A stretch of DNA of 64,000 bases from Candidatus Buchananbacteria bacterium (GTDB lineage: Bacteria; Patescibacteriota; Patescibacteriia; Buchananbacterales; UBA6539). The notes under the pieces are model-generated. The model was not told the origin of the DNA. It ran no database searches and worked only from the letters and a program-made list of their open reading frames with translations. Positions 1 through 64,000 of this stretch are shown here, piece by piece (position 1 is the stretch's first letter; the number at the start of each line of letters is the position of its first letter). The stretch is taken from assembly GCA_013359225.1 (NCBI GenBank), contig JABWCG010000001.1:360021-424020 (forward strand). Reading direction: 5' to 3'. A program made the position numbers and the translations under genes.

Positions 1-81
1 ATGAATACTATTTTGTAACTTTTCATCCCATTACGACGTTATATTCACTGAGAGGTATTAAACAAATTGAAAGGATTAACT

Positions 82-663
82 ATGGAGAACCAAGAGTCTG
101 AGATTATTGGTCGTTGCCAGGCGGGCGATTCCCAAGCCTTTGGCCTGCTCTACGACCGATACGTCAAAAAAATCTACGATTTTATTTATTATAAAACCTG
201 GCACAAAGAAACGGCAGAAGATTTAACCAGCCAAACCTTTTTTAAGGCCTTAAATAAAATTAAAGATTTTAATGTGAATAAAGGCACCTTTCAAGCCTGG
301 ATTTACCAGATTGCCCGAAATACTGTTATTGATCACTACCGTTCCAGCAAGGCCGAATTGGCAATTGAGGATGTCTGGGGATTATCGGACGAGTCCGATA
401 TTGAACGCGATGTTGATACTGCCGCCAAGCTAGCCCAGGTTGAACAATATTTGCAAAAATTAAAACCACAGCAACGAGATATTATTATCTTGCGGTTGTG
501 GGAAAATAAAACATATCAAGAAATCAGCGAAATTACCGGATTAAGCCTAACAAACTGCAAAGTCACTTTTTCCCGCGTGATGTCGAAACTACGGGAAGAC
601 AAAGCCTTAATCGTCCTTTATTTAATAATTCTAAGCGAAAAATTACTATGGCTAACGAGATAA
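82..663 (+). CDS. RNA polymerase sigma-70 factor, ECF subfamily
   Basis: The ORF opens at TTG 67, but ATG 82 with AAAGGA 7 nt upstream is the likely start. Region-2-like (LLYDRYVKKIYDFIYY) and region-4 HTH (YQEISEITGLSLTNCKV) motifs are present. The 3' end overlaps the next ORF by 16 nt, as in sigma/anti-sigma coupling. Confidence 0.85.
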   Translation: MENQESEIIGRCQAGDSQAFGLLYDRYVKKIYDFIYYKTWHKETAEDLTSQTFFKALNKIKDFNVNKGTFQAWIYQIARNTVIDHYRSSKAELAIEDVWGLSDESDIERDVDTAAKLAQVEQYLQKLKPQQRDIIILRLWENKTYQEISEITGLSLTNCKVTFSRVMSKLREDKALIVLYLIILSEKLLWLTR

Positions 664-2234
664 AAACTATTTTGGCCGAACTCTACCAGCTTGATCCGGA
701 ACTTAAAAAGTACGAGCCGGATTTGATTAGAATTGTCAGTGAGATTATCAAGGTAAAGCCAAACACTAAATTTGACAAAAAATTCGCAGCGCAGCTACGT
801 AGTCAGCTGCTAAGCGAAACAAAAACCTCTCAATCTAATTCATTACGCGATTTATTTAATATGAAAAAACTAGCTTACGCGCTCGGTGGGGCGGTATTAG
901 CGGCATTAGTAATGATTCCGCTACTAAAAAACCCTCAAACCGGGCAAATGTTAAACCTTAACGCTCCAACCCCGGAAGTTTTGGACATGTCATTAAAAAT
1001 CAGCCGCCTTGGCAACGAAGCATTTGGCTCGCTTGTTAACCAGACCGTTGATCAGCTTGCCGCCGCTCCGCAGGCGATGGCCGACGGCACCGAGGCGACT
1101 AATGAACGGTCGCAGTCTGGTGGCGGCACCCCCGCTGCGCCGGTACCGATGGGATTTGGTGGCGGTGCGGGCGTTACTGGAGTAAGTATTGACGCCAAAA
1201 TGATTGCGCCAGCAGAAGGGTTTGTCACCTATAAATATGTCTATGCCGGTGATGAACTGACACTAGACGAATCAACTGTTGACGTCTTTAAAAGGGTAAA
1301 AGGCTTAAACAACCAATCTTCATTGAATAGCTTACTGTCCGGTTTTAATCTTGGCTTACTCAACCTCGGTTCATTTGGCCAGTCAACCATTGATAACATT
1401 ACCGTGACTGAAAGCGGACGTTATGGTTACATGATTAATATCCAGGCTAATGAAGGTTTTATCAGCATCAACAAAAACTGGTTAACCTGGCCGCAGGTTA
1501 CCTGTACCGATCCAAACTGTGAAAACTTGCGGATTCGCGAAAGTGATATTCCGGCTGACGACGTGCTCATCAAACTGGCTAATGATTTTATTGCCAAACA
1601 TAACATCAGTCTTGAAGGTTATGGCAGTCCAGAGGTTCAGACCAATTGGCGGCTTGCTTACGAGCAAACTCAAAACAAGTCAGAATATTGGTTCCCAGAT
1701 ACTGTTAATGTCATTTATCCTCTTGAGATCAACGGTCAGCAAGCGTATGAACAGTATGGTACCGATAAAGTCGGCTTGATCGTCAGTATCGACGTTCGCG
1801 AGAAGAAAGTTGCCGGTCTAAGCAACCTTACCAACCAAAATTACCAAAGCTCTTCCTATCAGTCCGAAACTTCCGCTGAAAAAATTCTAGCATTCGCCGA
1901 ACGCGGCGGCATTAATGCCGGCTGGTGGGCTCCAGAAGACAGCAAGGTTGTAGAGGTCACTCTTGGCACCCCAACCAAAGAACTTATCAGATATTACCGC
2001 TACCAGAATAATCAAACTGAAGAACTGCTGATTCCGGCCCTCATTTTCCCGGTTACTAAACGTCCGGACAACAGCGAATACTTCTACGCCCAGAGCGTTG
2101 TCGTACCATTGGTTAGCGAGCTGCTCAACCAGGATAACGGCGGCGGGCCAATCAGAATTATGCCGGCCGGCGAACCTGCTCAAATCAAAGCTGACGAACC
2201 AGCGGCTAATCCCGGAATCCAAGAACTAAAATAA
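648..2234 (+). CDS. membrane-anchored protein, putative anti-sigma factor with large extracytoplasmic domain
   Basis: Translationally coupled to the ECF sigma gene. About 75 aa of cytoplasmic N-terminus are followed by a single TM segment (LAYALGGAVLAALVMIPLL), a Gly-rich linker (GGGTPAAPVPMGFGGGAGVTG) and a roughly 400-aa C-terminal domain. The anti-sigma role is inferred from this architecture only. Confidence 0.5.
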   Translation: MANEIKTILAELYQLDPELKKYEPDLIRIVSEIIKVKPNTKFDKKFAAQLRSQLLSETKTSQSNSLRDLFNMKKLAYALGGAVLAALVMIPLLKNPQTGQMLNLNAPTPEVLDMSLKISRLGNEAFGSLVNQTVDQLAAAPQAMADGTEATNERSQSGGGTPAAPVPMGFGGGAGVTGVSIDAKMIAPAEGFVTYKYVYAGDELTLDESTVDVFKRVKGLNNQSSLNSLLSGFNLGLLNLGSFGQSTIDNITVTESGRYGYMINIQANEGFISINKNWLTWPQVTCTDPNCENLRIRESDIPADDVLIKLANDFIAKHNISLEGYGSPEVQTNWRLAYEQTQNKSEYWFPDTVNVIYPLEINGQQAYEQYGTDKVGLIVSIDVREKKVAGLSNLTNQNYQSSSYQSETSAEKILAFAERGGINAGWWAPEDSKVVEVTLGTPTKELIRYYRYQNNQTEELLIPALIFPVTKRPDNSEYFYAQSVVVPLVSELLNQDNGGGPIRIMPAGEPAQIKADEPAANPGIQELK

Positions 2235-2248
2235 AAATTAAACTCTTA

Positions 2249-2290
2249 CAGCCCGAAAATGCCCACTTGTTTTCGGGCTGTAACTTTTCT
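2249..2290. terminator. intrinsic terminator hairpin (CAGCCCGAAAA / TTTTCGGGCTG)
   Basis: An 11-bp perfect stem at 2249-2259 / 2270-2280. T-rich tracts follow on both strands, so it may act bidirectionally. Confidence 0.6.
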
Positions 2291-2370
2291 ACTAGTTCTT
2301 GCGTATTAATTAGTGAAAGGTAACATTTGTTCTTTCCACAACTTTAGTTCTCCAAAACCTCCTTTCAGCC

Positions 2371-2397
2371 AAAAAGCCCGTTTTTCGGGCCTTTTTG
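2371..2397 (+). terminator. short GC hairpin + T-run (GCCCG TTTTT CGGGC CTTTTT)
   Basis: A 5-bp GC stem flanked by an A-run and a T-run. It could function on either strand. Confidence 0.4.
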
Positions 2398-2405
2398 GTA
2401 TGATT

Positions 2406-2435
2406 TGACACGACTACTAGGGTAGTGATATCATT
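2406..2435 (+). promoter_or_regulatory. sigma-70-type promoter for the ArsR-family gene
   Basis: -35 TTGACA at 2406-2411, an 18-bp spacer, and an extended -10 TGaTATCAT at 2427-2435. Confidence 0.5.
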
Positions 2436-2467
2436 TGAATACTTGCTCAAATAATAAATCAATTACA

Positions 2468-2773
2468 ATGCTTAATAATCAGGAGATTCAAAAAAACAAG
2501 AATATTCTAGCCAAAAATGATCGACAGATTAAAAACCGATGTAATCTGCATTATTTGTCGTCAGACCCGACTCGCCTGAAAATCCTGTTATTGCTAAAAA
2601 AACACGAAGAGCTTTGTGTTAGCGATTTGGCAAAAATAATTAATGTTACTGTCAGTGCGGTTTCACATCAGTTAAAATTGCTGGAAAATTGCGGCATTGT
2701 CAAAGGATCAAAAACGGGAAAGACAGTCTGCTACTGTCTGACAGACAAAAACCTTGAACTCATTATTGAATAA
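2468..2773 (+). CDS. ArsR/SmtB-family metalloregulatory transcriptional repressor
   Basis: Winged-HTH signature (DPTRLKILLLL ... LAKIINVTVSAVSHQLKLLENCGIV). The start is moved from the track ORF at 2435 to ATG 2468 because the promoter -10 overlaps 2435. Confidence 0.8.
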   Translation: MLNNQEIQKNKNILAKNDRQIKNRCNLHYLSSDPTRLKILLLLKKHEELCVSDLAKIINVTVSAVSHQLKLLENCGIVKGSKTGKTVCYCLTDKNLELIIE

Positions 2774-2800
2774 AAATAATTTTAAAGAAAGGAAAAACAT

Positions 2801-2913
2801 ATGTGCGATCATTGCTCTTGCGGCCATAATCATGACCACAAAAAAACTACCAAAGCCGAAAATCAGGCTGAGACTACCAAGCAGCAACATGAAAACTGTG
2901 CCTGCTGTTCATA
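2801..2913 (+). CDS. 37-aa Cys/His-rich small protein (metallothionein-like candidate)
   Basis: Read directly: ATG 2801 with AAAGGA 7 nt upstream, ending at TAA 2911-2913. It translates to MCDHCSCGHNHDHKKTTKAENQAETTKQQHENCACCS (6 Cys, 5 His). It is absent from the ORF track because it is under 60 aa. It lies between the ArsR/SmtB gene and the glutaredoxin gene. Confidence 0.45.
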
Positions 2914-2928
2914 AATTAGTGAATAAAT

Positions 2929-3177
2929 ATGATCAACCTAACAATTTACACCACTCCGACTTGCGTCTACTGCAAAATGGCAAAGGAGTTTTTTACCAGT
3001 AATAACATCAACTATCAGGAAATCAATGTTGCTGCTGATCAGGCGGCAGCCCGGACCATGGTTCAAAAATCCGGCCAGCTCGGCGTTCCGGTTATTACCG
3101 TAGAAAAAGATGGCAAAGAGGAAATTATTATTGGATTTGACCGGCCACGACTCTCCCAGTTGTTGGACATCAAATAA
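2929..3177 (+). CDS. glutaredoxin-like protein (NrdH/Grx family, CVYC active site)
   Basis: CxxC motif TPTCVYCKMAKEFF followed by a thioredoxin-fold C-terminus (GVPVITV...IIGFD). Confidence 0.75.
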   Translation: MINLTIYTTPTCVYCKMAKEFFTSNNINYQEINVAADQAAARTMVQKSGQLGVPVITVEKDGKEEIIIGFDRPRLSQLLDIK

Positions 3178-3203
3178 AAAATAATCAATGAAAGGAGTAC
3201 ATT

Positions 3204-3821
3204 ATGAACAATAGCGGATACAAACTGCCTGCATTACCATACAGTTATGATGCGTTGGAACCATTTATCGACCAGCAAACAATGCAGCTGCATCACGACA
3301 AACATCACCAAACGTATGTTGACAAGCTCAACGCGGCGCTAACCGGACATGAAGAACTTAAAATGAAATCTCCCGAAGAGTTAATCAGTAATTTGGAATC
3401 ACTACCAGCTGAAATCAAAACCGCTGTTCAAAATCATGGCGGGGGACACATTAACCATTCGCTGTTTTGGAATATTCTTAAAAAAGATACTGCTATCACC
3501 GGCGAAATTAAAGAAGCCATCACTACCCAATTCGGCAGTTTTGATGCTTTTAAAGAACAATTCAGTAAAGCTGCCCTCAACCAATTCGGTAGCGGCTGGG
3601 CCTGGCTTGTTGTTAATCAGGCCGGAGCACTTGAAATAACTGCTACTGCCAACCAAAACTCGCCACTGTCAGATGGCAAAATGCCAATTCTGGCACTTGA
3701 TATCTGGGAACATGCCTATTATCTCAAATATCAAAACAAGCGTCCGGATTATATTGAAGCCTTCTTTAATATTATCAACTGGGACGAAGTCAATAATAAC
3801 TATCGCGCCGCCAAGAAATAA
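3204..3821 (+). CDS. sodA: superoxide dismutase, Fe/Mn family
   Basis: Hallmark motifs [10 protein letters not shown] and [20 protein letters not shown] strong SD (AAAGGAG) precedes the ATG. Confidence 0.95.
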
Positions 3822-3830
3822 ATAACTTCT

Positions 3831-5471
3831 ATGAAAGCTTCTGACCTACTCGTTCAAGCGCTCGAAAATGAGGGAGTAACCCATATTTTTGGCGTTCCAG
3901 GTGAAGAAAATTTGGATTTGATTGATTCCCTGAGAGATTCAAAAATCAAATTGATTGTCACTCGCCACGAACAAGCCGCCGGTTTTATGGCCGCCACCGT
4001 CGGCCGGCTGACTGGCGTACCCGGCGTTGCACTTTCAACGCTTGGACCGGGTGCCACAAATTTAATTACTGCGGCAGCGTACGCCAATCTTGGCGGCATG
4101 CCGTTGTTTCTATTGACTGGACAAAAACCGGTTAAACGTAGTAAGCAGGGAAAATTTCAAATGATTGATACGGTACAAATTATGAAACCGGTTACCAAAT
4201 TTTCCAAACAGATCGTCTATAGTGAAAGCATCCCTGCGCTGGTTCGCGAAGCATTCAAAAAAGCCGAGAGCGAGCGACCGGGTGCGGTCCACCTGGAATT
4301 GCCCGAAGATGTTGCCGCTGAAAAGGTGACCGAAAAACTTTTCGCAGTCACCCAAGTCCGACGGCCCGTCGCCGACAGCAAGGCAATCAGCCTCGCTGTT
4401 GAAATGATCAAGTCAGCAAAACTACCACTGTTGGTTATTGGCGCCGCTGCCAACCGTAAACAGACTGCTAAAATGCTCCAAGAATTCATAGACAAAACCG
4501 GCATTTACTTTATTGACACCCAAATGGGCAAAGGAGTAATCGATGAACGCCACGAAAAATATCTGGGCACAGCCGCACTATCGGCCAACGATTATGTTCA
4601 CTGTGCGCTTGATCGGGCCGATCTGATTATCAACGTCGGCCACGATATCATTGAAAAGCCGCCGTTTATTATGGCCCCGGATAAAAAACAAAAAGTCATA
4701 CATATCAATTTTTTTCCGGCGGAAATCGATCAAATTTATTTCCCGCAACTTGAGGTGGTTGGAGATATTGCCAACGCCGTTTGGCAAATAAAAGAGCAGC
4801 TCCCGTCGATTAATTGGAATTTTGATTACTACCAAAAAGTCAAAACTCTGTGCGCCGAACAAATGAAAATTGCATCAGAACAGAAGAATTTTCCGTTAAG
4901 TCCTCAATCGATCGTCGAACAAATCCGTCAGGCTATGCCCGACGATGGTATCGTGGCGCTTGATAACGGAATGTATAAAGTGTGGTTTGCCCGGCAGTAC
5001 CAAACATATCAACCAAATACCTTACTGCTTGATAACGCCCTTGCCACAATGGGGGCTGGACTGCCATCGGCAATCGCCGCAAAAATTGTACATCCAAGAA
5101 AAAAGGTGTTAGCCGTTGTTGGCGACGGTGGTTTTATGATGAATTCTCAAGAATTAGAAACAGCTGTCCGGCTGGGACTTAATATAACGATTGTTATTAT
5201 TAACGACAACGGGTTTGGAATGATAAAATGGAAACAACAGGCGATGAAATTTCAAGATTTTGGCTTGAGCTACCATAATCCCGATTTTGTTGCCTATGCT
5301 CAAAGCTACGGTGCCAGCGGTCACCGAATTGAAAACAACCACTCATTAAAAAATACCATTGATCAATGCCTTAATACTCCAGGCGTTCACGTTATTGAAG
5401 TGCCGGTTGATTACTCGTATAACCACAAAATTCTAACCGAAGAATTAGCTAAAAAAACCTGTAATCTATAA
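3831..5471 (+). CDS. thiamine-pyrophosphate enzyme, acetolactate synthase large-subunit-like
   Basis: TPP-enzyme N-terminal motifs (GVPGEENLDLIDSL) and central/C-terminal TPP-binding motifs (GDGGFMMNSQELETA). Confidence 0.8.
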   Translation: MKASDLLVQALENEGVTHIFGVPGEENLDLIDSLRDSKIKLIVTRHEQAAGFMAATVGRLTGVPGVALSTLGPGATNLITAAAYANLGGMPLFLLTGQKPVKRSKQGKFQMIDTVQIMKPVTKFSKQIVYSESIPALVREAFKKAESERPGAVHLELPEDVAAEKVTEKLFAVTQVRRPVADSKAISLAVEMIKSAKLPLLVIGAAANRKQTAKMLQEFIDKTGIYFIDTQMGKGVIDERHEKYLGTAALSANDYVHCALDRADLIINVGHDIIEKPPFIMAPDKKQKVIHINFFPAEIDQIYFPQLEVVGDIANAVWQIKEQLPSINWNFDYYQKVKTLCAEQMKIASEQKNFPLSPQSIVEQIRQAMPDDGIVALDNGMYKVWFARQYQTYQPNTLLLDNALATMGAGLPSAIAAKIVHPRKKVLAVVGDGGFMMNSQELETAVRLGLNITIVIINDNGFGMIKWKQQAMKFQDFGLSYHNPDFVAYAQSYGASGHRIENNHSLKNTIDQCLNTPGVHVIEVPVDYSYNHKILTEELAKKTCNL

Positions 5472-5475
5472 TTAT

Positions 5476-6840
5476 ATGGCTCTACAATCAATTAACCCGG
5501 CTACAGAAGAAATTTTTTCCAAAACCGAAGAATTAACCAATGAACAGATTAAAGAAAAAATTACTTTGGCGGATCATACTTTTGCCAAATGGAGGACCAC
5601 AACATTTGAAGACCGGGCAAAATTAATTAATGAGGTAGCTAAAATTTTAAGATCCGAAGCCCAGACGATTGGCGAAATTATGACCAAAGAAATGGGCAAA
5701 CCTATCAAACAAGCCATAGCCGAAGTCGAAAAGTGTGCTTGGGTTTGCGAATATTATGCTAAAGAAGCACCTAAATTTTTAACTCCGGAAAAAATTACCA
5801 CCGATGCCAGCGAAAGTCTGGTTCGATACGATCCGATCGGTATTGTGCTTGCAATTATGCCATGGAATTTCCCGTTTTGGCAGGTTATTCGTTTTGCCGC
5901 CCCGGCTCTTATGGCCGGAAATGTCGGACTGCTCAAGCATGCCTCCAATGTTCAGCTGGCGGCTAAAAAAATTGAAGAAATTTTTTTGCGTGCCGGCATT
6001 CCGGTTGGGGTATTTCAAAATCTTGCCATTAGTTCCGGAAAGGTTGAAACAATCATTCGCGATCCAAGGGTTAAGGCGGTCACTTTAACCGGCAGTGAAC
6101 ATGCTGGCGCTAAAGTTGCAGCTTTGGCCGCTTCAGAAATTAAAAAGTCTGTCTTAGAACTTGGGGGCAGCGATCCCTTTATCGTCCTGGAAGATGCGGA
6201 CATAGCAAATGCCTGTTCAGTCGCCGTTACCGCCCGCAATATCAATAACGGACAAAGCTGCATCGCCGCTAAACGGTTCATTGTGGTTTCAAGCGTTGCT
6301 GAAGAATTCAAAAAATTATTTAAAGAAAAGTTCGAAGCGTTAAAAATTGGCGACCCAATGGCTGAAACAACCGATATCGGCCCGGTTGTCAACAAGCAGG
6401 CTCTGGAAGAACTAGAAAATCAAATCAAAAAATCAGTTGCCGCCGGCGCCAAAATTCTAACTGGCGGAAAGCGGGTAGGAAACACCGGCTACTTCTTACA
6501 GCCAACCATTCTGACTGAGGTCGCACCGGGCATGCCAGCCTACCACGAAGAATTTTTTGGACCGGTTGCATCAGTTATTGTCGTTAAAGACGAGGCTGAA
6601 GCCGTTCAGGTTGCAAACGATACCCATTTTGGTTTAGGTGCCTCAATCTGGACAAGTAACATCAGCCGTGCCAAACAGCTTATTCCGCAAATTGACGCCG
6701 GCGCTGTCTTTGTTAACGGTCTGGTAAAATCCGATCCACGCTTGCCATTTGGCGGTGAAAAGCGTTCTGGTTTTGGTCGTGAATTATCACACCACGGCAT
6801 CAAAGAATTTGTTAATATAAAATCGGTCTGGATTAAATAA
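5476..6840 (+). CDS. NAD(P)-dependent aldehyde dehydrogenase family protein
   Basis: ALDH signatures: the catalytic-Cys region GQSCIAAKR and the Glu motif LELGGSDP. Confidence 0.85.
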   Translation: MALQSINPATEEIFSKTEELTNEQIKEKITLADHTFAKWRTTTFEDRAKLINEVAKILRSEAQTIGEIMTKEMGKPIKQAIAEVEKCAWVCEYYAKEAPKFLTPEKITTDASESLVRYDPIGIVLAIMPWNFPFWQVIRFAAPALMAGNVGLLKHASNVQLAAKKIEEIFLRAGIPVGVFQNLAISSGKVETIIRDPRVKAVTLTGSEHAGAKVAALAASEIKKSVLELGGSDPFIVLEDADIANACSVAVTARNINNGQSCIAAKRFIVVSSVAEEFKKLFKEKFEALKIGDPMAETTDIGPVVNKQALEELENQIKKSVAAGAKILTGGKRVGNTGYFLQPTILTEVAPGMPAYHEEFFGPVASVIVVKDEAEAVQVANDTHFGLGASIWTSNISRAKQLIPQIDAGAVFVNGLVKSDPRLPFGGEKRSGFGRELSHHGIKEFVNIKSVWIK

Positions 6841-6857
6841 TAAAACAGCCAAAAAAT

Positions 6858-7325
6858 ATGAAACTAAAAATTGGCCAAAAGGCTCCAGCTTTCTTATTGC
6901 CGGATCAAAATGGCACACTTCATAAACTTAGCCAATACGCCGGCGGCTGGCTACTGATCTATTTTTATCCCAAAGACGACACTCCCGGCTGTACTAAAGA
7001 AGCCTGCACCATTAAAGATAATTTTCCGGCATTTGGTGAGTTAAAAGCAAATGTGGTTGGCATCAGCGCCGATTCAGTCGCCAGCCATAAAAAATTTGCC
7101 GTTAAATATAAACTACCGTTTACCATTCTATCTGATGAAGAGAAAAAAATTATTACAGCTTATGGCGTCTACGGCAAAAAAAGTTTTATGGGAAAAACCT
7201 TTATGGGCATTAAAAGAACTTCATTTCTTATTGATCCTAAAGGCACAATCGTCAAAATTTATGAAAATGTCAAACCGCCACTTCATGCCAAAGAGGTAAT
7301 TGACGACCTTAAAGCCTTAAGCTAA
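6858..7325 (+). CDS. bcp: thioredoxin-dependent peroxiredoxin Bcp (PrxQ)
   Basis: The motif FYPKDDTPGCTKEAC contains the peroxidatic Cys of Bcp/PrxQ peroxiredoxins. Confidence 0.9.
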   Translation: MKLKIGQKAPAFLLPDQNGTLHKLSQYAGGWLLIYFYPKDDTPGCTKEACTIKDNFPAFGELKANVVGISADSVASHKKFAVKYKLPFTILSDEEKKIITAYGVYGKKSFMGKTFMGIKRTSFLIDPKGTIVKIYENVKPPLHAKEVIDDLKALS

Positions 7326-7338
7326 AAATTTGCCAAAT

Positions 7339-7375
7339 AATCCGCGCCGGTATTGTCGCGGATTATTTTTATTTA
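7339..7375 (+). terminator. intrinsic terminator after bcp (AATCCGCG ... CGCGGATT + T-run)
   Basis: An 8-bp GC-rich stem at 7339-7346 / 7357-7364, followed by TTATTTTTATTT. Confidence 0.7.
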
Positions 7376-7404
7376 ATTTTTTGGTATAATGAAATAACTG
7401 CCCT

Positions 7405-8940
7405 ATGATTGAAAAATTATTCAATAAATTTAGAAGAATAGTTGACTTGATTGAGAACTCCAATATCCATCTAGGGTATTTTATTTTTACCTTTTTATCA
7501 ATCATCACTATAAGAAATTTTTTAGAGCTCTTCTCTACCAAAATAGAGCTTAATACGGCTGTAGTTTTTTTTCATTTCTATATAGGATTTATTTCACTTG
7601 CCACACTATTAATTTTAACTTTTTATATTTTAACAAGAGAATCAATTGTTAAAAGTATTAAAATAGTTTTGATTGGTTTTTCGATCCTGCCACTACCACC
7701 AATAATAGATTTAATTGCTACCGGAGGGAGGGGATTCGCCATGACCTATCTGTTACCAGAATTTCATGATCATATCATATTGCGATTTTTTACATTTTTT
7801 GGACATTTTGAAGAACGGGGAGTGTCCTTAGGTATTAAAACTGAAATCTTTATTATTCTGGTGTTAACTTTTTTGTACTTTTTGGCAAAAAAACATGGCG
7901 TCTTTAGAAGTATCGCCAACGCCTTCATAGTTTATATCATAATTTTTGGTTTTTTTGCGATTCCTTTCATCTTAAAAGGAATTTTTCTATTGCTAGGCAT
8001 CAACTATGACTACTCCGTCGATGCATGGGAAATATTATCTTTCTTATTCCTGATGATGTTTTTCTGCGGAATAATTATTTTATATTTAATAGACAAAAAA
8101 AACTTTATCACTATTGCAAAAGATGCCAGATATTTGCGACTCTCATACTATTTAGGAATGTTTTTCTGCGGAATAATTGTGGCAAAATCAACGGCAACAC
8201 TTCCCATAACGGCGCAGAATTTATTTGACTTTTTATTCACTGCCATGGCAATAACCGCCGCCTGGTTGTTTTCAGTAACCACTAATAATATCGCTGATTA
8301 TCATATTGACAAAATTTCAAACAAAAATCGACCGCTAGTTCGCCGCACAATCGCTATTGAAGATTACAAAAAAATTTCCACCCTACTTTTAGTCTGGGCA
8401 ATAATATGTTCAACTGCCGTTGGACCGGACACCCTATTTCTAGTTATTTTATTTATTTCTAGTTATTTTATTTATTCCATGCCACCAATTAGGCTGAAGC
8501 GGGTTATAGTTTTATCAAAGCTGATAATTGCGTTAAATTCCTTAGTGCTGGTTTTATTAGGTTTTTTCACTATCACCAAAACTATCAAGAGTTTCCCGGG
8601 CATCTTATTTCCGACATTGCTTATTGGTATAACCATATTAGCTAATTTTATTGATATCAAAGATTACGAAGGGGATAGAAAGAATAACATTAAAACCCTA
8701 CCAACCGTCCTAGGATTAAAATTAACAAAAATAATCATTGGATTCTCCTTCGTATTTTTCTACACCATATTATATGTATTACTACCGTATTATAATTTAG
8801 GAAATTTTTGGAATTTTTTATTCATACCACTCGGATTGCTACAATTTTATTTTGTCAATCAAAAAAAATACCAAGACAGTTATATTATCGGAACCTGCGT
8901 TATAACGGTCTTCTTGTTTGCAATTTTAAATATCTTCTAA
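7405..8940 (+). CDS. polytopic membrane protein; C-terminal UbiA-family prenyltransferase domain fused to an N-terminal membrane domain
   Basis: Two Asp-rich motifs typical of UbiA-family prenyltransferases (NNIADYHIDK and DIKDYEGDRKNN) lie in the C-terminal half. The N-terminal 280 aa are hydrophobic with no recognisable motif. The gene is preceded by an extended -10 TGgTATAAT at 7381-7389. Confidence 0.5.
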   Translation: MIEKLFNKFRRIVDLIENSNIHLGYFIFTFLSIITIRNFLELFSTKIELNTAVVFFHFYIGFISLATLLILTFYILTRESIVKSIKIVLIGFSILPLPPIIDLIATGGRGFAMTYLLPEFHDHIILRFFTFFGHFEERGVSLGIKTEIFIILVLTFLYFLAKKHGVFRSIANAFIVYIIIFGFFAIPFILKGIFLLLGINYDYSVDAWEILSFLFLMMFFCGIIILYLIDKKNFITIAKDARYLRLSYYLGMFFCGIIVAKSTATLPITAQNLFDFLFTAMAITAAWLFSVTTNNIADYHIDKISNKNRPLVRRTIAIEDYKKISTLLLVWAIICSTAVGPDTLFLVILFISSYFIYSMPPIRLKRVIVLSKLIIALNSLVLVLLGFFTITKTIKSFPGILFPTLLIGITILANFIDIKDYEGDRKNNIKTLPTVLGLKLTKIIIGFSFVFFYTILYVLLPYYNLGNFWNFLFIPLGLLQFYFVNQKKYQDSYIIGTCVITVFLFAILNIF

Positions 8941-8958
8941 GCGCAAAAAATATAAATC

Positions 8959-8979
8959 AAGGGCTGGCAGCCTTTTTTT
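8959..8979 (+). terminator. possible short terminator (AAGGGCT GGC AGCCTT + T7)
   Basis: A 7-bp stem containing a G-T wobble, a 3-nt loop, then a T-run. Confidence 0.4.
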
Positions 8980-9007
8980 ATTGCTAATTTTTCAGTATAA
9001 TATATTC

Positions 9008-10447
9008 ATGTCAAACGCCAGTTTAACCAAGAACACTACGTACTATACCATTGCCTTAACTATCCAGAAAATTCTGGCTTTTGTTTATTTTTGGCTTATT
9101 TCAAATGCTTTATTCGCTGAACAGTTAGGCCAATATGTCTTTGCCCTGTCTTTTACCACCTTGTTTTCAATTTTCATTGACCTTGGCCTATCGCCAATCT
9201 TAACTCGAGAAGCCTCAAAGGATAAGCAGTCAGCCAATCAATATCTCCAAAATGTCTTAGGTATTAAGCTGCCGCTAACAATCATCACCCTAGCCGCAGC
9301 ATGGCTTGTCATCAATATTTCAAACAAACCAGACGACGTCCGACTTTTGGTCTACCTGGCCAGTTTCATTATGACGCTTGACTCGTTCTCTTTGAGTTTT
9401 TGGGTTATCTTTCGTGCCCGCCAGGTCTTAAAATATGAAAGCCTCACAACCGTTGCCGTACAAATAATTATCTTTACTCTTGGCGTCATTGCCCTTAAAA
9501 CCTCCGGCCAAGTCAAAGATTTAATTATTGCCTTACTGGTTGCCAGTATTTTTAACTTTTTAGTTTCTCTAGCATTACTTAAATTCAAACTTAAATTTTC
9601 AATTCGACCACGGTTTGACAAGACTATCGCTATTCACTTTCTTAAAATTGTCCCGGCTTTTGCCATTGCCGGAATTTTTGTCAAAATTTACAACACCTCA
9701 GATTCAGTTTTGCTTAGTTACCTTGACTCAGATGAAGCGGTTGGATTCTTTGCCGTCCCGGCCAAGGTGGTATATGCCTTACAACAAATTATCCCGGCTG
9801 CCTTTGCAGCCGTAATCTTTCCAGCGTTTAGTTATTATCACAAAAACTCTAAACCATTACTTGAAAAAACTTTTACTAAGGCCTTTAACTACCTAACAAT
9901 CATTAGTTTGCCGCTTACTGCCGGATTAATGGCAACCATTCCGGAAGTTACCCAAACAGTTTGGCCGGAATATACTGCCGTGGTTCCGACTTTTTATGTT
10001 ATGACGTTAGCCATTCCTTTTATATTTCTGGCGTTTCCCACTGGTTATTTATTAAACGCCTGCGATCGACAAAAAAACACCACCATCAACCGGGGCATTA
10101 TTACCTTTTTGGCCGTTACTCTTAATCTCATCTTAATTCCCAAGCTCAGTTATTTTGGCGCCGGAGTAACTTTTTTAATTACCAACTTTATTTTACTATT
10201 TCTTGACTTAATTTGGGTAAAACAAACCATCGTTTTGGAAACAAAAAAATTACTAAAGACCATTTTCAAATCATCATTAGCCGCCGCTCTGATGATTATT
10301 TTGGTTATCGCTATCAAATCATATTTTAATCTGCTGGTTATTATTCCGCTGGGTGCGCTGACATACTTTGGCGTACTACTGATGCTAAGGGGGATACAAA
10401 TCAAAGAACTAAATGAAATTTTTAACAAAGGTTTTCGCAATGGCTAA
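9008..10447 (+). CDS. polysaccharide/oligosaccharide flippase (Wzx-like, MOP superfamily)
   Basis: About 14 predicted TM helices arranged like an O-unit flippase. A -10 TATAAT at 8996-9001 lies 6 nt before ATG 9008, which suggests a leaderless transcript. The longer 8981 start in the track is less likely. Confidence 0.65.
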   Translation: MSNASLTKNTTYYTIALTIQKILAFVYFWLISNALFAEQLGQYVFALSFTTLFSIFIDLGLSPILTREASKDKQSANQYLQNVLGIKLPLTIITLAAAWLVINISNKPDDVRLLVYLASFIMTLDSFSLSFWVIFRARQVLKYESLTTVAVQIIIFTLGVIALKTSGQVKDLIIALLVASIFNFLVSLALLKFKLKFSIRPRFDKTIAIHFLKIVPAFAIAGIFVKIYNTSDSVLLSYLDSDEAVGFFAVPAKVVYALQQIIPAAFAAVIFPAFSYYHKNSKPLLEKTFTKAFNYLTIISLPLTAGLMATIPEVTQTVWPEYTAVVPTFYVMTLAIPFIFLAFPTGYLLNACDRQKNTTINRGIITFLAVTLNLILIPKLSYFGAGVTFLITNFILLFLDLIWVKQTIVLETKKLLKTIFKSSLAAALMIILVIAIKSYFNLLVIIPLGALTYFGVLLMLRGIQIKELNEIFNKGFRNG

Positions 10448-11630
10448 TGAAATCAAAAAAAGCTTACTAGTAACTTTGGATTTCCCGCCAAACAATGTCG
10501 GCGGCGTTGCTACTTTTTATTATAATGTTTGCAAAAATTTGCCCCCCGATAAAATTGTTGTCTTAGCCCCCGACCATCCAGACGCTAACAACTTTGACCA
10601 GAAGCAACATTTCACCATTATCAGAAAAAAATTGCTAAACCAATTTCCGCAAAAAATGCCAGCCGGGCTCGGAGGGATAATAAAAATCGCCGCGACTGTC
10701 CGTTGGCTTTCACTGATAAAAAATCTTAATGAAATTGTGAAAACCCACCAAATCAAGCTTATTCAAGTCGGTCAAGTATTACCGATCGGAACCTTGGCGT
10801 TGGTGCTCAAAAAAAGACTAAAAATCCCTTATATCTTTTATGCTCACGGTCTTGATATTTTATTGCCGCAAAAATTCATGCGCAAAAAGACAATATTAAA
10901 AAATATTATTAAAGAATCGTCAGGTATTGTCGCCAACAGTCACTTCACCAAAGATGAACTGTTAAAATTAGGAGCTAACAATGGCCAAGTTACCGTCGTT
11001 TATCCGGGAGCAAACATTAAAAATCATCATGTCGCCGACTCCGAAATTGCAGCACTAATCAAAAAACACCAACTGGAAAACAAAAAAATTCTTTTAACGG
11101 TTGGCCGGCTAGTCGAACGAAAAGGGCATGACGTTGTTATTAAATCATTGCCGGCAATCATAAAAAAAATCCCAAATATTACCTATCTTATCGTGGGCGA
11201 CGGTCCACGAAAAACTCAACTGGTCAACTTAGTACATCAGCTTCGACTGGGCCACTATGTCCAGTTTGTTGATCGCGTGGCAAACAGCATCTTGCCCGCT
11301 TACTATCAGCTGGCTGACGTCTTTATCATGCCATCGCGCCGGATCAACGGCTATGACGTTGAAGGCTTTGGCATTGTTTTCATTGAAGCCAATCTGTTTG
11401 GCAAACCGGTCATCGGCGGACGTAGCGGGGGAGTTGGCGAAGCAATTGTTGACGGTCAAACCGGCATACTTGTCAACCCAACAAGTGAAGAAGAAGTAAG
11501 CCGCTCGGTAATAAAATTACTCACCGATCCGGCCCTAGCCGAACGGCTAGGGCTCCAGGGTATGGAACGCGCATTGCGGGATTTTGATTGGCAAACTCAG
11601 ACTAAAAAAATAAAAGATTTATTAAGCTAA
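10440..11630 (+). CDS. glycosyltransferase family 4 (GT4, group 1)
   Basis: GT4 C-terminal signature EGFGIVFIEANLFGKPVIGGRSGGVGEAIVDGQTG. ATG 10440 overlaps the upstream stop (ATGGCTAATG). The track's alternative start at 10413 is possible. Confidence 0.85.
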   Translation: MANEIKKSLLVTLDFPPNNVGGVATFYYNVCKNLPPDKIVVLAPDHPDANNFDQKQHFTIIRKKLLNQFPQKMPAGLGGIIKIAATVRWLSLIKNLNEIVKTHQIKLIQVGQVLPIGTLALVLKKRLKIPYIFYAHGLDILLPQKFMRKKTILKNIIKESSGIVANSHFTKDELLKLGANNGQVTVVYPGANIKNHHVADSEIAALIKKHQLENKKILLTVGRLVERKGHDVVIKSLPAIIKKIPNITYLIVGDGPRKTQLVNLVHQLRLGHYVQFVDRVANSILPAYYQLADVFIMPSRRINGYDVEGFGIVFIEANLFGKPVIGGRSGGVGEAIVDGQTGILVNPTSEEEVSRSVIKLLTDPALAERLGLQGMERALRDFDWQTQTKKIKDLLS

Positions 11631-11635
11631 ACACT

Positions 11636-12313
11636 ATGGCTGAAATCAGCATTGTTATCCCGGTATATAATGCCCAAAAAACTCTACCAAATTGTCTGAA
11701 AAGTATTTTAAATCAAACATTTAAAAATTTTGAGATTATTGCCGTTAACGATGGTTCAACTGACGGCAGTCTGGCTGAATTAGAACAATATCGGAACAAA
11801 ATAACTATCATTAATCAACAAAATAAAGGTGCGGCTCACGCCCGAAACCAAGGTGCAAAAATTAGCCGTTCACCATTTATCATTTTTTGCGACGCCGATA
11901 TTATTATGTATCCAAAAATGCTTGAAACAATGATTAAAACGCTCAAGGTCAACCAAAACGCTTCGTACGCATATAGCTCATTTAAATTTGGCTTCAAAAA
12001 TTTTAAACTGTTTCCTTTTGACGGCGAAAAATTACGACAAATGCCGTACATCCACACCACGTCGCTTATTCGTCGCGAACATTTTCCCGGCTTTGACGAA
12101 AAACTAAAACGATTCCAGGACTGGGATTTATGGTTAACCATGTACAAACGGGGGTACGTCGGACACTTTATTCCTCAAGTTTTATTTGAGGTTGCTTCCG
12201 GCGGGACAATGAGCTCCTGGCTGCCGAAATTCATATACCGTTTTCCATTCTTAAAAAAGGTTAACGCCTATCAAGCCGCGAAAAAAATAATCCAGAAAAA
12301 ACATAACCTATGA
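11636..12313 (+). CDS. glycosyltransferase family 2
   Basis: GT2 N-terminal motif ISIVIPVYNAQKTL...IIAVNDGSTDGS and a DxD-like motif (CDADI). Confidence 0.85.
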   Translation: MAEISIVIPVYNAQKTLPNCLKSILNQTFKNFEIIAVNDGSTDGSLAELEQYRNKITIINQQNKGAAHARNQGAKISRSPFIIFCDADIIMYPKMLETMIKTLKVNQNASYAYSSFKFGFKNFKLFPFDGEKLRQMPYIHTTSLIRREHFPGFDEKLKRFQDWDLWLTMYKRGYVGHFIPQVLFEVASGGTMSSWLPKFIYRFPFLKKVNAYQAAKKIIQKKHNL

Positions 12314-12795
12314 TTGAAAAAGAAAAGAGCCAAGATCCGGAAAATTTTCAAGTATCATTAAAAATTTTACTTAAAAAAAATAATCAGTACCTACTTTTAA
12401 ATGTTGCTAAAACCGATCGGGTTGCCGGAATGGAAAAATTTGATTTACCCGGAGGACGGATCAATCGAGACGAACTCAACCTTCCTTTTCATCAGCTTGT
12501 TGACCGGGAAGTCAAAGAAGAGTTGGGGCCATTAATCACTTACAAACTAAGGCCAGACCCCGTTTCTCTCGGCCAGGCGATCATACCCGATTTCATTGAA
12601 ATTAAGCCAGGAGAAACCAGAAGCCGATTCTTTGTTCTGTTTGAGGCAGAATATCTTTCGGGAGAAATAGAAATATCGGATGAACATTCAGACTACCAAT
12701 GGACCGACTTGCAGCCAAATCACATTGAACAATTATTTACCCCATTACTATGGGATGTGCTAAAAAATTATTTTGATTGGAACACTAACATATGA
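12310..12795 (+). CDS. NUDIX-family hydrolase (atypical Nudix-box spacing)
   Basis: GGRINRDE ... REVKEELG resembles the Nudix box GX5EX7REUXEEXGU, but with 10 rather than 7 residues before RE. Its 4-nt overlaps with both neighbours place it in an operon. Confidence 0.55.
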   Translation: MIEKEKSQDPENFQVSLKILLKKNNQYLLLNVAKTDRVAGMEKFDLPGGRINRDELNLPFHQLVDREVKEELGPLITYKLRPDPVSLGQAIIPDFIEIKPGETRSRFFVLFEAEYLSGEIEISDEHSDYQWTDLQPNHIEQLFTPLLWDVLKNYFDWNTNI

Positions 12796-13469
12796 TGAGA
12801 TTACAAAAATTCTTGGCGAGCGCGGGAGTGGCTTCCAGACGGGCCGCCGAAGAATTAATTAGTGAAGGTAAAATTAAAATTAACGGCAAAGTTATTACTA
12901 AATTAGGAACAAGTATTGACGAAAATCTTGATGTTGTAGAATTTCAAAACAAAAAAATCACTCTGCCGCAGGATAAAATTTATATTGCGCTTCATAAGCC
13001 GGTTGGCTACATTTGCAGCACCAGCGACGAACAGGGCGAAACCGTACTTAGCTTAGTTAAATCAAAACAACGAATTTTTCCGGTCGGTCGACTCGATAAA
13101 GATTCCAGCGGTTTAATCATCCTAACCAACGACGGTGAATTTGCAAATCGCCTTACCCATCCGCGCTACGGCAGTGAAAAAGAATATTTTGTCACCCTCG
13201 ACCGAGATCTAAAGGAAGAAGACGTTAAGAAAATCCAGCGGGGAATGGTAATTGACGGCAAACGCTTACGTTCAGTTAAAGTTAACGATATTCGTAATAA
13301 AAGTGCCAAATTTATCCTACAGGAAGGCATTAACCGGCAAATCAGACGGATGCTTGGAAAACTTGGATATACTGTTATAAAATTAAAAAGAGTCAGGATC
13401 GGCAATTTGGAGCTGGGGGATTTAAAAATCGGCCAAAGTAAAAATATCCACAAAGAAGATGTCGGCTAA
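12792..13469 (+). CDS. rRNA pseudouridine synthase, RsuA/RluB family
   Basis: An N-terminal S4 domain (RLQKFLASAGVASRRAAEELI) and the catalytic motif VGRLDKDSSGLIILTNDG. Confidence 0.85.
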   Translation: MMRLQKFLASAGVASRRAAEELISEGKIKINGKVITKLGTSIDENLDVVEFQNKKITLPQDKIYIALHKPVGYICSTSDEQGETVLSLVKSKQRIFPVGRLDKDSSGLIILTNDGEFANRLTHPRYGSEKEYFVTLDRDLKEEDVKKIQRGMVIDGKRLRSVKVNDIRNKSAKFILQEGINRQIRRMLGKLGYTVIKLKRVRIGNLELGDLKIGQSKNIHKEDVG

Positions 13470-13481
13470 AAAAGTACCATT

Positions 13482-14264
13482 ATGAACAACCCGGAATTAT
13501 CAATCATTATTGTCAGCTGGAACGTTAAAGATTTGCTCAAGAAATGTCTCCAGTCAATTGAAAAATACCGAAACAAGCTGGCGGTTGAAATTATTGTTGT
13601 TGATAACGCCTCCAAAGACGGGACTGTTGAAATGCTCAAAACAGAATTTCCGGATGTTCGACTGATAACTAACAGTAATAATCTCGGTTTTGCCGCCGCC
13701 AATAACCAAGGCATCTTGCGTAGCCAAGGAGATTATATCTTATTGCTGAATCCCGATACTGAAGTCATTAAAGACACACTCAACAAAATGCTTAATTTTA
13801 TAAAAATCAGACCACAGATTGGCATTCTGGGTTGCAAGCATCTCAACCCTGACTGGACGCTCCAGCCGTCAGTCAGGCGTTTTCCGGCATTCTGGGCAAT
13901 ATTTTTTATTCTGACTAAATTGTACAAAATTTTTCCAAACATTCCTCCAATCTACTACTATTTTGCCGAGGACTTTAATTATAAAATTTCCCAACCAATT
14001 GATCAGGTTGCGGGCTCATGCATGATGATTCGTCGGCAGACCATTGAAGAAATCGGTTTGCTTGATGAGAGATTTTTTATCTGGTTTGAAGAAGTTGATC
14101 TCTGCAAACGCTCTAAAGATGCCGGCTGGGAAGTCTGGTACACACCAGACGCTGAACTGATTCATTACGGCGGACAAAGTTTTCGCCAGGTCGGAACCTG
14201 GAAAAAACAAAAAATATTCTTTCAAAGCGCCATTTATTACTTCCGCAAACACGGTCTACGCTAA
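13482..14264 (+). CDS. glycosyltransferase family 2
   Basis: LSIIIVSWNVKDLL...VVDNASKDGT, and a DxD region LLLNPDTE. Confidence 0.85.
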   Translation: MNNPELSIIIVSWNVKDLLKKCLQSIEKYRNKLAVEIIVVDNASKDGTVEMLKTEFPDVRLITNSNNLGFAAANNQGILRSQGDYILLLNPDTEVIKDTLNKMLNFIKIRPQIGILGCKHLNPDWTLQPSVRRFPAFWAIFFILTKLYKIFPNIPPIYYYFAEDFNYKISQPIDQVAGSCMMIRRQTIEEIGLLDERFFIWFEEVDLCKRSKDAGWEVWYTPDAELIHYGGQSFRQVGTWKKQKIFFQSAIYYFRKHGLR

Positions 14265-14270
14265 CAACCA

Positions 14271-14298
14271 AAAACGCCCCGCAGATGGGGCGTTTTTT
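14271..14298 (+). terminator. strong intrinsic terminator (AAAACGCCCC GCAGAT GGGGCGTTTT)
   Basis: A 10-bp perfect stem with a T-run. It closes the glycosyltransferase operon. Confidence 0.8.
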
Positions 14299-14326
14299 GA
14301 CAATATCAACAAAAAGAGGATAAAAT
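14297..14326 (+). promoter_or_regulatory. sigma-70-type promoter for the downstream leader/sRNA
   Basis: -35 TTGACA at 14297-14302, an 18-bp spacer, and -10 TAAAAT at 14321-14326. Confidence 0.5.
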
Positions 14327-14403
14327 CAAACTGTAACTTTACCCCGTGAGTTACCCTAACCGACGATCAGGCCGATCGTCAACCAGCCAAGGAGGGTAGG
14401 CTC

Positions 14404-14445
14404 ATGCGTCCGACAACTTGTTGGGCATGTACGGGAAGGAGGTGA
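14404..14445 (+). CDS. candidate leader micro-ORF (13 aa, MRPTTCWACTGRR)
   Basis: ATG 14404 lies 7 nt after AAGGAGGG (14389-14396). The TGA stop at 14443-14445 is embedded in the next SD-like element. It may be translated only as part of a regulatory mechanism. Confidence 0.2.
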   Translation: MRPTTCWACTGRR

Positions 14446-14500
14446 TCCGATCTAATCCCCAGGAAAGGAGGTGAACATCGGTTCACATTGCAGTTTGTAC

Positions 14501-14540
14501 GGGCTCCTGTGTCACTTGACGCAGGGCCCATTTTTATTTG
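14501..14540 (+). terminator. terminator-like hairpin inside the leader (GGGCtCCTG ... CAGGGCCC + ATTTTTATTTG)
   Basis: An 8-bp stem with one bulge and a 12-nt loop, followed by a T-rich tract. A -10-like TAGAAT at 14560-14565 follows, so the downstream gene may have its own weak promoter. Confidence 0.55.
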
Positions 14541-14578
14541 TCTTTTTAAGCCTGCTGGGCTAGAATAAAATTGCCAAT

Positions 14579-16555
14579 ATGAACGAAAATCTTTTTGAAA
14601 AAACTTTTATTGTTATCGTCGGTTTACTGTTAGCTACCGAAATAATGTCATTTCTTGGCCAACTATACCAACCACTCAACCTGGTTGGATTTTTTATCAT
14701 TATCATCGCCGCGGCCGTTGTTAGCTTCAAAAAATTGGAATATGGAATTTATCTCATACTCGCCGAACTCTGTATTGGCGGCAAGGGTTACCTTTTTAGT
14801 TTCGGCCTGAACAGCAGCGCCATATCCATTCGCATGGCGTTATTCCTGATATTATTTTCAGTCTGGACTGCCATAAAAATAAAAAATAAAAAAATTGGGT
14901 TTACCCTTAACAAAAAATTTCTCATACCATATAGCCTGCTGGCCCTAACTATCTGCTACGGCATCATAAACGGTTTTTTGCATAACCAAACCAGCAGTGT
15001 TATTTTTGATTTCAACGCCTGGATATTTTTTGCGTTACTTTTCATTTTTATCGACGCTCTCAACAGGCCCGATACCACCAGGGGTGCCATCAGAATTATT
15101 TTTGCCGCCACCAGCCTGCTGGCCGTAAAAACGATACTGACACTAGTGTTTTTTTCACACGGCTTAACGGAACTTGGCGACCCGTTCTATAAATGGATTC
15201 GCGACACCGGCGTAGGGGAGATTACCTATATTTCCGGAACATTATTTAGAGTCTTTTTTCAATCACAGCTCTACGTTTTAATCGGCCTGTTCATTGCATT
15301 AACGCTGGTGCTGCAAAAGAAAATCAGTCGGTCAAAAGAAGACATTCTTTTACTAATCTATATTTACCTAATGTCACTAACTTTAATTATCAGCCAATCG
15401 CGCAGTTTTTGGATAGGAGCAGCGTCAGCAATCATAGTTCTAATCGGATACCTTTGGTGGCGGTCGGAAAAGTCGTTTAAAAAAATTACTATTTTGATTA
15501 TCGCCATCATCGCCACTGTTGCGTCACAGATACTATTAATTCAAGTCCTGACCAACAATTTTTCCAGTAATCCGATTTCCGATCGTTTTAGGCACCTGTC
15601 AACCGATGCGGCCGGCAACAGCCGCCTCAACCAACTTGAACCTCTTTTATACAATATTTCTCAGCAATCCATTGTTGGTTATGGTTTCGGTAAGGAATTA
15701 ACCTATCAAAGTACTGACCCGCGGATTGTCGCATCAAATCCGGGCGGCATCTACACCACCTATGCCTTTGAGTGGGGATACTTAGACACTGTCTTAAAAC
15801 TAGGAATTTTAGGATTACTTGTCTATTTCTTTTTAGTCTATACCATTATCGTTTCTGGTCTCAAAAACCCGAGTCCAACGAATATTGGTTTATTAACGGG
15901 TTTAGTTGCCGTGCTTGCCACTAATATTTTTTCGCCTTATCTTAACCATCCGCTCGGTATTGGCTACTTATTATTATTATCAGCAATCTTTAATCAGGTC
16001 TCAATGCTGGAAAAAATCAAACAGTTTGTCCATCAATCATTTGCCCAAAGCCATTACCAAAAACAAAATACCCATTTCAAAAGAACTGAATATTGGTTTA
16101 AAAAATTAAATCCCAACTATGACGAAGCTGGCCAGATTGCTGCCTATGCTCATGATATCGAAAGGGCCTTTCGGAATAAAAACAGCGAAGAGACTTTTAA
16201 AAACATTGCTTTTAACAACCCTGAGTTTCTTAAACATCATGCCGAAACAGGAGCGGGTATTATCAGTAAATTTTTGGAAGGAAAATATGAGCCAACCGCC
16301 ATCACCAAAATTAACGAACTGATCAGACTTCACGAAATTGGTGGTACACCTGAAGCCGACCTACTGAAAGATGCTGATAGCATCAGCTATTTGGAGAATA
16401 ACGCGGCGCTTCACCTAAAGATGATTAATAAACTGGGCAAAGAAAAAGTTAAAGGAAAGATTGATTGGATGTACCAGCGCATCACTTCTAAAAAAGCCCG
16501 GGAAATTGCCCGGCCGCAGTATGAAAAAATTATCAAAATTTTAGAAAAAATCTAG
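14579..16555 (+). CDS. fusion protein: N-terminal O-antigen-ligase-like (Wzy_C) polytopic membrane domain + C-terminal HD-domain phosphohydrolase
   Basis: About 12 TM helices with a Wzy_C-like motif (LIISQSRSFWIGAAS). The C-terminal 170 aa carry HD-domain metal ligands (AAYAHDIER, LKHHAETG, RLHEIGG, LLKDADSISY). There is no SD; only a short 5' UTR. Confidence 0.6.
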   Translation: MNENLFEKTFIVIVGLLLATEIMSFLGQLYQPLNLVGFFIIIIAAAVVSFKKLEYGIYLILAELCIGGKGYLFSFGLNSSAISIRMALFLILFSVWTAIKIKNKKIGFTLNKKFLIPYSLLALTICYGIINGFLHNQTSSVIFDFNAWIFFALLFIFIDALNRPDTTRGAIRIIFAATSLLAVKTILTLVFFSHGLTELGDPFYKWIRDTGVGEITYISGTLFRVFFQSQLYVLIGLFIALTLVLQKKISRSKEDILLLIYIYLMSLTLIISQSRSFWIGAASAIIVLIGYLWWRSEKSFKKITILIIAIIATVASQILLIQVLTNNFSSNPISDRFRHLSTDAAGNSRLNQLEPLLYNISQQSIVGYGFGKELTYQSTDPRIVASNPGGIYTTYAFEWGYLDTVLKLGILGLLVYFFLVYTIIVSGLKNPSPTNIGLLTGLVAVLATNIFSPYLNHPLGIGYLLLLSAIFNQVSMLEKIKQFVHQSFAQSHYQKQNTHFKRTEYWFKKLNPNYDEAGQIAAYAHDIERAFRNKNSEETFKNIAFNNPEFLKHHAETGAGIISKFLEGKYEPTAITKINELIRLHEIGGTPEADLLKDADSISYLENNAALHLKMINKLGKEKVKGKIDWMYQRITSKKAREIARPQYEKIIKILEKI

Positions 16556-17502
16556 CCCAACCTCTTACCAACAATTTCGGGATACCCTTTCAAAAACTCC
16601 GGAGCCAAAACGCCTTTTTTCCCCTCCAGTTGAACCGTTATTAGAGTAATAGCCCCGTTGTCACATTTAACCGCGAGTTTCTTTTTAGGCGTTAAAAAAA
16701 CAGTGCCATTAGACAAATCTTTGCTTAAATCACCCTCTAAAACGCTTAAATTTAAGATTTTAAGGCGTTTATTATCAAAATAGGTAAATACCCCCGGCCA
16801 AGGAGTAAAAGCCCGAAATTGGTTAAATATTTCAAGGGGAGTCTTGTTCCAGTCAACCAGCCCATCTTCGCGCCGAATTAAGCTGGTATAGGTTGCCTGG
16901 GAATCGTCTTGATCAATCAGCTCGGCTTTCCCGGCCAAATAATTTGGCAAAACCGAAACCAGCAGCTCACCGCCAAGCTGTGCCAATGCGTCATGAAGTT
17001 TGGCGGCGTTTCTAGAACCGATGTCAAATGTCTGACGGCCAATAATCGGTCCGGCGTCAACCCTCTGAGTTAGTTTAATAATTGTCACTCCTGTTTGCAG
17101 ATCACCATGCAACAGTGCAGCCTGAATCGGCGAGGATCCACGATATTTTGGCAATAAAGAAGGATGAATATTCAAAAAACCATATGCTGGCTTTTTTAAA
17201 ATTTCATCGGGAATAATCATACCGTAAGCAACAACTACTGCTACTTGGCAACTTTCTTTCGCAAAAATCTGTGCAAGTTCTTTTTTATTCTTTGGCTGGA
17301 TAACCCTGATGCCATATTTTTCTGCCACTACCTTAACCGGCGAGCTGGATAACTTCTGATGGCGGCCGAGAGGCTGATCTGGCTGAGTGATAACCAGCTT
17401 CGGCTTAAAATCGTTTTCAACCAATGCCTTAAGAGCCGGCAAAGCAAATTCCGGCGTCCCTAAAAAAATAAGATCTGGCTTCTTAGTATTCATAGTCACC
17501 AA
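16552..17502 (-). CDS. fmt: methionyl-tRNA formyltransferase
   Basis: N-terminal formyltransferase fold (IFLGTPEFALPALKAL ... PKNKKE) plus a C-terminal domain. It forms a def-fmt operon with a 20-nt overlap. Confidence 0.9.
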   Translation of the reverse strand: MVTMNTKKPDLIFLGTPEFALPALKALVENDFKPKLVITQPDQPLGRHQKLSSSPVKVVAEKYGIRVIQPKNKKELAQIFAKESCQVAVVVAYGMIIPDEILKKPAYGFLNIHPSLLPKYRGSSPIQAALLHGDLQTGVTIIKLTQRVDAGPIIGRQTFDIGSRNAAKLHDALAQLGGELLVSVLPNYLAGKAELIDQDDSQATYTSLIRREDGLVDWNKTPLEIFNQFRAFTPWPGVFTYFDNKRLKILNLSVLEGDLSKDLSNGTVFLTPKKKLAVKCDNGAITLITVQLEGKKGVLAPEFLKGYPEIVGKRLG

Positions 17503-18001
17503 GTGGCAACGATTTCAGACGATCTAACTCTTTTTGTCCCTGAGTAATATCGTTAGTCTTGTCAATAAATAAAACACCATCAAGATGGTCAATCTCATGC
17601 TGGATCACCCGGGCGAAATAGCCAACGGCCTCAAACTTTACTTTTTTGCCATCCTTATTGAAAGCGATCAATTTTATTGTTTGCGGGCGCTTTACCATTC
17701 CAAAGATATTCGGCAAACTTAGGCAGCCTTCTTCCAAAATTTCTTTTTTCCAGCTTTTGCGTAAAATTTTTGGATTAACTAAAGCGATCGTACCGTCCTG
17801 AGTACTAATAACAATTATTCGCAAGCTTTGGCCAACCTGCGGTGCAGCTAAGCCAATGCCGTCACGGGCTTTCATTGTTGCTTCCATATTCAAAATAAGC
17901 TGCTTAATCTCCTGAGATTGCAGCTCTTCGGTTTTCAATTCCCGCGCCTTTTGGCGTAAAACCGGGCAAGGGTAAATTTTTATGGGTAAAACTTTCGCCA
18001 T
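17483..18001 (-). CDS. def: peptide deformylase
   Basis: All three PDF motifs are present: GIGLAAPQVG, EGCLSLP, HEIDHLDG. Confidence 0.9.
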   Translation of the reverse strand: MAKVLPIKIYPCPVLRQKARELKTEELQSQEIKQLILNMEATMKARDGIGLAAPQVGQSLRIIVISTQDGTIALVNPKILRKSWKKEILEEGCLSLPNIFGMVKRPQTIKLIAFNKDGKKVKFEAVGYFARVIQHEIDHLDGVLFIDKTNDITQGQKELDRLKSLPLGDYEY

Positions 18002-18028
18002 ACTACTATCTAACAGTATAGCACATTA

Positions 18029-18223
18029 TCATATTTTTTTCTCTAAATCAAGTATTTTTTTCTCCAGCGAACTATAGCGGTCCATATCGCTTTGATGATA
18101 GGCCTCAAGTTGCAGTGTTAAATAAAATTTTAATTCTTCGACTACTGAGTCGAAATCCTTCTGCATGATTTTTTGATTTTGATTTATTAATTTTTGTTCA
18201 AGAAATGAAAATCCCCCAAGCAA
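18029..18223 (-). CDS. hypothetical small coiled-coil protein (64 aa)
   Basis: The ORF lies directly upstream of def on the same strand and has heptad-like, Lys/Glu-rich composition. Coding status is uncertain. Confidence 0.25.
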   Translation of the reverse strand: MLGGFSFLEQKLINQNQKIMQKDFDSVVEELKFYLTLQLEAYHQSDMDRYSSLEKKILDLEKKI

Positions 18224-18393
18224 CTGGGAGAAAGTATCAACAGGAAAACTATATTATACAGCTAAGTAATAATGCTGTCAAACCAACAATTTTATTAATT
18301 TTCTGCCATGGTGTGGATAAATTGACTTAAAAAAATAAATCATCTACCCTATAATCTAGCTGGACACAGACATTTACCCGGAGGAAAGCCACC

Positions 18394-18603
18394 ATGGAAT
18401 GGTATCACGAAGCGATCGTTGGATTAGCGGCAGTTTATCTGCTCTATCTTTTCGCCGGAGTTGTCATCTCTGGCTACATTCCGCCGTGTGAATCGGGGAT
18501 TTGGGCATATTGCAAGAACGTTCACCTTATGCCTTTTATCATCACGTTGATCTTTTATTCTGAGTTAACCGAGGAAAAACCCCGCCCCGAAGGCTGGGAT
18601 TAG
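18394..18603 (+). CDS. small membrane protein (69 aa), hypothetical
   Basis: GGAGGAAAG SD 8 nt upstream, two TM segments and a conserved-looking Cys pair (PPCESGIWAYCKN). Confidence 0.5.
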   Translation: MEWYHEAIVGLAAVYLLYLFAGVVISGYIPPCESGIWAYCKNVHLMPFIITLIFYSELTEEKPRPEGWD

Positions 18604-18612
18604 GAACAAACC

Positions 18613-18795
18613 ATGCATTGGACTTTAATCATCCTAATCGCGGTAGTCGGCGGACTACTCTTGATTGCCTTGGCAATCAAATTAATCCGGTTTACCGGCG
18701 AAATCCTACTTGAACTACTTCTTGTCTTCACTCAAATTGAGGAAGATGAATTTCCCAACCGACCTGAAACCAGCCTGGACGGCCACGAACTATGA
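18613..18795 (+). CDS. small membrane protein (60 aa), hypothetical
   Basis: Starts 10 nt after the upstream gene. One TM helix and an acidic tail. A terminator follows. Confidence 0.45.
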   Translation: MHWTLIILIAVVGGLLLIALAIKLIRFTGEILLELLLVFTQIEEDEFPNRPETSLDGHEL

Positions 18796-18805
18796 TCTTT
18801 GTCTG

Positions 18806-18839
18806 TCCGCCGCGCAATTGCTCGTGGGCGGATTTTTTA
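18806..18839 (+). terminator. intrinsic terminator (TCCGCC ... GGCGGA + T7)
   Basis: A GC-rich stem at 18806-18811 / 18827-18832 followed by TTTTTTATTT. Confidence 0.7.
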
Positions 18840-18870
18840 TTTAACAATTTTTTGATACAATAATAACAAT

Positions 18871-19179
18871 ATGATTAACGACGGACCAGTCAATTTTAAA
18901 GACATTCTAAAAAATAAACAGGCTCTTAAACCGCCGGCACACCCCTGGCAAGATTTAGCATTACGCATTATTGACGAACTAGGCATTCCCAGTTTTAAGC
19001 GTAACTCCGTTTTTAAAGTCTGTAAGGAGCTGCCGCGACCGATGGTTGAAAAGGCTTTAAATGACACCAAAGAATTAGTTAAAGATGGCGAAAACTGGAA
19101 ATACTTCTTCAAAATTATTGGTACTATTCAAAACAAAAAAACGGCCTTTGAGCCGAAAAATTCACCAAAAAATAAATAA
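18871..19179 (+). CDS. hypothetical Lys-rich protein (102 aa)
   Basis: Only an ORF. It has no SD and no recognisable motif, and is convergent with the downstream minus-strand gene. Confidence 0.35.
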   Translation: MINDGPVNFKDILKNKQALKPPAHPWQDLALRIIDELGIPSFKRNSVFKVCKELPRPMVEKALNDTKELVKDGENWKYFFKIIGTIQNKKTAFEPKNSPKNK

Positions 19180-19182
19180 TTT

Positions 19183-19980
19183 TTAAAGCAGTTTAAAATT
19201 GCTCACCAAATATCCAACGCCAAAAGGCCCTTCATACGACAGAATTTCTGGCTCAATATTGAGAGACTCCAAAACTCCGCTCAAAATAATCAAAGACCGT
19301 AAACCATCCTCTTTAACTTCGGCGGCTTCAGCCGGACTGATTTTTTGCAGAGCAGCAAAATCTTTTTTCTTAATAGCCGTCACCACCTTTTGATCAAACT
19401 CCTTGGCTTTTTCCGAATAACCGCCCGGAGCGTCTTTAGTCAGCGTGTGGGCAAGGTCGGCAGAAGCAATCACTGCAAATCGCTTATTAATTCGTGAAAG
19501 TTCGCGATACAAAAAATTGCCAAATTTAAAATGCTGCTGATAGTCAAGCCCGGAGTGGGTGATAGGGATAATCGGAATGTTCTTCAAATGCTGAGTTAAA
19601 AAATAAAGCGGCACTGAAAAACCGTAATCAAGCTCCTCGGGGCTAGTCATGACTACCGGCGCTTCCTGATTACTTTCATCGGCGGCGCGAATTTCCTGAA
19701 TTGACATATAGTCGCTTTTAAAGGAAAGCTCCAGCTCAAAATCACCAAAATCTTTAAAATTAGACTTATACTCAGCGCTAAAATTAATATTAAAAGACTC
19801 GTCAAAAACCTGGCCGTGCGGAGAAACAATCAAAATACTTTCCGGTTTTGCCGCATACAACTGCTGCTCCAAGCTTTTCATTGCTTCTTCAGTTTTCTTT
19901 AATTTTTTGAGATTATCCTTGCCGATTTTTGGTATTAATACCGGCGGATGAGGAGTAATCGCCGCAAAAACGATTGGCAT
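19183..19980 (-). CDS. LigB-type (class III extradiol dioxygenase subunit B / Memo-like) family protein
   Basis: Motifs AITPHPPVLIP, SPHG and IASADLAHT match the metal-binding His pattern of the LigB/MEMO1/AmmeMemoRadiSam-B superfamily. Function is uncertain. Confidence 0.5.
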   Translation of the reverse strand: MPIVFAAITPHPPVLIPKIGKDNLKKLKKTEEAMKSLEQQLYAAKPESILIVSPHGQVFDESFNINFSAEYKSNFKDFGDFELELSFKSDYMSIQEIRAADESNQEAPVVMTSPEELDYGFSVPLYFLTQHLKNIPIIPITHSGLDYQQHFKFGNFLYRELSRINKRFAVIASADLAHTLTKDAPGGYSEKAKEFDQKVVTAIKKKDFAALQKISPAEAAEVKEDGLRSLIILSGVLESLNIEPEILSYEGPFGVGYLVSNFKLL

Positions 19981-19990
19981 ATATATAAAT

Positions 19991-21328
19991 TTATTCTACA
20001 TCTTCGCCTAACGGATGAACAGTCAAGGCTTGAGCAGAGGTAGTAATAATATTATCCCATTTATAGCTAAATTTGGCAAATGCCGCCTCAGTTTTAACCC
20101 ACCGCCGATAACCTCCGGCGACAACATACACTTTCGAATCTCCCTGGGCCTGAATCAACTCGCCATCACGGAATTTAACCGGGTCGCCAGTTTGATATTG
20201 ATCAAGAATTTCTGGCGCCACCTGTGTTAAAACTTTTTTTGGAAACCGTGATTCCATAATTTCACGAGCGTAAATCGGATGTTTTAATCCAGCCTCAACA
20301 AAATAAACGCCCCCTGTTTTATTATCCTGAAGCAGTGCTCCGGTCGGATAGGCTGTTTCTACCGTAATATCTTTTCCGTATTTATACCCGGCTAAGTCAG
20401 AAAATTCTACCACTTCAATTTCTTCTGGATTAAAACCAATTACCCGAAAAACTTCCGGCGAGGTGATGTGCCGAAGTTCATCGTCAACTAATAAATACAC
20501 TTTACCGTCCGGATCCTGGAGTAGGGAATAGTTATGAAATTGAATACTCGGGCCAATTTCGTACTTTTCAAGATCAAGCTTGCTAATGGTTAATATTTTT
20601 TTGGGATCAAACCGCGAAAGCAAGGCTCCCCAGGAAGTAATTAAACGCCTGGTACCGTACTGAATCAGCCACACTGCCGGACTGTCATTAGTTTTAACCA
20701 GTGAGCCATCCGGAAAATCGCGGCCCCAATAATTTTGCCATAATTGCCAAAACCGATTGTTGCCGGAATAGTGCGGGGTATAGTTGTACAATCCCGCGGT
20801 TGCTTTCGTCAGCGGCGTCACCAACCAACCGTCGATGGCGTAGTCGTTGCCAGCTTGATAATGCCAGTCACCGGGATTATCCATATATTGTCTAAACTGC
20901 CAGGCAGCACCGTCAACCTGCTTGCCAAAACCTAAAGCTTTTGGACTGCACGAACCGCTATCCGGACAACGATATCCCATCGCCTTATCAAGTTGATTTT
21001 GGCTCGGCGATGAATCGCCAATCAAACTTTGCTCTTTTTGCAATGTCACCAACAAAACCTTAGGGCTAATTTTACTTTCAATCGCCGCCTGCCAGATGAT
21101 CTCGGCAGCAGGACGATTCACCCCTAAATAATCGGGAAAAGAACGCCAGGCAAGAGAACTGCCTTTTTCCTCAAGAAATTGCTGAATTTCAGCGAGATTT
21201 AAAGATAAGTGGTCAGTCATTTCCTCATCACTAATAACAAAACTGGGATTAAAAAAAATCTCGGCCTGGGCGGCGATTGGGAAAATAATTAACTCTAAAA
21301 TTATGAGTAGCAATACTGCTCTTTTCAT
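19991..21328 (-). CDS. secreted hypothetical protein (signal peptide)
   Basis: Start set at the Met of MKRAVLLLIILELIIFPIAAQA, a Sec signal peptide. The 445-aa product has no recognised domain and is Trp/Tyr-rich (YNYTPHYSGNNRFWQLWQNYWG). Confidence 0.55.
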   Translation of the reverse strand: MKRAVLLLIILELIIFPIAAQAEIFFNPSFVISDEEMTDHLSLNLAEIQQFLEEKGSSLAWRSFPDYLGVNRPAAEIIWQAAIESKISPKVLLVTLQKEQSLIGDSSPSQNQLDKAMGYRCPDSGSCSPKALGFGKQVDGAAWQFRQYMDNPGDWHYQAGNDYAIDGWLVTPLTKATAGLYNYTPHYSGNNRFWQLWQNYWGRDFPDGSLVKTNDSPAVWLIQYGTRRLITSWGALLSRFDPKKILTISKLDLEKYEIGPSIQFHNYSLLQDPDGKVYLLVDDELRHITSPEVFRVIGFNPEEIEVVEFSDLAGYKYGKDITVETAYPTGALLQDNKTGGVYFVEAGLKHPIYAREIMESRFPKKVLTQVAPEILDQYQTGDPVKFRDGELIQAQGDSKVYVVAGGYRRWVKTEAAFAKFSYKWDNIITTSAQALTVHPLGEDVE

Positions 21329-21408
21329 CTTTTTATTATAGCATAAATCATGATCATTCTCATAGTGAAAAACTGGCTTGAAAGCCAAAATTTTGCTAAA
21401 ATATAACT

Positions 21409-21978
21409 ATGAAAAAACGAGTTTTTATTGCTATCAATCTACCGACCGAAACGAAAGATGAGCTTGGTCAGTTATTAAAAAAACTAAAAAAAATAAACCC
21501 TCAGCAACAAATTCGTTACGTGAAGGCAGATAGCCTACACCTGACCTTACATTTTTTAGGTGATCGTGGCGCCGAGGAAATTTCAACTATAAAAAAAGTT
21601 ATGCGCGACATTGCCAGCAGTCATTCACCATCAACTATTATCACTGGCGATATTGATGCATTTCCTAATTTGCAATCACCAAAAGTTGTTTATTTGTCAA
21701 TTATGGAAAAGCCTAAATCAAGTATCTCCAGCCTACAAAAAAAATTAGGATTTACGCTTGAACAAGCGGGTATTGATGTCGACCATCGCGCTTGGCAGCC
21801 TCATCTAACACTTGCACGAATTAACAGTCCGACTGTTTTTAAAACACAAAATGCTTTTCCGCCAATAATTGAAATTCCAGCTACTCACATTACCTTAATG
21901 GAAAGTAACTTAACGTCATACGGTGCGCAGTATACCGTGCTTGAATCATTTAGTTTTTCTAATCATGGACAAAATTGA
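21409..21978 (+). CDS. thpR: RNA 2',3'-cyclic phosphodiesterase (2H phosphoesterase, LigT/ThpR)
   Basis: Two H-x-T/S-x motifs (HLTLHFLGD and HLTLARI) at the spacing typical of the 2H family. Confidence 0.8.
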   Translation: MKKRVFIAINLPTETKDELGQLLKKLKKINPQQQIRYVKADSLHLTLHFLGDRGAEEISTIKKVMRDIASSHSPSTIITGDIDAFPNLQSPKVVYLSIMEKPKSSISSLQKKLGFTLEQAGIDVDHRAWQPHLTLARINSPTVFKTQNAFPPIIEIPATHITLMESNLTSYGAQYTVLESFSFSNHGQN

Positions 21979-22750
21979 AATTCTGGGAATCAAAATTGAT
22001 AATTTATCACTGCAAGAAGTTTTAGAAAAAATAAAACGCTTTTTAGATTCAGATCAACAGCACTATGTTGTCACACCAAATCCCGAGTTTATTGTTGCCA
22101 GTCAAACCGATGGACATTTTAAAGAAATTTTAAACTATGCCGACATCGCCGTTGCTGACGGCATCGGTTTGGTAAAGGCGGCAAAATTTTCAGGCAAAAG
22201 ACTTCAGCGGGTCACCGGTGTTGATTTGGTCTGGGCGGTGTGCGAATTAGCTGAACAAATTAATTGTTCAGTTTATTTACTTGGCGCTAAAGGAACTGTT
22301 GCACGTCGCGCCGGAACTGTCCTACAAGAAAATTTTAAAAATTTAACCATTGCCGGCGCCGAAAGCGGGGGAGAGATTAACGACCCCAAAGAAATTAATT
22401 TTGACATTGTTAATAAAATTAACGCCAGCCAAGCAAAAATTTTATTTGTGGCGCTGGGCCACGTCAAACAAGAAAAATGGATCTTTTACCATTTAGATAG
22501 ATTAAAAAATGTTAAAGTGGCAATTGGCGTTGGCGGCGCCTTTGATTATATCTCCGGCGAAGTCGTACGAGCGCCGCTATTTTTAAGGCGCCTTGGACTG
22601 GAATGGCTCTTTCGTCTGGTCACTCAACCGCAGCGCTTTAAAAGAATTTTTAACGCCACAATAGTTTTTACCTTTTTGCTGATCAAAAAAAAATTTTTAG
22701 ACTTTTTTCGAAAAGAAAATAACGATATCTCAACTCCCGATAAGCCTTAA
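21965..22750 (+). CDS. WecB/TagA/CpsF-family glycosyltransferase
   Basis: The ILGIKIDNLSLQEVLEKI ... YVVTPNPEFI N-terminus and overall length fit the family. The start is moved to ATG 21965 (MDKIEILG), giving a 14-nt overlap with thpR. Confidence 0.8.
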   Translation: MDKIEILGIKIDNLSLQEVLEKIKRFLDSDQQHYVVTPNPEFIVASQTDGHFKEILNYADIAVADGIGLVKAAKFSGKRLQRVTGVDLVWAVCELAEQINCSVYLLGAKGTVARRAGTVLQENFKNLTIAGAESGGEINDPKEINFDIVNKINASQAKILFVALGHVKQEKWIFYHLDRLKNVKVAIGVGGAFDYISGEVVRAPLFLRRLGLEWLFRLVTQPQRFKRIFNATIVFTFLLIKKKFLDFFRKENNDISTPDKP

Positions 22751-22816
22751 AATTAGGCCTGTTTTAAGCTATTTGGCCTATTTGTAAAAAAAACATAAAC
22801 CTAGTAAGATAACCCT

Positions 22817-24244
22817 ATGACTAAAAAGATAATAACCAGATTCGCACCCAGTCCGACCGGATTTGTCCACGTTGGCAGTTTGCGCACCGCTTTATATAAC
22901 TATCTATTTACCCGAGCTAACAAGGGTAAATTTTATTTACGAATTGAAGACACCGACCAGGAACGAAAAGTCGATGGAGCCGTTGAAAACCTACTGTCAA
23001 CGCTAAAAATTTTTGATTTGCTTTGGGACAACAAAAAAATTATGGTTCAGTCTGAACGGCTGGAAATGTATAAACAGGCAGCGGATCAACTTGTTAAATC
23101 AGGACACGCTTATTATTGTTTTTGTTCTAAAGAACGGCTGGAAAACCTGCGCCAGATTCAATCCAAAAAAGGCTTGCCGACAATGTATGACGGAAACTGC
23201 GCCAATTTGGACCAAGCCGAGATTGCGGCTAGCCTGAAAGAAAAACCGTTTGTAATCAGATTTAAAGTTCCGAAAACCGGCCAAACAGAATTTCATGATT
23301 TAATTCGGGGCAAAATCAGTTTTGACAATAAAATTTTAGATGACCCGATTATCCTGAAATCCGACGGATTTCCAACCTACCATTTAGCATCGGTTGTTGA
23401 CGATCATGAAATGGAGATTAGCCATGTTATCAGAGGAGAGGAGTGGTTGCCCTCAACACCAAAACATTTACTGCTTTATAAAGCGTTTGACTGGCAGGCA
23501 CCGGCATTTGCTCACTTGCCGCTTTTATTAAATCCGGACAAATCAAAATTATCAAAACGACAAGGTGATGTCGCCGTGGAAGATTACCTCAAAAAAGGCT
23601 ACCTGCCCGAAGCCTTGGTCAACTTTGTTTTACTGCTCGGCTGGAACCCTGGTACCGATCAAGAGATATTCAACCTAGATGAGATGATTAAACATTTTCA
23701 GCTTGAAAAAGTTAACAAATCAGGAGCAGTGTTCAACACTCAAAAATTGGACTGGCTTAATGGTTATTACCTGCGAAAAAAATCCAGCGCTGAATTTGCC
23801 AAACTTTGCCAGCCGTTTTTCGAACAAGCCGGGATTAAAACTGAATTAAAACAATTAGAAAAAATTGTTGCAACCGAGCAAGAAAGAATTAAACACCTTG
23901 ATGAAATCGTTGAGGCGACTAAATTTTTCTTTACCTCAGAACCGTACGATCCGGAATTACTGATTTGGAAAAAATCAACCAGACAGCAAACCATTGCCAA
24001 CCTCAAAACTATTTTAGCCAGACTGGCTCAAATTGACGAAAAAAATTGGAACCAAAAAAATCTGGAGGAAGAGATTATGACATTTTTGAAAGAAAATGAT
24101 TATGCTACCGGCGATATGCTCTGGCCAATGCGCGTGGCGTTAACTGGACGCAAATCAAGTCCGGGAAATTTTGAAGTAGCCCAGGCGCTTGGTAAAACCG
24201 AAAGCCTTAAAAGAATTGACCAGGCCATTAAAATTTTAGCGTAA
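22817..24244 (+). CDS. gltX: glutamyl-tRNA synthetase
   Basis: Class-I HIGH-type motif (PSPTGFVHVGSLRTAL) and KMSKS-type motif (KLSKRQG). Confidence 0.9.
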   Translation: MTKKIITRFAPSPTGFVHVGSLRTALYNYLFTRANKGKFYLRIEDTDQERKVDGAVENLLSTLKIFDLLWDNKKIMVQSERLEMYKQAADQLVKSGHAYYCFCSKERLENLRQIQSKKGLPTMYDGNCANLDQAEIAASLKEKPFVIRFKVPKTGQTEFHDLIRGKISFDNKILDDPIILKSDGFPTYHLASVVDDHEMEISHVIRGEEWLPSTPKHLLLYKAFDWQAPAFAHLPLLLNPDKSKLSKRQGDVAVEDYLKKGYLPEALVNFVLLLGWNPGTDQEIFNLDEMIKHFQLEKVNKSGAVFNTQKLDWLNGYYLRKKSSAEFAKLCQPFFEQAGIKTELKQLEKIVATEQERIKHLDEIVEATKFFFTSEPYDPELLIWKKSTRQQTIANLKTILARLAQIDEKNWNQKNLEEEIMTFLKENDYATGDMLWPMRVALTGRKSSPGNFEVAQALGKTESLKRIDQAIKILA

Positions 24245-24283
24245 ACTTGATTTTATCAAAATTTTATGCTATAATGATAGATA

Positions 24284-25534
24284 ATGAAAGAAAATAAAAA
24301 GAAAAATTCCACATCAAAAAATATTTTAGCAAAGAGCCTGATTATCACCTTTGTGCTGGCTCTTATTTTTATTAACCCAGGACCAGGTAAGGCTGAGGAA
24401 GATATCGGCGAATTAAACCGCTCAATTGAAAGCAAGCGCCGAGAAATCGATGCTATTCAAAAACAAATTGATGAATACGCCCAGCAAATCAAAGCAAAAA
24501 AACAGGAGGCGAGGGGACTGCAAAATCAGATTGCTATTTTAGACAACCAAATTGCCAAGGTTAACCTGGATGTTGAGGCAACTCAAAAACTTATTGAACA
24601 AACTAATTTAGAAATTCAAGCGACTAATATCCAAATTCAGGAACTTGAAGTTAAAATTGATAAACAAAAAGAAAAGATTGTTGAATATTTAAGATTAATT
24701 TACAAAGCGGATCAGGTTAGTTATTTTGAAATCTTACTGGTAAACAATTCATTCTCTGATTTTTTTGACCAAATCAAATATTCCGAACAGATTAATACTG
24801 ACCTCAAAGAAAGTCTGGACGAGTTAAAAACCGATAAAACGGATTTTGAAACTCAAAAACTAAATCTTGAGGCAAAAGTTACGCTTGAAGAAGAATTAAA
24901 ACAAAAACTCCAGGAGCAAAAGTCAGAGCTAGAAGAACGCAATGCAGCTAAGGGTATTTTATTAGTACAGACAAACTTAACTCAACGACAATACCAAAAC
25001 CAACAATATCAGCTGCAGCTTGAACAGCAGCAAATCAACTCCGATATTCTGGGACTTGAAAAAACTGTCCGAAAAAAACTTGAAGATCAGGCGGCTGAAG
25101 AAAAATTCAAAAATTTTGGGCCGGCCCGATTAGCTTGGCCAGTTGATCCATCACGGGGGATTAGCGCTTATTTTCATGATCCTGATTATCCTTTCCGCTA
25201 TATCTTTGAACATCCAGCTATTGATGTTCGAGCTTCTCAAGGTACTGCCATTAAGGCCCCTGAGGCTGGCTATGTTGCCAGAGTAAAATTTGCCGGCGAT
25301 ACTAGTTATGCATACGTGATGTTGATTCATAACGATGGTCTTTCAACAGTCTTTGGTCATATCTCGAAACCGCTGGTAAAAGAAGATGAATATGTCAGTA
25401 AGGGGCAAGTTATTGCTCTGTCCGGCGGAATGCCGGGCGGTATCGGTTCCGGCAATTTAAGTACCGGCGCCCATCTTCATTTCGAAGTGCGTTTGGATGG
25501 TATCCCAGTAAACCCGTTAGAATACCTGCCATAA
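24284..25534 (+). CDS. M23-family peptidase with N-terminal coiled-coil (EnvC-like murein hydrolase activator/peptidase)
   Basis: A long coiled-coil N-terminus and a C-terminal LytM/M23 domain (HPAIDV...GAHLHFEVRLDGIPVNP). Confidence 0.8.
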   Translation: MKENKKKNSTSKNILAKSLIITFVLALIFINPGPGKAEEDIGELNRSIESKRREIDAIQKQIDEYAQQIKAKKQEARGLQNQIAILDNQIAKVNLDVEATQKLIEQTNLEIQATNIQIQELEVKIDKQKEKIVEYLRLIYKADQVSYFEILLVNNSFSDFFDQIKYSEQINTDLKESLDELKTDKTDFETQKLNLEAKVTLEEELKQKLQEQKSELEERNAAKGILLVQTNLTQRQYQNQQYQLQLEQQQINSDILGLEKTVRKKLEDQAAEEKFKNFGPARLAWPVDPSRGISAYFHDPDYPFRYIFEHPAIDVRASQGTAIKAPEAGYVARVKFAGDTSYAYVMLIHNDGLSTVFGHISKPLVKEDEYVSKGQVIALSGGMPGGIGSGNLSTGAHLHFEVRLDGIPVNPLEYLP

Positions 25535-25537
25535 AAA

Positions 25538-25942
25538 ATGAGTGATAATCTTAACAGTAAAATCAGCTCGCTTGTTATTTGGACTCTGTTTGCCGGGCTG
25601 GTTTTTTTATATATTCGATTCTTTCCACACCTTAAAACGATTGGGGAAATTGTAATTTCAGCCTTACCGTCGATTATCTTTTTTACCATTGGTATTTTTA
25701 TTTCCCGACGAGATCAAGATCGCATTACACAAGCCAGAAAAAAAGATTCAACACAAATTTCTCTAACCACCACCCTTGAACAGGCTTTAAAACACGATTT
25801 ATTAACCTATTTAGTACCGGTAATAATCTTAGCAACGCCTTTTTTATTTGATCAAATCCCAAACGTTACTACCGTCATTCAGGCAGGAACTGCTTTTCTC
25901 GTGCTCGCGTACTTAAAGTTGATATACTGGGGCGAATTATAA
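25538..25942 (+). CDS. hypothetical membrane protein (134 aa)
   Basis: About 4 TM helices. It starts 4 nt after the M23 peptidase gene. Confidence 0.4.
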   Translation: MSDNLNSKISSLVIWTLFAGLVFLYIRFFPHLKTIGEIVISALPSIIFFTIGIFISRRDQDRITQARKKDSTQISLTTTLEQALKHDLLTYLVPVIILATPFLFDQIPNVTTVIQAGTAFLVLAYLKLIYWGEL

Positions 25943-25945
25943 AAT

Positions 25946-26001
25946 TTGACAAAGATATTTTTTTATCTTACTATTTAGATAGTTGTCTAAATATCTAAAT
26001 A
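25946..26001 (+). promoter_or_regulatory. promoter with overlapping palindromic operator upstream of the ArsR/SdpR-like gene
   Basis: -35 TTGACA at 25946-25951, a 17-bp spacer, and -10 TACTAT at 25969-25974. An 8-bp perfect inverted repeat TATTTAGA-n6-TCTAAATA (25972-25993) overlaps the -10, with an extra tandem TCTAAATA at 25994-26001. Confidence 0.6.
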
Positions 26002-26041
26002 TTTTAGCCTTAAATAACCGCCAAAAAGGGGATACTAGATT

Positions 26042-26308
26042 ATGAGCTTAAACAAAACCTTTAGCGCCCTTTCTGATCCAACAAGACGTAAAATTTTAGA
26101 ATTACTCAAAAAGAAAGATCTATCGGTAAATGATATTGCGCTTAATTTTTCAATATCATTACCGTCCTTATCTCATCACCTTACAATCTTAAAAAACGCT
26201 CAATTAGTCACGTCACAGCGCCGGGGACAACAAATGATTTATTCTTTAAATCTAAGCGTATTTGAAGAAATTGCCAAACAATTATACGGCTTTTTTAATA
26301 AAAAATAA
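26042..26308 (+). CDS. ArsR-family transcriptional regulator, SdpR-like
   Basis: ALSDPTRRKILELLKKKDLSVNDIALNFSISLPSLSHHLTILKNAQLV matches the ArsR-family winged HTH and the SdpR subgroup pattern. It is directly followed by an SdpI-family gene. Confidence 0.8.
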   Translation: MSLNKTFSALSDPTRRKILELLKKKDLSVNDIALNFSISLPSLSHHLTILKNAQLVTSQRRGQQMIYSLNLSVFEEIAKQLYGFFNKK

Positions 26309-26324
26309 ACTTACAATAAATAAT

Positions 26325-26987
26325 ATGAAACATCCATTAACCCCAAACATTAAAACTGAAATTATGCCAGTTATCACTCTAATTCTCCTGGCAGTTATCA
26401 GCGTCTATTTTTATAATAATTTTCCTAATCAAGTACCGACTCATTGGAATTATCGAGGAGAAGTAGATGGATATTCAGGCAAAGCCTTTGGAGCTTTTGG
26501 AATTCCGGTAATCATCGTCGTAATGTATGTAATGTTTTTACTGTTCCCATTGCTAGACCCAAAAAAAGACCGTTACCAACAATTCAAAAAGACATACCAC
26601 GTCTTCAAAACTATGATCATAGTTGTGATGGGGTTGATATATTTCTACAGCGGTTTGGCGGCTTTAGGGTATCCTGTGTCAATCAACATTGCTGTTCCAG
26701 CAACAATTGGATTATTATTCATAGTGATGGGTAACTACATGTCTAAAATAAAAAGCAACTGGTTTATTGGTATTAGGACTCCATGGACATTATCCAATGA
26801 AGAAGTTTGGAACAAAACTCATCGGGTTGGCGGAAAAATCTTTATCGCCCTAGGTGCCTTTATGATTATTGGGATATTTTTGCCAGACAAGATCTACTGG
26901 CAGGGTTTTATAGTAAGCCTTTTAGCATCGGTAGTCGGCATGATGGGGTATTCGTACTGGATATTCAAAAAGATTAATAAAAATTAA
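26325..26987 (+). CDS. SdpI/YhfL-family membrane immunity-type protein (DUF1648 + SdpI domains)
   Basis: VPTHWNYRGEVDGYSGKAFGAF matches the DUF1648 motif, and NWFIGIRTPWTLSNEEVWNKTHR matches the SdpI/YhfL signature. Six TM segments. The start is set at ATG 26325 (MKHPLTPN). Confidence 0.8.
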   Translation: MKHPLTPNIKTEIMPVITLILLAVISVYFYNNFPNQVPTHWNYRGEVDGYSGKAFGAFGIPVIIVVMYVMFLLFPLLDPKKDRYQQFKKTYHVFKTMIIVVMGLIYFYSGLAALGYPVSINIAVPATIGLLFIVMGNYMSKIKSNWFIGIRTPWTLSNEEVWNKTHRVGGKIFIALGAFMIIGIFLPDKIYWQGFIVSLLASVVGMMGYSYWIFKKINKN

Positions 26988-27082
26988 CGCTAAATAAAGT
27001 TTTACTATCTTTTAACCCCGCCTCCACACACGAGAGGAGGGGTTAAAAATTACTTTATTTATTAATCTTTTTGAAATATATA

Positions 27083-27445
27083 GCGTCGCACAATATATCT
27101 TATGCGACACTATAGGGATATATTTATCCACAAGCAAACAACTAATACAAATAGCTGCTAAAGCTATAAGATAAGCATTTAAATATAGTTTTAGACATTA
27201 ATGGACAACAAGGCCCTTAGGTAAATAAAACTTTTAAAATCAAGCAACTTACATATTACGTACTGATAAATTTTGTTTAATCAATCAAGATATGAATTTA
27301 TTAGCGCGGATGCTAATGAGAGATTAAATCATTTAAAAAGAAAGCTAGACGCCTAACCTTCTTTTTAAATGATTTAATTTGATATATTTTTCTCTAACCC
27401 CTCTTCCCTATTTGCCATTAAAAAAAGATTTATATTGTGCGACGC
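27083..27445. repeat. inverted-repeat-bounded 363-bp non-coding element (MITE-like / structured spacer)
   Basis: GCGTCGCACAATATA (27083-27097) is the exact reverse complement of TATATTGTGCGACGC (27431-27445). The flanks are TA-rich (..TATA | ATAC..). The interior is AT-rich, has no ORF, and contains a perfect 20-bp hairpin and one perfect DnaA-box 9-mer. Confidence 0.35.
27323..27378. other. perfect 20-bp stem / 16-nt loop hairpin (ATTAAATCATTTAAAAAGAA ... TTCTTTTTAAATGATTTAAT)
   Basis: Exact reverse-complement arms at 27323-27342 and 27359-27378 around the loop AGCTAGACGCCTAACC. A T-rich tract follows on the + strand. Confidence 0.6.
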
Positions 27446-27450
27446 ATACA

Positions 27451-28311
27451 CTAACTACCAAATAATTTATTGATTTCCTGATATAGCTGCTGTATTTGCC
27501 GACCGTGAAAACCAAGGCGACTCAGTAAAGTATCTTGGTTGATCAACTGTTTACATAAAACGATATTATGATGAAGTAAATCCCGAACCTGCTGATGATT
27601 CAGGCTAATCAAAACAGTAATTGGGTATAACCCCCTATTTTCAATAAGTTCCTGAAGATTATCACCCTCACTGGCGTAATCCCAGCCAATTGCTTTAATC
27701 CCAACACAGCCGCAATAAATTTTTACTTCACCAGTCACTTTGGTGTTTGTTACCAGCCAACTTTGTAGCGTGGCTTCACGCGGTTTGGCGCCCTTATTTT
27801 TTTTAATATTCCAAGCCTCTTTAATATCTAAAAACCGAGCGTACGTGTACAACGCATCCTTACTGCCGGTTTTACCACCGCCATGAGAATGAAATTTAGC
27901 CTCAATGATAGCGTGAATATTTTTTTCATACTTTTCAGCAATCACGTCCACCTCATGAGAAATACATTTACCTCTAACAATAACATTGGTTTTTGTTTCA
28001 TACCCTTGTTCCTCCAATAAAGCCGCAAAATACTTTTCAAACGGAAAACCATCGGGGCCAAGACGCATAATTGCCTTTTTAAGATTATAACGAGCCGCAT
28101 AACTCTTGTCCTCTGATTTTAAAAGATCAAAAGCCAACCGATGAATCTGGGCCGTTGTAGTGCCTGGCTTTATTTTTGGTCTTATCTGGCTGATTACTCT
28201 TTTTGCTACCCCGCTAGCCACACCAGAAGACATCATTGATTTCTTTAATTTTATAATTGAAAAAATTTCTTTTTCTCCACTTGCTTTTTTAATTAAAATT
28301 TTTTTTGCCAT
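27451..28311 (-). CDS. ATP-cone domain protein fused to Mrr-like PD-(D/E)xK restriction-endonuclease-fold nuclease domain
   Basis: The N-terminal 90 aa (KILIKKASGEKEIFSIIKLKKSM...AARYNLKKAIMRL) resemble an NrdR/RNR ATP-cone. The central region (FEKYFAALLEEQGYE...HEVDVIAEK...IIEAKF) matches the Mrr_cat D...(D/E)xK core. The last 100 aa are unassigned. The start is set at ATG 28311 (MAKKIL), 10 nt after the ftsQ stop. Confidence 0.6.
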   Translation of the reverse strand: MAKKILIKKASGEKEIFSIIKLKKSMMSSGVASGVAKRVISQIRPKIKPGTTTAQIHRLAFDLLKSEDKSYAARYNLKKAIMRLGPDGFPFEKYFAALLEEQGYETKTNVIVRGKCISHEVDVIAEKYEKNIHAIIEAKFHSHGGGKTGSKDALYTYARFLDIKEAWNIKKNKGAKPREATLQSWLVTNTKVTGEVKIYCGCVGIKAIGWDYASEGDNLQELIENRGLYPITVLISLNHQQVRDLLHHNIVLCKQLINQDTLLSRLGFHGRQIQQLYQEINKLFGS

Positions 28312-28321
28312 ATATAAAATA

Positions 28322-29188
28322 TTACTTCCAAAACACCTTCTCGCCAAACCGCAAATCAATATAATCAAGTTTTGACCGGTCATTAGCGCGCTGTTTTAAA
28401 ACAATGGCTAATGAATTAATTTGAGATGTAACAGAATTTTGAAGGCTAAATTTTACCAGCCAGCCTTCTTGGGTAACGAGCGTAATATCTTGTGCGGCCG
28501 GTCGATTAATCTCATAATGTGCAATTTCAAAATCCGCCTCGGTCCTCAGGCGACTTGTCAACTCAAGAATGAAAGCAACCGTTTCGGGCGACAATATCGA
28601 TTCACCAACGTTCACTTCTCTATTGCTCAAATCTTTTATTAAAGGGTATTGACTTGCATTAACGCCAGAACGTATCACATTGCTACCGCTTTCTGTGTTC
28701 ATTACCAATGATTGGGGGTCAATCAGCTTGGTCGCCCTTCCTTCTAAATCAAGGTAGTATTGATTATTGGCGTTAGCCCAAATCACGCCCGAATTATTTC
28801 TTTGCAAATCAACTTCAATCTGATTAAAATATTTTTTCTTAATTTTAAAATCGTTCAATAAATAAGTTTGTTGGATTCTTTCTTCAGCCTGTTTCTTGTT
28901 AAAGAAAAAAATATTTGATTGATGAAACAATAACCAACGGCGTTCATCTAACTGGTCAGCAATCAGATTTTTTATTTCTTGATCATTTATAAACTCAACC
29001 CCTTTAACCGTAACGGACGTAATCTTGAAGTATTTCAACGTATCAAAAAAATAAGCACTCAATACCACTGCCAATAAAACTCCCACGAACACCAAGCGCT
29101 TTTTCTTTTTTAATGCAGTTTGACCGTCTTTTTTAGAAAAAAAAGGGTTATTAAGTTTTTTTCTCTGATAATCTATTCTTCTAGCCAT
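28322..29188 (-). CDS. ftsQ: cell division protein FtsQ/DivIB
   Basis: A single N-terminal TM segment, a POTRA-like region and a beta domain. It sits immediately downstream of ddl, as in dcw clusters. Confidence 0.65.
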   Translation of the reverse strand: MARRIDYQRKKLNNPFFSKKDGQTALKKKKRLVFVGVLLAVVLSAYFFDTLKYFKITSVTVKGVEFINDQEIKNLIADQLDERRWLLFHQSNIFFFNKKQAEERIQQTYLLNDFKIKKKYFNQIEVDLQRNNSGVIWANANNQYYLDLEGRATKLIDPQSLVMNTESGSNVIRSGVNASQYPLIKDLSNREVNVGESILSPETVAFILELTSRLRTEADFEIAHYEINRPAAQDITLVTQEGWLVKFSLQNSVTSQINSLAIVLKQRANDRSKLDYIDLRFGEKVFWK

Positions 29189-29191
29189 AAA

Positions 29192-30343
29192 TTATTTATA
29201 CCAGTCTTCTTTTGGCTGATAAGAAGTGGCAAGACTATTCTTTTCGCGATGTCGTTCAAGCGCTAAATCAATCAGTTGATCAAGTAATTTAGAATAGCTA
29301 AGTCCGGAAGCCTCCCAAAGTTTTGGATACATTGAGATAGAGGTGAAACCTGGAATTGTATTGACTTCATTTAGGTAGACTTTATGATTTTTCTTTTTTA
29401 CCAAAAAATCAACCCTGGCTAGTCCGGAAAGGTTCAAGGCTCTAAACGCCATTTCGGCGATTAATCTGATTTCTTTAATGGTCTTTTTCGGCAACCGAGC
29501 CGGTATTACTGCTTGAGATTTGCCGTCAACATATTTAGCATCGTAATCATAAAATTCGTTGGAAGAAATAATCTCACCAGGCACCGACGCTTTTGGTTTA
29601 TCATTGCCCAAAACCGAAACTTCAATTTCTCTAATATCTTCTATCCCCTGCTCAACAATAATTTTTCGGTCATATTTTAATGCATCAATAATTCCATTGA
29701 TCAACTCTTTTCGATTATGGCATTTACCGATACCAACGCTTGAACCAAGATTGGCCGGTTTTGTAAACATCGGGTACCCCAACTTTTTTTCCAAACGACT
29801 AATTATTTTTGATCGATTATTTTTGAATTCCTTTTTAAAAAACCAATCATACCTAACGCTCGGCAATCCCGCTAGATCAGTTAATTGTTTTTGGACAACC
29901 TTATCCATTGCCAAAGCCGACCCCAAAACCTCTGAACCAACGTAGGCAATATTTGCCATTTCCAATAAGCCTTGCAACTTACCGTCTTCGCCGTAAGTAC
30001 CATGAACCAACGGAAAAACAACATCAATTTCGGTCATTGTTGGCTTGAAATTTGAAGTTGATTTCAAACTGCTTGTTTTAATATTCATCAAACTTTTTTC
30101 GGTTGGGTCAGGCGCAAAAATTGATTTAAAAGGGAGCTGCCTCATCCCCTCTTTTAAAAAATAAACTGCTTGGTTACCACTAATCCAGCGGCCTTCTTTG
30201 GTGATACCAATAGGAATAACTTGGTACTTTTTTTTGTCCAAAGCCTTCATTACGGAAACGGCTGAAACAATAGAAACTTCGTGTTCGCCGGAACGACCGC
30301 CAAAAATTACCCCAACCTTTATTTTTTTACTAATTTTAGCCAT
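29192..30343 (-). CDS. ddl: D-alanine--D-alanine ligase
   Basis: The N-terminal domain ([16 protein letters not shown]), an ATP-grasp core and the C-terminal motifs ([11 protein letters not shown]) are present. Confidence 0.9.
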
Positions 30344-30359
30344 TTTTTTACTATACTAA

Positions 30360-31607
30360 TTACTTTTTCTCAATTTTCTTAAACCCACAATATTTTTGCA
30401 GCGGTTTAGGAATATTCACGCTGCCATCTTCATTTTGAAACTGTTCTAAAATTGCCGGGAACAATCGACTGGTTGCTAACCCCGAAGCGTTTAAAGTATG
30501 AACGAACTCATTCTTACCGGTCTCTGGATTTTTGAACCGAATGTTTCCTCTTCGAGCCTGATAATCAAGGGCGTTAGAAACGCTGCTAACTTCTTTATAA
30601 ATCTCCATACTTGGTATCCAAACTTCAACATCAATTGTTTTAGCCATTGCCGATGAAGCGTCACCAGCTGCCAGTTGCACCGTTTGATAATGCAAACCCA
30701 ATCCTTCAACTAAGCTGGAGGCATTCTCAATCAATTCATCAAAAGATTCCCATGATTGTTCTGGCTTAGCATAATGAAACATTTCAATTTTATTAAATTG
30801 ATGACCACGAATCATCCCCCGCTCTTCCTTGCGGTACCCCCCGGCTTCACGCCGAAAACAAGTTGAATATGCCGCGTATTTTATCGGCAAGTCGTCAATG
30901 GCCAAAATTTCATCACGGTGATAATTACCAAGCATCATTTCACTAGTGGCATTAAGGCAAGTTTTGTCCTGAGTCCAAAACAAGTCATCGCGGAATTTAG
31001 GCAAATGGCCAGAAGTATAGGCCGATTCTTCAGTTAATAAAAACGGCGGAATCATAAAAATATAGCCATTCTTCTGGTGAAATCCAATAAAATAATTAAG
31101 TAATGCCCATTCTAAAATTGCCCCCTGGCCACGATACACCCAAAAACCAGTACCAGACATTTTGACCGCTCGCTCATAATCAATAATGCCTAAATCGGTT
31201 GCCAGCTGGTAGTGATCTTTTGGCGTAAATTTAAAGTCGGGTTTTTTACCAAAACTTTTTAAAACTTTATTATTCTCCTTCCCACCAGCCAAAACATCAT
31301 CAGCCGGTAGATTTGGCAGGGCAGAAAGTTTCTCTTTAAATTCAGCCTCTACTTCCCTAACTTTATCATCTAATTTTTTAATCTGATCGCCGACCGATTT
31401 CATTTTTGCAATGACTTCCGGACTTGGTTTAGTCTTAGAAAATTTATTTCGTTCAGCCTTAAGGTTTTCGGATTCTTGTAATAATTTTCGACGCTGATCG
31501 TCAATGGCCAAAATTTCATCAAGTTGCAAATCTTTTTTATCCAGGCGCTTCAGCAAAGCTGCTTCTACTTCCGCTCGCGACTCCCTAATTTTATTAATGT
31601 CTAACAT
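30360..31607 (-). CDS. serS: seryl-tRNA synthetase
   Basis: An N-terminal coiled-coil arm plus class-II motifs (FRREAGG..., GLATSR). Confidence 0.9.
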   Translation of the reverse strand: MLDINKIRESRAEVEAALLKRLDKKDLQLDEILAIDDQRRKLLQESENLKAERNKFSKTKPSPEVIAKMKSVGDQIKKLDDKVREVEAEFKEKLSALPNLPADDVLAGGKENNKVLKSFGKKPDFKFTPKDHYQLATDLGIIDYERAVKMSGTGFWVYRGQGAILEWALLNYFIGFHQKNGYIFMIPPFLLTEESAYTSGHLPKFRDDLFWTQDKTCLNATSEMMLGNYHRDEILAIDDLPIKYAAYSTCFRREAGGYRKEERGMIRGHQFNKIEMFHYAKPEQSWESFDELIENASSLVEGLGLHYQTVQLAAGDASSAMAKTIDVEVWIPSMEIYKEVSSVSNALDYQARRGNIRFKNPETGKNEFVHTLNASGLATSRLFPAILEQFQNEDGSVNIPKPLQKYCGFKKIEKK

Positions 31608-31613
31608 ACGTGA

Positions 31614-32009
31614 TTATTTTTTAGCTTTAAGTTTCGAAGATTTATAGATCTCTGGTTGATATGCTTCCAATCGAACAATATTGATTTCTGGAAATTTAGC
31701 CGCTAAATTTCCAGTAAATACCTCTTGATCATACCCCAGACAAATAACCTGCGGCCGTTTTGTCCTGATAATTTCATGCGGGTCACCCTCACCACCCAAA
31801 ATCACCTCATCGGCGACACCGGCTTCCTGCACCGCCACCAAACGTTCATCTTCTGAAAAGTCTGGCTTTTTACCCTTAATCGTTTCAACATTTCTGTCCC
31901 GAGCAACAACCACAATTAAATAATCACCATAGGCTCTGGCTTGCCGAAAAAAATCAAGATGGCCATCGTGCAAGATATCAAAAGTTCCAAAAACCATTAC
32001 ACGCTTCAT
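31614..32009 (-). CDS. cytidylyl/adenylyl-transferase-like nucleotidyltransferase (HxGH family)
   Basis: VFGTFDILHDGHLDFF carries the HxGH nucleotidyltransferase motif, as in FAD synthase RibL or glycerol-3-phosphate cytidylyltransferase-type proteins. The substrate is unknown. Confidence 0.7.
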   Translation of the reverse strand: MKRVMVFGTFDILHDGHLDFFRQARAYGDYLIVVVARDRNVETIKGKKPDFSEDERLVAVQEAGVADEVILGGEGDPHEIIRTKRPQVICLGYDQEVFTGNLAAKFPEINIVRLEAYQPEIYKSSKLKAKK

Positions 32010-32019
32010 AGCGATTAAA

Positions 32020-32436
32020 TTACTTATCTAATTTGAAAAATTTTCTTAAAAATTCGTCGCTGAAGAAATATAATGTCATCAATGAGATTGCCACAGTTAC
32101 TACCGCCGGTAAATAGTATCCAGCACCTACAGCTAAGCCAATAGCTGAAACAACCCAAACCATCGCCGCGGTAGTAATTCCATGAACTTCACTGCGACCA
32201 TGAATAATCAATCCACCGCCGATAAAACCAATACCCGTCACCACTCCGGCAGCGATTCGCGCCGAATCAAAATCAAACATAAGAGAAATTATCATCACCA
32301 AAGCTGAACCCGTTCCAACAAGAATATTTGTTCTCAATCCGGCTGGTTTGTCCTTAAATTCTCGTTCAATACCCAGCAAAGCCGACAAAAATGCTGCCAG
32401 CAGCAGGCGGATAATAATATCGTTTGTTTCAATCAT
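32020..32436 (-). CDS. MgtC/SapB-family membrane protein
   Basis: IIRLLLAAFLSALLGIEREFKDKPAGLRTNILVGTGSALV matches the MgtC N-terminal domain. Confidence 0.8.
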   Translation of the reverse strand: MIETNDIIIRLLLAAFLSALLGIEREFKDKPAGLRTNILVGTGSALVMIISLMFDFDSARIAAGVVTGIGFIGGGLIIHGRSEVHGITTAAMVWVVSAIGLAVGAGYYLPAVVTVAISLMTLYFFSDEFLRKFFKLDK

Positions 32437-32440
32437 ATAT

Positions 32441-33919
32441 TTATTTTTCCGGACGTAGTAATGGGAATAATACTACATCTCGTAAATTATCTTGTTGACT
32501 TAAAAGCGTGATTAGGCGATCGACGCCCATTCCCCAGCCGGACATCGGCGGTGCGCCGTGTTCCAAAGCCCGCACAAAGTCATCATCCTTGCCGTGAGCC
32601 TCGTCGTCTCCCTGAGCTTTGGCCTTGGCTTGAGTTTCAAAGCGGTTTTTCTGATCAACCGGATCAACCAATTCAGAATAAGCATTAACCACTTCCCAGG
32701 TATTGATCACCAGCTGGAAGCGGTCGACGATAGCAGGGTTTTGATCGTTACGCCGCGCCAGAGGCGAAACGTCCACCGGATGATTAATAACGAACGTTGG
32801 CTGAATAATCTTTGGCCGCGATACCTCTTTATAAAGCGCATCAATCAAATTGCCGCGGCCGAGATTCTCAACGTTTTCCAAAGCAATCTTTTTCTTTTTG
32901 ATTTGGGTGCGTAATTCCGTAACGGTTTTACAGGCGTCAATATCAATACCCGAATCTTTCAAAATCAGATCACGAAATGACACAGTCTTAAACGGCGGTT
33001 TAAAATCAACCTTAACTGCTTGGCCGGTCCGGTCTTTAATAGTAACAGTGGTAGTGCCAAACAATTTTTTAAGCAGAGTGCCAAACAATTTTTCGGTGAA
33101 ACGCATGTTATCTTCATAGTTCCAATAGGCAACATAATGCTCAACCGAGGTGTAATCCTGAAGATGCGACGGATCAATGCCTTCGTTTCGAAACAAACGG
33201 CCGAGCTCAAACACCTTTTCAAATCCGCCAACAACCGCTTCCTTTAAATAGGTTTCGGGTGCGATGCGCAGGTAAACGTCAATATCAAGAGCGTTATGAT
33301 GAGTTTTGAATGGCTTGGCCAGGGCGCCGGAAGCAGTATTGGTCAAGATTGGCGTTTCTAGTTCAATAAAACCTTCCTGCCAATAAAACTCCCGCAAAGC
33401 TCTGATAAAGTTACTACGAAAAACAAATCGATCATACGTCGTTTTATCTGAAATCAAATCCAAATAGCGTTGGCGATATTTTAATTCCTGATCTTTTATA
33501 CCGTGCCACTTTTCTGGCAAGGGCCGTAAAGCCTTAGCCAACATCACAAAAGTTTTAACCAAAATGGAAATTTCACCTTTTTGGGTCTTAAAAATTTCAC
33601 CCTCAACACCGATAAAATCTCCCGGGTCAAAAATCTTCAAAAAACTTTTAAATTCTTCTTTGCCAATTTCATCCTGTTTTAAAACAATTTGAATTTTTCC
33701 CGAGGCGTCCTGAATATGCCCAAAAGATATTTTACCCATATCGCGCAGGGTTAAAATACGCCCCGCTGTTTTAACCTTTGCCCCAAGCCTTGATGTCAGG
33801 GCATCCGAAATGGAGTGGGTTTTATCAAACTTATCCGGAAAGGGGTTTATGCCCTGTTCGGCAATTTTTTTTAATTTTTGAAGACGAGTCTGATACTCGT
33901 CATTTAGCATTTCAGGCAT
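32441..33919 (-). CDS. lysS: lysyl-tRNA synthetase, class II
   Basis: An OB-fold anticodon-binding N-terminus and class-II motifs 1-3 (e.g. GMGVDRLITLL...LFP). Confidence 0.9.
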   Translation of the reverse strand: MPEMLNDEYQTRLQKLKKIAEQGINPFPDKFDKTHSISDALTSRLGAKVKTAGRILTLRDMGKISFGHIQDASGKIQIVLKQDEIGKEEFKSFLKIFDPGDFIGVEGEIFKTQKGEISILVKTFVMLAKALRPLPEKWHGIKDQELKYRQRYLDLISDKTTYDRFVFRSNFIRALREFYWQEGFIELETPILTNTASGALAKPFKTHHNALDIDVYLRIAPETYLKEAVVGGFEKVFELGRLFRNEGIDPSHLQDYTSVEHYVAYWNYEDNMRFTEKLFGTLLKKLFGTTTVTIKDRTGQAVKVDFKPPFKTVSFRDLILKDSGIDIDACKTVTELRTQIKKKKIALENVENLGRGNLIDALYKEVSRPKIIQPTFVINHPVDVSPLARRNDQNPAIVDRFQLVINTWEVVNAYSELVDPVDQKNRFETQAKAKAQGDDEAHGKDDDFVRALEHGAPPMSGWGMGVDRLITLLSQQDNLRDVVLFPLLRPEK

Positions 33920-33978
33920 AGATATAATGATATTTTATAGAGTAATTTTACTAAAAAAACCAATTTTAGTCAAAAACA

Positions 33979-34004
33979 AAAATGCCGCTTTAAAGCGGCA
34001 TTTT
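33979..34004 (-). terminator. palindromic terminator after greA (AAAATGCCGCTT TA AAGCGGCATTTT)
   Basis: A perfect palindrome with A- and T-runs on both sides. It lies 17 nt downstream of the greA stop on the minus strand. Confidence 0.75.
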
Positions 34005-34021
34005 AAGCTAAAAATTAGCTA

Positions 34022-34480
34022 TTATTCAATTTCTAAAACTTCACATTCCATTTCACCCCGAGGCACCCGCACTTTGACCTTATCGCCTTTCTTTCTGCCA
34101 AGAAAACTACGGCCAATCGGCGATTCATTCGAAATCAAACCCTGGGCCGGATCAGCTTCATTCGAACCGACGATTGTGTATGTAAACTTATTGCCATCGC
34201 AGGTGACTTTAATAGTACTGCCGATATCAACGTAATCTCGATTATTCTTTTGTTCAATCACATGAGATTTATTAATCAAATGCTCAAGCTCCGCGATCCG
34301 TCCGGCAATAAAGCCCTGTTCATCTTTAGCATCTTGATATTCGGCGTTCTCTGATAAATCACCAAGTTCTTTAGCCCGCGCAATCCTCTCAATTACTTCA
34401 GGCATCTTGGTTTTTTTAAGAAGCTCTAGCTCTTCTTTTAGCTTCTCCAAACCGTTTTTAGTAATATAGTTCTGACCCAT
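34022..34480 (-). CDS. greA: transcription elongation factor GreA
   Basis: An N-terminal coiled-coil (ITKNGLEKLKEELELLK) and a C-terminal FKBP-like domain. Confidence 0.9.
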   Translation of the reverse strand: MGQNYITKNGLEKLKEELELLKKTKMPEVIERIARAKELGDLSENAEYQDAKDEQGFIAGRIAELEHLINKSHVIEQKNNRDYVDIGSTIKVTCDGNKFTYTIVGSNEADPAQGLISNESPIGRSFLGRKKGDKVKVRVPRGEMECEVLEIE

Positions 34481-34685
34481 AATTTTAAATTGAATTTATA
34501 TAAAAAATACAGTCAATTTCCTGTATTTAACCGACAACTCTTATTTAATTAGTCTCGGTATTTAGAAGAATTGTATTCTGATTAACTCTCATTGTCAAGC
34601 GTTATAAAAATACTTATCCACAATACAAAAAGAAAGACGGTATTCCTTACTATACAAGATGGCCAAAAACAAGTCAACCTAAATG

Positions 34686-35060
34686 CTACAATTGGCAACC
34701 GGTCTTTTCTGATAATGCCTGCAACGACATCACCCCAACCTGTCGCTGACCGTTAAATTCCCAGGTTGGATATGATTCAATTTTAGCCTGCTGACAAACA
34801 ATGGTTTGACTCTGGCCATTTGAACTTGAACACTCAACATACGGCAATAATCGTTCTGAGCGGCCAAACAGGTCTTTTTGACTATTGCAAGCGCTACACC
34901 AAAACGCGCCGTAAAATTTTGCGCCACTATCGCTAATGCATCGAGCAAACGAGTCAAGCTCGCCCGGACGGTTATTGTTGATAATTAATACTACAAACAA
35001 AATAATAACCAAAACAATCACGCCAATCCATGGCAACTTCTTTTTTATTTTTTGATTCAT
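34686..35060 (-). CDS. membrane-anchored thioredoxin-like protein (CSAC active site)
   Basis: An N-terminal TM anchor followed by FYGAFWCSACNSQK, a thioredoxin-fold CxxC motif as found in VKOR-associated Trx domains. Confidence 0.55.
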   Translation of the reverse strand: MNQKIKKKLPWIGVIVLVIILFVVLIINNNRPGELDSFARCISDSGAKFYGAFWCSACNSQKDLFGRSERLLPYVECSSSNGQSQTIVCQQAKIESYPTWEFNGQRQVGVMSLQALSEKTGCQL

Positions 35061-35102
35061 ACGTATATTATTTATTTAATAGTTATATCTAATTATATAT
35101 GA

Positions 35103-37055
35103 TTATCTATTTTCTGACCACCATTTTAGTATATCATACACTACCGGGATTGCTACTCGACTACCCTCGCCACTTTCTTCAGCCAACACTGTTAAAACAA
35201 TTTGGGGGTTTTCATATGGTGCAAATGCCGTTGCCCAAGCATGATTCTCTTTGTTGCTTGACCATTGCGCCGTACCGGTTTTAGCTGCAGCAGCGATAGG
35301 CAACCCCGATAAATAACGAGCACTACCACTGGTCACCCCTTGGCGCAAGCCGGCGCTAATGGCTGCAATATTTTTTTGACTGATGAAGTTTTGATTAATC
35401 ACTCTTGGCTTTGCCGTTTCAATTAAGTTATTTTCTGAGTCAAGGATCTCTTTAACAAGATACGGCTGATACAAAATGCCACTATTGGCAAATACCGAGG
35501 TCCAGGCCGCTACCTGCAGAGGTGTAACTAGAATATCTCCTTGGCCAATTGATATGTTATATGTATCACCAATATACCAAATTTCATTTTTGGTTTTTTC
35601 TTTCCATTCCGGGTCAGGGAAAAAACCGTCTGCTTCATTTGGTAAATCAATGCCAAGCGGCTTGGTTAAACCAAAAGCTTGCGCATACTTTTTAATCCTA
35701 TTAACACCAAGTCCCTCAAAATCGTTATAGCCGCCACCAACCATATAAAAATAGGTATTAACCGATTCGGCAATTGCTTTATAAATTGTGGTCCAGCCAT
35801 GACCACCGGCTTTCCAATCGGGAAAAAACCACTTGCCCACCGCCACGCCGCCGACGCTGTTAAATCCGGTATTGACGTTTGCAACCCCTTCTTCTAAGGC
35901 CGCGGCGCCGACCACCAGCTTAAACGTTGATCCGGACGGATACTCGCCGCTGATCGCCCGCGGGAATAAAGGTTTATCAGGATCATTAATCAGATTCGAG
36001 AAATCTTCCTGTTTAATGCCGCGCGTGAATAAATTATTATCATATGCCGGTAAACTCACCATAATCAAAACTTCGCCTGATTTTGGATCTAAGCCGATGA
36101 CTGCTCCCCGATTTTTATTGTTAGCCTTTAAATTCTTACGTAAACTTTCTTCAGCCACTTTCTGCAGCTCTGAATCAATCGTCAAAACCAAATTATTTCC
36201 GGGCAAAGCTTTTTGATAGGCTAAAATTTCTTTTGTTTCACCCAAGGCGTCAACCTCAACCTGCTCCTTGCCGTTTACTCCCTTTAACTTTTTCTCATAC
36301 GACATTTCTAAACCGGCTTTTCCAATATAATCATCAATAAGATACCCGTTGGCCAAGTATTCTTGAAGCTTGCTTTCTTCAATTTTTCCAGTATACCCCA
36401 AAATATGAGACAGACTAGGCTGGTTTGGCGTTGTCAGATAATGACGATAACTATTTGAATATAATGTTACTCCAGGGTAACGGCTGCTGATAATTTCTGT
36501 AACAATTGCCTGATCATCGGTTAAATTCTCGCGTAATACCAACGGTTGATACGAATACGGCGACTGCTCCTTCATTAAATTGTAGATTTCCTCGCCTGAT
36601 TTCTCGGCAATCGGCGACAACTCTTCAGCCAGCCTTCGACGCTCATCTTCATCGTGCGGCAAGTCAACCGGAATAACCGCCAAAGAAAAGGCTGAAATAT
36701 TTTCAACAAGTAGATTGCGGTGGCGGTCGTAAATCACTCCACGACTGGCTTTAATGTCTCTAATTCGAATTCGATTCCCCTCAGCAACGGTACTAAAATG
36801 ATTACCCTGAGAAATTTGCAAATAAGCGGCCCGCCCAAGCAAAATTAACAATCCAAACATGATTAAAACTAGCCACAAGTTTATCGCTTGTACATTAACC
36901 AAAGAACCCAGTGAAGTGGTATTGTTCGGATTTGATTTTCTTGAGGCAAACGAGTCTACCTCAAGCCATTTGCCGTTGGCCCGGCGGCTCACTCGATAGT
37001 CTTTTGAGCCGCTATCTACACTAATGACAAACGGATTACGGTTATGGTATATCAT
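35103..37055 (-). CDS. mrdA: peptidoglycan D,D-transpeptidase PBP2 (elongasome)
   Basis: A TM anchor, a dimerisation domain, and a transpeptidase domain with SxxK (STFK), SxN and KTG (KTGTA) motifs. Adjacent to mreBCD. Confidence 0.85.
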   Translation of the reverse strand: MIYHNRNPFVISVDSGSKDYRVSRRANGKWLEVDSFASRKSNPNNTTSLGSLVNVQAINLWLVLIMFGLLILLGRAAYLQISQGNHFSTVAEGNRIRIRDIKASRGVIYDRHRNLLVENISAFSLAVIPVDLPHDEDERRRLAEELSPIAEKSGEEIYNLMKEQSPYSYQPLVLRENLTDDQAIVTEIISSRYPGVTLYSNSYRHYLTTPNQPSLSHILGYTGKIEESKLQEYLANGYLIDDYIGKAGLEMSYEKKLKGVNGKEQVEVDALGETKEILAYQKALPGNNLVLTIDSELQKVAEESLRKNLKANNKNRGAVIGLDPKSGEVLIMVSLPAYDNNLFTRGIKQEDFSNLINDPDKPLFPRAISGEYPSGSTFKLVVGAAALEEGVANVNTGFNSVGGVAVGKWFFPDWKAGGHGWTTIYKAIAESVNTYFYMVGGGYNDFEGLGVNRIKKYAQAFGLTKPLGIDLPNEADGFFPDPEWKEKTKNEIWYIGDTYNISIGQGDILVTPLQVAAWTSVFANSGILYQPYLVKEILDSENNLIETAKPRVINQNFISQKNIAAISAGLRQGVTSGSARYLSGLPIAAAAKTGTAQWSSNKENHAWATAFAPYENPQIVLTVLAEESGEGSRVAIPVVYDILKWWSENR

Positions 37056-37067
37056 TATGATAAAACA

Positions 37068-37589
37068 CTAGGACTGAAAAAATAAAACATTGCGCAACCG
37101 CCCAGTAGAAAAATTAAAAGTAAAAAAGATAATGCCTAAAATAAGGACGTTCAAGATTGGCTGCCAAAAGAATGTTGAAACAAAATCAAAATTAAACAAA
37201 TATACCGCGTTGAAAGCCACAACGCCGACAAGACTGAATAAAAAAATTAACAAATTATAGATAACCGATACCACAAATCCCAACAAGATCAGGGAATAAA
37301 GAGAACGGTTCGTAAAAAAATTACTAAATAAAAAATTAATTGCAATAACTGAAAAAATGAGGCTTAAGCTAGTTACCCCGAATGGTAGCGCCGTATATAA
37401 TTCAAAGAAAAGTCCGGAAACAAATGCCCAGATCAATGCTTGGCGGTACGAAACAATTACTGCCAAAAAAGTAATTAAGCTTAACATTAGGTTAAGACTG
37501 CTGATTGGTCGCGGCCAAGTCGTCAAAAAACTTACCTGTACCATGCCAACCAAAATTACCACGAATATATTAATCAGTATTCGGTTCAT
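37068..37589 (-). CDS. mreD: rod shape-determining protein MreD
   Basis: A 173-aa polytopic membrane protein between mreC and mrdA. Assigned by position and hydropathy. Confidence 0.55.
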   Translation of the reverse strand: MNRILINIFVVILVGMVQVSFLTTWPRPISSLNLMLSLITFLAVIVSYRQALIWAFVSGLFFELYTALPFGVTSLSLIFSVIAINFLFSNFFTNRSLYSLILLGFVVSVIYNLLIFLFSLVGVVAFNAVYLFNFDFVSTFFWQPILNVLILGIIFFTFNFSTGRLRNVLFFQS

Positions 37590-38397
37590 CGGTACGATTA
37601 ATTAACACTGAAACGATGGTTATATTATCAATCCTGACGAATGGCTGGATATACGCCGTTTGAAAGAGGCCATTTGGTTCTGATTCGATTCGACTTATTT
37701 TACCAATTACCAACCCCCTGGTAATGCCCGGCTCTAAACCGGATGTTACCACCAAATCTCCTTGCACCACACTCTCATTTTGCGGTATAAGTTCCATTCG
37801 TAAGCTCAAACCATGTTCGCCAACCACCACTCCCTGCGAAGCGGTTTGATTTTGAATCACTGCCGCAATTCGACTACGGGAATCATTAATCAAAATAGCC
37901 TGCGAACTATTATCAGTAACGCTAAAAATTTTTCCGACTAAAATACCCTGACCGGTAATTAGCGGCGCATCGAGGCGAATTCCGTCTTTGGCGCCTTTAT
38001 TGAGGACAATGGACTGAAAATTAGCCTCGGGGTTTTTCCCGATTACCCGGGCCGTTACTGATTCAAGACCAAGATAATCAATAAAAGTCCTTTGTTCTGC
38101 CAGTTCCTGGCTTTCTTGGATTAAAACTTTTAACTGAGCATTCTCTGTTGCGAGCGATGCAACCTCTTGTTTTAATTTCTCATTGTCTTTTACCAAAGTA
38201 TCACGCGAGGTTAACCCGGAATAAATATTATTAAAACCGGAACCGAAAGAATAGATTCGGTGTTGAATCGGCGAAAAGACTCTGAAAAATACATTTTCAA
38301 AAAAACCTAAGACACCAAGATAATGCAAAAAAATTAGCAGTACAATAACTACTAATAAAATGAAAGATAATGGTTTGGTTCTAAGAAATCTAAACAT
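37570..38397 (-). CDS. mreC: rod shape-determining protein MreC
   Basis: An N-terminal TM segment, a coiled-coil and a beta-rich C-terminal domain (GDLVVTSGL...GLVIGKI). Confidence 0.8.
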   Translation of the reverse strand: MFRFLRTKPLSFILLVVIVLLIFLHYLGVLGFFENVFFRVFSPIQHRIYSFGSGFNNIYSGLTSRDTLVKDNEKLKQEVASLATENAQLKVLIQESQELAEQRTFIDYLGLESVTARVIGKNPEANFQSIVLNKGAKDGIRLDAPLITGQGILVGKIFSVTDNSSQAILINDSRSRIAAVIQNQTASQGVVVGEHGLSLRMELIPQNESVVQGDLVVTSGLEPGITRGLVIGKISRIESEPNGLFQTAYIQPFVRIDNITIVSVLINRTDEPNTD

Positions 38398-38403
38398 ACA
38401 CGA

Positions 38404-39462
38404 TTACCGTGAGGCTTTTTCTTCACGAGTTGAAGAAGGAATCGCCACTTCCCGCAACAAATTATCATCTTCAAGAATTAAGCCCATTCCGCGAACAGCA
38501 CAAGTCAAAGGGTCTTCAATCACTTTGACTGGAATTTTAGTAGCCTGGGAAATAATCCGTTCTAGTCCCGCCAGTAATGCGCCACCGCCTGCCAACACAA
38601 TGCCGCGCTGGTAAATATCGGCGACCAATTCCGGCGGAGTAATTTCAATGGTACTTTTAATACCGTCAATAATTAAGGCTACTGACCGCTGTAGTGCGAA
38701 TTTAATTTGATCCGCCGAAACGGTTATCTCTTTAGGTAGTCCGGTGATTAAATCTCGGCCTCTCATTTTAAGCTCAATCGTTTCATCAGTATCAATAATT
38801 TTTCCGGCCCGATTCTTGGCATCTTCAGCCACTCGTTCACCAATCAATAGATTAAATTCTTGGCGAGCAAAATTGATAATATCCTGATTCAAACGAGCAC
38901 CAGCAGTTCGTAAAGATTTCCAAGCAACAACCCCGGATAATGAAATAACGGCAATTTCCGTTACGCCGCCGCCCAAGTCCACCACCATATTGCCGGAAGG
39001 ATCTTGAATCGGTAGTCGGGCGCCAACAGCTGTAGCAATGACATTTTCAACCAGGTAAACTTCCCGCGCGCCGGCAGACAAGACCACATCTTCAACTGCT
39101 TTTTTTTCAACTTCAGTAACATCAAGCGGCACGCCAATAACAACTCGCGGTCGCGGCGCCAAACCAAACCGTTCTTGATAAATCCGATCAATAAAATATT
39201 TCAACATTTTTTCCGTTACTTCAAAATCGGAAATAATACCGTCAACCAACGGTCGGGAAATGGTGATATGAGGTGGCGTTCGGCCCAACATTTTTTGAGC
39301 CTCTTCCCCTACTGCCAAAATCTGATCATTCCGATTGTTGATGGCAACAATTGACGCTTCGTTCACCACAATTCCACGATCCTTAACGTAAATCAAAGTA
39401 TTGGCCGTACCTAAATCAATACCGACATCTCGTGAAAATTTTTTAAATAATTTATTAATCAT
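38404..39462 (-). CDS. mreB: rod shape-determining protein MreB
   Basis: Actin-fold motifs DLGTANTLIYV, DLGGGVTEIAV, LAGGGALL. The start is set at MINKLF (ATG 39462) rather than the upstream in-frame Met. Confidence 0.85.
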   Translation of the reverse strand: MINKLFKKFSRDVGIDLGTANTLIYVKDRGIVVNEASIVAINNRNDQILAVGEEAQKMLGRTPPHITISRPLVDGIISDFEVTEKMLKYFIDRIYQERFGLAPRPRVVIGVPLDVTEVEKKAVEDVVLSAGAREVYLVENVIATAVGARLPIQDPSGNMVVDLGGGVTEIAVISLSGVVAWKSLRTAGARLNQDIINFARQEFNLLIGERVAEDAKNRAGKIIDTDETIELKMRGRDLITGLPKEITVSADQIKFALQRSVALIIDGIKSTIEITPPELVADIYQRGIVLAGGGALLAGLERIISQATKIPVKVIEDPLTCAVRGMGLILEDDNLLREVAIPSSTREEKASR

Positions 39463-39547
39463 AATTAGGTGTAGATGACATAAAACCGGCTCATCAAACC
39501 GCAACGTGTGCCGGTGGATTTTTACGGTTTTTGTTTTTTTACTGCCC

Positions 39548-40789
39548 CTACTCTAAAATCTTAATCAAGGCTGGCAAATCAACTATCTGGCTCTGCGTTT
39601 CTGATCGTTTTTTGACTTCAATTTTATTTTTCGTTTTATTAGAAACCACTAGTCGGTATGGCACTCCGATCAAATCGGAATCGGCAAACTTTTGCCCGGC
39701 AGTCACTTCGGCCCGGTCATCAAACAATACCTCAACGCCACGATCCAATAACTGTTTATATACCGCTTCGGCGGCGGCCATTACTTCGGCGTCTTCCCCT
39801 AATCTGATCAAATGAGCTTTAAACGGAGCTACATTTCCCGGCCACACAATGCCTTTATCGTCATTATATACTTCAACGATCGAACCCATGACCCGGCTCG
39901 GACCAATACCATAGCAGCCCATTATAACCGGACGCTTTTTACCGGTTTCGTCGACATACTCTAATTTAAACGGTTCTGAATATTTGGTCTTGAGTTGAAA
40001 AATATTTCCGACTTCAATCGCTTTTCCTTCTTGAATTTTTCCTGTCGCACACTTAGGACAAACGTTTCCTTGAGCTACTTCAGCAACTTCTTTATTTTGG
40101 CAATAGCGGCACTGGTTGCAATAATAAACCGTATCTTCGCCATATGGAGTTAAAACCTGAAACTCGTGGGAATATTTTGAAAAACTGCCTCCCGAAGCCT
40201 CCGTAACCAGCGCATCTAGCCCGCAGCGGCTAAACACCCGCTGATAGGCCGCTAACGCTTTTTCATAGTAGGCAACCAAATCGGCTTCGTCTTTATGAAA
40301 ACTATACAAATCTTTCATTGAAAACTCAATGCCGCGCATCAGACCCGATTTTGCCCGCGGTTCATTACGAAATTTATCCTGAATTTGATACAAATATAAT
40401 GGTAAATCTTTATACGAATTGACAAACTTTTTAACTAGCGGCGTGACTACCTCTTCATGAGTCCAGCCTAAACCGAATTCTTTCTTGCCACGCCCCTCAA
40501 ATTGAAACATCACCTCAGTGCCAGGATCCGTCCAACGACCGGTCTTTTCCCAAACTTCTTTAGGGTGAAGTGCCGGCATTAAAATTTCTTGTCCATCAAT
40601 ACCATCCATTTCTTCGCGAACAATTTTTTTAATTTTGTCCAGCACCCGCAACCCCAGCGGCAAATAAGTATACACTCCAGCCGTTAACTTATCAATAAAG
40701 CCGGCGCGGGTAAGCAATGTCGCATTAAGACTCACTTCGTCTTTTGGGGTTTCTTTTCTTGTTTTTCCAAATAGTTTAGATTGTCTCAT
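39548..40789 (-). CDS. proS: prolyl-tRNA synthetase (short form without editing insertion)
   Basis: Class-II core plus a C-terminal zinc-binding Cys cluster (YYCNQCRYCQN...CPKC). Its 413-aa length fits the archaeal/eukaryote-like ProRS type. Confidence 0.85.
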   Translation of the reverse strand: MRQSKLFGKTRKETPKDEVSLNATLLTRAGFIDKLTAGVYTYLPLGLRVLDKIKKIVREEMDGIDGQEILMPALHPKEVWEKTGRWTDPGTEVMFQFEGRGKKEFGLGWTHEEVVTPLVKKFVNSYKDLPLYLYQIQDKFRNEPRAKSGLMRGIEFSMKDLYSFHKDEADLVAYYEKALAAYQRVFSRCGLDALVTEASGGSFSKYSHEFQVLTPYGEDTVYYCNQCRYCQNKEVAEVAQGNVCPKCATGKIQEGKAIEVGNIFQLKTKYSEPFKLEYVDETGKKRPVIMGCYGIGPSRVMGSIVEVYNDDKGIVWPGNVAPFKAHLIRLGEDAEVMAAAEAVYKQLLDRGVEVLFDDRAEVTAGQKFADSDLIGVPYRLVVSNKTKNKIEVKKRSETQSQIVDLPALIKILE

Positions 40790-40795
40790 GATAGT

Positions 40796-41164
40796 TTATT
40801 TACCAAATAATTTTGTCAGCCAACTTTTTGGTTTTTCCGCAACCTGCGCCCGATTATCAAGTTGATTTTTCATTAATCCCTCTAACCGATTTGCTTCTTT
40901 TTCAACCACCTCGCCGTCATATTCTCCGTTATGAGCCGACGACCCCGCATAAGAAGGTTTCTTTTGATCCAAGTGAAGATTAATATACGTCTTTAAATCA
41001 GAATCTTCATTTAGATAAGCGTGAAACCGGGGGTAAAAATCTCTGCTGAATCGCTTAGTGTAACTGGTAATACCGGTGTTTGGATCATTAAACTCCGCAT
41101 ACCCCGAGCGGCGCATAAAATTTCTGGGCGACTCCGGAAAGTTAAACGGGAAATATATCTTCAT
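40796..41164 (-). CDS. hypothetical protein (122 aa)
   Basis: An ORF in operon context between rseP and proS. No motif recognised. Confidence 0.4.
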   Translation of the reverse strand: MKIYFPFNFPESPRNFMRRSGYAEFNDPNTGITSYTKRFSRDFYPRFHAYLNEDSDLKTYINLHLDQKKPSYAGSSAHNGEYDGEVVEKEANRLEGLMKNQLDNRAQVAEKPKSWLTKLFGK

Positions 41165-41167
41165 ATC

Positions 41168-42337
41168 CTAGAACATTCCGCCTAAACTGTTCCACCAGTT
41201 CAAAAATCCCGCCGACACTCTGGCAATATCACGAAAAGTCACAATTACCACCAAAATCATCAACAAAGCAAAACCAATATTGTGCATCAATGCCTCCAAT
41301 TTTGGATTAACCGGCTTTTTACGAACAGCTTCAAGTAGCAAAAAAGCAACTCGACCGCCATCAAGCGCCGGAAACGGCAGAAAGTTAATTACTGCAATAA
41401 TAACTGACAAAGCTGCAGTAAACTGCATTAAGTACAAGAAACCAAGCCGTGCAGCGTCACCAACTAATCCGGCGATACCGACCGGACCATAGACATCACC
41501 GATCAACTCTTGCGATACTACCAGACTCTTAATGATCAAGAAAAAACCAAAGATAACACCACCAATCATTTTTAAGGTTTCCCAAACACCAAAAACCGGC
41601 GCCAAATACCACGGATACGAAACCAGACCGGTTTCTAACAATGCAACACCCATCCCAGCACGTTGAGTTTCAGCTAAAATTTGAGGAACCACTTGCTTTT
41701 CCAAAACTTCGGACTTGCGTTCAATTTTCAAATTGACTGTCTGACCAACTTTCTGATCAAAATATTCCTGAAATTCTGCGATTTTGGTAAATGTCTGGTC
41801 ATCAACTGCTAAAATTGTATCAGCTACTTCAATCCCCGACTGAGCCGCTGGGGAACCTTCAAGCACCTGAAAAATTTTGATTTCAACGTTACTTACTTTG
41901 GCAAATCCAGAAAGCTTACCATCGTCAATAACCTGCGGCGACCCGATTGCCAAACTAATACTCAAGATCACAGCCGCTAAAATGACATTCATCGTCACCC
42001 CGGCAGAAAGCACCATAATTCGCTGCCAAATACTCTTACTACCAAAACTATCCGGCTCAACTACTTCGCTACCATCTTCGCCTTTAATTTTGACAAAGCC
42101 ACCTAGCGGGATCCAGTTCAACGACCAAATTGTCCCCGGGGCTTCTTTGGCTCGCAAACCAACGGCGCGCCAGTTACCTTCAGCTGATTTATAAAACCCA
42201 AACATTCTTGGGGGCAACCCAAGTCCGAACTCTTCAACTTTGATTCCGGCTCGTCGAGCAGTAATAAAATGTCCGAGCTCATGGACTAAAACCAAAATCC
42301 CTAAAACCGCAAAAAAAGCTATAAGTGTTATAAGCAT
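41168..42337 (-). CDS. rseP: RIP zinc metalloprotease RseP (site-2 protease)
   Basis: HELGHF zinc motif, a PDZ domain, and the LDG motif (FLPFPALDGGR). Confidence 0.85.
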   Translation of the reverse strand: MLITLIAFFAVLGILVLVHELGHFITARRAGIKVEEFGLGLPPRMFGFYKSAEGNWRAVGLRAKEAPGTIWSLNWIPLGGFVKIKGEDGSEVVEPDSFGSKSIWQRIMVLSAGVTMNVILAAVILSISLAIGSPQVIDDGKLSGFAKVSNVEIKIFQVLEGSPAAQSGIEVADTILAVDDQTFTKIAEFQEYFDQKVGQTVNLKIERKSEVLEKQVVPQILAETQRAGMGVALLETGLVSYPWYLAPVFGVWETLKMIGGVIFGFFLIIKSLVVSQELIGDVYGPVGIAGLVGDAARLGFLYLMQFTAALSVIIAVINFLPFPALDGGRVAFLLLEAVRKKPVNPKLEALMHNIGFALLMILVVIVTFRDIARVSAGFLNWWNSLGGMF

Positions 42338-42343
42338 AAAAGT

Positions 42344-42922
42344 TTAAATCGTCATTATTTCTTTTTCTTTTTTTTCTCCGACCAATTTTATTTTTTCGTT
42401 ATACTCCTTAACTAGATCATCAAGCTTCTTTTGTAAGGCATACTTATCATCCTCGGTAATTTCTTTGTTCTTTTCCTGCTTGGCAATATCATCACGAACC
42501 TTATCGCGGATCTGACGGATAGCGATCTTAGCTTTTTCCATTTTTTCACCAACCGCTTTCACCAACTCCTTGCGGCTTTCTTCAGTCAACGGCGGAACGC
42601 TTAAACGAATCTGAGCGCCCTCATTAACCGGGTTAATACCAATATTCGCCAGCACAATTCCCTTTTCAATGTCTTTTGAAATAGTTTTGTCCCAGGGCTG
42701 AATTAAAATAGTCCGGGCCTCTGGCACTGAAATTGAGGCAAGCTGTTTAAGCGGCGTTTTGGCGCCATAGGCTTCAATCAATATGTTCTCAACAATCATC
42801 GGATTAGCTCGACCGACACGCATGGTTGCCAAATCATTATTCAAATTCTCTAATGATTTATCAAGTTCTTTTTTATGAATATCTAATAGTGGTTCCATAA
42901 TTTTATCTTTTGGGATTAGCAA
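42344..42922 (-). CDS. frr: ribosome recycling factor
   Basis: An Frr-like three-helix bundle with conserved residues (GRANPMIVENI ... IRDKVRDD). The true start may instead be the Met of MEPLLD, which would end the CDS at 42898. Confidence 0.9.
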   Translation of the reverse strand: MLIPKDKIMEPLLDIHKKELDKSLENLNNDLATMRVGRANPMIVENILIEAYGAKTPLKQLASISVPEARTILIQPWDKTISKDIEKGIVLANIGINPVNEGAQIRLSVPPLTEESRKELVKAVGEKMEKAKIAIRQIRDKVRDDIAKQEKNKEITEDDKYALQKKLDDLVKEYNEKIKLVGEKKEKEIMTI

Positions 42923-43952
42923 AACTTAAATAAATAACATTTGGATCAACCGGATCAATTTTTAATTCACTTGCCACTGCCGATGAAGGTAGGCGCCGCG
43001 TAATCCAGTTCTGTCCGCCATCGGTAGTTTTATAAAATGTAGAAGCGGTTGCATAATAGATTTCCTGGTTATTTTGCGATCCAATGGCGACAGCAAAAAT
43101 ATCAGTTGTCGCCGGCGGAGTAATTAATGTGATAGGCTGCCAGGATCCACCGCCGTCCTCAGTCTTTAACAAACCATATTTAGCAACCAATAGTAACGAA
43201 TTAGCCTTGGTCGGATCAAAAATTAAATCTCGGTATTCAAATGATCCGGAATACTGTTTTAGCCCTTCGTTTATCTCCAACCAATCAGAACCACTACTAA
43301 TTGTCTTAAAAATTCCCTTACCCTGAGTTGCCGCATATGCAACCCGTGAATCGTTAGGATCTATCAGAATTTTACGAATCGGGCTGTTTAATCGTCCAAT
43401 CACCCGCCAGTTACCACCACCATCAACACTCTTTAAAATATCACCTGCCGAATTACCAGCATAAACTACTAAGTTATCAAACCAATCTACCGCCAACGCC
43501 GTCAACGACTTATCAGTTCTGGTATCAATATAAACTTCTGACCAAGTACGACTGCAATCAGTGGTCTTTAAAAGCGTATTGGCATATGTAGCGTAAATAA
43601 CGCACTTATTTTTAGGATCAATTGCCACCGACTCAATTTTGCCATTCCCGATCTGATTAACTTTCATCCAGCTTTCACCGCCGTCATATGTATAAAACAA
43701 ACCGTCGGCTTCAGTGGTCATATAAATTGCGCCTCGGTCCTGAGGATCAAATGTCAAATCAATGACATTAACTCCCGCAATGTTACCGACACCCCCGGAA
43801 TATAGAAACAAATTTTTCTCTGTCCAGTCGTCACCCTTGTTAAAAGATTTAAAAACGCCGGCCACGCCTTGCGGTGCCGTATTACCAAATTTAATAACAC
43901 AACCACTGACAAAAACTGACACTAATAACAGAGAACATAAAATTTTTTTCAT
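42903..43952 (-). CDS. BNR/Asp-box repeat lipoprotein (beta-propeller, Ycf48/sialidase-like)
   Basis: A lipoprotein signal peptide (LLLVSVFVSGC) and at least five S/TxDxGxxW Asp-box repeats (TYDGGESW, SVDGGGNW, TEDGGGSW, TTDGGQNW, ISSGSDW). Confidence 0.65.
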   Translation of the reverse strand: MKKILCSLLLVSVFVSGCVIKFGNTAPQGVAGVFKSFNKGDDWTEKNLFLYSGGVGNIAGVNVIDLTFDPQDRGAIYMTTEADGLFYTYDGGESWMKVNQIGNGKIESVAIDPKNKCVIYATYANTLLKTTDCSRTWSEVYIDTRTDKSLTALAVDWFDNLVVYAGNSAGDILKSVDGGGNWRVIGRLNSPIRKILIDPNDSRVAYAATQGKGIFKTISSGSDWLEINEGLKQYSGSFEYRDLIFDPTKANSLLLVAKYGLLKTEDGGGSWQPITLITPPATTDIFAVAIGSQNNQEIYYATASTFYKTTDGGQNWITRRLPSSAVASELKIDPVDPNVIYLSFANPKR

Positions 43953-43963
43953 AAAGTTTTAAA

Positions 43964-44989
43964 TTAAAATTTTAAAACTAGATTTTCTAAAGTTAATTTG
44001 GGGCCAACATTGCTGTCCAAATATCTTTTTGCTAAATCAATTTCATTAATCATTGCAGTAATATCACCGGCTTCAAAGCGAGCGGCTAGACGCTCCAGAT
44101 CATTTGCTACCAAACCATTACTGATCAAATTAGGCACACTATTTTTTATTAACAGCACATCACGCAAAATTTTGCGCCAGGTTAATAACACTTCTTTTGT
44201 TTCATCAACGTCATTGCTGACCAGTTCACTAATAAACTTAAACCGACTTGAAATGTCTTGATTTATAAGGGCGAGAAACATCCGAACCGTTTCCTGAAAA
44301 TCAAGGTAGCCATCATGGTCTTCATAATACCGCAAAGCAAGGCCCGGCAGACCAAAAGATACTGCTGTTAATGTTTTAGCTTTCTTGCGTTCAACTTTTA
44401 TAGAAGTCAGATAATCAATAATTTCTTTGTCGGAAACTGGACGAAATTTAATGACCTGACAGCGGGAAACAATCGTTTTTGGCAATCGGCTTGACGTATT
44501 ACTCAAAAGAATCAAAACTGTTTTTGCCGAAGGCTCTTCCAAGCCTTTCAATAAAGCATTTGCCGCTTCGAGGCTTAATGTCTGAGCATCACTGATAACG
44601 GCAACTTTATAAGAGTTTAAAAAGGATCGCAAATTCAATTTTGACTGTAGTTCCCTGATCTGTTCAATACTGATATTCTTTTTTAACTTGCCGGTTTTTT
44701 CGTTTATTTCTCGTTTAAGCCAATAAATGTCGGGATGAATTTCCTGAATCGCCTGCCGGCACCCCGGACACTCGCCGCACGGCAAACTGCCTTTATGCTG
44801 ATCAAAATTATGGCAGACCAAGGCGTGAGTAAACAATTTTGCAACTGTTGCCTTACCAAGATGATCCGGTCCCACAAATAAATACGCGTGGGCTAAATTC
44901 TTATTGGCTAAACTATTTTGTAGATAAGTAACAATATTAGAGTGGCCGATTATAGGCCACCTTAGATGATTACTTGCCTCTTTTGACAT
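43964..44989 (-). CDS. holB: DNA polymerase III subunit delta'
   Basis: AAA+ clamp-loader Walker A-like motif (GPDHLGKAT), the zinc module CGECPGCRQ, and an SRC-like SRCQ motif. Confidence 0.75.
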   Translation of the reverse strand: MSKEASNHLRWPIIGHSNIVTYLQNSLANKNLAHAYLFVGPDHLGKATVAKLFTHALVCHNFDQHKGSLPCGECPGCRQAIQEIHPDIYWLKREINEKTGKLKKNISIEQIRELQSKLNLRSFLNSYKVAVISDAQTLSLEAANALLKGLEEPSAKTVLILLSNTSSRLPKTIVSRCQVIKFRPVSDKEIIDYLTSIKVERKKAKTLTAVSFGLPGLALRYYEDHDGYLDFQETVRMFLALINQDISSRFKFISELVSNDVDETKEVLLTWRKILRDVLLIKNSVPNLISNGLVANDLERLAARFEAGDITAMINEIDLAKRYLDSNVGPKLTLENLVLKF

Positions 44990-45091
44990 GGTTACATTTT
45001 AACACAAAATTAGCTTTTGGCAAGTATTAATTAGACCACAAAATAGCAAAAATAAAAAGGATTAAATTTGCCTAAATTTTTAATCCTATAT

Positions 45092-46105
45092 TTAGTCCTG
45101 CCAAAGCTTTTTTGCCTCATTCCAAATCTCCGGCCGACCCTGCTGTTTTGCCCAGTACCAGTATTCAACACCCCAAAGATACACTTCATTAAACCCTGCC
45201 TGCCGGACATATGAAATATTGTTTTTAAAACGATTCAAATCAAACGACCGAGCCTGCTGTGCCTCAGTCAACTCAATCATCCTTTTGTCAAGCGTCCACG
45301 GCTCCATTTGTAATTCTGTGACCAAAACTCCTTTTAAATTGCCGTTCAAAAATCCGGTGATGTCTGCCTTAAAGCGATATGCTGCCGGCGGCACGAAAAA
45401 ATAATCCCAAAAACCCAAATATTTATTCCAAACGATGCGATACAACGTAATACCAAGTTTGTCCGCCAGACCAGCCGCTGTTTGCCAGTGGTTGAGCTCA
45501 CCACTATCAGTAATAATAATGTCGCGGCTATCAAGCGCCCGAACAGCATCAACTTCCTGCCGCAAAAACTGCTTATCCGGTTTCGGACACTTCCCAAACC
45601 AGGAGAATAAAGGTTCGTTTTCTATCTGCCAGCTTTTAACTACCTGACGATCACGATACCGATTAATTGTCTCCTTAACAAATTCCAATTGATGCTGCTG
45701 GACTGCCAGCTTCGCTAAATCATTGATCCAGGCCGGATCATGACACTCCGGCCAGCGCGGTGCGCGACGGCCAACTGTCAGTATAACCTCAACATCGCGC
45801 CGCTCGGCCTCGGCTAATTGCCAATCAAGCTTCGAAAAATCAAATTGATCCTGAATTGCCTCAATGTCGTCCCAATAGGCAATTAATCGAATTTTATCGA
45901 CCCCTAAATCGTCTAAGATTGCCAAATAGCTTTCTTGCCAGTTTAATTCTAAATCACTAGCATATTTATCGCTGAATGTAACCCCAAAATTCACTTCCTG
46001 CTGTCCAAAATCAAGACTAAATAAAAAAAGCCAGCCAATGGCCAAAATTGCCGCAACTGTCAAAAAAATAACCAATCTTTTAACGATTTTATAAGATTTA
46101 TACAT
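45092..46105 (-). CDS. GH5-like (clan GH-A) glycoside hydrolase, membrane-anchored/secreted
   Basis: An N-terminal TM/signal segment. The WQIENEP motif matches the GH-A acid/base NEP signature and VLVTELQ is a candidate nucleophile region. GC content is visibly higher than in neighbouring genes. Confidence 0.55.
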   Translation of the reverse strand: MYKSYKIVKRLVIFLTVAAILAIGWLFLFSLDFGQQEVNFGVTFSDKYASDLELNWQESYLAILDDLGVDKIRLIAYWDDIEAIQDQFDFSKLDWQLAEAERRDVEVILTVGRRAPRWPECHDPAWINDLAKLAVQQHQLEFVKETINRYRDRQVVKSWQIENEPLFSWFGKCPKPDKQFLRQEVDAVRALDSRDIIITDSGELNHWQTAAGLADKLGITLYRIVWNKYLGFWDYFFVPPAAYRFKADITGFLNGNLKGVLVTELQMEPWTLDKRMIELTEAQQARSFDLNRFKNNISYVRQAGFNEVYLWGVEYWYWAKQQGRPEIWNEAKKLWQD

Positions 46106-46133
46106 ATTTTAATTATAACAATTTAAAACAGCC

Positions 46134-46162
46134 TTGACAAAGAAACTAAAATCATTTATAGT
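46134..46162 (+). promoter_or_regulatory. near-consensus sigma-70 promoter (-35 TTGACA, 17 bp, -10 TATAGT)
   Basis: TTGACA at 46134-46139 and TATAGT at 46157-46162 with an exact 17-bp spacer. It drives the GC-rich small-ORF cassette. Confidence 0.65.
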
Positions 46163-46264
46163 GTTATACATAATTTCTCCTTTTTCCGGGGGATTTTATT
46201 GTTCATTCGGCGAGACCATCAGGTCTCATAACCCTCTAAAAGAAGAGGAAGTGGAGGCAGGACA

Positions 46265-46444
46265 TTGAAGCAGTGTTCCGACAAGCAGAATGATGGCGGT
46301 TTTCATGCCGGTGTGGGCGTACAACGTCACCTCATCGTCCCCGACGATGCTTCTGGCGATCAACGCGAAATGACCTCACAACAGGGTATGACCCTGAGTG
46401 AAGCATACCGCGCTGTTGCCCAGCACCTGGCATTTGCCCGTTAA
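46265..46444 (+). CDS. orphan small protein (59 aa) in GC-rich cassette
   Basis: TTG start 7 nt after GGAGG (46253-46257), stop TAA at 46442-46444. It translates to MKQCSDKQNDGGFHAGVGVQRHLIVPDDASGDQREMTSQQGMTLSEAYRAVAQHLAFAR. Its codon usage (CTG, GCG, CGC) is unlike the host genes. It is bracketed by a consensus promoter and a terminator. Confidence 0.35.
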   Translation: MKQCSDKQNDGGFHAGVGVQRHLIVPDDASGDQREMTSQQGMTLSEAYRAVAQHLAFAR

Positions 46445-46463
46445 TCCTGCTTAATCCGTCCCC

Positions 46464-46520
46464 GACGAGGCGCAACTCAACCCTACAAGGTTGTTTTGCT
46501 CCTCGTCTCTTTTTTTAAAT
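46464..46520 (+). terminator. compound stem-loop + T-run (GACGAGG ... CCTCGTC TCTTTTTTT)
   Basis: A 7-bp outer stem (46464-46470 / 46501-46507) enclosing an inner hairpin CAACC-ctacaa-GGTTG, followed by T7. A weaker opposite-strand hairpin (46526-46549) immediately follows. Confidence 0.55.
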
Positions 46521-46547
46521 AAAAAGACTCTCGTTAAAAAACGACAG

Positions 46548-46763
46548 TCAAAGGATATCGCTATCCCACGTATGCTTGCCGGCTTTAATTTCGGCAACAA
46601 TTGAATCCTCCTCAGCTCGTGATGAAGCATTCCACAACTTCATCAAAATCCGAAATGGCACTTTCTGCAGAAGCGCCCAAGAATACAAAAAGTCTTTTCG
46701 GCACGCATGCGCCAACTCTGGACGAAGATAGCCGTCCGATGACGGCTTGCCATTATCAGACAT
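46548..46763 (-). CDS. hypothetical small protein (71 aa) downstream of mreB paralog
   Basis: ATG 46763 with GGAGG 7 nt upstream on the minus strand, 31 nt after the stop of the preceding gene. It translates to MSDNGKPSSDGYLRPELAHACRKDFLYSWALLQKVPFRILMKLWNASSRAEEDSIVAEIKAGKHTWDSDIL. The track's longer 114-aa ORF extends antisense into the mreB paralog and is rejected. Confidence 0.4.
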   Translation of the reverse strand: MSDNGKPSSDGYLRPELAHACRKDFLYSWALLQKVPFRILMKLWNASSRAEEDSIVAEIKAGKHTWDSDIL

Positions 46764-46794
46764 ACCCCAACCTCCTGTCGGGTGGTGAAAGGAA

Positions 46795-47802
46795 CTACTT
46801 AATTGCCAAGATGCTTCGTTTGTACGACTCAAGATTTTCCAGCGCGATGCCGGTACCTTTTGCCACACAAAACAAAGCTTCATCGGCAACATAAGCCGGA
46901 ACGCCTGTTACTTGGGTAATCAGTTGGTCGATATTACGAAGCAAACTTGAACCACCAGACATAATAATTCCCTTATCGATCACGTCTGCCGAAAGCTCTG
47001 GCGGGGTTTTATGCAATACATCTTTTACTGCCTGAATAATGCCTTCAAGCTCAGCCTGAATAGCATCGGTAATGTCATCGGAAGTTACTGTAATCGTTCG
47101 CGGCAAACCACTTACCACATCACGACCGCGAACTTCTTCAGTCAAACGTTCTTCTAAATACATCGCTGAACCGATATCAATTTTGATTCGTTCAGCGCTG
47201 CGCTCACCAATCGCCAAATTGTAGCGACGACGAATATGTTCAGCAATTGCACTGTCAAAACGGTTACCACCAATTCGTACCGATGTTGAGGCCACGATAC
47301 CGCCCAAAGAAATAACTGCCATTTCTGAAGTGCCGCCACCAATATCAATAATCATATGGCCAGACGGCGAACCAATCGGAATATCAGCGCCAATTGCCGC
47401 TACAATCGGCTCCTTAATGATATACGCCGCCTTCGCACCAGCAGCAATAGTTGCGTCAATCACCGCACGACGCTCAGTTGAAGTGATACCAGCCGGTACG
47501 GCAACCATCACTTCAGGACGAAATAATCGTACACCACCCAATGCCTTATTGACGAAATATCTCAACATCGCAGCGGTTGTTTTATAATCAGCAATTACAC
47601 CATCTTTCATCGGCCGCACGGCAATGATCGTGTCAGGAGTGCGTCCCAACATTTCTTTTGCCTCTGCTCCAACGGCCAAAATTTTCTTATCAACAACAGA
47701 AACTGCCACCACGGACGGTTCATTAATAACGATTCCTCGCTTTGGTACATATACTAGCGAATTCGTAGTTCCCAGATCAATTCCGATCTTCTTTATCAAC
47801 AT
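46795..47802 (-). CDS. MreB-like actin homolog, second paralog (Mbl/MreBH-like)
   Basis: A full actin-fold motif set (IDLGTTNSLVYV, IDIGGGTSEMAVISL, MSGGSSLL). It is divergent from the mreB at 38404-39462. Confidence 0.85.
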   Translation of the reverse strand: MLIKKIGIDLGTTNSLVYVPKRGIVINEPSVVAVSVVDKKILAVGAEAKEMLGRTPDTIIAVRPMKDGVIADYKTTAAMLRYFVNKALGGVRLFRPEVMVAVPAGITSTERRAVIDATIAAGAKAAYIIKEPIVAAIGADIPIGSPSGHMIIDIGGGTSEMAVISLGGIVASTSVRIGGNRFDSAIAEHIRRRYNLAIGERSAERIKIDIGSAMYLEERLTEEVRGRDVVSGLPRTITVTSDDITDAIQAELEGIIQAVKDVLHKTPPELSADVIDKGIIMSGGSSLLRNIDQLITQVTGVPAYVADEALFCVAKGTGIALENLESYKRSILAIK

Positions 47803-47863
47803 TGAAAAAATAGTTAATTTTGTTCCTTAATAGTAGTAGAAAAGCCTTTTTTTGTCCAGCCAG

Positions 47864-48730
47864 TTAACGATTCGGCAACCTGGCTCCCAAATATTTAACA
47901 AAATATTTAATACCTGAAATAATGTGAATCCGCCCCCCTCTGCTGAATACACCCAACACCCCACTGCGCTCGGCGGAAAGGCGCTGGTGGTAATGTACCA
48001 TTTCCACTTCAGTAAAATAAATGACTTGATAGCCCGCTGTCCAACATCGCCGGCACAAATCCAAATCTTCAAAATACATAAAAAATCTTTCATCAAGCAG
48101 ACCAATCTTATCAAGTACTGGCCGGCTAATCAGCAGACAAGCACCAAACAGCCAATCAACTTCTTGGTTTAACTGGTGTGTCAGGTCTTTCATCAAATAG
48201 CTGTCAACCGATCGTCTGGCCCACGGTAACCGACCCACTAATGTCCGGCGATACAATGGCGTCAAAAAATTAGGAAACCGCCTGGCGGAATATTGGACTG
48301 AACCATCAGGATTAATCAATTTCGGCCCGATAATACCGGTAGCCGGGTGTGACCTCATATAATCAACCATTTTTTCCAAAGCACCAGGGACTACGGCGAT
48401 ATCGGGATTAAGGACCATGATATACTCCCCCGCAGCCGCTTTAATGCCCAAATTATTGCCAACCGCAAAGCCCCCATTGGTCTTAGCGGCAATAGTTTTA
48501 ATTGGCGGAATAACTAAATTATTTCCCAACGGTAGCGTTTGCTGCTGATTTCGGGCAGAACTTTGCGCTAGAAACATATTTTGGACCATCTCTAAAACAC
48601 CGTCGCCGGAATTATTATCTACCACGATAATTTCATATGACAACTGGGGCTGCGCTGTCACAATACCTTTAACACATTGTTTAACCAGCCCCTTTTGTTT
48701 GTAATTTAAAATGACAATTGATAAATCCAT
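47864..48730 (-). CDS. glycosyltransferase family 2
   Basis: LSIVILNYKQKGL...VVDNNSGDG, and a DxD region (LNPDIA). Confidence 0.85.
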   Translation of the reverse strand: MDLSIVILNYKQKGLVKQCVKGIVTAQPQLSYEIIVVDNNSGDGVLEMVQNMFLAQSSARNQQQTLPLGNNLVIPPIKTIAAKTNGGFAVGNNLGIKAAAGEYIMVLNPDIAVVPGALEKMVDYMRSHPATGIIGPKLINPDGSVQYSARRFPNFLTPLYRRTLVGRLPWARRSVDSYLMKDLTHQLNQEVDWLFGACLLISRPVLDKIGLLDERFFMYFEDLDLCRRCWTAGYQVIYFTEVEMVHYHQRLSAERSGVLGVFSRGGRIHIISGIKYFVKYLGARLPNR

Positions 48731-48734
48731 ACGT

Positions 48735-49763
48735 TTAGATGAACCATCTTCTAATTTCTCGCGGTTGAACTTTCTTGTGTGACATTGTAATCCGGCGCTT
48801 TAGAAACATTTTTGGTGCCAACCGGAAAAATTCAACAAAACTTTTCAACTGAAAATGTTCAAAAAATAGCGCATAAAAAACAATTCGCATTTCCCGTCCG
48901 ACAAACCACGGCAATGCCAAAAATATATTCAACCACTGGTCATTTTTTAGGATCATCAAATGATGATTTCTAAAAGAATATTGGCGTAACATTTTTGAAA
49001 CCGCCTTACGTGACTGCATCACTTTCTTGATTGCATGTTCAGTCGTAACTGACAGCCGACGATGATGATAACAAATCGCACTTGGAACATACCAAGAACT
49101 AAAACCATATAGTCGAAGCCTCCAGGCTAAATCAATATCTTCTTTATAGGCGAAAAAATCATTATCAAAATATTCATTTTTTACCATCACCTCATCTAAT
49201 GCCGTCCGACGATATAACACGCAAGCACCGGTCAAGCCAAACACTTCCTCTGTCCGGTCAAATTGCCCCTGATCTTTCTGGCCTTCGCCGCGATTAATTA
49301 CTTTACGGCTTTTAAACACCAGCAGTCCGGTTGAATCAATAACGTTTGATTTAACCGTTTCCCGTAAGCCTTCCTGATCATTTTCGTCATACGCTTCCGT
49401 GCTCATTTTTAAAATCTTACCGCCAAAGCTGCCCGCCTCCGGATGCGCCTCGGCGAAGTTGATTATTGTTTGCAAAAAATTGTCGGCTAAAACCACATCC
49501 GGATTCATCACTAACACATACTCCGACTTAGACAGCTGGATTCCCTGGTTATTGGCCTTAGAAAAACCAAAATTTTTAAAGTTTTGTAAAATAGAAACCG
49601 TCGGATAATTAGAGCGAACAAACTCAACCGTGCCGTCGTCAGAGCCGTTATCAATTACCATTACTGAAAAATCCCGAAAATTCTGGCGCATCAATGATTC
49701 AAGGCAATCAAAGATATACCTCATTGAATTCCAGGTGACAATTTGAATGGAAATTTTATTCAT
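48735..49763 (-). CDS. glycosyltransferase family 2
   Basis: ISIQIVTWNSMRYI...VIDNGSDDGT, and a DxD (MNPDV). Confidence 0.85.
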   Translation of the reverse strand: MNKISIQIVTWNSMRYIFDCLESLMRQNFRDFSVMVIDNGSDDGTVEFVRSNYPTVSILQNFKNFGFSKANNQGIQLSKSEYVLVMNPDVVLADNFLQTIINFAEAHPEAGSFGGKILKMSTEAYDENDQEGLRETVKSNVIDSTGLLVFKSRKVINRGEGQKDQGQFDRTEEVFGLTGACVLYRRTALDEVMVKNEYFDNDFFAYKEDIDLAWRLRLYGFSSWYVPSAICYHHRRLSVTTEHAIKKVMQSRKAVSKMLRQYSFRNHHLMILKNDQWLNIFLALPWFVGREMRIVFYALFFEHFQLKSFVEFFRLAPKMFLKRRITMSHKKVQPREIRRWFI

Positions 49764-49766
49764 AGA

Positions 49767-51260
49767 TTATTTTTTTTCTGTTACCCAAAAACCGAGCCGA
49801 AACTTTCCACCAAGCATCAGTCTGGTTTGAGCGTCAGTAGCAGGCAACGAACCAAAAAGAATTAGAGTAACCGGAACCATAATCCACTGTAATAACATAA
49901 CTAATTGATGATACCGGCTATGGGTCTGCGGCCGGCGGGGCAACATAATTGTATACAGTACCGCAATGATAATCAAACCAACCATCGACGCTCTCATTAA
50001 AAGAGATAGAATATGAGGTGCATTCTGAAATAACGCCGTGGTTCGATCCTGTGTTCCGGCCAACCACAGCGGAAGATGTCCGGCAATCAAAATAATAATT
50101 GGCGCTGTTGCCCAGGAATACACACCCTCGGTCTGGTTCCATAAATAATATATCTTTTTTAAAAACGGCACGCTTCTGCCTTCGCCAGACTTAAACCAAA
50201 ACTGTTTTACCATCCAGGGAAAATGCTCCACTCCCCAAGCCCAGCGCCTCATTTGTTTATACTGATTTTTCAAGCTACGCCAAAACTGACCGATATCAAC
50301 CGTGTTCATATAGACTGGAATATACATCGGGACTGTTTCATAATCACCATTATACCGAACTAACCCCTGAAGAAAAATCCGAGAATCTTCAGTCACAATT
50401 GTCTTATCCCAAAAACCAACATCGACCAACGCTCGAAAACTCATTGAATGGGAAGAGAAAGTAAACAACCGTTCTGATCGTGACAAATCAGTGAATAGCC
50501 AAAACGTTGTTGAAGAAGCAACCACTCGCACCACCGGGTTTGATTCCCAAATATTATTATTGTAGATTGCCACTGGCTGATAGCTTGCCCGAGTCGGTTT
50601 CGGATGAGTTAAATATTTGTATGTCAGGCAAGCAAAATACTGCGTATGAACACAGGTATCAATGTCAAAATTTGAAACGATGACTTTGTCATAGTCAACT
50701 CCCAATTGATCAATATACTGTTGGGCTTGCCGACCGGCATAATGGGTATTTGATCCTTTGCCCGGCAATTCATCAGGGAGATTTTTTGGATGAACAGTTA
50801 TTAAGAGATTAAAAAATTTATCAGCATACTGTTTTTTGATTTCCTCAGCAATCAATAAAAAATTTTCCTGATCGCGCTCTTCACCAGCTAACACCACAAT
50901 AAACTTTTTTAAATCATAGTTAGATTGAATCAAGGCCTTAAAAGGCTTTTCAACAATCTGATATGGTTCTTTATAGGTTGGTAAAAAAATTAGATGGTAA
51001 TAATCCAAGTAATTTTTGTCTAGTTGTTTTACTTTATCAAACCAATCAACCTTGCTGTCATGTCTAAATCTTTTCCAGGAAGCCAGTAAATGAATTAACA
51101 TATACGAAATCCGCAGCAGCCAATAGACGTCAAAAGCGATAATGAAATAAATCGCCCAAAGTGGCTTAAATAAAGAAAGGCTGATTGTAAAAATGAAAGT
51201 CAGCCAGACTAAAAAACCTGGAATAATCTCCAGAATTCTGTATTTAGCTTTATCTGTCAT
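49767..51260 (-). CDS. membrane-integrated processive family-2 glycosyltransferase (cellulose/chitin/hyaluronan-synthase-like)
   Basis: Multiple TM helices flank a GT2 core that carries the TED motif (TEDSRIF) and the QxxRW motif (QMRRWAWG), which are diagnostic of processive beta-glycan synthases. Confidence 0.7.
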   Translation of the reverse strand: MTDKAKYRILEIIPGFLVWLTFIFTISLSLFKPLWAIYFIIAFDVYWLLRISYMLIHLLASWKRFRHDSKVDWFDKVKQLDKNYLDYYHLIFLPTYKEPYQIVEKPFKALIQSNYDLKKFIVVLAGEERDQENFLLIAEEIKKQYADKFFNLLITVHPKNLPDELPGKGSNTHYAGRQAQQYIDQLGVDYDKVIVSNFDIDTCVHTQYFACLTYKYLTHPKPTRASYQPVAIYNNNIWESNPVVRVVASSTTFWLFTDLSRSERLFTFSSHSMSFRALVDVGFWDKTIVTEDSRIFLQGLVRYNGDYETVPMYIPVYMNTVDIGQFWRSLKNQYKQMRRWAWGVEHFPWMVKQFWFKSGEGRSVPFLKKIYYLWNQTEGVYSWATAPIIILIAGHLPLWLAGTQDRTTALFQNAPHILSLLMRASMVGLIIIAVLYTIMLPRRPQTHSRYHQLVMLLQWIMVPVTLILFGSLPATDAQTRLMLGGKFRLGFWVTEKK

Positions 51261-51290
51261 ACTCTAATTTAACCAAAAAAGACTTGATTT

Positions 51291-51324
51291 GGCAAATTAA
51301 AAAACCGGCAACACTTAACCGGTT
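51291..51324 (-). terminator. terminator after gpmI copy 1 (AACCGG ... CCGGTT + T-run on minus strand)
   Basis: A 6-bp stem at 51303-51308 / 51319-51324 with TTTTTAATTT on the minus strand. Confidence 0.5.
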
Positions 51325-51330
51325 TAATGG

Positions 51331-52917
51331 CTATATCAATGGACTGCCTGTCATATCTTCCGGCTGATCAATTTCCAGCAGCTTAAGCAGGGTCGGTGAG
51401 ATATCGGCCAGGATGCCGGCAGGCGTCAACACACTTAAATCGCCGTTAGCACTGTCTAGTCCGGATACTAACGTTTTTCCCTTCCAGCGGTCGCCAACAA
51501 CAATAAACGGCACGGGATTAGTACTATGTTCTTTAGAGACCTCGCCCGTTTGCAAGTTAATCATTTCGTCGCAATTACCATGATCCGCTGTAATAATAAT
51601 TGAACCTCCGCTGGCCATCACGGCATCCGCAATCTGCCCTAAGCAACGGTCACAGGTTTCAACCGCTTTTACTGCCGCCGGAATTACACCAGTATGCCCC
51701 ACCATGTCGGGGTTGGCAAAATTAACGACATAAAAATCATTCTGACCTTCCTTAATACTTTTAACTAGCTTTTCAGTCAGCTCAACCACACTCATTTCCG
51801 GCTTTTGGTCATAGCTTGGAACAGCTGGTGATGGCACTAAAATTCGGCTTTCTCCTGGAAAAGGATCTTCGCGCCGGCCGTTAAAAAAGAAGGTGACATG
51901 TGCATACTTCTCAGTTTCAGCCGCATGCATCTGCTTTAAATTCTTGTCGGAAATAATTTTAGCAATCGGCGTTTGGATGTTCTCGTCCGGGAATGCAATA
52001 TCAACCGGTAAATCTTTTTCATATTCCGTAAAAGCCGTGAACTGCAAATCTTTAACTGGCTTGCGTTTAAATTTATCAAAACCCGGCAATGAAAAAATTG
52101 CTGTCATTTGTCGGGCACGGTCCGCTCGAAAATTAAAAAATATCATTGCATCTTTATCATCAACCGGTGCTACTGGTTTACCGCTGGATATAATTGCCGT
52201 CGGGACAAATTCTTCATCAAAAACATTCTTGGCGTATGACGCCTCAATAGCTTTAATTGGATCATCGAAAGCGACTTCAGCGGCACCTTCCGCAATAGCA
52301 CGATATGCCCGCTCCTCGCGATCCCAATGGTTGTCTCGATCCATGGCGTAAAATCGTCCGCTCAAACTGGCAATTTTACCAATGCCCACTTCTTTAATTT
52401 TATTCTGCAGTAGTTTAATAAAACCAATCGCCCCGTCTTTTGCTGTATCCCGGCCGTCCAAAAAAGCATGAATATATACATCTTTAAAATCATGCTTCTT
52501 GCACAAATCAAGCAAAGCATACAAATGATCTTGGTGGGAATGCACTCCGCCATTGGAGACTAGCCCCATTAGATGTAGCTTAGTTTTATTCTTCTTTGCA
52601 TATTTAACCGAAGCCACCAGTTTTTCATTAGTCAAAAAAGTGCCGTCTTCAATTGATTTGTTAATTTTCGGCAACGTCTGATAGATAATTTGACCAGAGC
52701 CCAAGTTAAGGTGACAGACTTCAGAATTTCCCATTTCACCCCACGACAAACCAACGGCTTCGCCCGATGCCTGCAGAGTCAAAGTTGGATAGTCACTAAT
52801 AAAACTGTTTAATACCGGTTTTTTTGCTAAAGCTACAGCATTGCCATTACCGGGAGCGGCAATGCCAAAACCGTCTAAAATTAAAAGCATTACTGGTTTT
52901 GGTCTGGTTTGGGCCAT
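51331..52917 (-). CDS. gpmI: 2,3-bisphosphoglycerate-independent phosphoglycerate mutase
   Basis: The phosphoserine loop GNSEVCHLNLGSG and a C-terminal metal-binding domain (ITADHGN). LILDGFGI is at the N-terminus. Confidence 0.9.
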   Translation of the reverse strand: MAQTRPKPVMLLILDGFGIAAPGNGNAVALAKKPVLNSFISDYPTLTLQASGEAVGLSWGEMGNSEVCHLNLGSGQIIYQTLPKINKSIEDGTFLTNEKLVASVKYAKKNKTKLHLMGLVSNGGVHSHQDHLYALLDLCKKHDFKDVYIHAFLDGRDTAKDGAIGFIKLLQNKIKEVGIGKIASLSGRFYAMDRDNHWDREERAYRAIAEGAAEVAFDDPIKAIEASYAKNVFDEEFVPTAIISSGKPVAPVDDKDAMIFFNFRADRARQMTAIFSLPGFDKFKRKPVKDLQFTAFTEYEKDLPVDIAFPDENIQTPIAKIISDKNLKQMHAAETEKYAHVTFFFNGRREDPFPGESRILVPSPAVPSYDQKPEMSVVELTEKLVKSIKEGQNDFYVVNFANPDMVGHTGVIPAAVKAVETCDRCLGQIADAVMASGGSIIITADHGNCDEMINLQTGEVSKEHSTNPVPFIVVGDRWKGKTLVSGLDSANGDLSVLTPAGILADISPTLLKLLEIDQPEDMTGSPLI

Positions 52918-52918
52918 A

Positions 52919-54499
52919 TTAAATTAAACTTTTACCCGTCATTTCTTTCGGTTTTTTAGCATTCAATAACTTTAAAATAGTTGGGGCGATGTCTCCCAAC
53001 TTTCCTTTTTTCAATTTTCTTTTCTTGTCAGACTTCTCAATTAATATAAAGGGAACCGGATTGGTCGTGTGCTCAGTATACATCTCTCGCGTCTCTAAGT
53101 CCAGCATTTTCTCAGCATTACCGTGGTCCGCCGTAATAATAAATATCCCGTTTCGTTTAAGCACTGCCGCAGCGATTTTACCGATTGATTCATCAATTGC
53201 CTCAACTGCCTTAATGCAAGCCTGAATGTTTCCGGTATGAGCAATCATATCGGCGGCGGCAAAATTAATGACAATAAAATCATAACTATCAAGCGATTTT
53301 AAAACCCTGCTGGTGATTTTACGAGTTGACATTTCCGGAACCTGATCATAAGAATCAACCGGCGGCGAGTCAAGCACTACTCGATCTTCCCCATTAACCG
53401 GGTCGGCATAACCGCCATTAAAGAAGTATGTTACGTGAGCATACTTTTCCTTCTCGGCAATATAAAGCTGCTTCCTGTCTTTTAATACCATCGGTAACGT
53501 TCCAGTAATATCTTCAGAAGGAAAAGCAGTTAAAATGGCTCCCAGGTCAGGACCAAAATCAGTCATAGCGGTAAACAAAATATCTTTCAAAACTTTTTTT
53601 CTTTTGAACGAACCAGGATTTAATTCATTAAACCCGTCTTGAACAAACGATTTTGCCAGTTGCCTTGCCCGATCAGACCGTAAATTAAAAAAGATTATTG
53701 CATCCTTATCTTTGATTTTAGCAATTGGTTTATCCTGGCGACAAATCACATAGGGCCTAATAAATTCATCTGTTTCACCGCGGTTATACGACTGAGTTAT
53801 TGCCGCCTGCGGACTTTTTATTTTTATTCCTTTCGCCATCACCATCGCGTCATACGCGGCTTCAGTTCTTGACCATTCTTTCTTTCGATCCATAGCATAA
53901 AATCGCCCCATAATCGTTGCAATCCACTCACCCGTCCTGACACCATTTTTAGTTTCTTTATTCTTTAGTGACCGCATCAGTGCCTCAACCATTTTTAACG
54001 CACCGTGCGGCACCGAATCTCGACCATCGGTAAAGATATGCAAATATACATTTTTAATCTTTTTTTTCCTGGTCCAACTTAACAGCGCCAACAAATGATC
54101 CGGGTCGCTATGAGCGCTGCCGCCGTCAGACAACATTCCCATCAAATGCAGGTCAGAATTATTTTTTTGCGTATGAACATACGCCGCCTCAAAGGCTGGA
54201 TTCTTAAAGAATTTACCAGTACTAATTGCCTTAGAAATATAAACCGAATCCTGATCAACAACCCGGCCAGCGCCGATATTCATGTGTCCAGCTTCTGAAT
54301 TTCCAGGTTGGTCGGCCGGTAAACCGACCTCCCTGCCGTGAGCAACCAACTCGGTATGAGAATATTTTTTCAGCAACGCGTCATAATTTGGTTTCTTTGC
54401 TAATTCAATCGCGTTTGCGTCCGACTTGGGCGCGATACCAAAGCCGTCTAAAACCAACAGCACTAACGGTTTTTTTGTTTTGGAAAGATTCTTATTCAT
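52919..54499 (-). CDS. 2,3-bisphosphoglycerate-independent phosphoglycerate mutase, divergent tandem paralog
   Basis: Same architecture: LVLDGFGIA, GNSEAGHMNIGAGR, ITADHGN. Only about one third identical to copy 1 by eye. Confidence 0.85.
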   Translation of the reverse strand: MNKNLSKTKKPLVLLVLDGFGIAPKSDANAIELAKKPNYDALLKKYSHTELVAHGREVGLPADQPGNSEAGHMNIGAGRVVDQDSVYISKAISTGKFFKNPAFEAAYVHTQKNNSDLHLMGMLSDGGSAHSDPDHLLALLSWTRKKKIKNVYLHIFTDGRDSVPHGALKMVEALMRSLKNKETKNGVRTGEWIATIMGRFYAMDRKKEWSRTEAAYDAMVMAKGIKIKSPQAAITQSYNRGETDEFIRPYVICRQDKPIAKIKDKDAIIFFNLRSDRARQLAKSFVQDGFNELNPGSFKRKKVLKDILFTAMTDFGPDLGAILTAFPSEDITGTLPMVLKDRKQLYIAEKEKYAHVTYFFNGGYADPVNGEDRVVLDSPPVDSYDQVPEMSTRKITSRVLKSLDSYDFIVINFAAADMIAHTGNIQACIKAVEAIDESIGKIAAAVLKRNGIFIITADHGNAEKMLDLETREMYTEHTTNPVPFILIEKSDKKRKLKKGKLGDIAPTILKLLNAKKPKEMTGKSLI

Positions 54500-54501
54500 T
54501 G

Positions 54502-56563
<2,062 letters not shown>

Positions 56564-56581
56564 ACGTTTTTTATTTAATTA

Positions 56582-57814
56582 TTATTTTTTAATAATTGAT
56601 TTTAATGCTGGCAACTCCTTGCCGGATAAAAAGACTAAACTGGCGCCGCCGCCGGTTGAGACATGGGTAAATTTTCCTTCCAGATGATACTTCTGCAAAA
56701 CCATTTCAGTATCGCCGCCGCCAACCACTGTAATCGCCTGACGATTACGACTGATTGCTTCGGCAATTTTCTTAGTGCCAAACGCAAATTTGTCAATTTC
56801 AAAGACACCCATCGGACCATTGAAAAAAATAGTTTTAGCTTTTTTAATTTCTGCTAGATATCGGGCAATAGTGGCCGGACCAATATCCAAAAATTTCCAA
56901 CGCTTATTGATAGTTTGTTTTTGTGATACGTCAACAATCTCAATCAACGCCTGCTGATCCATTTTATTTCCGGCGATTAAATCTGTCGGTAAAATAATTT
57001 TATCTTTGTTCTTACGGTAAATCGTCCGGGCCAAAGATACAAAATTAACTTTTTTTCGTTTGGCTTTGTCGACAAACACATCTTCCACAAAAGAATCTCC
57101 GATTGGCGTACCATCAGCTTTCAAAAAAATATTAGCCAAACCGCCGCCGATTAAAATTTTGTCGGCGATTTTTACTAACTCCTGCAAAACGTCTACCTTA
57201 TCAGAAATTTTGGCGCCACCCAAAACAATTACCAACGGCTTTTTAGGTTTTTTATTAATTTTACTTAGTTGCGTAATTTCTTTTTCCAATAACAGCCCAG
57301 CATAGGTGGGTAATAGTTTCGTGATCCCTACCGTTGAAGAGTGGACTCGGTGCGACTGTGCAAAGGCGTCAAATACAACTAAATCAAAGCCGTGAGCCAA
57401 AAGTGCGGAAAATAATTTATTATTTTTTTCTTCTTCCGCATAAAACCGGACATTTTCCAGCATAATAAGTTCGCCATTTTTCATCCGGCTTACGGCCTCA
57501 TATACTTTTGGTCCGACGCAGTCATCAAGTTTTTTAACCGGTTTCTTTATCAATGTTGCCAAACGTTTTGCCACCGGATCCATTTTATACTTATCAACCA
57601 CTTTGCCTTCTGGTCTTTTAAGCCAAGATAAAAGAACAATTTTGCAATTGTTCTTCAGTAAATATTTTATCGTTGGTAAAGTTTCGGTGATCCGTCGGTC
57701 ATCGGCTACAACATAATTCGCACCTTTTTTTGTCAGCGGCAAATCATAGGCCACTCGCAGTAAAACCTTTTTTCCGCTAAGGTCTTTGACGCTGGTAATT
57801 GATTTTAGCTTCAT
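56582..57814 (-). CDS. pgk: phosphoglycerate kinase
   Basis: N- and C-domain motifs (RVAYDLPL, GGGDTEMV ... GGGASL). Confidence 0.9.
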   Translation of the reverse strand: MKLKSITSVKDLSGKKVLLRVAYDLPLTKKGANYVVADDRRITETLPTIKYLLKNNCKIVLLSWLKRPEGKVVDKYKMDPVAKRLATLIKKPVKKLDDCVGPKVYEAVSRMKNGELIMLENVRFYAEEEKNNKLFSALLAHGFDLVVFDAFAQSHRVHSSTVGITKLLPTYAGLLLEKEITQLSKINKKPKKPLVIVLGGAKISDKVDVLQELVKIADKILIGGGLANIFLKADGTPIGDSFVEDVFVDKAKRKKVNFVSLARTIYRKNKDKIILPTDLIAGNKMDQQALIEIVDVSQKQTINKRWKFLDIGPATIARYLAEIKKAKTIFFNGPMGVFEIDKFAFGTKKIAEAISRNRQAITVVGGGDTEMVLQKYHLEGKFTHVSTGGGASLVFLSGKELPALKSIIKK

Positions 57815-57905
57815 TAATTAAAAAATTTTAGATAAAGATAACTAGCTCTTCATCTAAAATTATACCACAGTAATCAATTTTTAACTAGGGCGCAACCTGC
57901 CCGAC

Positions 57906-58298
57906 TTACTTACTGACGGTAAACTTCTCGTACATTACCTGCTGTTCCTGATCACCCTTTAAATAAACCACCTTAATTTCATAATCACCGGGTTTAATAC
58001 CGGTAATTTCAGCGGCAAATTTTTGGCTGCAGCGCTGGTCGGTTTCATTGCCCTGCAAAGTCAGGATAAAGGTATTCATCTCCCGCTTTAGTACCCCCTT
58101 TACGTTTGCCACGTCACAGCTAAAGTCAGCAAATGGAATTTCCAATTTAAGTCCAGTACCAGTCGGCTCAACTTTAGTTACCGTTGAAAGCTCATTAATA
58201 AAACTGTACTGAACAGCGTATTCTTCTTTCAGATGGCAAGCGCTGAAAAACAGTGTTCCAAATAGCAGGGTAATAAAAAAGTAAATTCTTGGTTTCAT
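57906..58298 (-). CDS. hypothetical lipoprotein (130 aa)
   Basis: A signal peptide with lipobox FFSAC. Confidence 0.45.
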   Translation of the reverse strand: MKPRIYFFITLLFGTLFFSACHLKEEYAVQYSFINELSTVTKVEPTGTGLKLEIPFADFSCDVANVKGVLKREMNTFILTLQGNETDQRCSQKFAAEITGIKPGDYEIKVVYLKGDQEQQVMYEKFTVSK

Positions 58299-58326
58299 AT
58301 ATAAAAGTATAGCATAAAAATAAAAA

Positions 58327-58354
58327 GCGGGAAAAACCTGACGGATTTTCCCGC
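58327..58354 (-). terminator. terminator after thrC (GCGGGAAAA ... TTTTCCCGC)
   Basis: A 9-bp stem. The T-run lies on the minus strand (TTTTTATTTTTAT). Confidence 0.7.
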
Positions 58355-58371
58355 ATCTAACCCTTAATGAA

Positions 58372-59748
58372 CTAAAGCTTCATCAGCCGGGCCACTGTGT
58401 CCGGCTGGCAATCGTCGGCCAAAACCGGCTGAGTACCCTTTGGTTCCAGGAAGGGCTGACTGAATTTGAGTCCGTCGGCAGTGCAAATGACCACAACGGT
58501 TTCGCCTTCATGCACCAACCCTCGACTGACCGCTTTTTTCAGACCGGCCAACGCGACGCCGCTTTGCGGACAAACGAAATGGCCGTCTTTAGCGCAGGCC
58601 AGCACTGCCGGGTAAGCTTCCTGGTCAGAAGCGTCCAGAATCGCGCCGTTAGAGGCGATGATTTCCCGCATCACCTTGCGCTTAGACACCGGGTCGCCGA
58701 TTCTCATCGCCGTTGCCATTGTTTCGCCAACCTTAACCGGTTGGTAAATTTCAAGCCACTGCCGGACCAGTGCCGCCTGTTCATCGGCCGATAAATCCGG
58801 CCTGATGGCAATGTTCGGCCATGATATTGCCAGAGGGTTTGCAGCATTTGACTGGCAGCCAATAATCCGGGTCTGATGTTCAAACCCAAGGCTGGTCAGC
58901 AACCGTAAGGCCTTACCCACCGAACTGGCATTACTGCCATTACCAATCGGCACGAAAACGACATCAAGAGATTTCCAGCCGAACTGGCGAATCGCTTGAA
59001 AGACCGTTGTCTGATGTCCTTGAATCCGCGCCGGATTCAGACTGTTGCCAGGGTAAACCCCGCGCTTGACTAACTCACGAAATACTCGCATACAATCATC
59101 AAACGTTCCGGGCAGCAGGATCACTTGCGCGCCAAACAGCCTGACTTGCATCAGTTGCTCGGGCGTAATCTTGCCAGCCGGCAAGATGACTGTGCACTTA
59201 ATTCCGGCGTGGGCGCAAAATGCCGCCAGCGAAGCTGAGGTGTCACCCGTTGAAACACAGGCAATAAATTCGACACCGCCGGCTTTGGCGATGGAAACCA
59301 AGACGGTCATGCCATCGTCCTTGAAACTGCCGGTCGGATTTTTACCGCGAAGCGAAAGCCACAGCTTCAACGGCATGCCGATATATTCCTTAAGATGCCG
59401 TCCGGCCTCAACCAGCGGCACCAAGCCTTCACCAATCGAAACGATGTTGTCCGCCGATAAATCAGGCGCTACCCAGGGTTTGAAATCCCACACCCCGGAG
59501 TTAAAGTCTGACTTCCTGGCGAATAACGCCTTCCAATCGGCCGGGCGGTGATGTAGTGGTACCGGCACGATCATATCGTACAGATTGCCACAATCCGGGC
59601 ATGAAAAGGCCCGTTCAGTGAGCACGTCGGCTTTTCGGCCGCAGCCGATACATGACAGAAAAGACGTTTCTAATTCGTTCATATGTCCTCCCGGTCCGGT
59701 TAGGTTGGTTGTGAAAGGGACAAAAATAAGGTTTGAGACATTATTCAA
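58372..59748 (-). CDS. thrC: threonine synthase (with N-terminal zinc-ribbon)
   Basis: The PLP-lysine motif NPTGSFKDDG, an N-terminal C4 ribbon (CIGCGRK...CPDCGN) and a strong GGGAGGA SD. It lies in a high-GC block. Confidence 0.8.
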   Translation of the reverse strand: MNNVSNLIFVPFTTNLTGPGGHMNELETSFLSCIGCGRKADVLTERAFSCPDCGNLYDMIVPVPLHHRPADWKALFARKSDFNSGVWDFKPWVAPDLSADNIVSIGEGLVPLVEAGRHLKEYIGMPLKLWLSLRGKNPTGSFKDDGMTVLVSIAKAGGVEFIACVSTGDTSASLAAFCAHAGIKCTVILPAGKITPEQLMQVRLFGAQVILLPGTFDDCMRVFRELVKRGVYPGNSLNPARIQGHQTTVFQAIRQFGWKSLDVVFVPIGNGSNASSVGKALRLLTSLGFEHQTRIIGCQSNAANPLAISWPNIAIRPDLSADEQAALVRQWLEIYQPVKVGETMATAMRIGDPVSKRKVMREIIASNGAILDASDQEAYPAVLACAKDGHFVCPQSGVALAGLKKAVSRGLVHEGETVVVICTADGLKFSQPFLEPKGTQPVLADDCQPDTVARLMKL

Positions 59749-59828
59749 GCCTCAAAACACCTTAGACAAAAAATGCCGTTGCGTCAAGAAAAAACGAGCC
59801 TTGCAACCACAAGACTCGTCAAAAACCC

Positions 59829-60743
59829 TTAACGAACAAACAGACTGATTGGCACAACCACGATAGCGGTTGCGCCAGCCGCCTTCAATTCGGGGATCAG
59901 GCGCTCTACTGCCGACTCCTCAACAACCGCCTCCAAGGCAAAGCCTCCCGACTTCGAAAGATCCGACCTCGTCGGCTCGTCCGCCGACGGCAGAATTCGG
60001 CAGACATCACTGCAGTTTCTAGCCGCCACATTGCACTTGACAAGGACTTTGGTTCGCGCAGCAATCACGGCATTTAACAGCAGCCGAAATTCGGCGATGA
60101 TGTTTGCCTGAACCTTATTTTCCAGCGCCGCCGGATAAGTAATCAGACACGTCTGCGATTCCAGCGCCTGTTCAACAATGCGCCAGCCGCCGACTTTCAG
60201 CGAAAGCCCCGTTTCGGTGTTCTCAAAAATCGCGTCGGCCAAGCCATGAAACGCCTCAAGCGAACCATGAACATGAATGATATCGGGACTGACTCTCTTG
60301 CCATCAAGCCAGCGCCTGGCAAATGATGGATATTCGGTCGCCACCTCATGCTCTGGCATCAAATCAGTCACCGACTGGATCGGCGAATTTTCCGGCACCG
60401 CCAACACCAACTTAGTTGACCCGTACCCGCCACGCGACAACGGATACCTGTCTAAGACCACTACCTGGTCTTCAACGCCGGCCTCCGCAATCAAATCCTG
60501 AGCGGTAAACGCCAGTTCCGCCAAACCGCGGGCCACTACTTTAGGCGAATCCCACGGCCGCATTCGGCGAACAACATCAAACGGTGGCGCAAACAAACGC
60601 TTGTTGGCGATAATACCACGATACGATCGATCACCCCCCGGATAACTAACCGCACAATGGGCATCGGCAAGTAACCGGTGAATCACTTCCTTTAGTGATC
60701 CGTCCGGAACTACCAAGCGACATCCCTCACGACCCTCGTTCAA
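59829..60743 (-). CDS. hisG: ATP phosphoribosyltransferase, long form with C-terminal regulatory domain
   Basis: The periplasmic-binding-like catalytic fold and a C-terminal HisG_C-like segment (AAGATAIVVVPISLF). It overlaps hisI by 17 nt. Assignment is moderately confident. Confidence 0.65.
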   Translation of the reverse strand: MNEGREGCRLVVPDGSLKEVIHRLLADAHCAVSYPGGDRSYRGIIANKRLFAPPFDVVRRMRPWDSPKVVARGLAELAFTAQDLIAEAGVEDQVVVLDRYPLSRGGYGSTKLVLAVPENSPIQSVTDLMPEHEVATEYPSFARRWLDGKRVSPDIIHVHGSLEAFHGLADAIFENTETGLSLKVGGWRIVEQALESQTCLITYPAALENKVQANIIAEFRLLLNAVIAARTKVLVKCNVAARNCSDVCRILPSADEPTRSDLSKSGGFALEAVVEESAVERLIPELKAAGATAIVVVPISLFVR

Positions 60744-61125
60744 ATACGTATCCTCCTTCCTGCACTACACCATCAAGCTTAGTGAAAAAACAGCTTGGTT
60801 TACCAAAATGGCAGGCATACCCGTCGCCTGACACTTCAACCAAAAGTAGCACACAGTCTTTGTCGCAGTCAAGATAAGCGTCCCGGATTTTCATTGTGTT
60901 ACCGGATTCACCACCCTTATACCAAAGCAAATGGCGCGAAGTTGACCACAGCCAAACCTCGCCAGTCGCTTTAGTGTTTGACCAGGCTTCCTGATCAATA
61001 AAGCCGTGCATCAGTACCTCCTTTGTCCGGTAGTCCTGGACAATCGCCAGTACCAAACCGCCGCGCTGATTCAGCGACAAATCCAGTCGTGCTGAAAAAT
61101 CAGGAGCAAGCTCTTCTTTTTCCAT
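60727..61125 (-). CDS. hisI: phosphoribosyl-AMP cyclohydrolase (HisI domain only)
   Basis: LVLAIVQD ... the Cys-rich metal site (DCDKDCVLLLVE...GYACH). At 132 aa there is no HisE domain. Confidence 0.8.
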   Translation of the reverse strand: MEKEELAPDFSARLDLSLNQRGGLVLAIVQDYRTKEVLMHGFIDQEAWSNTKATGEVWLWSTSRHLLWYKGGESGNTMKIRDAYLDCDKDCVLLLVEVSGDGYACHFGKPSCFFTKLDGVVQEGGYVFERGS

Positions 61126-61186
61126 GTTCGTTCCCTCGCTTCTTGTGTTAAAAGATCAAAAAAACTTTTCTTACCCATAAGAAAAG

Positions 61187-61203
61187 CCCCGCCGAAGGCG
61201 GGG
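61187..61203 (-). terminator. terminator after yerC-like gene (CCCCGCC GAA GGCGGGG)
   Basis: A 7-bp GC stem with a moderately T-rich tract on the minus strand. Confidence 0.5.
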
Positions 61204-61294
61204 TAAGCTGACATTATCAAAAAATATCAAATTACCTCGACTCCGGCGAGTTTATTTGATGATGATTAAATTTTTGATTTATTACTGCAACCAT

Positions 61295-61588
61295 TTATTT
61301 ATCAATCCTTTTTAGGGCAAGATTATAGCCTCCCTCGCCGCGGTACAGCCAATGGGCCACGCGCGCTACTGTCGTAGTGCTTAAACCGGTTTGTCGCGCT
61401 ACTTCGCGGTATGACTTGTTTTGATTAAGTAACCGTACTGCCTGCCACCGTTTTGAAAATTCAGTGATTTCTTCAATCGTCAATAAATCGCGAAAAAACC
61501 GTCGGCAATCTTGAGTGGTTTTCAGACTTAAAATAGCACGATATAGCGCGTCAATCTGACTATGGTGCCCCTGGTGAGTTCCTTTCAT
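61295..61588 (-). CDS. TrpR-related YerC/YecD-family DNA-binding protein
   Basis: A 97-aa protein with a C-terminal HTH (YREVARQTGLSTTTVARVAHWL) and the YerC/YecD pattern. Confidence 0.7.
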   Translation of the reverse strand: MKGTHQGHHSQIDALYRAILSLKTTQDCRRFFRDLLTIEEITEFSKRWQAVRLLNQNKSYREVARQTGLSTTTVARVAHWLYRGEGGYNLALKRIDK

Positions 61589-61611
61589 ATTAGTGGTGAT
61601 TAGTTCTGTAT

Positions 61612-61637
61612 TACTGTATTAATATATTAATACAGTA
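61612..61637. promoter_or_regulatory. 26-bp perfect palindrome TACTGTATTAATATATTAATACAGTA upstream of yerC-like gene (candidate operator)
   Basis: An exact reverse-complement palindrome centred about 36 bp upstream of the yerC-like start. It has CTGT/ACAG arms like LexA/SOS boxes, but a 14-bp rather than 8-bp spacer. Confidence 0.5.
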
Positions 61638-61684
61638 GCATAAGACAAAAAAACTGTCAAGCGGGCGCCTTATTTAATAATCAT

Positions 61685-61710
61685 AAAACCCGAAACATGT
61701 TTCGGGTTTT
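61685..61710. terminator. palindromic bidirectional terminator AAAACCCGAAACATGTTTCGGGTTTT
   Basis: A perfect palindrome 10 nt downstream of the Cys-rich peptide stop. It terminates the gap-peptide transcript on the minus strand. Confidence 0.7.
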
Positions 61711-61720
61711 ATGATATTTT

Positions 61721-61837
61721 TTAATTACAGTCGCAAGTACAGCCCGGTTCGTGATCACAGCAATTTTTGCAAACGTCGCTCTGACAGCTGCAACGGATAT
61801 CATTGGTGATTTCCTCACCGCAATGTTGACACTCCAT
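61721..61837 (-). CDS. 38-aa Cys-rich small protein (10 Cys; metallothionein-like / zinc-ribbon-like)
   Basis: Read directly on the minus strand: ATG at 61837, TAA at 61721-61723. It translates to MECQHCGEEITNDIRCSCQSDVCKNCCDHEPGCTCDCN. It lies 26 nt downstream of the gap stop and shares CxHC / CSC / NCxC motifs with the peptide at 2801-2913. The 270-aa + strand ORF covering it is antisense to gap and is rejected. Confidence 0.4.
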   Translation of the reverse strand: MECQHCGEEITNDIRCSCQSDVCKNCCDHEPGCTCDCN

Positions 61838-61863
61838 ACTTTACTTTTTTATTTTTTATTTAA

Positions 61864-62886
61864 TTATTTTATTAGTTTACCAATTTGTCCGGCGATGTCA
61901 ATAAGTCTGGTGCTATATCCCCATTCATTATCATACCACGCTAAAATTTTTACCATATTACCGCCAACCACCCTCGTAAATTCCAAGTCCACAATTGAAG
62001 AATACGGACTTTTTACAAAGTCTGAAGAAACTAAAGGTTTGTCGGAAACCGCCAAAACATTTTTGAAGGCCGGATTTTTGACAGCTTGTTTAAACTCGTC
62101 ATTAATTTCCTCAACAGTAACTGTCTTTTTCTTTAATACTGCCGTAATATCAGACACTGATCCGGTAATCACCGGCACCCGCAACGCAATACCGTCAAAC
62201 AAATTATTTAAGCTCTTGACTACCTTCGTGGTCGCAATCGCCGCGCCGGTTGAAGTAGGGATAATGTTTTGTGCCGCTGCGCGCGCTCGACGCAAATCTT
62301 TACTGGGGCCATCAACTAAATTCTGGGTTGAAGTATATGCATGCACAGTAGTCATCATGGCCTTTTCAATACCAAACTTTGATTCTAAAACCTGCATCAC
62401 TGGCGAAATACAGTTGGTAGTGCAAGATGCCATGGAAACAATTTTTTCGTGCTTGCCGGTTTTAACCCGCTCATTTGAATCTTTGGTTCCCAAAACCATT
62501 GTTTGGGTTTCATCTTTAGCTGGCGCAGAAATTACCACTCGCTTGGCTCCGGCACGCAAATGAGCCGATGCAGCTTCAGTGGTTTTAAATATACCGGTAC
62601 ACTCTAAAACGACATCAACCCGATGGGCTGCCCATGGTAACTGTGAAGGGTCTTTCTGATTAAACACCGGGTACAATCTACCATCAACCTTAATACCTTC
62701 TTTAGTGCCCTGAATTACTCCCGGCTGCTCGCCGTAGACAGTATCATATTTCAATAAATGAGCTAAAGTCTTATTGTCCATTAGATCATTGATGGCGACA
62801 ACCTCAATGTCCTTTCGCGTCAATGCGATTTTAAATGCAGCCCGGCCAATTCGGCCAAAACCATTAATAGCTATTCGTGTTGGCAT
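61864..62886 (-). CDS. gap: glyceraldehyde-3-phosphate dehydrogenase
   Basis: The NAD motif INGFGRIGR and the catalytic ASCTTNC motif. Confidence 0.95.
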   Translation of the reverse strand: MPTRIAINGFGRIGRAAFKIALTRKDIEVVAINDLMDNKTLAHLLKYDTVYGEQPGVIQGTKEGIKVDGRLYPVFNQKDPSQLPWAAHRVDVVLECTGIFKTTEAASAHLRAGAKRVVISAPAKDETQTMVLGTKDSNERVKTGKHEKIVSMASCTTNCISPVMQVLESKFGIEKAMMTTVHAYTSTQNLVDGPSKDLRRARAAAQNIIPTSTGAAIATTKVVKSLNNLFDGIALRVPVITGSVSDITAVLKKKTVTVEEINDEFKQAVKNPAFKNVLAVSDKPLVSSDFVKSPYSSIVDLEFTRVVGGNMVKILAWYDNEWGYSTRLIDIAGQIGKLIK

Positions 62887-62936
62887 ATGGAAAAAAATTA
62901 GTAGTAATTAGTTACAGTATATCACAAACAAAAAAA

Positions 62937-62959
62937 CCGCCCAAGGCGGGCGGCCTTTT
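62937..62959 (-). terminator. terminator after GerMN-like gene (CCGCCC ... GGGCGG + T7 on minus strand)
   Basis: A GC stem with GGTTTTTTTG on the minus strand. Confidence 0.7.
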
Positions 62960-62967
62960 AAATTCGC

Positions 62968-63819
62968 TTAGGGTTGCAAAATCGTTTCTGTTTCACCATC
63001 AATAGATATCACCACCTGTTTAACCGTATCAAACTGCTTTAGAGTCTCAGTAATCTGCGATCTAATCGCCGTCACCCGGCACGATCCGCCGACACCTGCC
63101 TGCAATGCCTGATCAAAATCAACATTCAGGACGCCGTCTTTTAGTTCAATCTTTTGGACTTTAACGTCTTCGGGCAGGCTGTCTACAAATCCATTTTTCA
63201 TTTCTTCTTCGGTTGTACCGGCTAAAAGCTGGTCAAGGGCTCCGGCAATCGGATTAACGTCAAATTGAATTTCCCGAACAGTCGGATATACCTTTGAACA
63301 ATCTTTTACTTCCGGGTCCTCTTTAATATTAGTAAAAAAAACTTTCACTGTCGGATTTTTATAATCGGCAAATACAATCGGCAGCTTAATCACATTTTGT
63401 ACCGATCCGTCATCCTTATTAACACTAAAAACTTCCAGCCAACCCCGAGGAGATGTCGGGGTGCCAAATGCCAATTCAGCGGAGAAAGAACCAAACGACA
63501 CCTCACTGTTATTAACCGTAATAGTGGTGGTGGCCATTGGATTATTAAGCGCATTTAATAGCCTTACTTGAATCTCCCCCAGACTGGCTACTGCCCGGCC
63601 TTGAATCATCAACGGGCTAGTAACCTGATCAAAGCTTAACGGCTTGTTAACTATAATATTACTGTCTAAAACCGCAACTTCACCCGGCTGCACGCTTGAA
63701 TTGGTGACCGCTGCATTATTTTGATTTATGTCTGTTTTCGATTGGCGAAAACAACCGGAAACAAAAAACGAACTAAACAAAATCAGGCCTAAGAAAAAAA
63801 TCCTTTTATGATGAAGCAT
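62968..63819 (-). CDS. GerMN-domain lipoprotein (Gmad2-like N-terminus)
   Basis: The lipobox FFVSGC and a C-terminal GerMN-like segment (GGSCRVTAIRSQITETLKQFDTVKQVVISIDGE). Confidence 0.55.
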   Translation of the reverse strand: MLHHKRIFFLGLILFSSFFVSGCFRQSKTDINQNNAAVTNSSVQPGEVAVLDSNIIVNKPLSFDQVTSPLMIQGRAVASLGEIQVRLLNALNNPMATTTITVNNSEVSFGSFSAELAFGTPTSPRGWLEVFSVNKDDGSVQNVIKLPIVFADYKNPTVKVFFTNIKEDPEVKDCSKVYPTVREIQFDVNPIAGALDQLLAGTTEEEMKNGFVDSLPEDVKVQKIELKDGVLNVDFDQALQAGVGGSCRVTAIRSQITETLKQFDTVKQVVISIDGETETILQP

Positions 63820-63830
63820 ATATCAATAAA

Positions 63831-64000
63831 TTATTGACTAATGACTTTGAGTTCAAAACTCTTTTTTGCTTCAAGTGGCTTAGTTGGCATAACATAGCTG
63901 AATTGCAGTTGAGTTTCTCCTGCCTCTTGAACCTTAAGCCACCACTCATCAGTGAACTTTCCGCCCAAAACATTCGGGTCGTCAATACCAACAACTTTGT
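63831..64000 (-). CDS. 3' end of an unidentified gene extending beyond the window (partial)
   Basis: The reading frame runs open from the window edge to TAA at 63831-63833 on the minus strand (..KVVGIDDPNVLGGKFTDEWWLKVQEAGETQLQFSYVMPTKPLEAKKSFELKVISQ). The 62-aa track ORF 63806..63994 in another frame is rejected. Confidence 0.35.
   Translation of the reverse strand, partial: KVVGIDDPNVLGGKFTDEWWLKVQEAGETQLQFSYVMPTKPLEAKKSFELKVISQ

Follow-up and report, generated by a model that had tools for sequence, protein, structure and literature searches.

Our analysis of the window, i.e., the whole 64-kb stretch of Candidatus Buchananbacteria (Patescibacteria) DNA under consideration, identified an adjacent sdpR-sdpI gene pair that is likely to constitute a self-contained, self-repressed two-gene operon, in which the repressor SdpR would bind a conserved operator at its own promoter and be captured at the membrane by SdpI, with protection of the cell as the probable outcome. 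The pair is an ordinary member of its family, and its SdpI is already named as such in GenBank; what we add is a consensus for the operator and an account of the prevalence of the pair in Patescibacteria.

The first gene of the pair, sdpR (26042..26308, forward strand), codes for an 88-aa ArsR/SmtB-type winged-helix protein and is preceded by a Shine-Dalgarno-like AAGGGGA, read from the sequence, at 26026..26032 on the same strand, 9 nt 5' of the ATG. Profile searches recovered a match to the Pfam HTH_5 domain (E = 5.6e-13) and, over residues 6 to 82 of 88, one to the NCBIfam model NF033789 ("autorepressor SdpR family") that, at 109.6 bits, exceeds the cutoff of 100. By this curated profile threshold, the protein is a member of the SdpR subfamily, a placement more specific than its GenBank product name (NUM25396.1), which is only "winged helix-turn-helix transcriptional regulator." Its recognition helix is SLPSLSHHLTILK. 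SdpR shares as much as 80% identity with the product of the gene upstream of related sdpI genes (61 of 80 related loci).

The second gene, sdpI (26325..26987, forward strand), is co-oriented with sdpR, begins 16 nt past its stop codon, and codes for a 220-aa membrane protein that passes the gathering thresholds of both Pfam families diagnostic of the SdpI/YfhL family, namely, SdpI (PF13630; 74.9 bits versus a cutoff of 28.2, residues 141 to 210) and DUF1648 (PF07853; 62.9 bits versus a cutoff of 28.7, residues 18 to 64). It is 100% identical to the GenBank entry NUM25397.1 ("SdpI family protein"), and a word-index search returned 2,913 homologs, the best 120 of which are 49 to 100% identical to it with full-length coverage. 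The AlphaFold2 model of SdpI (pLDDT 91.1, pTM 0.84) predicts six long helices (residues 9 to 32, 53 to 77, 81 to 113, 120 to 141, 159 to 185, and 188 to 219), with the first of two conserved motifs between helices 1 and 2 and the second between helices 4 and 5; both agree with the consensus published by Povolotsky et al. (2010). Motif 1 (FPNQVPTHWNYRGEVDGYSGKAFGAF; residues 33 to 58, 26421..26498, forward strand) is modeled as a β-hairpin with strands at residues 36 to 41 and 47 to 52, and H40, W41, G45, and D48 are invariant within it across 34 relatives. Motif 2 (residues 129 to 177, 26709..26855, forward strand) forms the loop joining helices 4 and 5 and encompasses the NWFIGIRTPWT signature (residues 145 to 155, nt 26757 to 26789); in the same 34 relatives, the invariant residues of this motif are N145, W146, F147, G149, I150, T152, P153, W154, and T155. 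The motif 1 loop carries one K+R against two D+E, whereas the opposite side of the membrane protein is rich in K and R, and this enrichment on the motif 2 side places motif 2 inside, so that motif 1 is predicted to face outward and motif 2 the cytoplasm. These results bear out the first-pass annotation's reading of the two genes as an SdpR/SdpI pair, down to the DUF1648 domain and the signature that it had recognized in the membrane protein, and the profile searches place that protein in the SdpI family.

Upstream of the pair, a consensus scan revealed a σ70-like promoter consisting of a −35 hexamer, TTGACA (25946..25951), and a −10 hexamer, TACTAT (25969..25974), both on the forward strand and separated by 17 nt, with 10 of the 12 positions matching the consensus. 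The −10 region is overlaid by the 8-bp perfect inverted repeat with a 6-nt spacer that the first-pass annotation had described, with TATTTAGA at 25972 to 25979 and TCTAAATA at 25986 to 25993; a second copy of TCTAAATA follows at 25994 to 26001. The predicted SdpR operator is composed of three half-sites (25975..25998, forward strand), TTAGA at 25975 to 25979, TCTAA at 25986 to 25990 after six intervening nucleotides, and another TCTAA at 25994 to 25998 after three, and its extended palindromes span 25972 to 26001 and cover the expected transcription start. The annotation had also placed an additional tandem half-site over the −10 box: the additional half-site is present, but its position is farther 3', within the leader that is transcribed; the part of the repeat that overlaps the −10 box is its extended left arm, with the first TTAGA half-site directly abutting the hexamer (TACTAT|TTAGA). 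We rejected the significance of the inverted repeat taken on its own, since simulation yields one in about 9% of regions (8.7% of simulated 99-nt regions of the same local composition), and, with 0 to 10 nt allowed between the arms, the window contains 62 perfect 8-bp inverted repeats. The exact TTAGA-N6-TCTAA occurs only once in the 64 kb. The significance of the repeat derives instead from its conservation across species.

To gauge this conservation, operators were counted as kept if at least 13 of the 15 core positions matched. With this measure, 56 of 62 sdpR promoters have TTAGA-N6-TCTAA-N3-TCTAA immediately 3' of the −10 box. Within 609 kb of sequence from the 80 related genomes (species-level loci), there are 54 exact sites, all but one of them (53) at sdpR promoters, and none of the 19 loci with sdpI but without sdpR has an exact operator. 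Of the 61 related sdpR promoters, most have TTGACA at an equal distance, and in the related loci the first TTAGA invariably follows the −10 box (usually TATAAT or TATTAT) without a gap. TTAGA-type operators are likewise present 5' of sdpR in Clostridium butyricum, where the site is a perfect 12-6-12 palindrome, and in Bacillus cereus, Bacillus sp. N5-665, and Clostridium estertheticum. SdpRs with an SQHL recognition helix, those of Staphylococcus simulans, B. cereus DW444, and Bacillus thuringiensis, have TTAAG-N6-CTTAA instead, which suggests that the half-site changes together with the recognition helix (SHHL with TTAGA and SQHL with TTAAG), as judged from three SQHL loci, of which two are close relatives of each other. 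An operator that is joined to the −10 box, essentially confined to sdpR loci, and covaries with the recognition helix points to autorepression by SdpR, and the palindrome very likely serves as the SdpR operator that the first-pass annotation had considered plausible. We found no paper that combines SdpR, SdpI, and "operator" or that describes an operator consensus; TTAGA-N6-TCTAA(-N3-TCTAA) provides a clear one for SdpR-family repressors, from Firmicutes to Patescibacteria.

The two-gene organization is likewise conserved. Among the 80 species-level related loci, sdpR lies directly upstream of sdpI in 57 and is separated from it by inserts in 4 more, the gaps ranging mostly from −8 to +30 nt; the longer gaps hold repeats, hairpins, or, in one case, an ORF for a four-helix bundle. 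Across these loci, conservation is limited to sdpI and sdpR; a search for a third conserved gene, or for one encoding a small peptide, in the gap or next to the pair found none. About 24% of the related sdpI genes lack an sdpR within a distance of 4 kb, and the neighbors upstream of the 19 sdpI-only genes are heterogeneous, with no consistent alternative regulator. Among the matches listed, more than 570 species-level genomes are represented, and we found no paper joining SdpI and Patescibacteria. This prevalence is evidence that the pair is one of a few regulated membrane modules kept across many ultrasmall Patescibacteria lineages.

Downstream of the pair, a strong, GC-rich hairpin (27010..27048, no strand assigned) lies 23 nt past the sdpI stop codon and might mark the end of the transcript. 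The region from 26985 to 27075 folds with −26.2 kcal/mol (z = −5.55), and none of 200 shuffled sequences folds as well. A terminator scan made no call and neither strand has a U tract at the hairpin, and we do not call it a terminator. Scans of the window for Rfam families and tRNAs found nothing. The pair is adjoined by a gene for a restriction endonuclease-like protein with ATP-cone and Mrr_cat domains (27451 to 28383).

We propose that SdpR, as a minimal ArsR-type winged-helix dimer without a metal site, would bind the three-half-site operator. With the operator abutting the −10 box and extending over the start, SdpR bound there would block RNA polymerase, keeping the expression of sdpR and sdpI low. 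SdpI, with both its ends predicted to be cytoplasmic, the motif 1 hairpin outside, and the basic motif 2 loop inside, might then respond to an extracellular or membrane-borne cue by capturing SdpR at the membrane, which would free the promoter and lead to more SdpI in a feed-forward protective response. The capture step is drawn by analogy from Bacillus subtilis, where SdpI sequesters SdpR at the membrane and the SdpR-binding function lies in the second half of SdpI (PMC2910880); the B. subtilis protein is the only characterized member of the family (PMC11995493). As to autorepression, an SdpR-named regulator from Nocardia binds its own promoter in electrophoretic mobility shift assays and footprinting (PMC12185567). 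The SHHL/TTAGA class to which the window pair belongs differs from the toxin-linked SQHL/TTAAG class, and the B. subtilis-type mechanism may not fully transfer to it. Further, the motif 2 core is equally well conserved whether sdpI has an adjacent sdpR (62 genes) or not (16 genes), which probably means that motif 2 has a role beyond SdpR docking or that a regulator is encoded elsewhere.

The last observation would also fit an explanation without capture, in which SdpR would be an ArsR repressor of the usual kind, sensing a ligand, redox state, or metal and leaving the DNA when a small molecule binds, and SdpI would be no more than its regulated target, a membrane protein acting in transport, in catalysis, or as a structural component. 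Allosteric release from DNA is the usual mode of action of ArsR/SmtB proteins, and the solved structures nearest to SdpR are those of SrnR (7p6f; E = 1.9e-13), CzrA, and SmtB. The retention of the motif 2 core where sdpR is not adjacent and the sizable fraction of sdpI genes with no sdpR nearby are in line with such a target role, and the invariant H40, D48, D78, N145, T152, T155, and R167 of SdpI would fit a ligand-binding or catalytic site. However, SdpR has no Cys, and a reading of its sequence places His only within the recognition helix; none of its 88 aa form a metal ligand set of the α3N or α5 type, and hardly any of the protein lies outside the winged-helix core, so that a sensing site would have little space. 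Moreover, while it exceeds the SdpR subfamily cutoff, it obtains just 34 to 42 bits with equivalog models of metal or sulfite sensors such as BigR and CmtR, far below their cutoffs of 115 to 155. We regard this explanation as unlikely, and it is the one that best withstands the evidence among the alternatives to a self-repressed operon with SdpI-mediated capture.

With regard to the cue itself, the first-pass annotation noted that no sdpC-like toxin gene is present in the window and presented the pair as an orphan module of special interest. The absence holds: tblastn and HMM searches recovered no homologs of SdpA, SdpB, or SdpC in the 64-kb window or in the 609 kb from the 80 related loci (best E = 0.02), the HMMs being diverse profiles of six to seven sequences each from six plasmid loci, and none of the 14 flanking ORFs (19183 to 25942 and 27451 to 32009) matches the SdpC Pfam family PF26137. 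The window holds no complete Sdp cannibalism system, i.e., no SdpABC with or near sdpRI. The special interest is largely lost. A word-index search with the S. simulans SdpC retrieved seven proteins, of which the three with an organism name are all staphylococcal, and the plasmid-encoded SdpC homologs occur solely in Bacillus, Staphylococcus, and Niallia, whereas plasmid-encoded SdpI spreads far more widely and is also found in Clostridium, Thermus, and haloarchaea. Given the narrow distribution of SdpC against that of SdpI, the orphan state is the norm of the SdpR/SdpI family and not a peculiarity of this genome, which removes most of the interest claimed for it. An SdpC-type toxin is unlikely to be the cue of the window pair.

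The same evidence bears on the notion that the pair is no orphan at all and that a cognate operon for an SdpC-like or other secreted toxin elsewhere in the genome makes it a classical toxin-immunity module. The contig measures at least 601,517 bp and the window 64 kb, and such an operon could lie outside the latter; the presence of sdpABC without an adjacent sdpRI in some Bacillus plasmids (L088, L089, and L091) indicates that toxin and immunity genes can be unlinked. Yet the SdpABC searches remained without a match in the 80 related loci as well, no third gene is conserved beside the pair, SdpC keeps to its narrow range, and the toxin-linked SdpRs belong to the other operator and helix class, all of which makes a hidden toxin partner still less probable than the ligand-sensing alternative. 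Finally, we dismiss as highly improbable the idea that the pair is a mobile antiphage defense or addiction module and not an envelope-signaling system: despite the differing genomic neighborhoods across lineages, the occurrence of the cassette on plasmids, and the restriction endonuclease-like gene next to it, PADLOC-DB gives only generic winged-helix matches (Csa3/CasR type) for SdpR and none for SdpI, genes for integrases, transposases, or phage proteins are not conserved next to the pair, and it is syntenic with the housekeeping genes gltX, an M23 peptidase gene, ddl, and ftsQ in 6 to 8 of the 80 loci, close relatives sharing the gene order of the window, four of which are labeled Buchananbacteria.

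As for the proposed self-repressed sdpR-sdpI operon, conservation of its promoter, operator, and both genes extends from Firmicutes to hundreds of Patescibacteria species. A more speculative proposal, which we advance with some doubt, is that the SHHL/TTAGA cassette is an ancient, portable membrane-signal module responding to a general cue and not to the SdpC toxin, with the Bacillus cannibalism system as a specialized offshoot in which helix and operator were retuned to SQHL/TTAAG. If this were true, what the module senses in episymbiotic bacteria would be a membrane-active compound from the host or the community, or else the state of the membrane, and the module would offer a simple two-part sensor for ultrasmall bacteria that are hard to culture.

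Comparison with known systems helps place the window pair. Like the archetypal SdpR/SdpI of B. subtilis, it has an ArsR-type autorepressor gene directly 5' of the gene for a six-helix SdpI, and it resembles B. subtilis SdpI in both published motifs, motif 1 outside and motif 2 inside, the comparison being made via profiles and the published motifs. It differs in that sdpABC are absent from the window and the 80 related loci and in that the host is a member of Patescibacteria and not a spore former. SmtB, CzrA, and SrnR share with SdpR the winged-helix fold and self-repression from an inverted repeat at the promoter, but the Cys-less SdpR of the window has no metal ligand set, be it based on Cys or on His, Asp, and Glu, and falls far below the cutoffs of metal sensor models. 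Within the Pfam family of SdpI, there are also proteins without a dedicated toxin. YfhL, the B. subtilis SdpI paralog, is under the control of σW and not of an adjacent SdpR (PMC2910880), and TrpP of Corynebacterium glutamicum, an organism without an SdpR homolog, is a three-helix protein corresponding to the C-terminal half only (PMC11995493). These proteins show that the roles of the family extend beyond immunity to SdpC.

The toxin-linked plasmid loci of S. simulans, B. cereus DW444, and B. thuringiensis (L085, L090, and L092) have the same sdpR-sdpI order and operator geometry as the window, with 5-bp half-sites located 6 bp apart beside the promoter. The S. simulans pair, which lies beside sdpABC, is 52% (SdpR) and 34% (SdpI) identical to the window pair, and the corresponding values for the B. 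cereus DW444 pair are 48% and 30%. However, these loci carry toxin genes and combine an S-I-S-Q-H-L helix with TTAAG/CTTAA half-sites, whereas the window combines S-L-S-H-H-L with TTAGA/TCTAA. The orphan RefSeq pairs on plasmids of C. butyricum (pNPD4_2), B. cereus, and C. estertheticum (L082, L083, and L084) have no sdpABC nearby and share with the window both the SHHL helix and TTAGA-N6-TCTAA, with SdpI identities of up to 46%. The C. butyricum operator has four half-sites, the outer left one of which is replaced by the −10 box in the window and in most Patescibacteria. Although they come from a different phylum, these orphan Clostridium and Bacillus pairs are the closest functional class to the pair described here.

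The first gene of the pair (26042-26308, forward strand) codes for an 88-aa protein that matches Pfam HTH_5 (E = 5.6e-13) and scores 109.6 bits against the NCBIfam "autorepressor SdpR family" model, above its cutoff of 100, while falling far under the cutoffs of the NCBIfam equivalog models for metal- and sulfite-sensing ArsR proteins. It is identical to NUM25396.1, which carries only the generic GenBank name "winged helix-turn-helix transcriptional regulator"; this record and that of the second gene's product belong to a Candidatus Buchananbacteria MAG, in which a contig of 601,517 bp encodes the two. SdpR has no cysteines, and its histidines occur only as a pair within the recognition helix (SLSHHLTILK); hence, the ligand sets with which ArsR/SmtB proteins sense metals are missing. 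With SrnR, CzrA, and SmtB as its nearest solved structures, the protein might be taken for an ordinary ligand-sensing repressor that controls an unrelated membrane protein, a reading that we consider unlikely.

The second gene (26325-26987, forward strand) starts 16 nt past sdpR and encodes a 220-aa protein, identical to NUM25397.1 ("SdpI family protein"), in which the Pfam SdpI (74.9 bits) and DUF1648 (62.9 bits) matches both pass. The first-pass annotation had proposed an SdpR/SdpI-type pair; the SdpR profile match bears this out, the profiles place the membrane protein in the SdpI/DUF1648 family and not in another, and NWFIGIRTPWT is present at residues 145 to 155. A TTG start listed for sdpI at 26262 is unsupported, as the alignments with homologs begin at the first residue of the 220-aa version. 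Both family motifs described by Povolotsky et al. (2010; PMC2910880) were found, and an AlphaFold2 model built from 34 relatives (pLDDT 91.1, pTM 0.84) has six long helices; motif 1, which joins helices 1 and 2, contains a predicted β-hairpin, and the motif 2 loop has a predicted short helix. Judged by charge distribution, motif 1 faces outward and motif 2, like the two termini, lies on the inner side, in agreement with the published topology of the family. We found no solved structures with the SdpI fold. At 50% identity clustering, the family comprises 7,211 representatives (E ≤ 0.001), some of which (P0129, P0135, P0238, and P0259) reach 450 to 650 aa and contain two SdpI-like stretches or fusions to other domains, consistent with the published 12-helix and fusion variants.

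Upstream of sdpR, on the forward strand, lies a sigma-70-like promoter with a TTGACA -35 element (25946-25951), a 17-nt spacer, and a TACTAT -10 box (25969-25974), which is directly abutted by the predicted operator TTAGA-TAGTTG-TCTAA-ATA-TCTAA (25975-25998). A Shine-Dalgarno-like AAGGGGA (26026-26032) precedes the 88-aa open reading frame (ORF). Direct reading of the sequence recovered the perfect 8-bp inverted repeat noted earlier (TATTTAGA at 25972-25979 and TCTAAATA at 25986-25993), with an additional copy of TCTAAATA beyond it (25994-26001). It is the left arm of the repeat that overlaps the -10 box, however, and not the extra half-site, as had been stated. By itself the repeat is unremarkable: the window holds 62 perfect 8-bp inverted repeats, and one is present in 8.7% of regions simulated with matching composition. 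The exact TTAGA-N6-TCTAA occurs once in the 64 kb.

The earlier suggestion that the repeat is a plausible SdpR operator gains its support from comparison with related loci. Of 62 sdpR upstream regions, 56 match TTAGA-N6-TCTAA-N3-TCTAA at 13 or more of its 15 core bases, in each of these 56 promoters directly 3' of the -10 box, with a TTGACA-like -35 element upstream. The 609 kb of loci contain 54 exact copies of TTAGA-N6-TCTAA, of which 53 are at sdpR promoters; the 19 sdpI-only loci have none. The predicted operator motif is not limited to Patescibacteria. In Clostridium butyricum, it forms a perfect 12-6-12 palindrome of four half-sites (TAGATATTTAGA-AAATCA-TCTAAATATCTA); at an orphan pair of Bacillus cereus, the site reads TTAATATTTAGA-AAAATA-TCTAAATATTAA; in Bacillus sp. 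N5-665, TAATAT runs into TTAGATAAATATCTAAATGTCTAA; and C. estertheticum has a close variant. TTAGA/TCTAA pairs with every SdpR of the SHHL type, in orphan Firmicute and Patescibacteria loci alike. Where sdpR adjoins sdpABC (S. simulans, B. cereus DW444, and B. thuringiensis), the SdpR helix instead reads S-I-S-Q-H-L, and the sdpR promoters (plasmid loci L085:2100-2146, L090:640-682, and L092:540-584, compared with window 25975-25998) carry TTAAG-N6-CTTAA, in S. simulans as the variant TTAAT-N6-CTTAA-N3-CCTAA. There appear to be two SdpR specificity classes, apparently distinguished by the covariation of a single residue with two bases, as judged from only three SQHL cases. Given the position of the predicted operator relative to the -10 box and transcription start, its strict cooccurrence with sdpR, and the helix-operator covariation, autorepression by SdpR through predicted binding at 25975-25998 is the best-supported reading.

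In about 20 loci (L018, L022, L035, L050, L051, L078, and others), the sdpR start codon lies 0 to 5 nt past the operator, and the 5' untranslated region would therefore consist of about 20 nt of operator sequence without a Shine-Dalgarno element, as against the leader of about 60 nt with AAGGGGA in the window. At L025:3620-3665, the operator is partly duplicated (TATAATTTAGATAGTTAGACAATTATCTAAATATCTAAAT), with an extra TTAGA half-site upstream.

Scanning a single genome for each species yielded at least 570 relatives, of which the best 80 loci were analyzed. About half are labeled Patescibacteria (Buchanan-, Falkow-, Komeili-, Ames-, Doudna-, and Saccharibacteria and Paceibacter). About 30 more (L007, L009, L013, L014, and some 25 others) are third-party assemblies titled "uncultured Gammaproteobacteria bacterium." Their SdpR/SdpI genes and operators resemble those in loci labeled Patescibacteria, and the titles look like placeholder taxonomy. 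In 57 of the 80 loci, sdpI is immediately preceded by a co-oriented sdpR homolog (48 to 80% identical); in 4 others an insert separates the two genes, and the remaining 19 lack an sdpR within 4 kb. The intergenic gaps are mostly -8 to +30 nt; the longer ones contain repeats (tandem or dispersed short ones in L041, L068, and L027), hairpins, or, once, a 131-aa ORF (L015:3556-3951), presumably akin to the four-helix-bundle "23S rRNA intervening-sequence" proteins. None of these long gaps contains a conserved gene for a small peptide. When ORFs were clustered across 81 loci, two families alone proved conserved, sdpI (81 loci) and sdpR (62 loci), the next real family, a 261-aa protein, being present in 18; the pair is therefore a self-contained two-gene unit.

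Searches with genuine SdpA, SdpB, and SdpC sequences from six plasmid loci (tblastn and profiles, six frames of the window, which covers 64 kb of this genome, plus the 80 loci) gave a best E value of 0.02, in line with the earlier remark that the window has no sdpC-like toxin gene. The plasmid records with SdpC-family genes all come from three genera, Bacillus (33 records), Staphylococcus (4), and Niallia (1). SdpI homologs occur in Clostridium, Thermus, and haloarchaea as well; RefSeq, moreover, routinely annotates SdpR/SdpI pairs without a nearby toxin. The orphan state is therefore usual in this family, as already implied by Povolotsky et al. (2010; PMC2910880), and not a special property of this reduced genome. 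A toxin gene elsewhere in the genome is still less probable than a ligand-sensing repressor, and a defense or addiction module is very improbable, PADLOC being negative.

The surrounding genes are housekeeping ones (gltX, PcsB-like M23 peptidase, WecG/TagA glycosyltransferase, ftsQ, ddl, and serS). The gene for a 134-aa membrane protein that matched no family (25538-25942, forward strand) begins 4 nt past the end of the peptidase gene (24284-25534). It also trails the peptidase in six related loci, pointing to its product as a conserved partner of the PcsB-like enzyme. On the reverse strand, a 310-aa ORF (27451-28383) combines weak ATP-cone and Mrr_cat restriction endonuclease core matches with an AF1548-like C-terminal match, which alone passes the Pfam cutoff; NCBIfam and PADLOC gave no match. 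This predicted nucleotide-sensing, nuclease-like architecture adjoining the pair is unusual. Between the convergent sdpI and nuclease-like genes is a very stable GC-rich hairpin (27010-27048; -26.2 kcal/mol over 26985-27075, z = -5.55), preceded by a T-run and followed by an A-run, the opposite order to that of a bidirectional intrinsic terminator.

The SdpR/SdpI family, its pairing, and its six-helix architecture have been in print since 2010, and the GenBank record already assigned the membrane protein to the family by name. The cross-phylum operator consensus with two specificity classes and the wide retention of the cassette in Patescibacteria may be new; in the open-access literature, we found no paper joining SdpR and SdpI with "operator" or SdpI with Patescibacteria.

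The analysis shows the parts list, the modeled topology, and the conserved predicted operator, and the best-supported mechanism is that of the B. subtilis model (PMC2910880). SdpR would occupy the operator and block RNA polymerase until a cue from outside or from the membrane leads SdpI to retain SdpR there, whereupon the operon would be derepressed and more SdpI made. We infer SdpR binding and capture, protection, and the cue. One finding calls for caution: the motif 2 core, the proposed SdpR dock, is equally conserved in 16 sdpI genes without an adjacent sdpR and in 62 with one; therefore, beyond the docking role proposed on the B. subtilis model, motif 2 probably also serves the core function of SdpI.

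Follow-up and report, generated by a model that had tools for sequence, protein, structure and literature searches.

A probable dif region in a gene-free spacer of a Candidatus Buchananbacteria chromosome

We analyzed a 463-bp spacer (positions 26988-27450) in a 64,000-nt stretch of a Candidatus Buchananbacteria (Patescibacteria/CPR) genome, hereafter called the window. The spacer is very probably the dif region of this chromosome, comprising a core site, polar motifs, an extra arm, and two terminators. The core has a defined anatomy and is conserved as a single copy across the phylum amid varying neighbours, and both genes and a polar motif converge on it. An earlier sequence-only reading had proposed a MITE-like element or a structured RNA locus here and had listed a recombination site among its alternatives. 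It is this last alternative that our results supported, as the left repeat described there appears, by its sequence, to be an arm of a 28-bp dif-like site for a tyrosine recombinase. Dif/Xer systems are well known, and therefore the basic answer is an ordinary one. No dif site, dif sequence, or polar guide sequence for Patescibacteria/CPR was found in the literature, and a single extra arm and a near-fixed polar motif beside dif are features unreported for other phyla.

The 28-bp palindrome and its distribution

The absence of genes from the spacer, claimed in the sequence-only reading, was borne out; nothing of 60 aa or more was present in 26988-27450, and the ORFs found there were mechanical ones of 25-41 aa only. 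A tRNA/tmRNA search gave no hit. On the left, the spacer is bordered by a plus-strand gene for an SdpI/DUF1648 membrane protein (26262-26987; Pfam and gene map), which closes a plus-strand gene block and is preceded at its 5' side by a gene for an ArsR-family regulator (26042-26308). On the right, a minus-strand gene (27451-28311) encodes a protein with an ATP-cone, an Mrr-like nuclease domain, and an AF1548-like C-terminal domain according to Pfam. This nuclease gene closes a minus-strand block with ftsQ, ddl, and serS upstream, and its product is 100% identical to a 286-aa Candidatus Buchananbacteria protein.

Direct reading together with a scan for 11-6-11 palindromes located the dif-like core site at 27083-27110 on the minus strand. 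It is composed of a left arm GTGTCGCATAA (27110-27100), a central region GATATA (27099-27094), and a right arm TTGTGCGACGC (27093-27083). Two parts of this arrangement had been described separately before, and both were confirmed: GCGTCGCACAATATA is present at 27083-27097 with its exact reverse complement at 27431-27445, and the local hairpin GTCGCA..TGCGAC lies at 27085-27108. What had escaped notice was that the minus strand carries the 15-mer a third time, in degenerate form, at 27096-27110; this copy and the left repeat together make up the 28-bp 11-6-11 palindrome. Thus, the left 15-mer and the "local hairpin" are parts of one element, GTGTCGCATAA-GATATA-TTGTGCGACGC.

In published work (PMC3025954, PMC9765430), dif sites are recognized as sequences of ~28-30 bp that are dyad-symmetric and poor in G+C, occur once, and lie between genes near the terminus, with flanks that vary. 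The palindrome showed two ~11-bp arms in imperfect dyad symmetry around a centre in the 6-8 bp range, with low G+C. Its position was intergenic, with flanks that varied across the clade, and a single copy was found both within the 64-kb window and per chromosome among the at least 120 matches listed.

These matches were obtained by scanning a genome collection with the pattern GTCGNNTAANNNNTATTGTGCGAC, which covers the 24-bp core; at least 120 matching stretches were listed, each from a different assembly. At least 120 species genomes, almost exclusively of Patescibacteria, contained the core, with one copy each among the matches listed; the lone duplicate among them lay across a scaffold N-gap. 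Positions left free by the pattern were strongly constrained among the listed genomes, and a position weight table built from these genomes showed that conservation around the core ended exactly at 28 bp. Furthermore, in the same genomes the outer pair of arm bases covaried between G-C and A-T on both arms, and the centre GATATA was conserved, with G at 83%, T at 95%, and A at 81% at its free positions. The symmetry, which had been considered unlikely to be neutral, is indeed far beyond chance and is kept in relatives as well as phylum-wide. The neighbours of the core were unrelated: an xer-like gene was observed in 5 of the 120 listed loci (fetched locus of up to 8 kb) and the nuclease in none. 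The median spacer around the 24-bp core was ~480 bp, compared to 41 bp for other gaps, and the 463 bp of the window match this value.

No tyrosine recombinase gene was detected in the 64-kb window, and a relative's Xer, used as a protein query, gave no match on the 601,517-bp contig of the window genome among its best 120. In sister Buchananbacteria, XerC/D-family genes were located at the same ftsQ-nuclease / sdpI junction, and some relatives carried two different XerC/D-family genes there. The junction recombinase of the sister lineages shared 68-84% identity with the best 119 other clusters, several Patescibacteria groups among them. These lineages showed no copy of the 28-bp site within the fetched flanks. 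A different palindrome occupies the same junction, of type A (ACTGAGTATAA) as opposed to type B (GTGTCGCATAA); it has the same geometry and is located ~30 nt upstream of the xer gene.

Convergence of genes and polar motifs on the site

Genes converged on the site in 58 of 75 loci and diverged in 4 among the matches listed, where complete ORFs of at least 250 aa were directed toward the site in 451 cases and away from it in 39. The motif AGGGGAG was likewise polar, with toward:away counts in the listed loci of 64:0 within 600 bp and 137:6 at 600-4000 bp. Even inside long genes facing away from the site, AGGGGA in these loci pointed toward it (20:2). In the window, AGGGGA was found to the left of the site six times on the plus strand and once on the minus strand, and to the right six times on the minus strand and never on the plus strand, so that its polarity flips exactly at 27.1 kb. 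Among the matches listed, 67 of 112 genomes also had a CTCCCCT/CTCCTC-type motif at 15-90 nt downstream of the site. Thus, polar sequences and gene orientation converge on the site, as expected of dif in a terminus region. In the one complete chromosome matched (OZ246404.1; 1,136,458 bp), the site is at ~560,970, which corresponds to 49.4% of the length.

KOPS (GGGNAGGG) and SRS (GAGAAGGG) are polar sequences that orient FtsK/SpoIIIE toward dif. AGGGGA(G/T) resembles them in being G-rich and 96-100% strand-polar, in pointing to the site from both sides whatever the gene strand, and in being denser near the site. However, its sequence differs, and one AGGGGA-type copy is often near-fixed 15-90 nt from the site. 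Such motifs are most likely polar guides like KOPS/SRS that would steer an FtsK/SpoIIIE-type pump to the site; alternatively, AGGGGA(G/T) may have a Chi-like role.

A GC-skew switch, which is a further criterion for dif, was not seen in the window; third-codon GC skew (GC3 skew) on the plus strand was approximately -0.2 on both sides, with no sign change at the site. Four relatives likewise showed GC3 skew without a switch at the site, and the GC3 shift across 33 other genomes was weak (left, +0.08; right, -0.01). Bulk GC skew looked strongly terminus-like in 51 of 75 loci among the matches listed. However, the third-codon analysis indicated that this switch is mostly an effect of gene orientation, and bulk skew was therefore dropped as evidence for a terminus. 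A displaced dif still works inside the zone of KOPS convergence (PMC3025954), and the missing skew switch thus weakens the dif reading without ruling it out.

Other elements of the spacer

The right 15-bp repeat is an isolated accessory arm at 27431-27445, reading GCGTCGCACAATATA on the minus strand and identical to the reverse complement of the dif right arm plus TATA; no second arm was found beside it. The sequence-only reading had this repeat touching the stop codon of the nuclease gene, which is not the case, as it ends 5 nt before the stop (27451-27453). The arm is kept after the nuclease stop in the relatives L001, L003, and L006. Furthermore, 71 of the 120 listed genomes carried a single arm, TGTGTCG[T/C]A[A/C]AATAT, 100-700 bp left of the site. 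Among these 120 genomes, its distance was mostly 179-640 bp, its orientation was either one, and its frequency was ~5-10 times background; no conserved partner arm was found for it.

In B. subtilis, XDS consist of several sites spread across a large terminus region, whereas here one arm (rarely two) occurs within ~0.7 kb of dif. XDS are described (Karaboja et al. 2021, as cited in PMC11840125 and PMC11894783) as dif-like half-sites to which XerD binds and which unload Smc-ScpAB in the terminus of B. subtilis. As in XDS, a single dif-like arm in the terminus region is present at 27431-27445; by its sequence, it would be an isolated copy of a dif arm without a partner, adjoining dif. The conserved single extra arm at 27431-27445, for which XDS are the nearest precedent, probably holds one recombinase subunit next to dif.

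Two purine-rich patches point to the site from opposite sides. On the nuclease side, AGGGAAGAGGGGTTAGAG (27392-27409, minus strand) belongs to the polar AGGGGA/GGGAAG motif class and is kept as GGGAAGAGG or GGGGAGAGG in relatives; a purine-rich patch comes after the accessory arm in most listed genomes. On the sdpI side, GAGAGGAGGGGTT (27032-27044, plus strand) doubles as the 3' half of the putative sdpI terminator stem.

The 9-mer TTATCCACA (TGTGGATAA on the minus strand) is located at 27124-27132, 13 nt from the dif left arm, and had been reported as a perfect DnaA box. The sequence is real, and the window, L001, L003, and L006 share it at 13-15 nt from the site. However, its identity as a DnaA box is doubtful, because in L011 and L014 it is replaced by TGGGGATAA, which fits the phylum-wide polar motif AGGGGATA (GGGGATA, 36 toward the site and 0 away). 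DnaA boxes were also not general at the site, with 10 perfect boxes near the 120 listed sites. Positions 27124-27132 are thus either a perfect DnaA box or a variant of the polar AGGGGATA motif. The idea that TGTGGATAA is a relic of an older nuclease gene end was rejected, as no upstream similarity was found; the nuclease genes of L007 and L008 end in ...TGT GGA TAA.

The perfect 20-bp stem noticed earlier was confirmed at 27323-27342 / 27359-27378, and it extends to 26-nt arms that are 92% complementary around a 4-nt loop. As minus-strand RNA, this long A+T-rich hairpin (27323-27378) folded at -30.3 kcal/mol (z = -7.9), and a terminator scan flagged it on the minus strand, with a weak T tract (TTTAATCTCT). 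Relatives do not align here; at the corresponding place they have hairpins of unrelated sequence with a T run behind them, clearer than that of the window, so that the position is conserved and the sequence is not. Folding and the terminator flag suggest that the ftsQ-nuclease transcription unit most likely has its intrinsic terminator at 27323-27378, possibly one that acts in both directions. The degenerate hairpin reported ahead of the supposed element is present as a G+C-rich, plus-strand hairpin downstream of sdpI (27010-27048; -21.0 kcal/mol, z = -5.5), and it is predicted to be terminator-like. Around it, we observed a 112-nt imperfect palindrome (26964-27075) that had gone unnoticed, covers the last codons of sdpI, and folds at -39.6 kcal/mol (z = -7.5). 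The two hairpins would then be the terminators of two converging transcription units.

Comparison with known systems and alternative explanations

From analogy with known systems, we infer Xer binding, recombination, FtsK guidance, and a role of the extra arm at the dif-like site. As in all known Xer systems, two tyrosine recombinase (Xer) subunits would bind the two 11-bp arms of 27083-27110. Strand exchange would occur at the edges of the 6-bp centre, and a chromosome dimer would be converted into two monomers at cell division.

The dif sites of E. coli and B. subtilis have the same 28 bp made of two 11-bp arms and a 6-bp A+T-rich centre, and the same inner arm bases, ATAA-N6-TT.TG. They are likewise single-copy and intergenic with changing neighbours, and are likewise placed where genes and a G-rich polar motif converge, with XerC/D-family genes in the clade. 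Overall identity was 17-18/28 to the dif of E. coli, 15-17/28 to that of B. subtilis, and 12-13/28 to that of Frankia, compared to 18-20/28 for chance matches in the window. Of the 16 positions common to these three dif sites, 11 were matched, again against chance window matches reaching 18-20/28. Similarity to canonical dif does not discriminate here, as the best matches expected by chance in the window are equally good.

Canonical dif differs from the Patescibacteria site in its outer arm bases and in having distinct XerC and XerD arms, whereas here the arms are nearly identical and both resemble the XerC arm GGTGCGCATAA. It also differs in that the Patescibacteria site has a conserved single extra arm ~180-640 bp away and, in the Buchananbacteria lineage, no third-codon GC-skew switch. 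Highly symmetric arms are shared with the dif sites of Legionella (XerL) and archaea (XerA). The XerS/difSL and XerH/difH modules have the palindrome-xer layout of sister Buchananbacteria, with the palindrome ~30 nt upstream of xer (PMC9765430). However, these single-recombinase Xer systems differ in that most of the 120 listed genomes lack an xer gene in the vicinity of the site. The dif of Thermococcus kodakarensis resembles ours in its unusually long gene-free spacer between convergent genes, which forms an SMC boundary (PMC11840125), and in that the DNA around dif appears to have a function of its own. It differs in belonging to an archaeon and in having a 1.9-kb spacer with no defined accessory motif.

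It is conceivable, although we would rather doubt it at present, that Patescibacteria share a compact terminus module. This module would consist of a symmetric 28-bp dif, a near-fixed converging AGGGGA-type motif, and a working extra arm ~180-640 bp away, all in a ~0.5-kb spacer, and would be uncoupled from a GC-skew switch in Buchananbacteria. If so, the extra arm might be, for example, an XDS-like SMC-unloading site or a topological or regulatory partner of dif. Otherwise tightly packed genomes would then dedicate a ~0.5-kb spacer to this module, which is not described for other bacteria. A single-copy 24-28-bp marker across many CPR classes would mark the terminus region in fragmentary MAGs, help to check assemblies and replication-rate estimates, and give genetic work on the few Saccharibacteria that can be cultivated something to aim at. 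The way in which very small genomes arrange chromosome segregation could become visible through the extra arm and the near-fixed motif. In Buchananbacteria, GC3 skew set against the convergence of genes and polar motifs poses a small puzzle over where replication ends.

Among other explanations, the palindrome could be a terminus-specific protein site without recombination, acting in SMC stalling or unloading or in fork arrest; the extra arm would then be another site bound by protein. A single copy at the convergence point of genes and polar motif and the lack of an xer gene in the window would fit this. So would the action of XDS half-sites in SMC unloading, as cited in PMC11840125, and the SMC boundaries that DNA around dif forms independently of Xer (PMC11840125). 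We nevertheless consider it unlikely, as the 11-6-11 geometry with a conserved 6-bp centre is that of tyrosine-recombinase core sites, the inner arm bases match those of dif (ATAA-N6-TT.TG), and XerC/D-family genes lie at the same junction in sister lineages. A simple dimer operator has no need of a conserved centre. The segment between the arms might also be the relic of an IMEX at dif (dif plus degenerate dif) or another integrase or invertase site, as 320 bp of non-coding DNA lie between a full site and a half site and the accessory arm occurs in both orientations among the listed genomes. The ends left by IMEXs are marked by dif and a modified dif (PMC9765430). This reading is quite improbable, however: the arrangement spans the phylum (71 of the 120 listed genomes) and is vertically conserved among relatives, no accessory motif in the listed genomes is accompanied by a second arm, and the gene-free interior holds only terminators and polar motifs.

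That the spacer encodes a small or structured RNA, with hairpins and palindrome as RNA structures, is very improbable, even though the predicted hairpins are very stable. The 28-bp palindrome also folds better as minus-strand RNA (-21.6 vs -12.9 kcal/mol), owing to G-U pairs in place of C-A mismatches. This proposal of the sequence-only reading fared poorly. Rfam 15 at the gathering score gave no match in the window or in five related loci, and a search of the spacer at E up to 10 returned only sub-threshold hairpin look-alikes (miRNA models). Promoter sites were fewer than in shuffled sequence, the sequence of the 20-bp hairpin was not conserved, and covariance analysis revealed essentially no pairing or covariation outside the 28-bp site, which is itself kept as an exact DNA sequence amid unrelated neighbours. 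An RNA or DNA hairpin extending beyond this site was also rejected, with outside pairing at most slightly above the permutation control. A non-autonomous MITE of the IS630/Tc1 type would account for exact 15-bp inverted repeats 333 bp apart around an A+T-rich interior with no ORF, but we regard it as extremely improbable. Neither the repeat, the hairpin arm, the 18-mer, nor the interior recurs elsewhere in the 64-kb window. The flanks, thought to suit TA targeting, show no TA duplication (...ATATA/GCGTCGC on the left and GCGACGC/ATACAC on the right, the slash marking the repeat boundary). The left repeat belongs, as one half, to a 28-bp site that is single-copy across the phylum (at least 120 genomes), and the right one is the single-arm motif found by the site in 71 of the 120 listed genomes at variable distance and in either orientation. 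Conservation of the repeat in relatives, proposed as a check, also argues against insertion. In L001, L003, and L006, both motifs are found at the orthologous places and the interior between them has diverged, and since relatives at 56-70% protein identity share the motifs and their place, there is no empty site among them and the arrangement is inherited and old. Finally, a replication origin or a DnaA-titrating box cluster would agree with A+T-rich DNA and with the 9-mer kept in four close lineages, but its probability is negligible. Only one perfect box is present in the spacer; two lineages have TGGGGATAA in its place, and sites elsewhere in the phylum do not generally have one. Genes run toward the spacer, where an origin would have them diverge; the polar motif is directed toward it as well, and no origin-type skew switch was seen.

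Two regulatory candidates were also rejected. An NrdR box, considered because of the neighbour's ATP-cone, has an offset symmetry centre, and the nuclease gene is absent at 120 of 120 listed loci. An ArsR/SdpI or nuclease operator was rejected likewise, as the site occurs without those neighbours in 120 listed genomes.

Palindrome conservation and likeness to dif

The 15-mer GCGTCGCACAATATA at 27083–27097 and its exact reverse complement at 27431–27445 were both confirmed. A degenerate third copy, overlooked in the sequence-only reading, was found at 27096–27110 on the minus strand, indicating that the left repeat is one half of a 28-bp, 11-6-11 palindrome (27083–27110, minus strand) that contains the previously noted hairpin GTCGCA..TGCGAC (27085–27108).

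Next, 185,579 species, each represented by one genome, were scanned with the query GTCGNNTAANNNNTATTGTGCGAC. At least 120 stretches matched, no two from one assembly and almost all from Patescibacteria; groups among the listed matches were Uhr-, Magasanik-, Falkow-, Buchanan-, Komeili- and Nomurabacteria, Parcubacteria and Saccharibacteria. Each stretch held one copy, the single exception being a duplicate across a scaffold gap. In the listed matches, the free positions of the query were strongly non-random, and conservation reached exactly two bases further to either side; the resulting 28-bp consensus is G(T/C)GTCG(T/C)ATAA-GATATA-TTGTGCGAC(A/G)C. The outer arm pair switched from G-C to A-T jointly on both arms, with essentially no excess of pairing past 28 bp. 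This pattern in the alignment, therefore, argues for a symmetric protein site rather than an RNA stem. Many TPA records among the listed matches bear doubtful titles: many genomes titled "uncultured Gammaproteobacteria" (loci L085–L204) carry the Patescibacteria site and are probably wrongly named, and Bdellovibrionales, Methanosarcinales, Sediminibacterium and Nanoarchaeia are further suspect titles in that set. In the few matches outside the phylum (L091, Cohnella; L154, Chloroflexota), the central bases were deviant; both loci carry a tyrosine recombinase gene, 131 bp and ~4 kb from the site, respectively.

According to published criteria (PMC3025954, PMC9765430), a dif site is ~28–30 bp long, low in G+C and has dyad symmetry about a short centre; it occurs once, between genes that vary from genome to genome, close to the terminus. 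The features of the palindrome correspond to these, and we regard it as probably a dif site. Compared with canonical dif, 17–18 of 28 positions were identical, which does not exceed what chance matches in the window reach, and the inner bases ATAA-N6-TT.TG alone agreed. As a dif it is of a known kind, but its sequence is divergent and highly symmetric. We found no paper describing dif in Patescibacteria/CPR, or the site sequence in either orientation; the conserved extra arm and the candidate polar motif described below appear to be undescribed for the phylum.

A xer-like gene was present within the fetched locus (≤8 kb) in 5 of the 120 listed loci, and the nuclease gene lay near the site in none of them; the site is tied to no particular gene. 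Its gene-free spacer had a median length of 480 bp in these loci (interquartile range, 323–690), with a median of 41 bp for their other gaps, so the 463-bp spacer of the window is the normal habitat of the site. No xer gene was detected in the 64-kb window. In sister lineages, two recombinases, both of the XerC/D family, adjoin the nuclease gene, and other Buchananbacteria have one or two XerC/D-family genes at the ftsQ-(nuclease)/sdpI junction. One junction recombinase showed 68–84% identity to the best 119 other clusters (proteins P0121–P0240), whose named sources include several Patescibacteria groups (Buchanan-, Magasanik- and Gottesmanbacteria, Microgenomates); such an unusually conserved recombinase is in keeping with a highly conserved target site. 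At the sister junction there is a different palindrome with this geometry, here 12-6-12: AACTGAGTATAA-N6-TTACACTCAGTT, with a CCCCTC motif after it (L005, 1808–1840; L007, 4399–4428; L013, 4431–4460; L207, 5967–5996). In most such lineages, the palindrome precedes a XerC/D-family gene by ~30 nt; the fetched flanks of these lineages contained no copy of the 28-bp site. The sister palindrome may be either a xer operator or a dif/xer module of another type. In L005, a LAGLIDADG-type ORF (motif LAGFIDGEG, ~1862–2325) was inserted between palindrome and xer gene.

Gene convergence, polar motif and skew around the site

Two gene blocks converge on the spacer: ArsR and SdpI on the plus strand, ending at 26987, and serS, ddl, ftsQ and the ATP-cone/Mrr-like nuclease on the minus strand, ending at 27451. 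The nuclease-like protein shares 100% identity with a Candidatus Buchananbacteria protein, so the window belongs to a Patescibacteria/CPR genome. Nearly all genes of the window are on the plus strand before 27 kb, and all are on the minus strand after it. Of 75 loci, 58 had genes converging on the site and 4 had genes diverging from it, and 451 complete ORFs of ≥250 aa pointed toward the site versus 39 away.

A k-mer strand-polarity screen was then employed. AGGGGAG was oriented toward the site 64:0 within 600 bp and 137:6 at 600–4000 bp, as were the related words AGGGGAT (50:3), GGGGATA (36:0) and AGGGAAG (52:5). The polarity persisted inside long away-facing genes (20:2 at ≥250 aa; 15:1 at ≥350 aa), which ties it to the chromosome arm rather than to the coding strand. 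In the window, AGGGGA occurred 6 times on the plus and once on the minus strand left of 27.1 kb, and 0 and 6 times to the right; purine patches point at the palindrome from both flanks (27392–27409, minus; 27032–27044, plus). By analogy, the AGGGGA-type motif is a candidate polar sequence that behaves like KOPS or SRS. In the single complete chromosome among the listed matches, the site lies at 49.4% of the length, which fits the terminus, provided that the record begins at the origin.

No switch of third-codon GC (GC3) skew accompanied the site: the plus strand stayed at ~−0.2 on both sides over 64 kb, whichever the gene orientation, and four relatives (L001, L003, L206, L207) also kept the same sign on either side of the convergent junction. 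The GC3 shift was weak across 33 other genomes, so the clear bulk-skew switch at the site is mainly an effect of gene orientation and was discounted as independent evidence. It has been established that dif works wherever KOPS converge and does not require the termination region (PMC3025954); in this lineage, the missing GC3 switch counts against a terminus more than against a dif site. About 27 kb of sdpI-side genes lie on the C-rich strand, even though the junction is where both gene orientation and AGGGGA polarity reverse.

Accessory arm and remaining spacer elements

The second 15-mer (27431–27445), hereafter the accessory arm, was rejected as a transposon terminal repeat, as a single-arm motif occurs near the site in 71 of the 120 listed genomes. 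Its consensus, TGTGTCG(T/C)A(A/C)AATAT, lay 100–700 bp (mostly 179–640 bp) from the site, usually on the side of the left arm; both orientations occurred, and among these matches a partner arm was never found beside it. We counted 78 matches, ~6 of which may sit within a conserved coding region, versus ~2 expected by chance on our own estimate; the density near the site was ~5–10 times the background. The purine-rich motif usually follows on the site-facing side. The nearest precedent is XDS, a class of dif-like XerD site where, according to PMC11840125 and PMC11894783, Smc-ScpAB is unloaded close to the terminus in B. subtilis, and the accessory arm might have a similar SMC-unloading role. 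An archaeal dif likewise lies in a large spacer between convergent genes, where the surrounding DNA is itself functional (PMC11840125).

The DnaA-box 9-mer TTATCCACA (27124–27132) is perfect, as first read, and has been conserved in four closely related lineages. In two others its place is taken by TGGGGATAA, a match to the polar motif; across genomes, the site does not generally come with such a box. In six distant genomes (L095, L114, L122, L128, L140, L162), TGTGGATAA, 17–19 nt and TTTTACGAC follow one another 530–640 bp left of the site and read as a conserved coding region (...LFAE.V.VDK...); in these genomes, what resembles an accessory arm and a DnaA box may be no more than a stretch of a conserved gene end.

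Synteny was kept in contigs of relatives with a 56–70% identical nuclease, where the spacers are longer (815–907 bp). Aligning four orthologous spacers showed only short conserved blocks: a single arm, (T/C)GTCG(C/T)A(C/A)AATAT, directly after the nuclease stop; the purine-rich patch GGGAAGAGG; TGTGGATAA; and the palindrome GTGTCG..TAA....TATTGTGCGAC plus flank. The perfect 20-bp stem (27323–27342/27359–27378), which lengthens to 26-nt arms of 92% complementarity and folds as minus-strand RNA at −30.3 kcal/mol (z = −7.9), did not align; relatives have unrelated hairpins, then T runs, at the equivalent relative place. The shared blocks and unrelated hairpins rule out a recent insertion, and the stem is a putative terminator-like element whose position is conserved.

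Alternative explanations and minor features

The inverted 15-mers had suggested a MITE, which is excluded by the absence of a second copy in the 64-kb window and of a TA duplication, by orthologous conservation in relatives and by the phylum-wide motifs. A structured RNA, suggested by the strong folding, is unlikely, since there was no Rfam match, the stem is not conserved and covariation is absent past the site. The DnaA box could recall a replication origin; this is likewise excluded, as genes and polar motif both converge, the box is the only perfect one and origin-type skew is absent. Two further readings, a terminus-binding site without recombination and a remnant of an element that had integrated at dif, are less likely than a dif site; they agree less well with the conservation of the 6-bp centre and with an accessory motif that is phylum-wide and always has a single arm.

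The spacer contains no ORF of ≥60 aa, in agreement with its description as ORF-free. The further hairpin proposed near its left end is present (27010–27048) and forms the terminator-like core of a 112-nt imperfect palindrome (26964–27075; −39.6 kcal/mol as RNA, z = −7.5) that had been overlooked. Its exact 18-nt outer arms are at 26964–26981, coding the last residues of SdpI, and 27058–27075. It is not present in relatives and looks like an inverted duplication of the sdpI 3′ end.

Two relatives, L001 (~5943–6307) and L003 (~7269–7622), have an uncalled ORF of ~54–58 aa between the dif-like site and sdpI, a unit that the window lacks altogether. Its leader of ~150–170 nt had no Rfam match. The product is hydrophobic with the C-terminal end ...NQAS.NLP(H/S), and the ORF has a good promoter match, TTGACT/TTGACA-17-TATATT/TAAAGT.

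Follow-up and report, generated by a model that had tools for sequence, protein, structure and literature searches.

To our knowledge, ATP-cones have been understood solely as regulators of ribonucleotide reductases (RNRs) and of NrdR. Among nucleases of the restriction-endonuclease fold, Mrr recognizes modified DNA through its Mrr_N winged-helix domain, and the XPF family has a layout in which the nuclease is followed by a C-terminal helix-hairpin-helix (HhH). ATP-cones accept several adenine nucleotides and work by oligomerizing in a nucleotide-dependent manner (PMC12051234, PMC12176259), and those of NrdR bind c-di-AMP with a KD of ~3 µM (PMC12051234). AF1548 of Archaeoglobus fulgidus, whose structure is available as PDB 1Y88, has been predicted to be a restriction endonuclease with D38, E51 and K53 (PMC1821046), and we found no other statement on its function in the literature.

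The gene described here lies in a 64,000-nucleotide stretch of Candidatus Buchananbacteria DNA (the window, by which we mean that whole stretch) and encodes a protein in which an ATP-cone is joined to an Mrr-type nuclease and an HhH module. Patescibacteria, Chloroflexota, Archaeoglobi and DPANN archaea together supply at least 456 distinct full-length homologues, and when clustered at 50% identity (E ≤ 1e-30) the family forms at least 645 groups from bacteria and archaea. The architecture, which the original prediction did not know from the catalogue of defence systems, is not new: it is already annotated publicly as 'ATP cone domain-containing protein', 'restriction endonuclease' or 'Restriction endonuclease/ATP cone domain', and part of it has been solved as 1Y88. 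Our literature searches found no functional study of the family and no paper that ties an ATP-cone to restriction, to an Mrr or endonuclease fold, or to defence.

Results

The gene and its local setting

The coding sequence occupies 27451..28311 on the (-) strand, with its stop codon at 27451-27453, as read from the ORF list and the translation, and its product of 286 aa has a 100% identical counterpart of the same length among deposited proteins (P0001). The open reading frame itself spans 27451-28383 (-). Homologues favor the ATG at 28311 as the start; the alternative ATG at 28383 would produce a 62-nt overlap with ftsQ and add residues that are present in no homologue. As originally described, the gene directly follows ddl (29192-30343 (-); Pfam Dala_Dala_lig) and an ftsQ-like gene with an FtsQ-type POTRA domain (28322-29188 (-); Pfam POTRA_1) on the same strand, with a gap of 10 nt after ftsQ in which a terminator scan gave no site, and it is convergent with an sdpRI-like module, the ArsR and SdpI/DUF1648 pair at 26042-26987 (+). 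Two relatives (L001 and L002) have the same gene order as the window, lysS-mgtC-cytidylyltransferase-serS-ddl-[ftsQ]-ATP-cone/Mrr gene, and the ddl-ftsQ position is specific to this one lineage. A terminator-like hairpin of 20 pairs (27329..27372 (-)), a pattern match only, from a consensus scan and inverted repeat I1, begins 78 nt 3' of the stop codon and likely marks the end of the lysS...ddl-ftsQ-ATP-cone/Mrr transcription unit.

The gene had also been described as abutting an element bounded by inverted repeats. The repeat is real: two perfect 15-nt arms lie at 27083-27097 and 27431-27445, and two such matches were reached in 0/100 shuffles. We rejected its reading as a mobile element or MITE, given that the two arms are the only ones in the 64-kb window, that no further copies turned up, and that the distal arm sits inside a block that L001 and L002 share at the corresponding place with 83-89% conservation. 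The repeat is more likely a cis-element or hairpin. Within the 460-nt gap here, no Rfam family passed its gathering threshold and what appeared at E ≤ 1 was sub-threshold noise, and no tRNA or tmRNA was found when these were looked for. The window and its two close relatives share a conserved palindrome ~330 nt downstream of the ATP-cone/Mrr gene.

Domain architecture and conservation

The N-terminal ATP-cone that the original prediction had recognized extends over residues 5-82 (28066..28299 (-)), as delimited by Pfam PF03477, alignment to NrdR, Foldseek and conservation. Taken alone, the window protein matches the Pfam ATP-cone at residues 7-75 with 21.4 bits, under the cut-off of 25.8, and Mrr_cat (PF04471) at residues 88-142 with 19.4 bits, under the cut-off of 21. 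Since 32 of 32 diverse aligned homologues match both models, PF03477 at E ≤ 0.01 (best E 9.2e-10) and Mrr_cat with a best E of 1e-9, we take these weak single-sequence matches to be real at the family level. A family profile matched the ATP-cones of E. coli NrdR with E 0.012. In the AlphaFold model of the full-length protein (pLDDT 92.7, pTM 0.88), the cone consists of strands 6-8 and 14-16 followed by helices within 19-82 (pLDDT 89-97), in keeping with the β-hairpin lid and four-helix bundle of ~80-90 residues that characterize the fold, and Foldseek superimposes it on E. coli NrdR 9gex (rmsd 2.4-2.6 Å over 81-84 columns) and on the class III RNR 9d3x (rmsd 2.8 Å over 85 columns), each with probability 1.0. 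The pocket residues are K9, G12, E15, F17, K21, T53, R74, Y75 and K78, and the conserved ones align with the NrdR segment VVKSNDVREPFNEEKL. Among the 456 distinct full-length homologues used for all conservation counts, K9 is kept in 443, G12 in 441, E15 in 375, F17 in 422 and K21 in 446, while T53 is found in 412 (Ser in another 36), R74 in 355 (Lys in 75) and K78 in 393 (Arg in 61).

The Mrr-type PD-(D/E)xK nuclease domain covers residues 88-215 (27667..28050 (-)), as defined by 1Y88, Mrr_cat, Foldseek and conservation. The predicted D...EAK core was confirmed in the window translation as D122 (codon 27946-27948) and E137-A-K139 (codons 27895-27903, both on the (-) strand), and E92 and E120 complete the set of catalytic residues. 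The α-β-β-β-α-β core of the Mrr_cat/PD-(D/E)xK fold is present. Residues 90-285 match 1Y88 with E 7.7e-37, and a Foldseek search with the AlphaFold model retrieves the same entry with E 3.5e-16 and a target-normalized TM-score of 0.80; the nuclease domain has further matches in those of Can2, Card1, NucS and MspJI, and there are weak similarities to Hjc, NucS and UPF0102 and a weak Card1_endonuc match. E92, D122 and K139 are present in 456/456 homologues and E120, E137 and N189 in 455/456, and elsewhere in the domain R159, D162 and W210 are invariant in all 456. C116 and C202 co-vary perfectly, both being Cys in 434 sequences of this set and C202 being lost in all 21 of those that have lost C116. 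H119 is replaced by Gln in 33 sequences, AF1548 included. Three longer homologues (P0134, P0210 and P0243) were checked for inteins or extra domains, which were ruled out; their additional length comes from loops of low complexity inserted between helix 150-172 and strand 181-188.

Sensor and nuclease meet in a junction motif, LGPDGFPFE (residues 84-92; 28036..28062 (-)). In the model it follows the last helix of the cone and leads into nuclease helix 90-101, and its final residue, E92, is the first of the catalytic acids. Its G85, G88, F91 and E92 are found in 456/456 homologues and P86 in 450/456, and it is the probable coupling element between the two domains. Because catalytic and cone residues are both conserved throughout the 456 homologues, the family appears to be a working nuclease with a working nucleotide sensor.

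The C-terminal extension of roughly 100 aa that had been left unassigned can now be divided, the first part completing the nuclease fold up to about residue 215 and the rest being an HhH domain, AF1548-like_C (PF22357, residues 229-283; 27463..27627 (-)), identified by Pfam, a domain model and Foldseek. The Pfam match of the window protein (E 4.6e-8, 33.5 bits) is above the cut-off of 23.9, and 28 of 32 diverse homologues match the model too. The domain is a 55-aa helix-hairpin-helix with a RAD51-N-like fold (pLDDT 89.7 when modelled alone). Foldseek places it closest to 1Y88 (TM 0.81) and then to the N-terminal domains of RAD51 and DMC1 (TM 0.68-0.72, rmsd 2.1-2.6 Å), with further matches to HhH modules of Pol kappa, BAF and XPF; given the small size of the domain, these matches have weak E-values. 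This module presumably binds DNA.

Inheritance and gene neighborhoods

Among Patescibacteria the gene keeps its synteny with mnmA and alaS, and its rate of divergence is similar to theirs. Pairwise identities correlate with those of MnmA with a Spearman coefficient of 0.78 (39 loci; mean identity 0.58 vs 0.63 for MnmA) and with those of AlaRS with a coefficient of 0.74 (33 loci; 0.63 vs 0.65 for AlaRS). Its inheritance in this group is vertical and core-like.

We surveyed the neighborhoods of 76 representative loci and counted recurring neighbors in the 58 that are well flanked. The upstream gene is co-directional in 54/70 loci (median gap 13 nt) and the downstream gene in 58/69 (median gap 16.5 nt). 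At the +1 position, a beta-CASP MBL nuclease is found in 7/69 loci with gaps of -34 to 78 nt, a RecB/Cas4-like PDDEXK_1 nuclease in 5/69, a P-type ATPase in 5/69 and CsoR in 3/69. No recurring neighbor is seen in 21 of the 58 well-flanked loci, no partner nuclease or phosphorylase lies near the gene in the window, and no RNR genes occur in the neighborhoods inspected.

The unrelated plasmids of Pontibacter and Criblamydia both carry a cassette made up of the ATP-cone/Mrr gene, a beta-CASP MBL gene, a member of the archaeal-type thymidine/AMP-phosphorylase family and a ribose-phosphate diphosphokinase; the Criblamydia copy has phosphoketolase, glucan phosphorylase and acetate kinase genes on its flanks. 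The beta-CASP partners from metagenomes share 48-62% identity with the plasmid beta-CASP, and one of these loci (L097) has the phosphorylase too; the four-gene cassette is complete in 2 loci only and partial in 1. These two are the only plasmids out of 72,556 that carry the ATP-cone/Mrr gene, both times in the metabolic cassette, as against 127 plasmids with the phosphorylase, and most proteobacterial MBL-TP-PRS cassettes are without the gene. On proteobacterial plasmids the trio is accompanied by Usp genes and P-type ATPases, and in Bradyrhizobium diazoefficiens it is induced under microoxia (PMC6515984). The cassette genes go unmentioned in the main text of the paper on the Burkholderia lxa locus. 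An unannotated 1.5-kb region upstream of MBL-TP-PRS on a Legionella plasmid proved to hold transporter gene fragments and not a diverged ATP-cone/Mrr copy. Neighboring CorA, MscS and permease genes in Archaeoglobi had suggested ion transporters in general as partners, an idea that we dropped: proteins with at least 3 predicted transmembrane segments make up 18% of adjacent genes vs 18% of genes at least 4 positions away (Fisher p = 1.0). Because such proteins are not enriched next to the gene, only the link to P-type ATPases and CsoR was retained.

Discussion

We tentatively favor the reading that the ATP-cone/Mrr protein is an endonuclease gated by adenine nucleotides that serves the turnover or maintenance of nucleic acids, as a chromosomal enzyme of housekeeping or stress and not as an immune effector. 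Nucleotide gating is a reasonable proposal because both the pocket and the catalytic residues have been kept in the 456 sequences. The protein would be a soluble enzyme of three domains, with an N-terminal cone that would bind ATP, dATP, ADP or AMP and would probably switch oligomeric or conformational state on doing so, as cones do in RNRs and NrdR; we infer both the binding and the direction of gating. The invariant LGPxGFPFE junction would relay this switch to the PD-(D/E)xK endonuclease, and the C-terminal HhH would keep the enzyme bound to duplex nucleic acid in a sequence-nonspecific manner, DNA being the presumed substrate. The enzyme would open nucleic-acid turnover or DNA maintenance with an endonucleolytic cut, and the exonuclease often encoded just downstream, either beta-CASP MBL or RecB/Cas4-like PDDEXK_1, would then take over. 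In some genomes the products may be fed to the AMP-phosphorylase-like enzyme and PRPP synthase, and the breakdown of nucleic acids would thereby be coupled to the energy or nucleotide status of the cell. Such a recycling role leaves the link to copper-type P-type ATPases unexplained.

Patescibacteria and DPANN archaea are generally thought to depend on nucleotide salvage. A bolder version of the proposal, which we consider rather unlikely, is that this is the first ATP-cone to control a nuclease, forming a switch for energy or nucleotide status (responsive to ATP, ADP, AMP, dATP and possibly c-di-AMP) that licenses self-digestion and recycling and that is core in Patescibacteria and portable elsewhere. 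If this is true, nucleic-acid digestion would be licensed in starvation, hypoxia and dormancy-like states by a core gene of genome-reduced Patescibacteria that is present in DPANN archaea too, and elsewhere the ATP-cone/Mrr gene would travel with the genes for beta-CASP, the AMP-phosphorylase-like enzyme and PRPP synthase as a portable module of stress and metal islands.

The main competing view is that the protein is a structure-specific nuclease of DNA repair or recombination, akin to XPF/Hef/Mus81 or Hjc, in which the cone limits activity to the right growth state and recycling plays no part. Its order of nuclease and C-terminal HhH mirrors that of the XPF family, the HhH fold matches RAD51-N and XPF, and the weak similarities to Hjc, NucS and UPF0102 point in the same direction, as do immediate neighbors that recur in a Patescibacteria clade, namely family 4 UDG, Cas4/RecB-like PDDEXK_1 and Ogt (UDG and Ogt at +1 to +3 genes), and the RadC and Ogt genes that flank a Chloroflexota copy. 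However, repair genes are mainly confined to that one clade, whereas other clades pair the gene with the beta-CASP/phosphorylase/PRPP-synthase cassette and metal ATPases, and Geoglobus has a separate Hjc three genes away. We regard a dedicated repair role as unlikely.

An improbable alternative is a role in cation, copper or stress homeostasis. The protein would then sense ATP or c-di-AMP as a partner of P-type ATPases and ion transporters, perhaps as a c-di-AMP receptor or hydrolase, with the conserved Cys pair and His as a possible metal or redox sensor. A P-type ATPase, CsoR or multicopper oxidase does occur within ±5 genes in 15/58 loci from several clades, the ATPase peaking at +1 with overlapping or short gaps (L052, L084 and L075); the archaeal genes abut CorA, MscS or a permease-Usp fusion, MgtC recurs nearby, the window included, and both the c-di-AMP affinity of NrdR cones and the perfect co-variation of C116 and C202 would fit. 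Against this, the flat distribution of multi-pass membrane proteins offers no general transporter association, and the substitution of H119 by Gln argues against a fixed Cys2His site. Moreover, the neighboring ATPases differ in specificity (Cu, Ca/Mg and Mg) and also accompany MBL-TP-PRS/Usp islands that have no ATP-cone/Mrr gene, which means that co-residence in a stress island, and not a direct function, may account for the link. A pure receptor would also have no need of an invariant nuclease site.

The original prediction envisaged a defence or abortive-infection effector, whose cone would sense ATP/dATP pools shifted by phage and unleash the nuclease on phage or host DNA. The fusion of a cone to an intact Mrr nuclease stands, and the immune role that was attached to it is not supported. 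The idea is not without precedent, since sensor-plus-nuclease designs occur in known immune effectors and the nuclease domain resembles those of the restriction enzyme MspJI and of Can2/Card1, nucleases that bind the cyclic nucleotide cA4 or are activated by it; some ATP-cone/Mrr loci are accessory islands, and two plasmid-borne homologues adjoin an integrase or an IS5 transposase. But the window protein matched 0 families of PADLOC-DB v2 at E ≤ 1, and for the 145 neighbor families within ±2 genes in 76 diverse loci the 25 PADLOC families with the most member hits were GajB and RTasHel models only, each of which, among the matches listed, hit the same two generic UvrD-type helicases. Restriction-modification, CRISPR and toxin-antitoxin genes are absent from the recurring neighbors and from the Pfam-annotated contexts inspected, with the exception of a Ferroglobus locus (L133) that has a HicA toxin ~4 kb upstream. 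Relatives were found neither in IMG/VR nor in 50,697 phage records, and in Patescibacteria the synteny with mnmA and alaS and the co-evolution with them at core-gene rates are unlike the behavior of fast-moving defence genes. The surveyed homologues thus show no association with defence islands, nor do they lie uniformly in dcw clusters. An immune function is therefore very improbable, and listing the gene as a candidate new defence system is not supported.

Most improbable is an NrdR-like transcription factor in which the nuclease fold and HhH are a DNA-binding platform and the cone sets repression of the neighbors, for although NrdR is itself an ATP-cone fused to a DNA-binding domain, the gene often sits inside operons that it could control and the downstream palindrome is conserved, catalytic residues kept in 455-456 of 456 sequences are unexpected in a non-catalytic scaffold and the neighboring operons are too heterogeneous for one regulon.

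The gated endonuclease that we favor shares parts with several described systems. AF1548, which combines Mrr_cat with AF1548-like_C, belongs to the same family and has the same D/ExK residues (Foldseek identity to the window protein 38%), with Gln in place of H119. Unlike the window protein, the 1Y88 construct, which gives the family its only structure, has neither the ATP-cone nor the LGPxGFPFE/E92 junction, and for this reason it is uninformative on gating; a 265-aa protein from sequencing-run assemblies (P0273), 99% identical to the AF1548 fragment, carries the cone too. E. coli Mrr and the type IV restriction enzymes share the Mrr_cat family and the E...D...ExK site. Where E. coli Mrr has the Mrr_N winged helix, for which the window protein gave no Pfam match at E ≤ 1, the window protein has an ATP-cone and an HhH, and in contrast to these enzymes its family has no defence context by PADLOC, for the neighbor families among the matches listed.

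XPF/Hef/Mus81 and NucS/EndoMS likewise couple a nuclease of the restriction-endonuclease fold to an HhH or other DNA-clamping module. Their nucleases are of the ERCC4 (XPF-type) or NucS subfamily and not Mrr_cat, XPF-type enzymes have (HhH)2 where the window protein has a single small HhH, and the ATP-cone is absent from the XPF and NucS families. Can2 and Card1, in which a CARF sensor is joined to a PD-(D/E)xK nuclease, follow the same design logic with structurally similar nuclease domains, but CARF is unrelated to the ATP-cone, the presumed ligands differ and no CRISPR or cyclase genes are nearby here. The likeness is one of analogy, not of membership.

The ATP-cones of NrdR and RNRs are the homologous sensor, sharing both the fold and the K...G..E.F...K signature, and by analogy the cone of this family probably works as theirs do, through nucleotide-dependent oligomerization. 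What differs is the machinery to which the sensor is attached. The window protein lacks an RNR catalytic domain, and it also lacks a Zn-ribbon, for which a cone that starts near residue 5 leaves no room; its predicted output is a catalytic nuclease in place of the DNA binding of NrdR or the inhibition of RNR. If the coupling is real, it would be a new output for a classic allosteric domain and would point to regulated nucleic-acid breakdown in salvage-dependent organisms such as the Patescibacteria.

Domain architecture and gene model

The target gene (window 27451-28311, minus strand) encodes an ATP-cone, an Mrr-type nuclease core and a small helix-hairpin-helix (HhH) type domain. With the target sequence alone, only PF22357 (AF1548-like_C, residues 229-283) exceeds its Pfam cut-off; the ATP-cone match (residues 7-75, 21.4 bits) and the Mrr_cat match (residues 88-142, 19.4 bits) narrowly miss theirs. 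These two matches are real: both domains were matched in 32 of 32 diverse homologues (best E 9e-10 and 1e-9; PF22357 in 28), the structure of Archaeoglobus fulgidus AF1548 (PDB 1Y88) matches residues 90-285 with E 7.7e-37, and the family profile retrieves the ATP-cones of E. coli NrdR with the K-x2-G-x2-E-x-F-x3-K signatures lined up. A confident AlphaFold model built from the alignment (pLDDT 92.7, pTM 0.88) agrees: in Foldseek its N-terminal part superposes on the ATP-cones of NrdR and RNR (81-85 columns, rmsd 2.4-2.8 Å, probability 1.0) and its middle part on 1Y88 and the nuclease domains of Can2, Card1, NucS and MspJI. The cone and nuclease core of the original prediction are thus borne out. 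The roughly 100-aa C-terminal extension it left unassigned is present and can now be assigned to the end of the nuclease fold and the HhH-type domain. Modelled alone, the last 65 residues (pLDDT 89.7) are most like 1Y88, then the N-terminal HhH domain of RAD51/DMC1 (TM 0.68-0.72), with further similarity to HhH modules in Pol kappa, BAF and XPF; this domain presumably binds DNA.

The open reading frame extends over 27451-28383 (minus strand), in which the ATG at 28311 gives a 286-aa product. The N-termini of all homologues align with that of this product, the deposited protein P0001 (601-kb contig; label 'ATPase [Candidatus Buchananbacteria bacterium]') is identical to it, and the longer reading would run into the upstream ftsQ-like gene. 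The latter, an FtsQ-type POTRA gene (28322-29188), has its stop codon 10 nt from the target start with no terminator-like site between them, and is preceded by ddl (29192-30343) and, before that, by serS, a cytidylyltransferase-like gene, mgtC and lysS, all co-directional with the target. Beyond the target, 78 nt downstream of its stop, is a hairpin of 20 pairs. Convergent with the target on the plus strand are an ArsR-family HTH gene and an SdpI/DUF1648 membrane gene (26042-26987), which overlap by 47 nt as called. Gene order and strands accord with the predicted setting, at the ftsQ end of a ddl-ftsQ operon facing an sdpRI-like pair. Because this pair does not cluster with the downstream genes of L001 and L002, the close relatives of the window locus, its place between target and gltX/M23-peptidase block suggests a lineage-specific insertion.

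The non-coding gap downstream of the target is 463 nt long, compared with 10-90 nt between neighbouring genes, and contains a 15-bp palindrome or hairpin, TATAGTGTCGCATAA...TTGTGCGACGCTATA; inverted-repeat arms lie at 27083-27097 and 27431-27445. The conserved region (27055-27140, core hairpin about 27078-27113) has counterparts in L001 (about 9165-9250) and L002 (about 9132-9220) and is 83-89% conserved, whereas the L001 and L002 target proteins share just 56-66% identity with that of the window. A half-site copy, GCGTCGCACAATATA, stands 5 nt past the target stop codon, and L002 has a similar sequence after its own target stop. The hairpin has no further copies within the 64-kb window, which rules out a repeated element, and Rfam has no match for it; candidate roles are an operator and an unannotated small RNA. 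Over the whole window (1-64000), Rfam at gathering thresholds gave no tRNA, tmRNA, rRNA or any other match. Elsewhere, between pgk/eno and gap genes, lies a block of 50-53% G+C (58372-61125; genome ~40%) that may stem from horizontal transfer; the genes recognised in it by eye are those for a threonine-synthase-like PLP enzyme, a HisG-like ATP phosphoribosyltransferase and a HisI-like cyclohydrolase.

Conserved catalytic and sensor residues

In an alignment of 456 distinct family sequences, the catalytic residues E92, D122 and K139 are present in every sequence and E120 and E137 in 455. G85, G88, F91, G114, R159, D162 and W210 are also invariant (N189, 455), and the nine-residue junction LGPxGFPFE, which joins the last cone helix to the first catalytic helix, is essentially fixed. 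The cone pocket is nearly as well kept, with K9 in 443, G12 in 441, K21 in 446, F17 in 422, T53 in 412 (Ser in 36 more) and Y75 in 444. This pattern fits an active nuclease under allosteric control and argues against a degenerate, binding-only fold, making the predicted nucleotide-sensing nuclease a reasonable idea as judged from sequence. Two cysteines distant in sequence, C116 (codon 27964-27966, minus strand) and C202 (27706-27708, minus strand), co-vary perfectly: both are present in 434 of 456 sequences, and all 21 that lose C116 also lose C202. Such co-variation implies that the two interact, probably as a disulfide or shared (metal) ligand in a cytoplasmic nuclease.

A catalogued family

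A word-indexed search found 1321 relatives, and an exhaustive profile search gave 645 clusters (50% identity) at E <= 1e-30 and 1175 at E <= 1e-10; the best 150 profile matches, all 268-403 aa and nearly all 270-295 aa, cover the full profile. Bacterial members come from many Patescibacteria lineages and Chloroflexota, and archaeal ones from Archaeoglobus, Geoglobus, Ferroglobus, Nanoarchaeota, Aenigmarchaeota, Korarchaeota, Bathyarchaeia and Altiarchaeales. The architecture had been thought new, but existing public names already state it ('ATP cone domain-containing protein', 'Restriction endonuclease/ATP cone domain'), and the target is a typical member of this known family, which is annotated yet uncharacterised. 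The crystallised 'hypothetical protein AF1548' starts internally, at the equivalent of target residue 93; P0273, a 265-aa protein from sequencing-run assemblies (L135 7001-7798) that is 99% identical to AF1548, has the upstream ATP-cone and LGPxGFPFE, so deposited 1Y88 is without the sensor and the first catalytic glutamate. The sole literature statement we found on AF1548 predicts a restriction endonuclease (PMC1821046), and we found no relevant work that joins the ATP-cone to restriction, Mrr, endonuclease, nuclease or defence. The architecture is catalogued and functionally unstudied.

Genomic neighbourhoods

Genes were called and clustered in 41 genomic and 80 metagenomic loci and contigs for individual homologues, reduced to 76 loci with target proteins <70% identical. 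The upstream gene is co-directional with the target in 54 of 70 loci (median gap 13 nt) and the downstream gene in 58 of 69 (16.5 nt). A large Patescibacteria clade has the order leuS-...-mltG-mnmA-target-...-alaS-...-infA-rpsM-rpsK-rpsD-rpoA, with MnmA at -1 in 16 representatives, a Cas4/RecB-like PDDEXK_1 nuclease at +1 in five, and a family 4 UDG (Pfam) and an Ogt-like methyltransferase (by eye) within three genes. The target there diverges in step with MnmA (Spearman 0.78) and AlaRS (0.74), and mean identities are similar, which indicates vertical, core-like inheritance. In the window lineage (window, L001 and L002) the order is lysS-mgtC-...-serS-ddl-ftsQ-target, so the dcw-like position is lineage-specific.

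Seven of 69 loci have a beta-CASP MBL nuclease (Beta-Casp and RMMBL domains) at +1, frequently overlapping the target. In 15 of 58 well-flanked loci, falling in several clades, a P-type ATPase (many of the CPH/HMBD copper type, peaking at +1), CsoR or multicopper oxidase lies within five genes; Usp and MgtC also recur. In Archaeoglobi the target adjoins CorA, MscS or a permease-Usp fusion, an adjacency that we do not generalise since membrane proteins as a class are not enriched beside it. No recurrent neighbour was found in 21 of the 58 well-flanked loci, and the window gene has none of the other loci's partner genes nearby. Six metagenomic loci (L044, L052, L054, L075, L081, L084) carry the target homologue within 15-20-gene co-directional metal-homeostasis arrays with CsoR, CPH-type P-type ATPase, multicopper oxidases, DsbA-like thioredoxin, ICMT/PEMT-like methyltransferase, DUF2933 and YNCE beta-propeller (Pfam), and CcdA-like and SHOCT-like proteins (by eye only); in L053, a Patescibacteria-type locus, such a metal block follows the mnmA-target pair at a distance of a few genes.

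The evidence speaks against the proposed role as a defence system or abortive-infection effector. The target matches no PADLOC model, no relative was found in an IMG/VR motif scan or by tblastn against 50,697 phage records, and only two of 72,556 plasmids carry the gene. A survey of homologue neighbourhoods revealed no defence islands: for the 145 families encoded up to two genes away, the listed PADLOC matches are helicase models on two UvrD-type proteins, and the Pfam picture is one of housekeeping, transport and metabolism.

The two plasmid copies come from Pontibacter actiniarum (Bacteroidota) and from Criblamydia sequanensis (Chlamydiota) and share 49% identity; each stands at the head of a cassette with the same order: target, MBL-fold beta-CASP nuclease, ~500-aa 'thymidine phosphorylase family' protein and ribose-phosphate diphosphokinase of the PRK07199 subfamily. 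The phosphorylase exceeds the cut-off of the archaeal-type TIGR02645 model and scores 480-506 bits against the AMP-phosphorylase equivalog, close but under 535. In Criblamydia, phosphoketolase and glucan phosphorylase flank the cassette at one end and acetate kinase flanks it at the opposite end, with a cation P-type ATPase near. Beta-CASP partners from ten metagenomic loci share 48-62% identity with the Pontibacter enzyme, and one of these loci (L097) also has the phosphorylase. The MBL-TP-PRS trio without the target is common on proteobacterial plasmids beside Usp genes and P-type ATPases, and in Bradyrhizobium diazoefficiens it is induced under microoxia at transcript and protein level (PMC6515984); the target's ATPase, Usp and beta-CASP associations are therefore plausibly parts of one kind of stress island. 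The beta-CASP/phosphorylase/PRK07199-type kinase cassette is conserved in L136, L137 and Legionella pneumophila (L138) and Sphingobium (L139) plasmids, amid Usp genes, alcohol dehydrogenases, catalase and Cu/Mg/Ca P-type ATPases; its function appears uncharacterised in the papers searched. The archaeal-type thymidine/AMP-phosphorylase family protein is on 127 plasmids.

Discussion

The best-supported model is that the target is an adenine-nucleotide-gated endonuclease anchored by its HhH domain. The precedent of NrdR and RNR (PMC12051234) suggests that gating could proceed through nucleotide-dependent oligomerisation, with the invariant LGPxGFPFE junction as the likely transmission element from cone to nuclease. 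We favour a scheme in which the target would start nucleic-acid breakdown or processing and a partner exonuclease would take over; in some genomes the products may feed nucleotide phosphorolysis and PRPP formation, and nucleic-acid turnover would thereby be tied to energy or nucleotide status.

The main rival is a role purely in DNA repair, suggested by the neighbouring UDG, Ogt and PDDEXK_1 genes and by an XPF-like arrangement of nuclease and HhH domain. The family may instead have a role linked to metal or to c-di-AMP; NrdR cones bind c-di-AMP (PMC12051234). Defence and an NrdR-like repressor role are the least supported. The family would be a good candidate for learning what ATP-cones do beyond ribonucleotide reduction.
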